A DNA stretch of 64,000 nucleotides from Phyllobates terribilis. Taxonomy: Eukaryota. The stretch covers positions 384,896,001 through 384,960,000 of the forward strand of contig NW_027362767.1 of NCBI RefSeq assembly GCF_046119375.1, read 5' to 3'. Made by a program: the position numbers and the translations under genes. How positions within the stretch are numbered: the stretch's first letter is position 1; each line of letters opens with the position of its first letter. The notes beneath the pieces were generated by a model. It saw nothing but the letters and a program-made list of their open reading frames with translations, ran no database searches and was not told the DNA's origin. This document shows, in pieces, positions 1-64,000 of the stretch.

Positions 1-759
1 GGATCATTAAAGACGCTATGTTGGGAGGCTGCATCCGAAAACAGAACTTCTAGAGATGGTGCAGATCGATTTGCAAGACCTGGTCCAGCGGCAAAATCTC
101 TAATCGGCAGCCCCGAATACTCTTTTGATTAGCCGGCCTGGTGGAACGTCATCATCAATCGGGCCAGGTCAGTTAATCAAAAAAAAGAGCCTTGGACGCT
201 GGCAGGTAAGGAGGCTTTTCACAGGCTCATAAATTTCTGACTTGGCCGCTGAATCGGGTCTTATGAATCGATTTGCACCTCCAAAATATAGATTAGTAAT
301 TGAGTGCCCCCTTTAATGTGTGCCCCTCATATATTGTTAACCAACTATGCATAACTGGCCAATGCCCGCGAGTTAGGCGGGCCTATAAATCGGCACGAGA
401 TCCGAGCACAGTGCACGGACTGGCCGGCGGCTCTCCTGACCAAATCGTGACAGCTACACAGAAATACACGAAGCCGTCACTTTCAGGTCAGAAGAGCCAA
501 CGGCCAGTCCGTGCACTGCGTTACAATCTCGTTCCGATTTATACGGCCATTTCACTGCGCCCTAATATTTACTTTTCTCCATGGCCAAAACATATGGGGG
601 ATGGAGCTTGCAGGGGGCAACTGGGGCATGTACCCCTGGTGCTGAGTACCAGGAGTGGAGTCAACAAGCCTCTTATCATTAGTCAGGTTGATTAGTAGAG
701 TTGAGCAAAAAAAAGATTTGTGCTGCCCAGCATCCACTCCAGTCCTCTGTAGCAAGCCC

Positions 760-953
760 GTCTTTACTACTGGAGCCGGCATCCTCAGCCTGGTATCCTG
801 GGCACCTCTGGGGTTTATTAGATCCCGCAAGTCATGACGTTGCAGCTTGTTGCCCGTCATGAGGTCCTATGAGTCCTAGTGGTTACGTCATGATGTCACA
901 AAGTCTAGTAAGTGCAAGAGGCGCCGAGGATGCTAGCTGCAGTAGTGGAGAAC
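760..953. mobile_element. Palindromic MITE-like element (degenerate inverted arms) in the last MAP3K10 intron
   Basis: Arm 760-789 (gtctttactactggagccggcatcctcagc) is an imperfect reverse complement of 923-953; the centre has gtcatgacgt/acgtcatga symmetry. Outer ends not resolved. Confidence 0.4.
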
Positions 954-960
954 GGCTGGC

Positions 961-1460
961 ATGGAGGACCTGACTGACCAGAGGACCTGACTGCACGGAG
1001 GACCGGACTGCACGGAGGACCGGACTGCACGGAGGACCAGACTGCACGGAGGACCGGACTGCACGGAGGACCGGACTGCACGGAGGACCGGACTGCACGG
1101 AGGACCTGACTGCCCGGAGGACCGGATTGCACGGAGGATCTGACTACCTGGAGGACTGGATTACACAGAGGATTGGACTGCAAGGAGGATCTAACTGCAC
1201 GGAAGACCGGATTGCACGGAGGACCGGACTGCCTGGGGGACCAGATTACACAGAGTACTGGATTGCAAGGAGGACCTGATTGCAAGGAGGACCTGACTGC
1301 ACGGAGGAGAGGATTACACAGAGGACTGGACTGCAAGGAGGACCTGACTGCAAGGAGGACTGGATTTCACGGAGGACCTGCCTGCCCAGAGGACCAGACT
1401 GCCCGGAGGACCGGGTTACACAGAGGACTGGACTGCAAGGAGGGACCAGATTGGACTCCG
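961..1460. repeat. 17-bp minisatellite (ggaggaccggactgcac), degenerating toward the 3' end
   Basis: Tandem units are directly visible. They explain the periodic ORFs 883..1098, 905..1336, 1173..1502 and others. Confidence 0.9.
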
Positions 1461-1746
1461 GACCAGGCAGCACAAACCATTTTTCTCAACTCTTGTGATT
1501 AGGTGCAGGACTAAGGCATAAACTAAACTTGTGACCAGGTGAAAGAAAGCCCAATATCAATCCCTAGAGTATGAATACTCCCTATAAACCTGCGCGGCTA
1601 CTTTGAATGAACAATTACACTAATTCATGTATGTTCAGGAGATCGTCGAGCATCGGTCACGACTGGCACTAAAGATCTCCAGGAGTTAGAAGTCATAAAT
1701 GGGATCTATTTGCAAAGTCTAATAACAATCTGTTTTATTCTCACAG

Positions 1747-2141
1747 GTTCCAAAGAGCACACTCCTTTTCCTCGCCTTCCGGACCCCCACTTTGTGTTCC
1801 CCCCTCCAGCCAGACGTAAACCCTACGACAAGGATTTAGCAGTAGAAAGACCAACCACTTTGGAGTTTGCCCCTCGGCCTCGACCCTCTTCTAGCCGGCC
1901 TCGTTTGGACCCTTGGAAATTTGTGTCCCTTTCTCGGACTCACAGTTCATCTCCATCCGGCAGCGGAGGGGATGGCAGCTCCAGCGGATCCACAGATGGT
2001 ATCCAGGCTGGGGGAGTTGAGGAGACCCTGCTGGACATGGAGGTGGAAGGACAGAGACTGGACAACACTGTCCCTCTGTGTGGGGGAGGGGTGCGAGCAC
2101 AGACTGACCCTTATTATAATATGGGAGACGACGTGTCTTAA
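1747..2141 (+). CDS. MAP3K10: Final coding exon of mitogen-activated protein kinase kinase kinase 10 (MLK2)
   Basis: Acceptor ttttattctcacag|GT at 1746/1747. Translation includes FPRLPDP, RPTTLEFAPRPRPSSSRPRLDPWKFVS and TLLDMEVEGQRLDNTVPLCG, the characteristic MLK2 C-terminus. Stop TAA 2139-2141. Position convergent with TTC9B matches mammalian synteny. Confidence 0.9.
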
Positions 2142-2677
2142 TGTTCGAGGCTATCGGCACCAAGTATTATTCTGCTGCTGCCTCCTGCAGGAAACAAGCG
2201 GCTCTTATGAATGTATTTTGTGGATGTAACCCAACGGGTATGAAGAAAATAAACAAGTAAATTAATTAAGGGGTCGTTCCTCATCCCCCAACTTTATTCC
2301 TATGGTCAAGAGCAGCTGAAACAGAGAAAACAAGGTCCATTGTAGGAATCCTCAGCTGAAGCCTTGGGGGGGCCTAGTAACCTTTTAAAAATCCCCCAAA
2401 TGTAACGTGATCAGTCCTTGGATTGGATTATCTTATTGATTTCTGTGAAAATGACTGAGCCTTTGCTTAACCTACCTGTGTTTACAAGTATCCTTACCAC
2501 CAAGCCGTGTCTTGGGACATCAAAGACCTTGCTGAAATTTTGGGAATCACTGGTTTAGTTCCATTGTAGCATGGCAGTAGTCGGGATGTAGTGACTTCCA
2601 GCAGCTAAAGGGTGCAAAACGTCCCCCCCCCCCCGACTTTCTCCATCCGTTGTCGTCTTAATGGTGACTGAAGTATT

Positions 2678-2683
2678 AATAAA
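2678..2683 (+). terminator. Candidate polyadenylation signal of MAP3K10
   Basis: AATAAA about 540 nt after the stop. Other AATAAA hexamers occur near 2248 and 2786. Confidence 0.45.
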
Positions 2684-3671
2684 GAATTTTACCAATCTGG
2701 TCTATGGCACGTAGCTTAATTAGTGATATCTGGATATATTACTGCTACACAGGCGACATGGGGGTTAAATAGTTGAGAAACCTGAATAAATCAATAGTAC
2801 AAATAAGTAGCAGAAACTTTGTGATATATCTTATCTGTGAACTGTGCTTCCTTCTCCTTTTATGAGCCACTTCCCCCCCCCAGCTCACTGAGGGATCAGA
2901 TTACAGCTGCCTATTGAAGCCTACAAAGATGGGAGAGGGTAAGGAACTGAGTGAGAGAACAGACAGAAAAATACATTGTGTGCATTGATGCTGTCTAGTG
3001 TTTTTTTTCCCCTCAATTGGAGCTGAATTCACAGCTACACTGCTCAGTATTGGTGTATAATGTCCTCCATGTTGCTGCTTCTTAACGCGTGCTACAGAGA
3101 CAGAGGAACAGGAATCACCCACGACTGTACATGGGAGGCATCATAGCTGCTAGTCTCCGCTCACTAGCTTAGAGATGACTGATAATTCGACACAGAGCCT
3201 GTAGAGAGGAAAACTGCAGGATACAAGTCATATAATGTCTAGAAATGGTGTTAATCCCCCATGTGCACAAGCAGCTTATTCTGAAAAGTCACCTGAAATG
3301 ACAAGTACTCTTCAATCCCACTTTAAGGAGTTACTTTCAGGAAGATTTTAGAAACTTCCTAGAATAAACCCTTAAAGGGATTGTCCACCTTTGGGGACTT
3401 TAAATGTTGCCATGTGACTGCGCACTTATTTGGGTGCGTATTTACCGACCCTTCCTCATACTCCATGATGAAATCGCAGGGTGATGTTGATTTACCATGG
3501 CAGCTAGGGGCCTTCAGAAGACCCCCATCTTTAGTACATCTATAAAGCCCAGCCATGCACCGGACTTCATAGGAGATCTTTATATTTACAGTATATTGTA
3601 ATATTAAAGAATTGCATTATTTAGTACAAGATCGTAAGTGCAAGTCAACAAAGGGAACTACTGTACATAGC

Positions 3672-3868
3672 NNNNNNNNNNNNNNNNNNNNNNNNNNNNN
3701 NNNNNNNNNNNNNNNNNNNNNNNNNNNNNNNNNNNNNNNNNNNNNNNNNNNNNNNNNNNNNNNNNNNNNNNNNNNNNNNNNNNNNNNNNNNNNNNNNNNN
3801 NNNNNNNNNNNNNNNNNNNNNNNNNNNNNNNNNNNNNNNNNNNNNNNNNNNNNNNNNNNNNNNNNNNN
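3672..3868. other. Assembly gap (N run)
   Basis: Continuous n characters. Confidence 1.
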
Positions 3869-3899
3869 TATGATGTATATAATATTTATATTATATATA

Positions 3900-5523
3900 C
3901 AGTACAGACCAAAAGTTTGGACACACCTTCTCATTTGAAGATTTTTCTGTATTTCAAGACTTTGAAAATTGTACATTCACACTGAAGGCATCAAAACTAT
4001 GAATAACACATGTGGAATTATATACTTAACAAAAAAGTGTGAAACAACTGAAAATATGTCTTATATTCTAGGTTCTTCAAAGTAGCCACCTTTTGCTTTG
4101 ATGACTGCTTTGCACACTCTTGGCATTCTCTTGATGATCTTCAAGAGGTAGTCACCGGAAATGGTTTTCACTTCACAGGTGTGCCCTGTCAGGTTTAATA
4201 AGTGGGATTTCTTGCCTTATAAATGGGGTTGGGACCATCAGTTGTGTTGTGCAGAAGTCAGGTGGATACACAGCTGATAGTCCTACTGAATAGACTGTTA
4301 GCTGCTTTTTTCTTGCCATAATACAAATTCTAAGTAAAGAAAAACGAGTGGCCATCATTACTTTAAGAAATGAAGGTCAGTCAGTCCGAAAAATTGGGCA
4401 AACTTTGAATGTGTCTCCAAGTGCAGTTGCAAAAACCATCAAGCGCTACAAAGAAACTGGCTCACATGAGGACTGCCCCAGGAAAGGAAGACCAAGAGTC
4501 ACCTCTGCTTCTGAGGATAAGTTTATCCGAGTCACCAGCCTCAGAAATTGCAGGTTAACAGCAGCTCAGATTAGAGACCAGGTCAATGCCACACAGAGTT
4601 CTAGCAGCAGACACATCTCTACAACAACTGTTAAGAGGAGACTTTGTGCAGCAGGGCTTCATGGTAAAATAGCTGCTAGGAAGCCACTGCTAAGGACAGC
4701 CAACAAGCAGAAGAGACTTGCTTGGGCTAACGAACACAAGGAATGGACATTAGACCAGTGGAAATCTGTGCTTTGGTCTGATGAGTCCAAATTTGAGATC
4801 TTTGGTTCCAACCACCGTGTCTTTGTGCGACGCAGAAAAGGTGAACGGATGGACTCTACATGCCTGGTTCCCACCGTGAAGCATGGAGGAGGAGGTGTGA
4901 TGGTGTGGGGGTGCTTTGCTGGTGACACTGTTGGGGATTTATTCAAAATTGAAGGCATACTGAACCAGCATCGCTACCACAGCATCTTGCAGCGGCATGC
5001 TATTCCATCCGGTTTGCATTTAGTTGGACCATCATTTATTTTTCAACAGGACAATGACCCCAAACACACCTCCAGGCTGTGTAAGGGCTATTTGACAAAG
5101 AAGGAGAGTGATGGGGTGCTACGCCAGATGACCTGGCCTCCACAGTCACCAGACCTGAACCCAATCGAGATGGTTTGGGGTGAGCTGGACCGCAGAGTGA
5201 AGGCAAAAGGGCCAACAAGTGCTAAGCATCTCTGGGAACTCCATCAAGATTGTTGGAAGACCATTTCCGGTGACTACCTCTTGAAGCTCATCAAGAGAAT
5301 GCCAAGAGTGTGCAAAGCAGTCATCAAAGCAAAAGGTGGCTACTTTGAAGAACCTAGAATATAAGACATATTTTCAGTTGTTTCACACTTTTTTGTTAAG
5401 TATATAATTCCACATGTGTTAATTCATAGTTTTGATGTCTTCAGTGTGAATGTACAATTTTCATAGTCATGAAAATACAGAAAAATTTTAAATGAGAAGG
5501 TGTGTCCAAACTTTTGGTCTGTA

Positions 5524-5526
<3 letters not shown>
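3900..5526 (+). mobile_element. Full-length Tc1-superfamily transposon, DD38E type, with long TIRs
   Basis: TA on both flanks (3898-3899, 5527-5528). TIRs cagtacagaccaaaagtttggacacacc... extend about 265 bp (3900-4165 vs 5260-5526). Internal transposase ORF. Confidence 0.95.
4348..5364 (+). CDS. Tc1-like transposase (HTH + DDE). Open frame, but native ATG lost by a micro-inversion
   Basis: 338 codons without a stop. Motifs GRPR, WSDESKF, QQDNDPKH and SPDLNPIE; 38 residues between the second D and E. The ORF begins at GTG. Confidence 0.85.
   Translation: MAIITLRNEGQSVRKIGQTLNVSPSAVAKTIKRYKETGSHEDCPRKGRPRVTSASEDKFIRVTSLRNCRLTAAQIRDQVNATQSSSSRHISTTTVKRRLCAAGLHGKIAARKPLLRTANKQKRLAWANEHKEWTLDQWKSVLWSDESKFEIFGSNHRVFVRRRKGERMDSTCLVPTVKHGGGGVMVWGCFAGDTVGDLFKIEGILNQHRYHSILQRHAIPSGLHLVGPSFIFQQDNDPKHTSRLCKGYLTKKESDGVLRQMTWPPQSPDLNPIEMVWGELDRRVKAKGPTSAKHLWELHQDCWKTISGDYLLKLIKRMPRVCKAVIKAKGGYFEEPRI

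Positions 5527-5568
<42 letters not shown>
5527..5568. repeat. (TA)n microsatellite at the Tc1 insertion site
   Basis: About 21 TA units, directly visible. Confidence 0.95.
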
Positions 5569-5572
<4 letters not shown>

Positions 5573-5664
5573 TGAATCACTTCCAAAAATTACAAAAAAA
5601 AGAAAAATAAATATATTTCATATATTGCCGCAAAGTCCAATCTATGAGACTATAAAATACTTTA

Positions 5665-5907
5665 GACTATGTTCTCACATGTTAGGTTTTTCAGCGTTTT
5701 TGATGGCAAAATAGAATGGTGTTCTTTTTTTTCTCAGAACTTTATGTACATGCATAGAGACAGAAGGACATTGAAAAAAAACGCTGAAAAAACGCACAAA
5801 AACCGCAGCAAAACCTGTGTTTTTGACGCAGCTGATTTCCGGCCAGAGATCAGCTTTGCTGCAGATTTGTGACTTAGAAAAAAGCAACAACATGTGTGAA
5901 CATGGCC
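5665..5907. mobile_element. PIF/Harbinger (Tourist-like) MITE
   Basis: Imperfect TIRs gactatgttctcacatg / catgtgtgaacatggcc; flanks tta / ata. Confidence 0.55.
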
Positions 5908-6372
5908 ATACAGTAAACGACACAAGCAAAAATCAAAATGCCCGAATTCCCTGAATTTCTTGCTAGTTTTTCAGTACATTATATGGTAAAATGAATGTTG
6001 TCTTCAGGACTGCATCTAGTCCTGCAAAACACAAGTCCTCGTGCCGCTATAGTGATGGAATAATGAAAAAGTAATGGCCCTTGGTACAAGGGTTGAAAAA
6101 AACAAAAGCACAAAACTGTCCGGGTCCTGAAATTGATGAAGAAAAGAAAAACTTGCAGATCATTTTACCAAAAAAAAAGTTTTTGACATTAAAACTGGGC
6201 AAAATATTTATTCTGTACGTTTAAATAAGAAACTAATTCTTATTATTCACCACCACACAAGAGACCGCAGTCCCAATACTTGAGGAAAGCAATATGTGCT
6301 TCACTTTTTATGTTTTTTTTGTTGTTTTTTTAAACTTTGAAAAACAAATGCAGAAACAGAGTTTGTCGGCTT

Positions 6373-6378
6373 TTTATT
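6373..6378 (-). terminator. Candidate polyadenylation signal of TTC9B
   Basis: AATAAA on the minus strand about 790 nt downstream of the stop. Confidence 0.5.
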
Positions 6379-7163
6379 TACAAAAGAAAGTCCTACACAA
6401 CATCCTTTTCTGAGACTGAAGAACGAGCCACAATTTTCACTTTGTATGGCATGAGGGAGTAGTAGGTCTGTCCGAATTCTGTTTCCCGCTTATGCCGAAA
6501 GTGCAAAGCGTTGACTAGAAGTGTAAGGTGCAGAGGCGGCGTTACATGTAGAGATCGGGTCGGGCGTCACACTTAACATCCATTTTTGTGGAAAGTCCTT
6601 GTAAATCTGAACTCGACGCGGTCGTCTATGCGGGGGGCGACGACAGGTAAGAGAAGCGAAGGTTAGGAATTTTTTTTAAAAGTCTCCGTTTCACGAGGGT
6701 GTAAGAATCAACTCGTGGGATACTTTGTCATTAGGGCAATCCTCGTTAATGAGGCAATATGGCATGGATGAGAACCGAAATTGGGGGCTTCCTTTAAATC
6801 AGCATGCTGTCTCCAGTGCTACAGAGCATGACCCGTCCATATCCGGAGACTTCATACATCTGTGTGTGTCGTCTATCCTTTATAGAAATACACACACATA
6901 CACGTGAACACTTGATGCATGCATTGACACGTTATAGGTAGTGGAGAGGCAGATAGATTTCTAAAATAATCATTTTTTTTTCCTTAAATAAATTTATATA
7001 AAGTGCCAGAGCTGCATTATTCTTCTAGATCGTGTTCTCCGGATGATAGAAAGACTGTTGAGGTTTGCACAGGGCGATGCTCAATATTAGCCGCCATGCT
7101 CTTTGCTCACAGTTCTCAACATACAAGTTTGGTGAAGGGTTAGGGTCGGGTCTAACGTTTGGG

Positions 7164-13642
<6,479 letters not shown>

Positions 13643-14011
13643 TGCCCTCACTGGTCGTGGTCCATGCTGGGGGTATCCCAGCGCCTTTTCCCTCTGTATG
13701 TACGTTCTGTGCATAAGGAATGAACGGCAGAGATGCTGAGGATGCTGGAGAAGGAGGAGGAGGAGAGAGCGAGCTGGAGCAGTCCATCCCCCGCTGCATG
13801 CTGGGTACCACACAGCTGAGCCATCTCTTTTTAACCCCTTGAGTATTCGTCTAAGTGAAAGATTCCCCATACACAGGTCTGGATGTACAGACTCCTAATA
13901 ATCACCTTTATCTATACTGCGTTTACCTATTCCACAGCACTTTACAAGCACAAGAATCTTACAAAAAGTTGAAAAATGTATTATAAAAAAAAAAAAAGAA
14001 TAAATAAAATA

Positions 14012-14243
14012 TCCCCATCTTCATGAACACCTTTCAGCACCAGCAGGGCCATGGTACTTGCCGTAACATCCTTGAATTTTTTGGCCTTGTAGCAGCAGTT
14101 GCCTTCTGGATTGCTCTCCACCACTTTTTGGATCCTGACCTCCATCTGAGAGTCAGGGTTGGTTGGTGCTGTCCCACCACCCACAGTTGCCTGGTCTCCC
14201 ATTGCCTTCACTGATGGTGACATACACAGGTCTGGATGTACAG
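14012..14243 (-). pseudogene. Diverged partial tandem duplicate of TTC9B exon 1
   Basis: 14012-14213 aligns to 13449-13653 (MGDQ...LKGVHEDG), and 14221-14243 is identical to 13868-13890. No splice donor follows. Confidence 0.85.
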
Positions 14244-14334
14244 GATCATTTGGCTACAGCCATCTCTCCCATACATAGGAGTGCTTTGTTAAGGTTAGTC
14301 CTCGAAGATAGAGCAGCTGCCAGACACCCCTGTT

Positions 14335-14665
14335 CTCCCTCCCAGGCTCCTCTGACCTCCTCCTCCTCTCCCAGGCTCCTCTGATGTCCCCCTCCTCCAG
14401 GCTCCTCTCTCTTCCTTTACCTCCTCCTCTTCTGTCCTCCTCCTTCTCTTCCTCCAGCCTCCTCCCTCACCTCCTCCATGCTCCCCTGTCCTCCCTCACC
14501 TCCTCCATGCTCCCCTGTCCTCCCTCACCTCCTCCATGCTCCCCTGTCCTCCCTCACCTCCTCCATGCTCCCCTGTCCTCCCTCACCTCCTCCATGCTTC
14601 TCTGCCCTCCTCCACGCTCCTCCATCCACCCTCACCTCCATTCTCCCCTGCCGTCCAACTCTTTC
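14335..14665. repeat. Polypyrimidine/polypurine tract containing a 29-bp tandem repeat (cctccctcacctcctccatgctcccctgt, about 4-5 copies)
   Basis: Directly visible at 14460-14610. Confidence 0.85.
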
Positions 14666-15460
14666 TCAAGGTGCCTTGTATCGAAAAGAAAATTAGAGAT
14701 CAGTCATTGGAAATCCAACATGCCAGATCCTTTTCTCTCTCACGTAACCTGTCAGGGAAGAATCAGGAGACCCCCATACACATTAGACCAAAGTCGGCCG
14801 AACCCGACAACAGTAATGTGTATGGGGGCCATATAATAAACCATAAATATAACTAGACTGTTCCCCAGAATACATTTAGCTGTCCTTGTCCTGTATCTAA
14901 ATAACCTGGCCGAGGCAGAGACGCTTGTTGGTTGCGCCCCAGCACCCAGGGCACACGCAGCTCCAACCTCCCTCTGAACAACTTATTTAAAGATGTCCTA
15001 GATCTAAAGCAGTAAGTATACAAAATATATTCTGTGAGACATAGTACATACATAAAATTATTCTCTTTATTAAACACATGCCGTTTATAGCTTATTTATG
15101 GGATCGGTTTTGTAGGATTTATATACTGTACACACATTATATTGATAGCTACAGACACACGTTTCTTTTTTTTTTTTTTTTTCTTAAAAGCAAACACTCT
15201 CCGCACTCATCTAAAATACATTTGTTACACATAGGAAATCTACAAATTAATAAATTTAAAACATAGACATCATTTCTATATTCCACATCACATATTTTGG
15301 GATCTGATTATGTAATGTAGATTCTCTTTTTTTCTCCGTTTCTTCAGTGTAGTCCCATAACGTTCATTACAGCACAGATTGTCCTTTATTCTTTTATTTT
15401 CTGACATCGATGGCCCCAATTTTATGACTTTAGGAAATTTCCAGTACCTTCCCAGTAGAC

Positions 15461-15647
15461 TCAGCAAGAATTTGGATATAACAACCCCATACAGTGGGCC
15501 AAGTGTTTGGCGTTGGCCATGGCAGGTCCTGTGCTCACGCCAAGTCTCTGAGGACGGGAAAATTTCTGCCAGGTGGATTTGCAATTGGAGCTGGCACGGA
15601 CGGCGGCTTTTCCCATAAATTGTTGAGGGTGGCTTAAATCTGCATCA
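15461..15647 (-). CDS. CCNP: CCNP last coding exon
   Basis: tcatttcag|T GAT GCA ... TGC TGA; phase 2 matches the previous donor. Confidence 0.82.
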
Positions 15648-18600
15648 CTGAAATGATAGACGACAAGCCCATTTTAAGAGGATATGTAGGATCTTAAGGC
15701 GGATTTATAGTATGTTTAAGAGAATATAAAGCATTTCTTCCAAAACCAGCACCACACTCTTCCATAACTCAACCCCATTAACCTTAACGAGGTTGAACGG
15801 CAATATTACATACAACTGATGGACATGTGGATATTCAACTAATTGGCTTTTTACCACAACCCAATTAAGTATCTAAACATTAGAGATGGTACCTATACAA
15901 GTAGAGTGGTCCTTGTCCCATCTGTTCAGGACTCCAGGTTCCAGATTCCTGCGATACCATCTGTGCCAATGACAATGCGCTACATGCCAAAAGAGCCGGT
16001 TCAATCATGGCTCCATCAGCCTCCAATAGAGTCAGCTCCATAAAGTACATGGCCAGATACTCAACCTGGAGGTGGACAAGTACCCTATATTAATACAGAG
16101 TGACGACACTTAAAAAATTGTCTCCAAAAATGGAAAACTCTTATTTTTATATGAATTTAATTGGAGCGAAAAACAATTTTTTTGCATTTGGGTTACATTA
16201 AAATTTTTGCACCATTTGCCTTCTGTAGCATCTGTGTGTTGCACTTTCCTTTGCAGAATGAGTTAACTGAGAATCCGTCAGTCTGTCCGCTATGACCGTC
16301 TGACGGGGAGTTTGTAGCTTTTATCTATCTTTTTCTGAGCTCCTCTCAGCTGATTTATGACCACAAGCCACAAAGTGTAGTAAAACAAGGAGTTTGTAAA
16401 AGCAAAATGGTGCAAAACCTCAAAAGGAACCCAATTGCAAAAAAAAAGATTTTTAGCTCCAAATACATGCATTTTAGTAAAATAAATAATTAAATAATAT
16501 ATATTTATTATATCCTAAACTGTGTAAATCCCCTTTAATCTAGAATATTCTTCAAGACGTGCAAGATATTTGAGAAGCAAAAAAAAAGACAACCTGCACC
16601 TTTGGTCGGATGAGTTGATGACAAAGATTACGATGATAGGCTAAAATTTACTATACAAATTGGAGGTCTCTATGTTCACAGCTGCGTTTCGGAGCCTTCG
16701 TCATCAGTTCTCACACATCTCATTGCAAGAACGGCGCTAACCGTGCCATCAAAATTAGGACACCATTATAAATGCCACAATGTGACAGCTTCCGATCTGT
16801 GAAATCGCCATAAAGGAGATGTGAACATGGACGTAATTTAACCATAAAAGAGCACAAGGAGTATATTATGGGGGGGAAGGTATAGCCCCTCAATGGGATG
16901 ACTGTGCAGGTAGATTCTGTATCCTATAAATATATTCTATCCTATACTAGGATATTTTGGGCTTACTGGAATAAATAAATGGACTTGAGCGTCTATCCTT
17001 CAACTATACATCAATGTCTGCTCTTGTGGGCTGGTGGGCATTGGTGATCCGGCACCGGGTTGGAGTGCACTTTGTGAACCTTAGATCCTATGCTTGTATT
17101 GGCGTGAGCTTTCTTGGTGCTCGGGTTGATGTCTATACCTACATTATCAGGACACTTCCCAGTAACAGAGAGGAGGCGCAGGAAATGCAGGGGTTGTATG
17201 TAATGTAGCTCAAAGCGCAGGCGGTAGAGAACCTTCTTCTCCATTTTCAGAAGCTCTTTCTTGCTGAAGGCGTCTTCCATCATGAAGCAAAGCTCCGCCG
17301 GCTGTAGGAGATAGATAAATGGATATCACCAGACAGAAAAAAAAAAACAAAGTCAGCTGATGAGCTCACACTTATGGATGTACATGTCGTAAAGGCGAAT
17401 TGTGCTACTGCTTCGATGTAAGATTATAGGGGTCTTGCACATGAGAAGACTACTGTAAATCTCCTTTAGAACAAAGCTCTACAACCTCCATGCTCCTGTA
17501 AAGGACATATTGATATTCATGCTATAGCTACTCCATTTTTGCAGCTTGCTCCTAAAATCATGTTATTATTACTATATATATATTCTTTCATTCTCTTATC
17601 CTGCTTCACACGCAATTTTCTCACAAGAACTTTCTCTCTCAAGAACATTCTATGAGACACCCTGCTCCTGTTATCTAACTAGTCTGAGCCGGGATGTGTA
17701 ACCTTGTAACTTTCCATCATGCACCGAACTAATGATAATATGACCATATGTGTGTTTCCGTAATAATTGTACTAACATTAATTCAAGCCTGTAGTATGGC
17801 TGTAGGTGATTGGCTATTGATATACTCAAAACAATATATAATGCTAAGTAGAAATAAACGGTGTTAGAGATTCTCAAATCCTCCCATACAGAGCTTTGCC
17901 TCCGTCTGGTTTCCTGATTGCAATCAACCTTGTAACATAATAATTTGACACTCACTTGGTCAACCGTGAAGGGTCATTGCTGCCCTCCCTCAACACTCCT
18001 TCTGTGGCTCCGGTGAACTCCATCTGTATGGCAATGCTTTTTGAGGAGAGCCCCTCCTTATGTATGGAGTCCAATAGAGCCTGTCATGAAGTCAGACATA
18101 TGGAGGGATAGTAGAGGACTCATGGACCTCCATAATAGCCACCAACTGGACTGTAATACTGCCATGTGCAATGAGCCCTAGTGATATATTGTACAGCTCT
18201 ATAATGTAACTTGAGTATTAAAAAAAGAATGGCGGCCTCCTTCTACATTACTCCGGCCCCCCAACCCTTAATCTCCAGGAGAAACCTACAGCAGCAACTC
18301 TCGTCTAATGTGGTTCCAGCCCTTATTGGCCCCCTAATATTGATGTCCTTAGAGCTTTGACTATTTGTTTAGAATAGCGCTTTCTTATTCTACAGATTCA
18401 CTGGATTATCCTTTTTTTCAATCACTTTATTTCATTATTTTACATAGGTTGTCAATTACAGGCAAAGATCCCAAAAAGTTGCCGCAAAAAGTAAAACTTT
18501 TGGGATGATGGTGTCACATTCAACCAAGTTTCGATGGAATGTACTAGTATGAAAATCCACAATTAACAACATTATTCTTGTTTCCCAAAATCGTGGAGTC

Positions 18601-20749
18601 ACACCACTTATATGGTCACCTATTCATTTTTGGCCAGCCATCCAGTTCTGTAGGTAAGGTCACGGCCCCACTATCAGTATTTGGTCAGTATTTTTTCTCA
18701 GGAGTGGGAGATAAAACCAGGAGTGGGTGATAAATGCAGAATTGGTGACTTGTTCCTATTATACCTTTTCTCTGATTGTTCCTCCCCTGGTTTTGGCTCC
18801 CACTCCTGAGAAAAAATACTGACCAAATACTGATAGTGGGGCCGTGGACTAAGATCTGCTCTCGAGCTTTAGTGCACAATGTGGGTTACAGAATATGGGC
18901 ACATGTACAACTTTCTTCAATGAGAAAAAGTATAAGTCATCTAACCTCAGGGATAAGCCTCTCCTCCATCTTGCAGGCAATGTAGAGGCAGCTGGCGGCG
19001 AGTAACTGGAGAAGAGGTGTGCAGATTTTGTGAACCTTCATGTAGGAATTCATTAAGAACACGGCCAGATAAAGCGTCTCATCTTGAAGGCACAGATATT
19101 CCTGTGGATATAAATCCGGGACATTTTAAAGGACAGGTTAGTGATGGTGTTGGCATAACATACTATAAGGTACATACATGAACTTGGACCACCCAGTCCA
19201 CCAGCATTGTCCTCATTTCCGTGGTCACAGTCTTGGGGATGTCCACTGCTCGTAGGACGTGCTTGGATTGCTGCTTCTAAAAGCAATAAAAATGGGAAAG
19301 TTGGACACAGATGATGGATTTTTGCATTTGAACACTTTGTATGTTTTTCTCACCAGCATACTAGAGAAGATATCCATGGCGTATTCTTGCTCAGTGTGCA
19401 TATCGAGTTTCTGCATGATCTGGGAAAGGTCTTCTCTCCAAGAGTCGTTCAGAATGAAGCCTGAAGAGCCGACGGCCACCAGGGTCTGACAGTCTGTGAC
19501 TTCGGAATCAGCTGGAGAAGTCAGGAGATCCCTTTGGATTAGGCATATCAGACACAGAAATCCAGAATGGCCTGATCTAGAACTGATTATAGATCATCCT
19601 GATCTGGATATTGCTCAACACGTCACAGGACTTCTCACCTTTCTCGGATATCGAGTTGACCACCGTAGTCACAACTTTGTCGATGATTGATGACTTCGGA
19701 CATGGAAAGAGGCTTTTCTTCTATGGAATCAAGATCAGAGTACATATAAGTATCCAGAGTTTCATTATACACACACAAGTCTTCAAAGATTATGCCCAGA
19801 TCTGAAGACGTCCAAAGCCAAAGTATTGTGGGTGACCCATCACTGCTTTTCGGACAGAGGGAAAGGAAGCATATAGCCGACAAAACAGACTGCAGATAAT
19901 CCAAGATTACAAGTAGAAACACAAGCTAAAGCAATGATTGTTCAAAACCTAGAATATACTACCATATAGGATCAAATTAAAACTACCGCAATGCAGTGCC
20001 CAAGTCTATCAATATTAAGTCATTTATGAAATTAGTAGATGTGGTGATCATCCCTGGATATAACCCCTATTGCCCACTCCAGAATATTGCTCCTGCATCC
20101 CACAAGCTTGAAGCAATAGTGGTGCTGCCCTTCTAAGATGTCCAAATCAATATGTCCTATCAATAGAACTTAAAGAGAACCTGTCACTTAACATAGATAT
20201 ATATTTATTTGCCTGGTGTAAATGCCGCTGTTCTCCCTAATCTGGCATTGTTTCTCCTTTGTTCCTGCGCCTCTCCGTTTCTGAGATATGGTCCTCTCTT
20301 TCCTATGTGCAAGTCTCATCTTCTAAAGCCAAGTGGGCATGGTTCTCAAGAAAATTACCATATAAAGAGTTTTAGCCACGCCCATTTGGCTTAAAAGACA
20401 AGATTTATATAGAGGGAAGAGGAGGCCATATCTCAGGGACAGAAAGGCATTTGGAGAAAAGAAAAATAACGCTGAATTCAGGAGGACAGCGGCATTTACA
20501 CCAGGTAATAAATTACAATTTTATGACGAGTGACAGGTTGCTCTTTAAGACAAGAGAGGTCATCAGTTAGCCCTGAAACTATGAAAGGGTGTGATGGTTT
20601 CATGTACGCACCTTCTTGTCTTCCTTCTTGCAGTCTTCTCTCTTGGTCTGGGCCTCTCCTGAATTATACAAACACACCTTCATGTCTTCTTTCTTGGAGA
20701 CAATCCTGTTGTGGTCCTTGGTCTTGAACGGTTCTCTTTTTCCTTCCAT
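15461..20749 (-). CDS. CCNP: Cyclin P (CNTD2), 8 coding exons: 20612-20749, 19639-19720, 19354-19511, 19178-19276, 18946-19101, 17143-17301, 15893-16065, 15461-15647; about 383 aa
   Basis: Cyclin box EYAMDIF..EMRTMLVDWVVQVH|EYLCLQDETLYLAV..LQLLAASCLYIACKMEE..|PAELCFMMEDAFSKKELLKMEKKVLYRLRFEL..|VEYLAMYFMELTLLE..KFSRPQR. All junctions are GT-AG and phase-compatible; the total of 1152 nt is divisible by 3. Lies between TTC9B and AKT2 as in mammals. The two 5'-most exons are less certain. Confidence 0.88.
15893..16065 (-). CDS. CCNP: CCNP exon (VEYLAMYFMELTLLEAD...PLYLYS)
   Basis: cctccag|GTT ... TATAG|gtacca. Confidence 0.88.
17143..17301 (-). CDS. CCNP: CCNP exon (PAELCFMMED...GKCPDN)
   Basis: cctacag|CCG ... 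AAT|gtaggt; 159 nt. Confidence 0.9.
18658..18849. mobile_element. PIF/Harbinger (Tourist-like) palindromic MITE; a second copy is at 43502-43680
   Basis: Long TIRs (gtcacggccccactatcagtatttggtcagtattt...); TAA on both flanks. Confidence 0.8.
18946..19101 (-). CDS. CCNP: CCNP exon (EYLCLQDETLY...KMEERLIPE)
   Basis: ccacag|GAA ... GAG|gttaga; 156 nt. Confidence 0.92.
19178..19276 (-). CDS. CCNP: CCNP exon (KQQSKH...EMRTMLVDWVVQVH)
   Basis: cttttag|AAG ... CAT|gtatgt; 99 nt. Confidence 0.92.
19354..19511 (-). CDS. CCNP: CCNP exon (..DSWREDLSQIMQKLDMHTEQEYAMDIFSSML)
   Basis: cttctccag|CT ... CTG|gtgaga. Confidence 0.82.
19639..19720 (-). CDS. CCNP: CCNP putative exon 2 (KKSLFPCPKSSIIDKVVTTVVNSISEK)
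   Basis: ttccatag|AAG ... AAAG|gtgaga; phases fit the neighbouring exons; no homology evidence. Confidence 0.55.
20174..20544. mobile_element. T2/Kolobok-like palindromic MITE
   Basis: TTAA|agagaacctgtcac ... gtgacaggttgctct|TTAA; internal arms are largely self-complementary. Confidence 0.8.
20612..20749 (-). CDS. CCNP: CCNP putative first coding exon (MEGKREPFKTKDHNR...KKEDKK)
   Basis: ATG at 20749 directly after an acceptor-like cttccag, so an upstream non-coding exon is likely (a candidate donor is at 22715). Donor AAG|gtgcgt at 20612; alternative donor at 20678. Confidence 0.55.
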
Positions 20750-23514
20750 CTGGAAGCAGCAGAACATGGCAGCCATCAGTCCATTGTATGGACTACTCAG
20801 AAATACACAACTGCTCGCTGGAGAAGCTCAGGTTCTTTCAGCTTATTTATGACCTATGGACTCCAAGGAGGGATGTCCTGCACGACTAGGTCATCAGAAT
20901 CAGTCAGCAAAGGCAAATATTAGGTGGCCAAAACAAACACATTTTAGGTTTTGACATGTAATAGACCCAAGAATTTAAGGAGATTCGAGATCAACAGAAT
21001 TTGATATGCATACGTCCAGTTTTAGTAGTCTTGAGCGCTGTTACCACAAGTGCCCCCTGGATGGTCTAAAACACTACAGCGCCCTCTGCAGTAAGTGTTT
21101 GAGTGACAGCTGTACTGTGCTCCTGGTTGGATTCTGCTGTTATCGTTTAAGAGCAAATTCATAGAATTTCAGGATATTTGCGTACTCGCTCAGTAATGCC
21201 GCTACCCTACACAAATGCCGCTATCGCGCCTATGTAGTGCGCCCAGCAGTTTTGCACACACAGCAGATTTGCTGAGGATTTTCCATTACATATACACACT
21301 CAGAATTTGTTGAAGATCTTCTGTTATGGATTTCCCAATTTACTGTACACTGCAAAGAGATAAATCTGCTCTCAAAATCAGCAACAAAAATTGGCACAGT
21401 ATTAAAATCTGCACGGAAAATGACCAGCCACGTCTACTTAGCTGGTACTGCAACATGCTGCAGACTTTCTGCACATAAATCCGAAAGGAAATTAAAAAGA
21501 AACAAACAAAAAAAAAAAACACCTGAAAATACCCCATTAAATCATTGCTTTTTTTTTTTTTTTTATTTTTTTAGTCACTTTTTTTTTTGTCCTGTGTTGT
21601 TCATTGATGTTTTTTGCTCTAAATTCTTTAAGATGACACACCTGTTCATGAATTTTTTTGAATTAAATCAAATATGCTTTTAATTTTTGTCTTTAACCTT
21701 TTTAGAGAAAAAAAAAGTAGCATTTTCTATTAAAATATCTCATGCAACGCTAACATTTTTGCAAAAATTTTTTTCAGAAGTACAAAAATCACTTCAGGGT
21801 AGGGGGGATTGAAGTATATTTGGTAAAAATTTAGTGACTTTTTAAGAAGTTGCAATTGATGAATCGACTGAAAACATCAGGGAAACAAGACCAAACTCAC
21901 AATAGTGAATATGAAAAAAAACAAAAACACAGGAGAACACATACAACAGACTGCGAAAAAGGTGCAATTTAAAATAAAAATTTGGCACAAATAAAAAAAA
22001 ATACTGTCTTAAAACGCAAAAAACAGGCATAAATGCGATAATGAATCAGGGTCCTATGTGTGCAGGTGCCCTCAAGCTTCATTGCAGGAACCATTCAGGT
22101 GTGATTGTAGCGAATGGCTAATACATAGCCGGGTACGGTTGGTGAATTGGATTACATTGTGATCACGATAAGCAAATAGCAAAAAAATCCAATTTGGGTC
22201 ATATATTTGCAACTTGCTTGTTGCGGTACCGTAGTGGGGTCACAATACAACCCCATTCACTTGCTTTACTCTGTGATGTTGCAGCAGCCGAGAACAATCT
22301 TTTGTCGTGTAACTGTGTCATGGCCAAAGTCACTGTTCAGCTCCAGTGTAAGGGTCAGAGAAGCTGAGCTATGAACAGATGTTTGATGAGATCCTGACAT
22401 TGTAGACTTGAAATAGCTATTACTGAAAATCAAAATGGGCTTTCCGAGACCAAAAAAAGATCTGTATGACTCTAGTAGAGCAAACTAAAGCGATACCTCT
22501 ATGTCTCATCCTAGCATAAGGTCATCCAAATCAGCTGTGCAGTGTGTCAGACATCTCCCCATATCTCAGCTCCCTGTGATAATGAGGTATTTACAATAAT
22601 GACACCAAAAAATGTAATGCTTTCAATGGTGTTAGCCGAACTTTGCACACGTGACCTCAGACCTCATAGCTCAGTGCTATAAATCTGTCTCCCTGTATAT
22701 TCCCTTTGTCTTACCTGTGCCGTGGGATTGAATGAGATTGGGTGGTGATGCAAAGAATTGTGGGAAACTATTTAGCACAAGTTGGGGTAAAGTATGGAGC
22801 GGATCACCATGACCAGGAGCTATGTTCACAACAATGACTAATGCTGTATTAATTTCACCTTCTGAAAGTTCTAAGTGCCGGACTATCAGAATGTCTGCAC
22901 TACTGGATGTTAAGTTGTTTAGGCTGTGTTCACACCTGTGTTGTTACATCCTTTGTTCTTTTACATCAGCACAACAAAAATGCCGGAAGTGACTCACAAG
23001 TCATATAACAGACACCAATGGCACCCCCGGACCTAATGAATATAATAGGATGCAAAAGGTTCCTGCCAATTTTAATTTTTTTTTTTATATTTAGAGCTTA
23101 GTCCATGTATAGTTTCATGCACACTTTTTGCCCAATTCATTATTGCATTTGCACCTTTTTTGTCTAGTTTTTGGTGTGTGGTTTTTTTCTGCCTGTTTGT
23201 GCCTTTTTTTAAGTGTATTTTATACGTTTTTGCCTGTTTGTTTTTTTTATGTTCGGCATCATTTGTGTTTTTTTTCCAGATGTTTGCAACCGATTAATCA
23301 ATTACGACCCTTTAAAATATTACAATATTTTTTTGCGCAAATGTACTCCATTCCCCCTCTCCCTCGTCTCTAACCCTGATATTTTGGAACATACGACTTT
23401 TTGCACTTAATAGTCACAAATCAACAATTGGTTTTTTTTTTCAAGTCACTTTTCTTCTTCTCTTTTTTTTTTTTGCGCCAAATTATTCAGAATGAAGTCA
23501 GCTGACCATTCACG

Positions 23515-24420
23515 TCTCACTCCAGGGGTCCTTCCTTCACCCTGGGTCGCGGCTCGGCAACCGCCACAATGGAATCCAGAAGCAAGTATGAGACCCGGCG
23601 ATGGAGGGCCCAGTGCACTTCAGAGGTCTTTTTGTATAAAACTTCCATTTTATTGAAATAATTTTAAAAATGTGTAAAAAACACAGTTACAAGCAGTCAG
23701 ATCAACTAATGAACATCTAGAGCGACGCGTTTCGGCCTATAGCGAAGCCTTAGTCGTGATCTTACTTGAAAGGACACGAAAATATATATTTAAATGGCAG
23801 CAAGTCTTTGTCTTATTGTTATATTTACTCCCATTATATGGAGATCTTATTGTTTTTATCAATCCTTCTTTACACAAAAATTGCCTTGAAAATTGCAACT
23901 CGTATAGAATTTTTTTTTTCTTTTTTGGAAATTTGCATACATACTTGTATTACCCAAAAGGATTTGATTAATATAACACCAATTATATACAAAAAAAAAA
24001 TGATGTTAATAATATTTGTAGATAGCTCTTTATATCTGGCTACTTCATACAATACCATTTTGTATGTAATGCTGTATTATCATCTATTTATACTCTTACC
24101 GCTCTCTCTGGCTTCTTTTTATTGCTATGTACAGGTTCATACAGACCTGCACTTAACTTGTGCTTTTTATTTCCTAAGTAATACCGAGGGTTAATGATTG
24201 CATTGAAACCATTTATGTGCATGCTGGACATGGAAGGGTTAACCGCACAGCTGAATCTCTGCTGTTTCGATATGGACTTGTGACTTGCTGCCATTTAAAT
24301 ATATATCTTGATGTCCTTTCAAGTAAGATCATGACTAAGGCTTCACTATAGGCCGAAACGCGTCGCTCTAGATGTTCATTAGTTGATCTGACTGCTTGCA
24401 ACGGTGTTTTACACATTTTT
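23515..24420 (+). mobile_element. 5'-truncated Penelope-like retroelement remnant with inverted terminal repeats
   Basis: About 140-bp inverted repeat (23666-23806 vs 24282-24420) containing a hammerhead-like motif. AATAAA follows the left copy (23649-23654, minus strand). Weak P-x-GLN-like ORF tail near 24184. Confidence 0.65.
24325..24370 (+). ncRNA. Minimal type I hammerhead-ribozyme-like motif (A3:U8 variant); the inverted copy at 23718-23763 has U4>C
   Basis: agatc-ATGACTA-a-ggctt(cactat)aggcc-GAAA-cgcg-TC-gctct: core, stem II, GAAA, palindromic stem III, GUC triplet and an imperfect helix I. Confidence 0.55.
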
Positions 24421-27400
24421 TTTTGGTATTTGACCTGTTTTGGGAATTTTCAATGCCCAAAAAAAAAAAAATGTCATAACATTTAATACAGAACTTGAGT
24501 ACATTTGTGCAAAAATATTGTAAAAAAAAAATAAAAATAAAAAAATGCAATAATGAATGGGCTCTTGTCTGGTGGCCCCAAACTACTGACCTGGCTGCCA
24601 GACCAGGGCTCTTAAGAATCAATTTGCAAACGAGAAAGGAATAAAGGTAATAAGAAGAAATATTGGTCTAAACTTCTGCAATGTCATTATACAAGTGACC
24701 AGCAGGGGTCAGACTTGCATCAGTATAAGTAGAATTTCCGCCAATGACTCCTAGCTGAGGATGCTGAAAAATATTTGTAAAAGTTGCAAAATCGCATCAA
24801 ACTTATTTTCTGAGCTCCACCCAATACAAGATATTTTTTAAAACTATTTTTAAAGGGACTGTCCACCTTTGGGGATATTTTTTTTTCCTTACATAATTGC
24901 ATGTATTTTGGGAGAAAAATCCTTTTTGTTTTTCTGAAAAGTTTTTAACGTTTGCCTTCTACGTTGCATTATCTTTCACTGGCTGAAGGATGAGTTAACT
25001 AAGGATCCGTCAGTGAGCTCATTCTAACAATCCAATGGCAGAGTTTTTTTTAAGCTCTGCTCAGCTGATGTATGATCACAGACCACATCAAAGTTGAATG
25101 TGCAGTGAAACAAAGAGCCTGTAAAGGCCAGTCAGGATGTTTTGGGAAAGTCAGCAAGTTTGTAGGCAGACTCATCATTGGCAGGTATCTAATGAATTAA
25201 AGGGGTTTTTGAAGAACAAAGTCATAAAGTGACTGCATATTGCCAAATTAAAACAGAACGCAATACGCACACTGTCACAATTCCCCTGTACAAGTGGGCG
25301 ATCACATGCCGACTAGATTCTCATCTACGTCTCTCAATATTCCAATGAGAAAAGCTTAGGAGAATCTAGTTGACACGTGACCAGAACTATACATGACTGC
25401 CCATTTGCTCTGGGAATACAGAGGACTCATGACAGTGTTTACTGCACACAGTCACAATTCAGCAATTTGCCTTGAACCAAGAAAACCCCTTTAATGATTC
25501 CAATGACTAAGACAGGTTTATGATGCCTCCAGATTACACCACATTCTTACAGGGTAGTATAGACATGGCCTTACAGGCACTGCTCAATGCCTGATGCAGA
25601 AGTGAGCAGCGATGGACAACCCCTTTAACGGCTTTGCAGAGCTGTGATTAGGGCAGGCAACGGACGTCTGGACTGTAACTTCATGAAGCCGTTTGCTTTT
25701 TTGATTCTTCAGGTTCCCACATCTCTGCTTGCTGTCATTCATTACAACATTCCTGTTTACAAGTAGAAGCTTAAAGGGATATTCTGGCTGATTATTTCGG
25801 GGCCGGTGACATCACATCTACGTCCCAGTCTGTATCAATAGACACGCTGTCACCAGATCCACGCAGGTGCCATTACGGAAGTGAGCAAAGCCAGACCCTT
25901 GGAGTTGGAGCACAAGGTAAAACTAGAAGGACCCAATTTATTATTGCATTTGCGCTTTTTTTTTTTTGTCATCATTTTTTATGATTGAAATGGCAACAAA
26001 TGCCGTCAAATGATTGTCAGCCAATGTGTCTGTGTATGGTGGGTGTTTAGCCTCATTCCCTTCCATGGCACTTTGCTACAAAACCAAACAACCTATGGAG
26101 GATAGTGTGGCTTTTTCTTTAAAGGAGAGGACCATGTATTCCCAAACTTGGAGGAGGAGGTGGGGGAGAATTAACACACCCTTGACAAGTCTTACATGCA
26201 GATTTAGAACCCGATTTTCACTCATGGTGCAAAAATAAAAGAAAGTGATAAAATAGCCAACGACAATCTGGCAATAGCATTGCATGCTTAACTGGAATCA
26301 ACTATGTGGGCTCAGGACTTCGACTTATTACAAAGTTTACTTCCTAGAAACAGCACCACCCTTACCCATAGTTGGGGATTGGTACTGCAACTCTGTCCTT
26401 TTTATTTTTTCATGATTTCAGACAGCTCTCTCATAAAGGAAACTCTGGCCAGAACTGATATATTGCTATAACTAGACCATGTAAAGATGCGCCGCATTAA
26501 GAAGAATTATATTTATATATAAAAGAGGTACACTTTAAGAGTCTAAGTTTGGACCGTAAATCAGCCCCGATGTATCACTGCTGCTCGGAGTGTTCCTCTA
26601 ATCGCTGCCATCAATGAAAAGGAAAGATTTTTTTTTTTGTTAATCAAGAGAAAAAAAAAACAAAAAAAAAACCACAGTACTGAGTATTGTATGGTTTTCA
26701 TTTCAAATATCTAAAAAAAAAATAATATTTCAGAGATAAGAGACATTCACGAAATACAGCATGACGTTTAAAGGGTCAGTCCCAAGGACCATCAAATTTT
26801 TCCAATATGCTCCATATTTCTCATTTTTATTTCCTAAAAACATACCTACAAGCGTTACTTAGAAAGATGGACACCCCCCCCCCCCCCAAAAAAAAAAAGT
26901 ACATTCACAAGCTAAATTAAATAAACTAATAGAAAACATTTTTTTTTTGAACAGCACATGGGACTGCCCCTTTAAATGATACCTTTAAAAGAGCAAATTC
27001 ATCTTTTGCCAAATTAAAAGAATTTCAGTATTGCTCTTGAAATGGTAGAATTTAGTTGTTATCCCTCCGGACCCCACCCCCCCATAGGTGTGAGAGATTC
27101 CAGATGAATGGTACATTCCTTAAGATTGCAGAGGCGGGACTTATGTCTGACAACGCTCTCCACCAATGAGCTTGCTTGATTCATTGTACTAAATAAGTTG
27201 TCACAATGCTTCTGTATGGCCGTGCAAACGTGAAAAAAAAAAAAAAAAAAACTTAAAAAAAGGGATACAACCATTATACACAATTAAAAAAAAAAAAATT
27301 ATTGCTGTTGACCCGAAATTCCATTTAGTTTTTTTTCCATCTTTAAAAAGGGGGTGAAAGTGGGTCGTGGGAAATTTTAATACATTCAGCTATTGAAAAT

Positions 27401-28171
27401 AAGCCACTTACATGCTAGTGAAAAGCAGAAAGGCATACGCACCATAGTTAAAGGTGTACACACCCTAATTACAGAGTATCATAAGTGATGGCAGTGCTCG
27501 AGAGCCCCACCAGGTGGCCATGTAGTTATCTGCAGAAAAATAGGACAAGGTGAAGGTGATCAGGAATATGTGCAGGGAAATGCTTGAATACATTAATAAT
27601 GTTTGCTCCGTGTACCGACCAAGTGGAAAAAGCACCATTAGACCTCACTTAACCGTCTGGACGCTCTACAGACCTATGTTCCCCCTATCACGACATGCAC
27701 AAGTGGGAGACCCGTGGAGCACACCTACGTAAAATTCATGGTACCGTTGTGAAAGTGGGACGACGCTCATGGCTGAGGGCGCCCCCGGTGGTGTAGGAGG
27801 CAGTAGCTGCTAAGGACTTTTGGGATGGCTTTCCTGTGTCTCATCAACACTATGGCTTAGAATCCGGTTTCGCCCCAGCAGTCAAAGGCAATTATAAAAA
27901 GATATGAAGAAATTATCGATCCATGAGGACAGTCCATATTGTAAAGCAAATAGGGTTGTTTTTTCGTTGCTTTTTTTTTTAAATATTTTGAGCAAATTTT
28001 GAAGAAAAAAAAAAAAAAAAAAAAAGGTAGTCTTTTATTCAGGATTTGGGGACGGTAGGTGAATACATAGTTACTGCCCCCATTTCGGGGAATAAGGACA
28101 GGATTTTCTCCAATTTCTTTCCGTAGAAAGTCTTTAAGAATTCTCTCCATTCTGTGAAGGCTCTTGGAAGG

Positions 28172-49474
<21,303 letters not shown>

Positions 49475-52400
49475 GGTGATGGAAAGATGGCGGCAGGCCG
49501 TGATCAATCAGCTGTCAGAGAAGGCACAGGTAAGACAAGGTGCAGGTTCTGGGGAGGAAGCAGAGTACAGAAGTCAGCGAGTGAGCAGATACGACTGACA
49601 GCTGAGATGTATATACTGTATGGATTCACTTTATCAAGGTCTTCATGCAAAAAAAGCCAAAACATTCTTGGACACAGAGGTAGAAAATGGTCACTGAGGA
49701 ACTCCATTCCCTCACTAGTAATGATGGCTGCTGAGAAATGGCATCCACCAACGACGGTCAAATGTGGTGCAACCTCCACAAAGAGCAGCTTTCCATGTTA
49801 CTAACAAATGGGAAATTGTGCAGGAAGCGTCTATTAAAGAAACTTTAAGAAAACTTTGTGCTCTAAGCTGCGGTTATAACAAAAAAAAAAAAAAAAAAAA
49901 AAAAAAAACACAACACACACAACAAAAAAACAGTGATTATTACTCCCCCTCCCACGGTCCAGCACGGACATCACCGGCTCCTGCTGCGGAGCTGCAGTGT
50001 TGATGATGTGATGTCAGCACTGCAGACAACCAGAGACCGGGGTAATGGTGGAGACTCAGTGCTGGACCCGGGGAGGGTGATGGAGTCGCCTTCAACCGGT
50101 CTGTCGACAACTTACCGCCCCTGGGAACAAAGAAGAATTTGGTGCTGAAATTCAACACCCTGAAACCTACAGATTATGTCGGAGAGACCCCCATAAACAT
50201 CAGATCAGCAGGTATGGCTGACCAATTATCCCACATCACACTGTGGAGCGAGGCTGGAAATCTGCTTTTGCAAACAGAAAACCAACGGCTGCAGATTATT
50301 ATTAGAGCCGACGGTGCCGGTCCTTCCTGCTAATTACTTTTACTTTCATGTTTTTCTCCTCTTCGCTTTACCCCAAGGCTCCTTATCTGAAGCAGAGCTG
50401 TTTATTGTCATTTCCATGGGATAGGACATATGGCTGCTTTCTGAAAACAGCGGTATCCATAGCAGATCAGCGCTGTAAACAAGGGCACTGAACACAACAG
50501 AGTCGAGAAATATTTGTAAGAGGCCGCGTCCTGTCTATCAAGATGGAAACTTATCCAGCACCTCGGAGGCACAATATTACGCTGCTCTTACACAGCCGAG
50601 AGCTTTCCCTCCCGACTCCACTATACACCAGTGCTCTGCTTGTGTATACAACTAGAAAAGGGCAAAAATCAACTGCCAGACTTATCTGGCAGCAGCTTTT
50701 CTCCCCAAAAGAAAAAAAAAGCATCAATTTCAATAGGCCAATACTTCTCTCCTTCAAACACATCTATTGGGGGACAGTCAGGAGGACCCCATACACATTA
50801 GTTAGGTGGGCCCGCCAAGCACAGGCGACTTACAGGCGGATTTAACACATCTGTGGTCTTGCGTCTGGGACCAGCTGTCAACTCTACAAAGCGCTGGGCC
50901 GTACTAATTTCACCTTTGCAAAAAGGATGAAACCTGCAGAGTCTGCAGCATAAATTGACAAAATGTGGATGTAAAATCTGCACCATTATTTTTATTTACG
51001 CAGCATTCGTTGCTTCTGTATTACACCTGCAAATCTGAACAGAATATCCGCAGCGCATGCTTCTTTTGCCATAAGGGCCCAGCATTAATTGCATCCAAAC
51101 TGGAAGGAATAGTCGGCCGCTAATACACAATGGACTGAAATAACACTGCACCATTCCCTCACTGATGAGGATTTCCCAAATTATGCGACACAGGGATGCC
51201 TTCCTTGGCACATTGTTCCGGCTCATTGTTGCCGAGTCCTGCAGATACTCACATTTCATTATGCAATGCAGCAGAGGGGAGGGGAACAGATACTATTCCA
51301 AGGAAACATTTTTCCATCCAAAATTAATTATTTGCTGGAAATCCCCCATCGGACTGTGTGACTCAGCGGTACAGGAGGAGATAGAGAAAAGGCTCCTGAA
51401 ATCCTATGCAAAGAGAAACTCGGGAGCAGTCACCATCATCAGTTCCTCTAGGAGAGGACTGAAGGCTCCTTTACAAAAAAAAAAAAGTCTACAGGCGGCA
51501 CATTTGCACAGGCAGAGGCGGGTGGATCGGGAGACCCCCAATGCATGTTATTTCAGCCATAGAAATGCAGTACCTGGGGTGTTTGTAGGAGCCATCGGCC
51601 GGTGTGCTCTGTATGGACGGTCCATATATCCCGTACATTATCTAGGAGTCTGACCATCCTAAACTACATACACAGCAGATGATACCAGTCTGCAGTCATT
51701 GTCCACTAGGTTTGCATTCGACGACCAGTCTATGTGGAGCACTACACACGCTAGTGGAGGACCCCTTAAATACCCCAAACACTCAGAGTGCTGGTAAAGA
51801 GGCCATATCTGTCCACTTCTGTGCATTTTCCTTACTCTAATCAATGGGAAATAACTGTAAACAGGTCAGTTTTATGTATGAAGCAGAGATTGCACTCAAT
51901 ATAAAGAAAAAAAAAGCAGAAGAGATACTCAACCGGCCGGGACATAGAAGACGGCAGAAGTGCACAAGGAGCCTCTCCGCGTTTGTGGCACAGTAGACTA
52001 CTACCGTCCCCCTCCTCTCCATTACTGTACCTGCGCTGGATGTGGGGGCACTGCCATGATGCCAACATGTTCCGATCCCACATCGGGCAGTGGAAACACG
52101 GTAGATTGCAGAATGTTTGTTTTGTGTGCTGCATCAATAATACGCCAATTCTTATCTCTGGAAACTTCTATCAGCACACAGACCAAAACCAGAAGGGGGG
52201 GAAGCCAGCAGGCCGGGTCAAGCAGCGAGCACACGGGAAGGCAGGCGGTGCGGAGAGTAAACACCTCCGCCGGGGCTCACCTGATGCCGCTTATCTCTCT
52301 CCAAGAGATCACGCCAAGGGGATGGCATGGATCGAAACGGAGAGGGAGACAGATGGGTCACTAGGGATTGTGCTAATGATTCTGTTTGAACAGGGGAAGG

Positions 52401-53065
52401 GAGAAAAAAGTGCAAACAAAGCACTGGTTACTAATGGGAAGACGTAAAGTGCACCTGACGCCGCTGCCCTACAGAGGTGGCCACCCTGACGGCTGAGCCT
52501 CCAGTTACGGGGGCGATAATCCTCCCCAATATATTATGAGGCTGCAGGTCAGTAATCCTATAGATGGACTCTGGATTAGTGAAAGCAATGCATCAGTAAT
52601 ATTTTCCAAATGCCATAGATTAAACCCCCCCAAAAATTTGCACGTTAGGATCGTCCCATTACAAATTCCACATACATTTTATAAGTGAATAGCAGCCGTG
52701 ACAATCGCCTCCGGCTTTTTCAGAGGTCATTTTGCAATTTTTTTTTTTTTTTTTTTTAAATCTCGTCTGGTTATATATGTAAAATCTTTTAAATTAGTGT
52801 TTTGTCAGTTTAATGGGGTACATTTTGCTTTCGCCTCATCTCCCTTTGGTGCACCCAGTGCGGGTATCTCCGTGATTTCATAGGAATTATCACAATGTGG
52901 AAGTATTGCTGTGAGCATGCGGGTATGTGCGGCGCACAGCGTGTTTACTTCACACACAAGAGGAAGCAGATGAAAGAGTACGAGCCTCTAGCAAATACAG
53001 CGTATACATCCTCCATGTGCAGAGCCACTTCACCTAGATCAAGAGCACACATCGCCAGCGAGCAG

Positions 53066-53464
53066 CTGATACCGCGCAGGGATTATAAAATGGAGCACAG
53101 GAGAGAGAGCCACTACAGCAGGAAAACCGCAAGCGTCTGACACCGTGCAGGGATTACACCTGCCCCCACTACCAGATGGAGCGCAGGAGAGAGCGCCACT
53201 ACGGCAGGGAAACCGCAAGTGTGATACCGTGCAGGGATTACACCTGCCCCCACTACCAGATGGAGCGCAGGAGAGAGCGCCACTACGGCAGGAAAACCGC
53301 AAGCGTCTGATACCGTGCAGGGATTACACCTGCCCCCACTACCAGATGGAGCGCAGGAGAGAGCGCCACTACGGCAGGGAAACCGCAAGTGTCTGATACC
53401 GTGCAGGGATTACACCTGCCCCCACTACAAGATGGAGCACAGGAGAGAGCCACTACAGCAGGAA
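53066..53464. repeat. 84-86-bp tandem repeat, about 4.5 copies
   Basis: accgtgcagggattacacctgccccc recurs at 53142, 53226, 53312 and 53398. Confidence 0.92.
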
Positions 53465-53589
53465 AATTGAAAACTTATTGTAGCCTTTCTTGAGGGTCAT
53501 TCCTTAAGGTTTTTTTTCCTTGCTCCATTCCTGTTGAATGGAAAACACAGCATGGAGACCTGTTACGGATATGGAAACATTTTCTAAAC

Positions 53590-54645
53590 ATCTCGATTTA
53601 TTGAGTATCCCCGCACTTAAAAGCCATCAATGAGGTTATTAATGGTGGTCTGAGGAAGGGTCTGCTGCACTGAATGTACTTGAGCAAAGCATCAAGATCC
53701 GCTGCTGGCAGTTTCCTTTTGCACTGCCAGATGTGCTCGAGGGGAGACAAGACCGGAGACGCTGCAGGCTATGAGAACACGTTTAGGCCAAGCAGGATGC
53801 TCATAGTAGCACCAGCCATATGCTGCCTGCAGTTTTCATGTTGAAAGATGGCTCCTGGGGCACTTTGGAACCAGTGCTTACAGCCATTTTCTCCACCACC
53901 AAATGAATTTAACAATGAGCAGTTTCATTGCCTGGAATCAAGACTAGAGGGGTCCGGCCACTGTGCACTGTGCCACCTCACACCATATTCCTGAACTGGT
54001 GTGATGTCCCCTTATAAAAAGCCCTGTGGTCGCCTCAGATTCAAAGACTGCCACATAGTGATCCATTGTGTACTGCAAGTGAAATAAGTCGTCACATACC
54101 GAGCCCAAGGCATCAAATCCTGTCTACACAAACCATCAGAAGGCGTCTGCATGACATTAGGCTTAGAGCCAGACGTCCAACTACAGGAGCTCCATTGACC
54201 TCAAGCAAAGACTATCATTGTGCAGAGCAGATGGCAACAAAGGTTAGAATTCAAGTCTATCCTCGTTTGTCCCAGATACAATGATAGTTTGAGATTGGTC
54301 CGGAGACCACATAAGCAACGGCATGAAGAGGTCTTCACGAGGGGCTGTCCCAGGAGCCATTTTTCAAGGTAACACCAGGCTGCATGTTGCTCGTGCCACT
54401 TCGAGCAGCCTAAACATGTTACCATGGTCTGCAGAGTCTCTGGACTTGTCTCCCATCGTGCACATCATTAGTTGACAATTGCACAGGGAGCTGCCAGCAG
54501 TGGATCTTGATTATTTTTGCGACCAAGTGCATTCAGGGCGGCAGAACCTTCCTCAGACGGCCATTGATGACCTCATTGATAGCAGCCGAGGATTTAAGTG
54601 CGGGGATTTCTGCAGGTGACGCTCATACTCCAGACTGAATAAGTC
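53590..54645 (+). mobile_element. Degenerate Tc1/mariner element with long inverted repeats
   Basis: 53606-53690 is an imperfect reverse complement of 54521-54610. Internal TIRRRLHDIRLRARRP and decayed QDN/SPDLSPI-like codons. Confidence 0.6.
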
Positions 54646-57600
54646 AAGATGTTTTGAAAATGTTTCTATTTTTTCTCCATTTGCACATCAGTGACATGTC
54701 TGTCCATCCAGTGATTTCCATCATTCCATGAATTTTCCTTACTGTTGTTGCAACTTCACTGCTAAGTGTATAAAAGGGTTGTCTCTTAAGAAAAGCTTTA
54801 ATGGTCGCTATAACCATACAGTAATGAATGAATGGGGTCAAGACCACCGGAGCAGTTCTGCATCCAGCCTAAGGGCTTATTCACATGACCGTACAGCGGC
54901 CATGTTTTATAGTCCATTTTACCGCAAAAATTCCAGGCCCGACCACGGGTCTCCTGAACTGTCAGCATCATATGCCCATGAGGTCGTGCCTTAAGCTGAG
55001 GAGACATGCAGTCAGACCAGAAATGGAGGCCATTAAATATGGCCGCTAAACGGTCATGGGAAGAAGACTAGTGTTTCAAATGGACAGAATGTAGATGTGT
55101 TCACATCACAGACCCACTGATTGAAGCGTAGTTTGATCCACAAAGCAGACCATAGTTGGACATGACTGTCCAAAGGGACATGTAAAAAAACTGTACAAAT
55201 GTGTACAATCTGTGCAAAAACTGGGTAGCACAAATCCACAAGAAACGGATATGTAAATTCAGCATAACAGATCAGAGTCCTGTGACTATAATGCCCATAC
55301 AGAATATAGAAAGGCCTTCTTTATGAAGTGTTTTTTATTTATTTTTTTCCATCTTCATTGCAATCATTTTTTTTTTTGCAATTGGATTTCATTCAAACTT
55401 TTGCACAATTTGCTTTCTAGAGCCTATGTTCAGCATTATCTATTACTGTCTGCAAAATGGTTTAAACTGAGAATATCAGTGAGCTCATTCTAAGGGAAGA
55501 GTTAAACAACCGTATAACTGGGACAAGGATCGCAACAAAATGCTTGGACTGGCCGACCTGAGCGCAACGGCTGCATAGAATTACATGAAGCTCTCACGCT
55601 CAGGTCAGAAGCACCGCCGGCCAGTCTGACCATAGCCCTGCGATCCCAGTCCGAATCATGCGGCCATCCCCAACAGTCCGATGGGAGCGTTTTGCAACTT
55701 CTGGGTTCCGCTCAGCTAAATTTATGACCACAACAGAGTTGAACCTGCAAGGAAAGTGCTGGTGCTAAATTGCCAGACGCTGAAATTTTTTTCTTCAATT
55801 ACACCAAAATTGCAAAGTTATTTTCAGGCTTTAGTAAATTATCTGTATTTACTTAAAACAAAAATAAAAAAAGTTGTATTAAAATTAAGTGGCATCTCCC
55901 TTTCTGTTCAGAGGATATATGGTATTGGGTAGTTGGAAGCAGGGCTATAGCTTCATGGCGTATTTTTTATTTTTTCAAGTATGTATTTTTTTCTTATTTT
56001 TTGACATTTTGCTCCCCATAAATCATAACTAGGGCTGCATGGCAACTGTGGTAATGATTTCTGTATCACGATGCTACATTACAACATTATGAAAGGAAGA
56101 TCCCCCTCCGAAAGACCTGGAAAACATAGGGCTCAAAGTCGCCCGTGTTAAAGAACAGTAGTATGCATGCGTGACCATCACTCGTTTCACTTCTATGGGA
56201 CTGCAGTAACATGCGTGTTAATACTCCGTTCACACACAGGGCTTTGGAACCACCTCTCCAGACCAGTGCTGACCATGAGCGTCAAGCTTCAATAGCGGTA
56301 GCTACCATTTGCATCATGGAAAAACCTTTAAAATCTCATGTCTACCATAATCTGTACTGTAAAGCAGCAGGCAAATGGCTACAGCACCTCACAGCCCGGT
56401 CTTTGGGATCAATGGGGATCCCAGAGGCCGAGCCCCGCACTGATCTACAACTTAAATCGCCTATTCAAGAAATAGGTGACATTTTAGGTTGGGTTTGCTG
56501 ATTTTACGCACTTAAAATCTGCAGCATTTTACAGTAACAAATAAAATGAGTAATACTTAGCCTCATCCACATGGTGCATTTTTTTGTCTTTTGTTGTATT
56601 TTTTACAATCCGAAGCAGGTCAAATTCTGTTATGGAAACGCACAATTTATTTTTTTTATTCCTATTCTTTTCATTGGAGGAGTTAATTCTGCAGATTTAA
56701 CAGCTGATCCAGCATTATTTTGGTGCATTGCAGTAAAAAAAAAAAAAAAATGCACAAATAAGTGCGGAAAACATGCAGATTTTAGATGTGGATTTCAGTT
56801 TAGAAATCTGCACCAAAACACAAGCCTGTTTGAGTGCAACTTCTCTGCGACTCGCTGTGGCGCAACGTTTTAGAGCTGTAATTTTGCTGGAAAAAAAAAC
56901 AAACACGCAAATAAGTTGTTCCCAAATTGCATGCGACTTGCATTGGAATCTATGACAAGAGAATCACGGGGGACTTGCAACCAGTGACAGAGAATCTAAC
57001 ATGTTCAGAAACATATGCAAGCGTTTTTTTGTTTTTTTTATTCCTTTCTATGGATGAAAAAAAATGCTGAAAGAATTGACTTGCCGCAGATTTCACAAAC
57101 ATTGCCATTTTCAAGTTCAGTCAAGAAGAAAAAAAAAAAAAAAAAAAAAAAAAGCAGAAAAAAAAAGTGCATGAGATTTCGGAAATCGTATAGCTTTAGC
57201 TGGTAGTGAAAAAAGCTGCATTTTGCATGAAAAAAAAAACAACAAAACACTACATGTGAACACTGCCTTATGTACTGCAGGTCTTGTGACCCAAACAAAC
57301 AAATTCCTGCACTTTTAACACAGGTGAGAAAATACAACCGCTATACAGTCATGCATCATTTAAAGGCCATGTTCACACATTGCATTTTTGCTTTGTTTTT
57401 TTTCTGCAGGCAAAACCTGCTCTCTTGGCAGTAGAGAAGCTGCTTCCAAAAAGCAGGTTTTGCTGGGTATTTGCTGCATTTTTATTCTCTCGTGCATGCT
57501 GATAATGTTTAGTGCCCCCGAAAAAAATACATGATGCAATCCTTAGGTTTTTGCACTAAAACCTGATACCTGCGATCCTTGCCATGTTTTTGCACTTACC

Positions 57601-58619
57601 CATTGCTTTCTACGGGTGAGAAAACGCTGCAAAAAGGCAGTAGTTTTCCAATTCAGTCAGGAAAAAAAAAATAAAAAAAACAAAAAACAAAGTGTGTACA
57701 TGAGATTTCTGAAAACAAACACCCAATGGGTGCAGGAGGTGCAGTTGCACACAGGGCCTGGATCCCAAGGTAAAGCACAAACGATCGCTTTAAAACTGCG
57801 ACCATAAGGTGAAAATGTCGTTCCATGCAAAAATCTCAGCGCCCCATCGCATTTTATGATCTCTTACGGTGACGCGCTACGATACAGACTCGTGTAGCGT
57901 TCCAGGTACGCTGGATTTTATGTCGCTGGTTGCACGCGACTCACTTGCCATAAACTTCAATGCAAGGGAGTCGCATTTTTGACACGTGCTGCCCCAACCT
58001 AACATACGACCGCTATACAGTGCCGTGAATTAACCTTTTTTGCTATTAATACCTCCTTGGTGGGGATATATCAGGATTTAAGGTGTCCCATCCTGTAACA
58101 AGAGTCTGAATAATGACTAAGGCCAATATTATTAAATAAATAACTGGAGCCCACCAGCTTCTACATTACACCCCGGAGCTCCTCATTTAGTACCATTACT
58201 ATACCGTACGCCGTATACAGAGAGCCCCGCTCCAGTGCAATATTTAGGCAACTAGGGTCACAACCGCACCACTATATCTAATGGCTGCCAATGGGGCACG
58301 CGACCACCAAAGACCCAAACCTGCGGGATTACGGGTCGTCATGTCACTATCCCAGATACCAATGGGATGGCGGCTTTTTCCCCCGCAACCAAATTACGAC
58401 AAAAAGTAAAAGCGCACCGATATCTGCTGGCACGACTATATACTGCAGTTTACAGTAGTGTTTGTGTATGGACTGTGTGTATATATTGGTGAGCAGCCAC
58501 ATGACAGCCCACACCGTCCTCCATTAGTCTCCTAGGCTTGTTTACCACCAAGCAGGGACTGGATGGTAGGCCAGCGTGTGTAGAAGCAGTGTAATGCCCC
58601 TAGGCCGCTGTGTACAGCT

Positions 58620-58900
58620 CACCGTCCACCCCCTCCTCGCCTTTTACATCCCCCTCCTCACCGTCTGACACGGCGATGGCCGACTAGGCCGCAAGCCAAG
58701 CCTTTCCTAACGCTTACCTCCCACAGTCAGGCTCCGCTCACCCCGCAGCTCTCCGCTCTCATGTCTCCCTCCTCACGAAAATTGCGGCGTTACAGAGAAT
58801 GGAGGCCAAGCATATCCGCCTACATCCGCCCGTAAAAAGAAAAAAAAAACTAGAAAAAAAAAATCTCAGGAAAGACTCCGTCCGCCATCTTTGATGAGGG
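58620..58900 (-). promoter_or_regulatory. AKT2: Probable AKT2 promoter and non-coding first exon(s)
   Basis: CpG-enriched patch; YY1-type AAGATGGCGG (58882-58891, minus strand); consensus donors ending at 58742, 58718, 58662 and 58623; about 9 kb upstream of exon 2, whose acceptor needs an upstream exon. Confidence 0.7.
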
Positions 58901-60906
58901 CAATTGCCCTGTGCTGATATGTCTGAGGGGAATGTGAGGTGAAAACATGCAGCTGAGATCTCTGGTGCACACTGTGATGTGATTAGATGTCTGTGACCAT
59001 AATATTAAGATAGCAAATAGCTTATAAATAGGAAGCCATTGTTGCCTATCAACAGCGCAGCATTGTCTATTATATACGTATAAGAACGGGAAATGCCTGT
59101 AAAAATGTTGCAATTGCGTCACATTTCACTTTGCGTTATTCAATAATAATGATATATCTGTCAGGACAGAGTCACAGAGTCACACGTAGCGGCTGTTGCT
59201 GCAGGGTCAATGCTTATCTATGGGCGACCCAGTGGTCCCCTCCTCGCTTTCAATTTTTCCTCCTCGCCTTCCAAGAGCTAAAACTTTGTTTTATTTTTGT
59301 TTTGATAAGAGTTATATGAGGGTTTTATCTTATTTTTATTTTTTTTGTGGGGAGAGTTGTAGTTTTTATTGGGCTCTGTACGACTTTTTTTATTTCTTTT
59401 TATTCCATTTTTTGGGGAAGTGAAAAATTAAAAAAATAGTGATTTAACCATTTCAATGCTTTGTTTTTTTGGCGGTCACCGTATGAGATAAATATTTAAA
59501 AATTGTATTATTTTGGATAGTTATCCATGCAGGGATACCGCAAACGTTATTTTTTTTATATATATATATTAATAAGATTCTGGAAAATTAGGGTGCCTCA
59601 ACTTTTTTTCAAGTTTTTTTCTTTCTTTTTTCATTGTCTTTTATACTGTTTTTTTGTTCTCTCAGAGTCCCAGGAGACTTGAAATAGCAATAAATGGATC
59701 ACTTTTACGATACATAGAAATACTGTAATATTGAAGAGTATTATAAGATTGCTGAGCTTTTTAAGTGTACAAACATGGCAGTAGGCCCCTGGTGGCCATG
59801 ACGTTGCCATCAGCACTCCATTTCCACCCTCTTCAGTGGGGTACAATAGAGTTAAATGGAGCTAGCTCTGATCACAGCAATTACACTATGGTCACACAAT
59901 GAGTTTTTGGTTGCGTTTTTTACCCTGAGTATTTTAAAAAAAAATTCAAGTAACCTATTTTACTTAATGGGTGTGGAAAATCTGCAACATCAAAACCTCA
60001 CCAAAAGCCAAAGTTTCCAAGAGGAAGACGCTTTAGGAAAATGTTGAAGTGTCTTTTTGGTGTTTTTTGTGCCGTTTCTTGCAGTGTCTTTGCCACTGGC
60101 GTTTATTTAATTTTTTTACATTATAACTATATAGTGAGCAGCTTCCTCTTAATCCACTTGAAGAATGAAGCGGTCACTTCTTGTAACCGCTTTGCAGTTT
60201 TCGAAGCCTGAAGCGGTTAAAAAAAAAGTTCACAAAGACTGAACAAAGTTTTGACTTTGCAGTGCACCGTTTATTTTAACATTTTTTATGCACTTTTGCA
60301 GGCGGGTTTCAGAGTGAAAAAGACAACGTGTCAGAAACTGAGTGACCTCAGCATATATACCAGGAACCTATATGTGTATTACAGCCGCAGGATTGCGCAG
60401 GCAAGTGACCGCTCCCATACTACCCTATTATTGTAATAGTACACCTCCTGCCCTAAGGGACAGGCTCTTAAAGGTTTTTTTTGGGGGGATTCCGAAAACC
60501 CATCTTCCGCGGCTGCAGTTTGTTTTAGAAAAGCAAACTGTACTTTGTTCACCGTCTCCTGGCCCAGCACTGAGTTTCCGCCGCTGCTGCTGAAATCAGT
60601 GAGCCAATAAGTAGACGGAATAAGCCTCTCAGAGACGCTGAGATCATTGATTGACGTAACGTCATTGCCAGACACAGGAATCTGTGTCGGTTACTCAGCG
60701 CTTGACCTGGGGAGGATGAGCAAAGATCCGTTGTTTTTTCTAAAGATTTCCGATTCCGAAAGAAAGCTCTTAAGACTACGTTCTTACGACGAGCTTTTTG
60801 GTGAGTTTTTTATGTTGCAGATTTTCTGCAGCATTTCTGCACCCATTAAGTAAGATAGGTTATTTGCATTTTTTTCAAAAATACGCAGCGTCAAAAACTC
60901 ACCTAA

Positions 60907-61268
60907 GGCTGTATTCACACGTTGCTTTTTTGCTTTTTTTTTATGCAAATTTTAAGATACGTTTTACAGTACTTGCAAAAGCTATGAGATTTCAGAAATC
61001 TCATGCACACACTGCAGCATGTCACTTCTTTCAGCGTTTTTTCACCCATAGAAAGCAATGAGTAAGTGCAAAAACGCAGGTATCAAATTTGGCTGTGTCT
61101 TTAGTTCAGAAAACTCAGTAACAACAGTCACTAAACTGTATCAGCATGCACAAGAGACACATGTACCTGAAAAACGCAGCAAAACATACTTTTTTTTTAA
61201 GCAGTTTTCTTTACTGCCAAGCGAGTAGGTTTTGCCTGCAGAAAAAAACGCAACATGTGAACATAGCC
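60907..61268. mobile_element. PIF/Harbinger (Tourist-like) MITE
   Basis: TAA|ggctgtattcacac ... tgtgaacatagcc|TAA. Related sequences occur at 5665-5907 and around 56550-57700. Confidence 0.75.
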
Positions 61269-62593
61269 TAAGGTTTTAAAGAGGTTTGCCCACAGAAGAC
61301 ATTTATCTCCTATTATTTATTGCCTCCTCTTGTCTGATCGCTGGAACCTCCATGATGACTAGATCAGGGGTCCTGAGCCCTACATTGAATGAAACGGTGG
61401 TGCCATTTCATTCAATGTCCTGCCACTCTTTTCAATGTCTATGGGGGGTACACACTAATACGGTCGCCATTAAAACTGCAACTAAACTTGGCATCCTGCT
61501 TTTTTACAGCTCTGAAGGGCAAATAAGTTGCTGCTGATTTTGGAAGCCCTGCGCAACCATAGATGTCATCCACATCAGTTCTCGGGGCGCATGTAGCCCC
61601 ATCCAACCATAGGTAAGTGCGTAAATGTGGAGGTCATCTGCGGTAACCCAATTCCAAATCAGTCATGTAGTGTTATTTATAAGACATATTAATTCCCCAG
61701 ATGAGCAGGCTGTTTATAGTGGATGTTTACATGCCACGCTGTTTTGGTGGCTGTGACTGGTAGGCTGGCAAGCCCCGAGGGCCAGGCATGGCCGTGTTTG
61801 TGTGTCAGATCTTGTGAGCGGCGCGGCCCACATTATGTTGACATGCAGCACACCTGCCTATGTGTACGACACGTTATCTCCGCCAGCGCCTGTGTAAACT
61901 GCTCCTACTTCCTGCCCCTTGAAGTCACCCGCCCGTCTCGTGTTTTTGCTCTCCAGTCCAGGGACTGTTTACTCTGTAGTGTTTTTCCTCAATCATTCGG
62001 AGCGCGTGTAAGACGTTTATAGCGGCGTATCGCTGGAGATAAGAGGATTATGTTGTGTGACTGATGCAGAGCAAAGTCATACTCTCAGACTATTGTGCTG
62101 CTGCCAGGGGGTAAAACTGAGTCCCAAGGTGTCATGTAACTACAGTAAACTCTCCTTTACATAGGGCAACAATTCAAGTGGCCATTCTGGCTAATATAGT
62201 CCCGTATGCAGATCTAGGTACATTCACGCTGCGCTTGCAGGTACAAGAAAGGTGTAAATTGGGAGGAATTCCCCACATATACCTATAACAGATACCCCCT
62301 ATATACTCTATCCAGTTGCATACGTCTCCTTTAGGCTCTCATGTTGAAAAAAATGTATTTTTTTTTTTTTTCTGGATGCCTCTATATAAAAGAACATAAT
62401 CTGCTGTCAGAGAAAAAAGGTATATCTCTGCACGCTGACCCTATAACTCACTGTTTTGGCCTCCACATGTTTAATTGAGGCCTACGGATATGTTTGACGG
62501 AGCTATCACTTCTGCATACTCAGAAGCTGCTGCACAAGTTACTTTTTGCAACCTACACCAATTTATGGTCTTCGCCTACCAAAGATATGCAAT

Positions 62594-63623
62594 TGTTATG
62601 GGCTCCTTTGATGAGGTAGATTCTCTTAGCCTTAGGTCTGGGTTAGCAGTACAGATCAGAGGCGTTAGTGCAGCCCGGCTGGTCTTGACAGATGACAAAT
62701 GGATCAGGGAGGACCTAGACAGCAGGGTATGTACAAACAAGTGGAGCAGGTAGCACAGATATAGCAGAACCAGGTGTGCAGATATGTACAGGAACAGTAA
62801 CTATATAGGAAACATGTTATGGCAGGAAAGCGGTTAATCAAAGGAATGCAGTCTGGTATCTAATGGTAGGGTAATGGTTAAACATAGGAGTAACCAAGAA
62901 GTCATCACACTCTGGAATCTACCAGCAGGGCAGTGGTTGATAATAGTAATATAATAGAAGTGAATTAAGTATGGTATCATCCAGCAGGGTAATGGTTAAT
63001 AGCAACAAAGTAACAGCAAAAAATGCAGTCTGGTATCTTCCAGAAAGGCAATGGTTAATAGCAGGAATGCAATGAAGCATAAGGAAACTGGAGATTCGCT
63101 TGAAGAGATGTGTTGCCCTGATTGCAGATACCAGGTGTGGACAGATGTGAGAAGTTGGTAACTTGCTGAGAGATAGCTATGGAATTCACCTAGAAAGTTA
63201 GACTAAGCTTTGAAATATCTTTGGTTGTAGCATGGAAATGAGGAAAAGCTGATGAAATGATCGACCCCTGACTGGAGCTGGACCAAGTGAAGTAGCTGCA
63301 AACTCCTGACAGACTTGAGACCACTGAAACATTGCTACTTAATACAGAAACATTTGGTCTCTGCCAAAGCCGGTCTTAAAAGGCCTAGGGTGATGATGTA
63401 AGAGGAGTTACCTGAGAAACTGGCATGGACTGCTGCAAAGGTAGGTGGCCATAGGAGAAGGAAACCATACCCAGTACTGGAGCCAGGACAGGTGGGTAAG
63501 AGTTAGCAAGACATAGGGGATAGATGGACTACAGGTTCAGAGACACATTGATCTCTGTAGACACTTGGACAAAGGGGGTTGTCTCGGGCCACTCACTTCC
63601 TGCGACCATGCATGCAGTTAACA
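62594..63623. mobile_element. Probable solo LTR
   Basis: Ends TGTTA ... TAACA; 4-bp flanks caat/caac; internal degenerate repeats (tggtatc..ccagcagggtaatggttaatag). Confidence 0.5.
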
Positions 63624-63755
63624 CAACTCTCACTTCTGATGCAAAAATGAGCAGCATCGGATCACCCCTTTAAATCAGACTGGCTAACATAGAAGGGAGA
63701 ATGATCATGTTTCATGGCATCTCCCCTTCCTAGCAGACCGAATATACTGCACCGT

Positions 63756-64000
63756 TGTAGTGCCGGCGTCCCTGCCCTCTGCTAGGCAGGGACGCTGTTC
63801 CCCTCACCGCTCTGCTCCGTGCCCGGCGTCCCTCTCCCGCTCTGCTGGCAGCGCGCGCTCCTTCCCGGCCACTGTGCTTAGGGCGCGCGCGCGCGCCCTC
63901 CCTCCCTCTTAAAGGGGCCGCGCGCGCCGTCCTAAGGAGTCCCCGGCCAATGGCCGGAGGACTTTACCATATATAAGGCACCTCCTCCAAAATGGAGGTG
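63756..64000 (+). mobile_element. 5' part of a probable LTR (U3), truncated by the window end
   Basis: Starts TG, abruptly CpG-rich; hairpin gcgtccctgcc..ggcagggacgc; CCAAT 63947-63951 and TATATAA 63970-63976. Confidence 0.45.

What the first reader, a model, noticed from the sequence alone, without database searches (positions are those of the whole stretch)
4298..4333. 28-bp micro-inversion flips the start codon of an otherwise intact transposase
Seen: 4302-4329 (ctgcttttttcttgccataatacaaatt) is bracketed by the 4-bp inverted repeat ttag/ctaa. Reverse-complementing it gives ...tattATG GCA AGA AAA AAG CAG, which reads in frame into CTA AGT AAA GAA AAA CGA GTG. That yields MARKKQLSKEKRVAIITLR..., a complete 350-aa transposase. 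As it stands the ATG points backwards (minus-strand MARKKQLTVYS... in ORF 4173..4358) and the plus frame starts only at GTG. Inference: a template-switch inversion silenced the element with no other lesion. It may define a non-autonomous subfamily or, speculatively, a reversible on/off state.
Basis: partly seen in the sequence, partly recalled or inferred. Interest (0 to 1): 0.7.

Follow-up and report, generated by a model that had tools for sequence, protein, structure and literature searches.

The report
Start-codon micro-inversion in Intruder transposon
One copy of a known frog and fish jumping gene (Intruder, a Tc1 relative) has a 28-base stretch holding its start codon flipped, an ordinary copying slip that disables its transposase and also occurs in at least one other copy.

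Summary
Window 4302-4329, bracketed by TTAG/CTAA, is the exact reverse complement of the sequence that relatives carry at this spot. Flipping it gives MARKKQLSKEKRVAIITLR..., which is the N-terminus of more than 20 fish and frog homologues.

The element (3900-5526) is a young, full-length Intruder (DD38E) Tc1-like transposon with about 270-bp terminal repeats. Seven related DNA copies all carry the ATG in sense orientation, so the window's state is derived.

The flip is not private to this copy. A Phyllobates terribilis protein model reads through the same flipped segment in a different copy. Six other first-reader notes of this scan, unchecked, report the same 28-bp flip elsewhere in this genome. 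Contigs from four organisms contain the unflipped form, with the joint exactly at 4298/4334.

As it stands, the first in-frame ATG is codon 186, after the first catalytic Asp, so no full transposase can be made. The intact frame reflects youth: about 1% divergence, with 9 non-synonymous against 4 synonymous private changes.

Best reading: a replication or repair micro-inversion of a known class marks a start-less subfamily that other copies' transposase moves. Nothing supports a reversible switch. Copy counts and a copy tree could not be obtained.

The parts
3900..5526 (+). Full-length Intruder (DD38E) Tc1-like transposon, flanked by TA at 3898-3899 and 5527-5528.
   Evidence: Identical 28-nt termini at 3900-3927 and 5499-5526. 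Pfam HTH_Tnp_Tc3_2 and DDE_3. D-89-D-38-E spacing. It is the only copy in the window.
3900..4169 (+). Left terminal inverted repeat, about 270 bp. Its inner part is an inverted copy of the last ~45 codons of the transposase.
   Evidence: Inverted-repeat arms 3892-4004/5422-5534 (89%) and 4004-4169/5256-5421 (99%). blastn gives 96.7% over 274 nt, and tblastn places residues 294-338 on 4204-4064.
5256..5526 (-). Right terminal inverted repeat. It overlaps the 3' end of the open reading frame.
4298..4301 (.). TTAG, left arm of the 4-bp inverted repeat bracketing the flipped segment.
   Evidence: In read laying the 'opposite strands' joint shares 4 letters on either side.
4302..4329 (-). The 28-bp flipped segment. 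It holds 10 nt of 5' leader plus codons 1-6 (MARKKQ). The ATG lies on the minus strand at 4319-4317.
   Evidence: Loose ends at 4301 and 4330 in the runs read the exact reverse complement.
4330..4333 (.). CTAA, right arm of the 4-bp inverted repeat. In the unflipped form it supplies codon 7 (Leu) and the first base of codon 8.
4334..5364 (+). Body of the transposase frame. The frame is open from 4294, has GTG at 4348, its first ATG at 4849, and stop TAA at 5362-5364.
   Evidence: It is 92% identical to the 350-aa P0002.
4173..4358 (-). 61-codon minus-strand ORF into which the flipped ATG now reads (..MARKKQLTVYS..). It is taken as a by-product with no function.
   Evidence: No relative was found in the protein collection.
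4307..4344 (.). 8-nt perfect inverted repeat, TTTTTCTT (4307-4314) and AAGAAAAA (4337-4344), created by the flip. In the unflipped form the two are direct repeats.

Best explanation
The element is a young copy of Intruder (DD38E), a known Tc1/mariner transposon family of fishes and frogs. In an ancestor of this copy, the 28 bp spanning the last 10 nt of the leader and the first six codons were inverted in place between the 4-bp inverted repeats TTAG and CTAA.

This is the known class of exact micro-inversions made by a polymerase template switch or by microhomology-mediated break repair (inferred, not shown here).

The flip puts the ATG on the wrong strand. [quoted passage not shown]

Both terminal repeats are complete. 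The copy should therefore still be cut and pasted by transposase from unflipped copies, which coexist in the same genomes. That would let the flipped version multiply as a start-less, full-length, non-autonomous subfamily.

The open frame is a sign of youth, not of selection.

Confidence by step:
- Real and derived inversion: 0.95.
- Loss of autonomous coding capacity: 0.85.
- Shared by several copies through descent from one event: about 0.6.
For: - Exact anatomy of the flip.
- The canonical N-terminus MARKKQLSKEKRV occurs in more than 20 fish and frog proteins.
- All 7 related DNA copies from metagenome contigs carry the ATG in sense orientation with colinear flanks.
- P0043 of Phyllobates terribilis reads ..SCFFLAIIQILSKEKRV.., the same read-through of the flipped segment. 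It differs from the window copy at several residues, so it is another copy.
- Contigs of four organisms show a strand-change joint at 4298/4334 with 4 shared letters. Their loose ends at 4301 and 4330 spell the reverse complement of the 28-mer.
- The first in-frame ATG is at codon 186, after Asp163.
- The terminal repeats are intact.
- There are about 17 listed private differences from the run X1 majority. Of those in the frame, 9 are non-synonymous and 4 synonymous.
- Described micro-inversions are 17-33 nt, exact, and flanked by inverted repeats of 3-75 nt (PMC8755829).
- Six other scan notes describe the same flip in this genome. They are unchecked leads.
Against: - Only two flipped copies (the window and P0043) were verified with tools. 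The frequency of the flipped form in any genome could not be derived from the contig tables.
- No tree of copies could be built.
- At site 4410 (Asn/Lys) all four combinations with orientation occur: window flipped with Asn, P0043 flipped with Lys, P0122 unflipped with Asn, and many unflipped with Lys. This hints at recombination between copies, recurrent mutation or recurrent flipping, but rests on one sequence per class.
- Mobilisation in trans is inferred, not shown.
- Weak initiation at near-cognate codons (ATA, ATT, GTG) is not excluded.
Confidence: 0.6

Rival explanations
1. Recurrent flipping at a mutational hot spot. The TTAG...CTAA context inverts repeatedly and independently in different copies, in either direction, so flipped copies do not form one lineage.
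For: - All four combinations of orientation with the Asn/Lys site 4410 exist.
- Flipped (P0043) and unflipped (P0122, P0032, P0130) Phyllobates models share the same 43-residue gap that the flipped window copy lacks.
- A different Tc1 family in the same genome was noted with a 40-bp flip near its ATG (s1-238370; unchecked).
Against: - A 4-bp repeat is at the weak end of what drives micro-inversions.
- Identical breakpoints in several young copies of an amplifying family are explained more simply by descent.
- The four-combination evidence rests on single sequences.
- Recombination between copies during gap repair, or a splice in the gene models, would explain that evidence equally well.
Confidence: 0.17
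2. Private lesion or assembly artefact of this one copy. The flip exists only here, or only in the assembly, and has no family-level meaning.
For: An N run (3672-3868) lies 30 nt from the element's left end, so the local assembly is not seamless. No read spanning the locus could be examined, because every run offered was contigs only.
Against: P0043 carries the same read-through in a different copy. Six other notes report it on other pieces of this genome. A clean 28-bp inversion inside a contig is not a usual assembly error.
Confidence: 0.05
3. Programmed, reversible on/off switch of transposase expression. The segment is flipped back and forth at a given locus to turn the element on and off.
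For: Both orientations coexist in each of four organisms. The 36-bp unit is 12 codons, so the frame stays open on both strands in either state (reasoning). The flip sits exactly on the start codon.
Against: - The element has no site-specific recombinase. Only a DDE transposase domain set was found.
- The repeats are only 4 bp.
- The two orientations seen in contigs are explained by different genomic copies, and no single locus was seen in both states.
- Private changes are neutral-like at 9 non-synonymous to 4 synonymous, so this copy is decaying, not maintained.
Confidence: 0.03

Closest known systems
Intruder (IT, DD38E) Tc1/mariner transposons (Gao et al. 2020, PMC7731502)
   Same: - D..D-38-E catalytic spacing.
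- Element length of 1.63 kb.
- Long terminal repeats of about 270 bp, within the published range of up to 272 bp.
- TA target.
- A 350-aa transposase in unflipped relatives.
- Hosts are fishes and anurans, with very high identity between them.
   Different: This copy has its first six codons and 10 nt of leader inverted, so it has no sense-strand ATG. The paper mentions no inversion and no start-codon defect (0 occurrences). It also knew the family from only one anuran.
Exact micro-inversions flanked by short inverted repeats (Potapova, Kondrashov and Mirkin 2022, PMC8755829; short template-switch mutations, PMC5453318)
   Same: The flip is 28 nt, within the 17-33 nt range. It is copied precisely as the reverse complement. 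Inverted repeats lie directly at its edges, and 4 nt falls in their 4-7 nt class.
   Different: Here the event lies inside a multicopy mobile element. It can therefore be propagated to many loci and mark a subfamily instead of staying a single-locus variant.
Non-autonomous derivatives of Tc1/mariner elements (internally deleted copies, MITEs)
   Same: The terminal repeats are kept and its own transposase supply is lost. Movement, if any, depends on transposase from other copies.
   Different: The lesion is a 28-bp inversion, not a deletion. The element stays full length with an open frame. Deleted derivatives of the same family also exist in the runs, for example a joint from 4113 to 4830.
Invertible DNA switches of bacteria and phages (fimS, hin, gin)
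   Same: A short segment carrying an expression signal occurs in two orientations.
   Different: Those switches have a dedicated recombinase and longer specific repeats, and they flip at one locus. None of this is seen here.

Membership tests
Intruder (DD38E/IT) transposons | Catalytic triad with 38 residues between the second Asp and the Glu | tested here: met
   D163, D253 and E292 of the frame from 4294. There are 89 and 38 residues between them.
Intruder (DD38E/IT) transposons | Length of 1.5-1.7 kb with terminal inverted repeats, short or long (100-272 bp), and a TA target duplication | tested here: met
   The element is 1627 bp plus flanking TA on both sides, with repeats of about 270 bp. 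Ranges are from PMC7731502. The TA lies in a TA-rich tract, so the duplication itself is weak evidence.
Intruder (DD38E/IT) transposons | A single ORF encoding a 341-379 aa transposase with paired-like HTH and DDE domains | tested here: inconclusive
   The domains are present and unflipped relatives are 350 aa. This copy has no sense ATG before codon 186.
Intruder (DD38E/IT) transposons | Placement within the IT clade in a tree with reference Tc1/mariner families | not tested
   No reference IT sequence was available by reference. The nearest named hit from the order where IT was found is a Polyodon 'TCB1 transposase' at 67% identity.
Exact micro-inversion (template switch or MMBIR class) | A short segment replaced by its precise reverse complement, with colinear flanks | tested here: met
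   Loose-end consensus at 4301 and 4330 in run X1 equals the reverse complement.
Exact micro-inversion (template switch or MMBIR class) | Inverted repeats at the edges of the inverted segment | tested here: met
   TTAG/CTAA lie directly adjacent and are 4 bp, with no fifth pair. The chance of a given adjacent 4-mer pair is 1/256.
Programmed invertible switch | A site-specific recombinase and specific repeats longer than a few bp | tested here: not met
   Only transposase domains were found in the element, and the repeats are 4 bp.
Programmed invertible switch | Both orientations at the same locus within one sample | not testable with these tools
   The runs were contigs only. The left flank is an N run and the right flank is 1.2 kb away.
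Non-autonomous subfamily amplified in trans | Many copies at different loci sharing the same lesion and forming one clade | tested here: inconclusive
   A second copy was verified (P0043). Six further copies are only reported in unchecked notes.

The most novel reading that the evidence does not exclude
The TTAG...CTAA unit at the Intruder start codon is a recurrent, two-way flip site. Individual insertions would then toggle between a coding and a non-coding state, which would be a eukaryotic transposon with phase-variable transposase expression made by replication slips rather than by a recombinase.
Probability: 0.04. Interest if true: 0.8.

Novelty: new variant of a known kind. Interest (0 to 1): 0.3.

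Why it matters
If the flipped form is a large single-origin subfamily, it is a clean natural case of a full-length DNA transposon made non-autonomous by one tiny inversion. It would compete for transposase with its autonomous parents in poison-frog-type giant genomes, where Tc1/mariner elements reach tens of thousands of copies (PMC6278860).

The flip would also be a handy, homoplasy-poor marker for dating and tracing bursts of Intruder amplification and fish-frog horizontal transfer.

It also warns annotators. ORF callers will report a '338-aa transposase' from a GTG that a vertebrate ribosome is unlikely to use. Gene predictors splice the read-through into host gene models, as in P0043.

Otherwise it is an ordinary mutation in an ordinary repeat.

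Tried and rejected
No frog genomic copies could be fetched, so no census or tree of copies was made.
- Exact 23-mer scans for the flipped segment in metagenome, genome and viral contigs found nothing.
- The bacterial/archaeal genome scan by protein gave only distant hits.
- A word search with the read-through N-terminus (residues 1-40) found only P0043 as a flipped form.
- A search with the 61-aa minus-strand ORF, which would have counted both states, found no candidate.
- The window protein is not in the collection as an exact sequence.
- The search of earlier findings by sequence was blank.
- I first took Gln at site 4399 as a marker linked to the flip, which would have implied about 80% flipped copies in run X1. 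I rejected this because unflipped P0122 and P0127 also carry Gln.
- I tried to read the frequency of the flipped form from the depth bins and loose-end counts. I gave up because unflipped contigs also lay on the 36-bp unit on the other strand, and the bins are wider than the segment.
- The 43-residue gap shared by five Phyllobates models was considered as a second marker. The window sequence shows no microhomology at its edges, and the gap could be a GC-AG splice in the models, so it was not used.
- The N run at 3672-3868 was not filled or searched.

Full report
**What is there**

Window 3900-5526 is one full-length Tc1-like DNA transposon.
- Its 28-nt tips are identical in inverted orientation.
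- It has about 270-bp terminal inverted repeats: 3892-4169 against 5256-5534, at 89-99% and 96.7% over 274 nt.
- TA lies on both sides.
- It is the only copy of this family in the 64 kb.
- The long frame carries HTH_Tnp_Tc3_2, HTH and DDE_3 domains.
- Its catalytic residues are spaced D-89-D-38-E.

Together with the length and the long repeats, this fits the published description of Intruder (IT, DD38E): 1.5-1.7 kb, repeats up to 272 bp, hosts in fishes and anurans (PMC7731502). The closest proteins are 92% identical. They come from fish, from the poison frogs Phyllobates terribilis and Ranitomeya imitator, and from unnamed assemblies. The window is therefore very probably from a frog of that kind. 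I did not establish the species.

**The observation**

- TTAG is at 4298-4301, the 28-mer at 4302-4329, and CTAA at 4330-4333. The repeat does not extend to a fifth pair.
- Read as the reverse complement, the 28-mer supplies 10 nt of leader and ATG GCA AGA AAA AAG CAG, in frame with CTA AGT AAA... The result is a 350-codon frame with only its terminal stop.
- As it stands, the ATG lies on the minus strand at 4319-4317 and opens a 61-codon minus ORF.

**Which state is ancestral**

- The flipped-back N-terminus MARKKQLSKEKRVAIITLR is the N-terminus of more than 20 homologues. These include Phyllobates, Ranitomeya, Pygocentrus, Scophthalmus and Mastacembelus.
- A 64%-identical relative also begins MARKKQL (P0016).
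- At the DNA level, seven related copies recovered from metagenome contigs (L001-L004, L008-L010) all have the ATG in sense orientation.
- In L002 and L004 the window's two flanks align colinearly, 29 nt apart. The reverse complement of the 28-mer aligns between them with score 18. The 28-mer as written scores 6-7, which is the mean of 2000 shuffles (maximum 13).

The window's orientation is therefore the derived one, and the event is a clean in-place inversion.

**Is it private to this copy?**

No.
- The RefSeq model XP_073505328.1 of Phyllobates terribilis (P0043) contains ..SCFFLAIIQILSKEKRVAIITLRNEGQSVQKIGQTLKVS.. The stretch SCFFLAIIQI is the plus-strand read-through of the flipped segment, as in the window. 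The rest differs from the window copy at several residues, so this is another copy.
- The scan's own notebook lists six other first-reader notes with the same title on other pieces of this genome: s1-198930, s1-215435, s1-196831, s1-215492, s1-224973 and s1-224969. One of them says an unflipped copy lies in the same window. These are unchecked AI notes and I could not see their sequences. I treat them as leads only.

**Evidence from sequencing runs**

Only Logan contigs were on offer, no raw reads. I laid four runs from four coded organisms (A, B, C, E) on 3869-5526 at 85% likeness.
- The family is enormously abundant in all four, with 48,000 to 329,000 contigs laid. This fits the tens of thousands of fish-like Tc1/mariner copies reported for a poison frog (PMC6278860).
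- All four runs show a joint 'opposite strands' from 4298 to 4334 with 4 letters shared by both sides (5, 11, 10 and 15 contigs).
- Loose ends behind 4301 read AATTTGTATTATGGCA.. and loose ends before 4330 read ..TGGCAAGAAAAAAGCAG. Together these are the reverse complement of the 28-mer.
- Loose ends before 4298 and behind 4333 are the reverse complements of the opposite flanks. This is what an unflipped copy looks like when its middle piece is laid on the window.

The unflipped form with exactly these breakpoints is therefore present in all four organisms.

What these tables cannot give is the share of flipped copies. Unflipped contigs also lie on the 36-bp unit, the bins are 56 nt wide, and counting was capped.

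**Consequence for the element**

- In a vertebrate, GTG 4348 is not a credible start. Its context is aaacgaGTGg.
- The first in-frame ATG is at 4849, codon 186. This is downstream of the whole DNA-binding region and of the first catalytic Asp (residue 163).
- Seven upstream ATGs in other frames precede it.
- The copy therefore cannot make a full transposase, barring weak near-cognate initiation at ATA 4318, ATA 4321 or ATT 4327.
- Its terminal repeats are complete, so it should remain a substrate for transposase made by unflipped copies. This step is inferred.

**Why the frame is still open**

- Against the majority letters of run X1, the window copy differs at about 17 listed places, or about 1%.
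- Within the frame, 9 changes are non-synonymous and 4 synonymous. The non-synonymous ones are K>N twice, R>C twice, G>A, V>A, G>R, R>H and L>H. This is about what neutral decay gives.
- With about a dozen substitutions, escaping a stop codon is unremarkable.
- 'Otherwise intact' thus means young, not conserved.

**Mechanism of the flip**

Exact micro-inversions of 17-33 nt with inverted repeats of 3-75 nt directly at their edges are a described class. They are attributed to template switching at replication or to microhomology-mediated break-induced replication (PMC8755829; see also PMC5453318 and PMC8604942). The present event, at 28 nt, exact and with a 4-nt adjacent repeat, fits that class in every tested respect. 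Which of the two mechanisms acted cannot be told from the sequence.

A side effect is that two direct AAGAAAAA repeats of the unflipped form become an 8-bp perfect inverted repeat, 4307-4314 with 4337-4344.

**One origin or many?**

- Gln at site 4399 occurs in both flipped sequences but also in unflipped P0122 and P0127. It therefore predates the flip and is not a marker for it.
- At site 4410 (Asn/Lys), all four combinations with orientation exist. That could mean recombination between copies during gap repair, recurrent mutation or recurrent flipping. Each class rests on a single sequence.
- Identical breakpoints in several young copies of an amplifying family are most simply explained by one event followed by transposition. 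I put that at about 0.6, recurrent flipping at about 0.17, and a programmed reversible switch at about 0.03.
- Against a programmed switch: there is no recombinase, the repeats are 4 bp, this copy is decaying neutrally, and no locus was seen in both states.

**Limits**

- Exact-pattern scans of the three contig collections were blank.
- The two further protein word searches added only P0043.
- The N run at 3672-3868, 30 nt left of the element, was left alone.

**Verdict**

This is a real, derived micro-inversion that removes the start codon of a known transposon family. It is shared by at least two copies and probably marks a start-less, trans-mobilised subfamily. It is a neat marker and an annotation trap, but not a new kind of system.

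Noticed in passing
window 4064-4204 (minus strand) against 5229-5361: The left terminal repeat contains an inverted copy of the last ~45 codons of the transposase (81% at protein level). The long repeats of this element therefore overlap the 3' end of its own gene.
   Followed up: partly
window 3672-3868: A 197-base N run ends 30 nt before the element's left tip, so the left flank of the insertion cannot be read.
   Followed up: no
window 11391-12371 (-) and 40112-41080 (-): Two further Tc1-like transposase remnants of other families, 32% and 28% identical to this one over about 330 residues.
   Followed up: no
window 4707/4708-4835/4836, as seen in proteins P0043, P0122, P0032, P0130 and P0028: Five Phyllobates terribilis gene models skip the same 43 residues (QKRL...VRRR), which include the first catalytic Asp. 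This is either a 129-bp deletion subfamily or a GC-AG splice used in the models. The window sequence has no microhomology at the edges.
   Followed up: partly
window 4113-4116 joined to 4830-4834 (read laying joints, runs X5 and X24): Contigs of organisms B and E skip about 716 bp of the element (5-10 contigs each), with a matching loose end at 4830. This is an internally deleted derivative of the same family.
   Followed up: no
proteins P0005 and P0145-P0158; loci L001-L010: Near-identical Intruder transposases are filed under Vibrio parahaemolyticus and occur in ENA metagenome contigs of 1-2 kb. This is most likely fish DNA contaminating bacterial and metagenome assemblies.
   Followed up: no
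window 5527-5570: The element sits at the edge of a (TA)n microsatellite. The TA target duplication therefore cannot be told apart from the repeat.
   Followed up: no
window 4399, 4103, 4213, 4239, 4250 and 4260 (read-laying table 3): The four organisms have different majority letters at these sites. For example, 4399 is C in 82% of run X1 depth but A in over 99% of the other three. Each species therefore carries its own dominant Intruder subfamily, and organism A is closest to the window.
   Followed up: partly

What the first reader, a model, noticed from the sequence alone, without database searches (positions are those of the whole stretch)
23666..24420. Penelope-like inverted repeat with a hammerhead-ribozyme motif carrying a compensatory A3:U8 core pair
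Seen: two inverted arms of about 140 bp, about 475 bp apart. The plus-strand arm reads agatc-A3 U4 G5 A6 C7 U8 A9-a-stem II (GGCUU/AGGCC)-GAAA-CGCG-UC-gcucu. This is type I hammerhead topology with a GUC cleavage triplet (C at 24364), a 2-bp palindromic helix III (ACGCGU) and an imperfect helix I. The canonical C3 and G8 are both changed, to A and U, which preserves the Watson-Crick pair. The minus-strand arm has U4>C. Established: Penelope-like elements carry minimal hammerheads in their terminal repeats, which often work as dimers via the palindromic helix III; C3:G8 is a tertiary pair that tolerates compensatory swaps at reduced rate; inverted terminal repeats are typical of PLE insertions. 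Inference: a variant ribozyme family. In one transcript the antisense arm could base-pair with and silence the ribozyme, and any read-through from AKT2 toward CCNP would cross it.
Basis: partly seen in the sequence, partly recalled or inferred. Interest (0 to 1): 0.72.

Follow-up and report, generated by a model that had tools for sequence, protein, structure and literature searches.

The report
Frog hammerhead-type repeat, inverted pair
Two partial copies of a frog jumping-gene repeat lie head to head downstream of AKT2; each carries a small self-cleaving-RNA (hammerhead) motif with an unusual but pair-preserving A3:U8 core swap, and at this site they most likely act only as an RNA hairpin and not as working ribozymes.

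Summary
Arms 23666-23806 and 24282-24420 are 92-94% inverted copies, 475 nt apart. The right arm carries a complete minimal type I hammerhead layout (24331-24364, + strand) with A3 and U8 in place of C3 and G8. The left arm has the same motif with U4 changed to C.

A descriptor built from published Penelope mini-hammerhead features, leaving positions 3 and 8 free, hit once in the window and never in 1,917 shuffles. Rfam's hammerhead models see nothing.

Contigs from the same frog and two other organisms show a repeat family. U4 is the family state. No well-supported variant appeared at positions 3 or 8. Other copies run on across both arm boundaries, so this is two partial copies, 3' ends outward, and not one transposon with terminal repeats.

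The link to a Penelope ORF could not be tested.

At this site the left motif is dead. The right one has no tandem partner, and a rival hairpin is predicted to hide its cleavage site. AKT2 is on the minus strand and ends 3.8 kb upstream. Read-through RNA is predicted to fold into a ~133-bp hairpin, and one probable RNA run hints at A-to-I editing.

The scan met this A3:U8 frog motif before on other DNA.

The parts
23666..23806 (-). Left arm: a short partial copy of the repeat. Its sense strand is the minus strand, and its 3' end points left (outward).
   Evidence: Other organisms' contigs run across its outer end into the flank repeat (X17 records 11 and 12, X18 record 20).
23724..23757 (-). 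Left hammerhead-like motif with U4 changed to C (window 23756 = G). It is presumed inactive.
   Evidence: Every other contig laid here, in three organisms, reads A at 23756, which is U4 on the motif strand. C4 is therefore private to this copy.
23807..24281 (+). Spacer. Its right part, from at least 24154, belongs to the longer right-hand copy. 23791-23922 looks single copy.
   Evidence: X1 records 3, 4, 6 and 7 run from 24154-24246 into the arm with 11-13% differences. The depth profile agrees. The 142-aa ORF at 23766-24194 matches no Pfam family.
24282..24420 (+). Right arm: the 3' part of a longer copy. Its sense strand is the plus strand, and its 3' end points right (outward).
24331..24364 (+). 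Minimal type I hammerhead layout with an A3:U8 core pair. The presumed cleavage site is after C 24364.
   Evidence: Sequence read directly. Descriptor: one hit versus none in 1,917 shuffles. Rfam finds no hit, even on 76 nt alone at E up to 10.
23478..23657 (-). Flank repeat F: a GC-rich repeated block abutting the left arm's outer end. On the minus strand it ends in AATAAT plus A13. Its relation to the hammerhead repeat is unresolved.
   Evidence: One search shows depth of 220-620 and the F-to-arm junction in other organisms. X18 record 17 joins F to the motif in the other orientation. Its ORFs match no Pfam family and have no credible relative among 1.84 billion representatives.
28172..28210 (-). 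Context: the end of the AKT2 coding sequence ([12 protein letters not shown], then stop) on the minus strand, 3.75 kb upstream of the repeat in the direction of transcription.

Best explanation
This is a head-to-head pair of partial copies of one hammerhead-bearing retroelement repeat, of the kind carried in Penelope-like element terminal repeats and their non-autonomous derivatives. Both 3' ends point outward.

The two copies came from one source. The left copy is cut short at its 5' end, the right copy runs further 5', and the 141-nt 'arms' are simply their overlap.

The family's hammerhead module carries A3:U8 as an inherited state. It is a pair-preserving variant of the C3:G8 core pair.

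At this locus the ribozymes most likely do nothing. The left one has lost invariant U4. The right one has a helix III that cannot close on its own, no tandem partner for the dimer form, a weak helix I, and a competing hairpin over the cleavage site.

What the pair does do is make minus-strand RNA running on from AKT2 fold into a ~133-bp double-stranded hairpin. That hairpin is probably a substrate for A-to-I editing.

Shown: the repeat, the motif anatomy, family membership, the state of U4, the AKT2 strand, and the predicted fold. Inferred: the Penelope origin, the two-strand insertion mechanism, and the editing.
For: - The repeat and the motif are confirmed.
- The motif is beyond chance for the window: one hit versus none in 1,917 shuffles.
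- Three features that were not in the published search descriptor but are typical of Penelope mini-hammerheads are present: a nucleotide between 9 and 10.1, G10.1-C11.1, and palindromic 15.2-16.2 (PMC4209133).
- The same paper reports about 9,000 such motifs in Xenopus tropicalis, and pairs on opposite strands 100-700 bp apart.
- Family: 104 contigs of the same organism, and 35 and 37 of two others, lie on the stretch at 80% likeness or more.
- Both arms share GCT at 24287-89 where most other copies read ATA. The arms are therefore each other's closest kin.
- Other copies cross the inner boundary of the right arm and the outer boundary of the left arm.
- A purified Penelope-like protein cuts and extends both DNA strands (PMC11167929). 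That would give exactly this arrangement, with tails outward.
- AKT2 is on the minus strand.
- The hairpin fold has 133 arm-to-arm pairs at -312 kcal/mol.
- Eight small runs of two studies (117-205 million letters each) hold a quarter to over half of this locus's sampled words. I infer these are RNA runs.
- In one of them, 11 of 16 listed changes are T>C, against 8 of 78 in the DNA run.
Against: - No Rfam hammerhead model matches.
- No RT or GIY-YIG ORF lies nearby.
- The only ORF next to the arm has no credible relatives.
- 3/8 covariation could not be counted, because only summary tables of other copies were available and 96 rows of differences were hidden.
- No clear target-site duplication was found.
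- The right copy ends at the arm boundary while other copies continue into repeat F. A simple model with a fixed 3' end does not explain this.
- The editing hint rests on counts of change types in contigs of a run whose RNA nature is a guess.
Confidence: 0.6

Rival explanations
1. The right-arm motif, and the family it stands for, is a working variant ribozyme. A3:U8 replaces C3:G8 and the RNA cleaves after C 24364, as a dimer through the ACGCGU palindrome or with help from the element's protein.
For: - Every other core position is canonical, and the 3:8 pair stays Watson-Crick.
- U3:A8 occurs naturally, and ribozymes with covarying 3/8 nucleotides had been shown active in vitro (PMC3088659; PMC4209133).
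- The C3G/G8C double mutant partly restores cleavage in a Penelope-like hammerhead (PMC11167929).
- A3 and U8 are shared by both arms and show no well-supported variants in other copies.
Against: - There is no tandem partner at this locus.
- The hammerhead fold scores -4.5 against -10.1 kcal/mol for a fold that hides the cleavage site. The two-strand fold does not use the ACGCGU helix.
- Helix I has a mismatch at its second pair.
- The motif is no better conserved between the arms than the rest: 2 of 34 positions differ, against about 7 of 107.
- Eight of nine Xenopus dimer elements tested in vitro did not cleave (preprint 10.64898/2026.07.22.740005).
- Penelope mini-hammerheads cleave poorly even with canonical cores.
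Confidence: 0.12
2. It is a non-autonomous DNA transposon (a MITE or foldback element) with 140-bp terminal inverted repeats, and the hammerhead resemblance is chance.
For: - Both ends of the inverted repeat are sharp.
- The total size of 755 bp and the AT-rich interior suit a MITE.
- Rfam sees no hammerhead.
- By my rough estimate, tens of chance motif hits are expected per genome.
Against: - Other copies run across the inner edge of the right arm and the outer edge of the left arm.
- The left part of the spacer is single copy, while the arms and the right part are repeated.
- No target-site duplication beyond a run of T was seen.
- The motif shows three Penelope-specific extras.
Confidence: 0.08
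3. A single copy of the repeat was inserted, and a later local inverted duplication (replication or repair slip) made the second arm. The pairing of arms would then say nothing about the insertion mechanism.
For: The arms are each other's closest kin (shared GCT at 24287-89). The inverted repeat has sharp ends on both sides.
Against: - The left arm continues outward into repeat F exactly as other copies do in other organisms. A local duplicate of the right arm would not do this.
- Earlier first-stage notes list many such inverted pairs in this genome. These are unchecked leads.
Confidence: 0.12

Closest known systems
Minimal type I hammerheads of Penelope-like element terminal repeats (Cervera and de la Pena 2014, PMC4209133)
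   Same: Both share the core boxes, the extra nucleotide between 9 and 10.1, G10.1-C11.1, and a palindromic 15.2-16.2 that needs a second copy to build helix III. Both are abundant in Xenopus, and both occur as pairs on opposite strands 100-700 bp apart.
   Different: The core pair here is A3:U8. The published descriptors used C3:G8 and later U3:A8, so this family would have been missed. No element ORF is at hand here.
Natural U3:A8 hammerhead covariants (Perreault et al. 2011, PMC3088659; Cercyon element of Schistosoma, PMC4209133)
   Same: Both swap the C3:G8 tertiary pair for another Watson-Crick pair that is fixed in a family.
   Different: The orientation of the A-U pair is reversed. A literal search of the held papers for 'A3-U8' with 'hammerhead' found none. 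That is a weak sign that it is undescribed.
Non-LTR retrozymes of Xenopus and other vertebrates (PMC7229834; preprint 10.64898/2026.07.22.740005)
   Same: Both are hammerhead-bearing non-coding repeats related to Penelope terminal repeats. Retrozymes have many dispersed single copies, and most tested Xenopus dimers were inactive in vitro.
   Different: Retrozymes are defined by tandem units. There is no tandem array here.
Poseidon element of Anolis, studied in vitro (Frangieh et al. 2024, PMC11167929)
   Same: The protein cuts and extends both target strands, and reverse transcription starts at fixed internal sites. This gives defined 3' ends, as seen in the arms' common outer boundary next to a small GUGU/ACAC stem-loop.
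   Different: In Poseidon the ORF starts inside the hammerhead. Here the AUG formed by A3-U4-G5 opens only six codons.
Inverted repeat pairs in 3' UTRs and downstream transcripts that form ADAR-edited hairpins (general knowledge)
   Same: Both form a long, near-perfect intramolecular duplex. A T>C bias was seen in a probable RNA run.
   Different: Editing is not shown site by site here, and no matched DNA was compared.

Membership tests
Hammerhead ribozyme, minimal type I (Penelope type) | Invariant core: U4 G5 A6, A9, G12 A13 A14, A15.1-U16.1, H17 | tested here: met
   All are present in the right arm, 24331-24364. The left arm fails at position 4, which is C.
Hammerhead ribozyme, minimal type I (Penelope type) | C3:G8 pair or a documented covariant | tested here: inconclusive
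   A3:U8 is Watson-Crick, but it is neither C:G nor the reported U:A. Family-wide covariation could not be counted.
Hammerhead ribozyme, minimal type I (Penelope type) | Extra nucleotide between 9 and 10.1, G10.1-C11.1, palindromic 15.2-16.2 | tested here: met
   A 24338; G 24339 paired with C 24354; ACGCGU at 24358-63. The features are as listed in PMC4209133.
Hammerhead ribozyme, minimal type I (Penelope type) | Helix I able to form and the hammerhead fold competitive | tested here: inconclusive
   4 of 5 pairs form. The hammerhead fold scores -4.5 against an MFE of -10.1 kcal/mol, with a rival hairpin at 24360-64/24371-75.
Hammerhead ribozyme (Rfam models) | Score at or above the gathering threshold of an Rfam hammerhead model | tested here: not met
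   No hammerhead hit at E up to 10, on 1.5 kb or on 76 nt. No positive control with a canonical Penelope mini-hammerhead was possible.
Hammerhead ribozyme | Site-specific self-cleavage | not testable with these tools
   Only contigs were available, and these cannot show RNA ends.
Penelope-like element | Family linked to an ORF with RT and GIY-YIG domains | tested here: inconclusive
   No such ORF lies near the locus. The ORF after the left arm has no credible relative.
Penelope-like element | Hammerhead in the terminal repeat; inverted 5'-truncated partner copy with 3' ends outward | tested here: met
   Orientation comes from the motif strands. The unequal 5' extents come from other copies' contigs.
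MITE or other DNA transposon with terminal inverted repeats | The whole unit repeated as one piece, bounded by the arms and flanked by target-site duplications | tested here: not met
   Other copies cross both arm boundaries, part of the spacer is single copy, and no duplication is seen.
Non-LTR retrozyme | Tandem head-to-tail units, each with a hammerhead | tested here: not met
   There is no tandem array in 22500-25500 and no further copy in the window.

The most novel reading that the evidence does not exclude
A lineage of frog Penelope-type repeats has fixed A3:U8 as a working hammerhead core. It would be the first natural A:U pair in this orientation at the catalytic 3:8 position, active in tandem copies or with the element's protein. 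It would also have been invisible to every published hammerhead descriptor and to Rfam. A smaller side reading is that the inverted pair is an edited double-stranded element in AKT2 downstream RNA.
Probability: 0.2. Interest if true: 0.6.

Novelty: new variant of a known kind. Interest (0 to 1): 0.4.

Why it matters
If A3:U8 hammerheads cleave, then counts of hammerheads in amphibian genomes, which rest on CUGANGA-type descriptors, miss whole families. The 3:8 pair would also be shown in nature to tolerate both A-U orientations.

For this locus the practical point is smaller. A long inverted repeat sits in the path of AKT2 transcription and can make double-stranded RNA. As a single site it is an ordinary decayed repeat pair, and the scan has already met the same core variant elsewhere in this genome.

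Tried and rejected
- **Rfam:** at a permissive threshold, on 1.5 kb and on 76 nt, it gave no hammerhead. The few weak snoRNA and miRNA hits fall in A/T-rich flank and are chance.
- **Larger enclosing inverted repeat:** only short low-complexity matches were found.
- **Other copies in the window:** none.
- **Exact-pattern scans** with positions 3, 7 and 8 free, in metagenome (twice), viral and prokaryote genome collections: all blank, as expected for frog DNA.
- **Pfam:** no family for the 142-aa spacer ORF or the three small ORFs of the flank repeat.
- **Search of 1.84 billion representatives** with the 43-aa ORF that follows the left arm: one weak hit (E 8e-6) to a repetitive 727-aa protein with a scatter of unrelated Pfam matches. 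I judged it spurious.
- **tRNA scan** of the flank repeat: nothing.
- **Relaxed motif scan** (one core mismatch, fewer rules): two further hits, at 60740 and 37344. By eye these are low-complexity chance matches.
- **Papers:** Lunse et al. 2017 and Przybilski and Hammann 2007 are not held. What I say about A3:U8 activity in mutant studies is therefore only recollection, and nothing rests on it. The preprint's held supplement is an oligo order form.
- **Bacterial promoter and terminator scan:** irrelevant here.

Full report
**Observation.** The inverted repeat is real. The repeat finder reports arms 23666-23806 and 24282-24422, 141 nt, 92% complementary, 475 nt apart. Gapped blastn gives 93.6% identity, with the right arm ending at 24420. 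A global alignment of the two sides shows that homology stops sharply at both the inner and outer ends. There is no further copy in the 64-kb window and no tandem array nearby.

**Motif anatomy.**
- A3 24331, U4, G5, A6, C7, U8 24336, A9, then one extra A.
- Helix II is GGCUU paired with AGGCC, with a six-base loop.
- G12 A13 A14 A15.1 follow, then CGCG, U16.1 and C17 at 24364.
- Helix I pairs at four of its first five positions.

The left arm has the same motif on the minus strand (23757 to 23724), with C at position 4 and one loop change.

**Is it more than chance?** I wrote a descriptor from the generic core plus three features that Cervera and de la Pena listed as emerging in Penelope mini-hammerheads. 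These are a nucleotide between 9 and 10.1, G10.1-C11.1, and palindromic 15.2-16.2 (PMC4209133). Positions 3 and 8 were left free. The descriptor finds this one site in the window and nothing in 300 plus 1,617 dinucleotide-preserving shuffles on both strands.

My rough calculation puts chance at about 1e-3 per window, which is tens of sites per genome. The motif alone is therefore suggestive, not conclusive. Rfam's models give no hammerhead match even when only 76 nt are searched at E up to 10. I had no canonical Penelope mini-hammerhead to use as a positive control.

**The family.** Only Logan contigs were available. At 80% likeness, 104 contigs of the same organism lie on 23560-24520, as do 35 and 37 contigs of two other organisms. 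Four results matter:

- At 23756 every other contig, in all three organisms, reads A. U4 is therefore the family state, and the left arm's C4 is a private change.
- No well-supported difference is listed at 24331 or 24336, or at their left-arm counterparts. However, 96 less-supported rows are hidden, so this is weak evidence that A3 and U8 are the family state. Both arms, which are about 7% apart, do share them.
- Both arms share GCT at 24287-89 where most other copies read ATA. The two arms are therefore each other's closest relatives and come from one source.
- Other copies run without a break from 24154-24246 into the right arm (X1 records 3, 4, 6, 7). They also run from the left arm outward into the left flank (X17 records 11 and 12, X18 record 20). 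Meanwhile 23791-23922 has single-copy depth.

The arms are therefore the overlap of two partial copies of a longer unit, with the 3' ends of the motif-sense strands pointing outward. They are not the terminal repeats of a single transposon. I see no target-site duplication beyond a run of T.

**Mechanism of origin (inferred).** Penelope-like elements often carry an inverted, 5'-truncated partner copy. A purified Poseidon protein cuts and extends both target strands, and starts reverse transcription at fixed internal sites of the RNA (PMC11167929). That would produce two copies head to head with defined outer ends and unequal inner ends, as seen here. The arms end at a small GUGU/ACAC stem-loop.

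One point is unexplained. The left copy continues into a GC-rich repeat, F (23478-23657). F ends in AATAAT plus A13 on the minus strand. The same junction recurs in other organisms, and one contig joins F to the motif in the other orientation (X18 record 17). F may be part of the element, or it may be a preferred target.

**Link to a Penelope ORF.**
- No RT or GIY-YIG ORF is near the locus. The only long ORF in the spacer (142 aa) and three small ORFs in F match no Pfam family.
- The 43-aa ORF that starts 18 nt beyond the left arm's outer end was searched against 1.84 billion representatives. It gave one weak hit to a repetitive protein, which I judge spurious.
- Pattern scans of the public collections were blank.

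The Penelope assignment therefore rests on motif features and on the literature, not on a tested ORF link.

**Can the ribozymes work here?**
- The left motif lacks invariant U4.
- In the right motif, helix III (A15.1-U16.1 and C-G closing a two-base loop) cannot form in one molecule. It needs a second sense copy, and none is present.
- ViennaRNA puts the hammerhead fold at -4.5 kcal/mol against -10.1 for a fold in which 24360-64 pairs with 24371-75 and hides the cleavage site. The two-strand fold prefers other pairings to the ACGCGU helix.
- The motif is no better conserved between the arms than the rest of the arm.
- In the literature, Penelope mini-hammerheads cleave poorly even with canonical cores. 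Eight of nine Xenopus dimer elements did not cleave. The Poseidon hammerhead cleaved only with protein and was not needed for insertion.

**What the pair does do.** AKT2 lies on the minus strand, and its stop codon is at 28174-28172. The repeat therefore lies 3.75-4.5 kb downstream in the direction of AKT2 transcription.

Minus-strand RNA carries the dead left motif in sense and the intact right motif in antisense. This is the opposite of what a working ribozyme in AKT2 read-through would need. RNA spanning 23640-24440 is predicted to fold with 133 arm-to-arm pairs at -312 kcal/mol.

Eight small runs from two studies (117-205 million letters each) hold a quarter to over half of the sampled words of this single-copy locus. 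That is hard to explain unless they are RNA runs; this is my inference. In the one such run that was laid, a 463-nt contig matches the spacer exactly. A contig over 24306-24520 carries 12 differences. Of that run's 16 listed changes, 11 are T>C, against 8 of 78 in the DNA run. T>C on the plus strand is A>G on minus-strand RNA, which is the signature of A-to-I editing of a hairpin. The positions were not shown and there is no matched DNA, so this is only a hint.

**Comparison with what is known.** Natural U3:A8 covariants are published (PMC3088659; PMC4209133). A literal search for 'A3-U8' with 'hammerhead' found no paper in the held library. That is weak evidence that this orientation is undescribed. 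Published descriptors fix C3/G8 or U3/A8, so they would miss this family.

**Earlier notes of this scan.** The scan found the same A3:U8 frog motif before on other DNA (s1-204952, s1-217972, s1-196776), and follow-up agents read it as a state inherited by a Penelope-type family. My results agree as far as they go, but they are not independent proof of family-wide covariation. The statement that the genome is a frog's comes from those notes.

**Verdict.** This locus is an ordinary decayed pair of partial copies of a known kind of repeat. The A3:U8 core is a new variant of that known kind, and its activity is untested. Interest is moderate.

Noticed in passing
window 23478-23657: A GC-rich (about 60%) repeated block, F, abuts the left arm. 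On the minus strand it ends in AATAAT plus A13. Its summed contig depth is 220-620 in three organisms. The junction with the hammerhead repeat recurs in other organisms, once in the opposite orientation. F could be part of the element, a SINE-like unit or a preferred insertion target.
   Followed up: partly
window 24306-24520 (run X4, record 28): A contig of a probable RNA run carries 12 differences over the right arm and flank. In that run, 11 of 16 listed changes are T>C. This would fit A-to-I editing of minus-strand hairpin RNA. The positions were not shown.
   Followed up: partly
window 24331-24351: A3-U4-G5 of the variant core spells AUG, which opens a six-codon frame ending in loop II. 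In the Anolis Poseidon element the ORF starts just inside the hammerhead, so the A3 change creates a start codon close to that position.
   Followed up: no
window 23328-23348 (-), 23468-23488 (-), 24497-24518 (+): A short motif, roughly GAGTACATTTGCGC followed by a run of A, occurs three times around the locus. It looks like the 3' end of some poly(A)-tailed retroposon family.
   Followed up: no
window 23666-23806 and 24282-24422: CpG observed/expected is about 1.36 and 0.97 in the two arms, which seems high for a dispersed vertebrate repeat. Four CpGs in the 3' half of the motif are intact in both arms, although some other copies have lost them.
   Followed up: no
window 40076-40549 (-): This ORF matches the DDE_3 transposase domain (Pfam E 5.9e-12). 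It is a fragment of a Tc1/mariner-type transposase, unrelated to the finding.
   Followed up: no
window 60740-60771 (+) and 37312-37344 (-): These two sites pass a relaxed hammerhead scan with one core mismatch. By eye both are low-complexity chance matches.
   Followed up: yes
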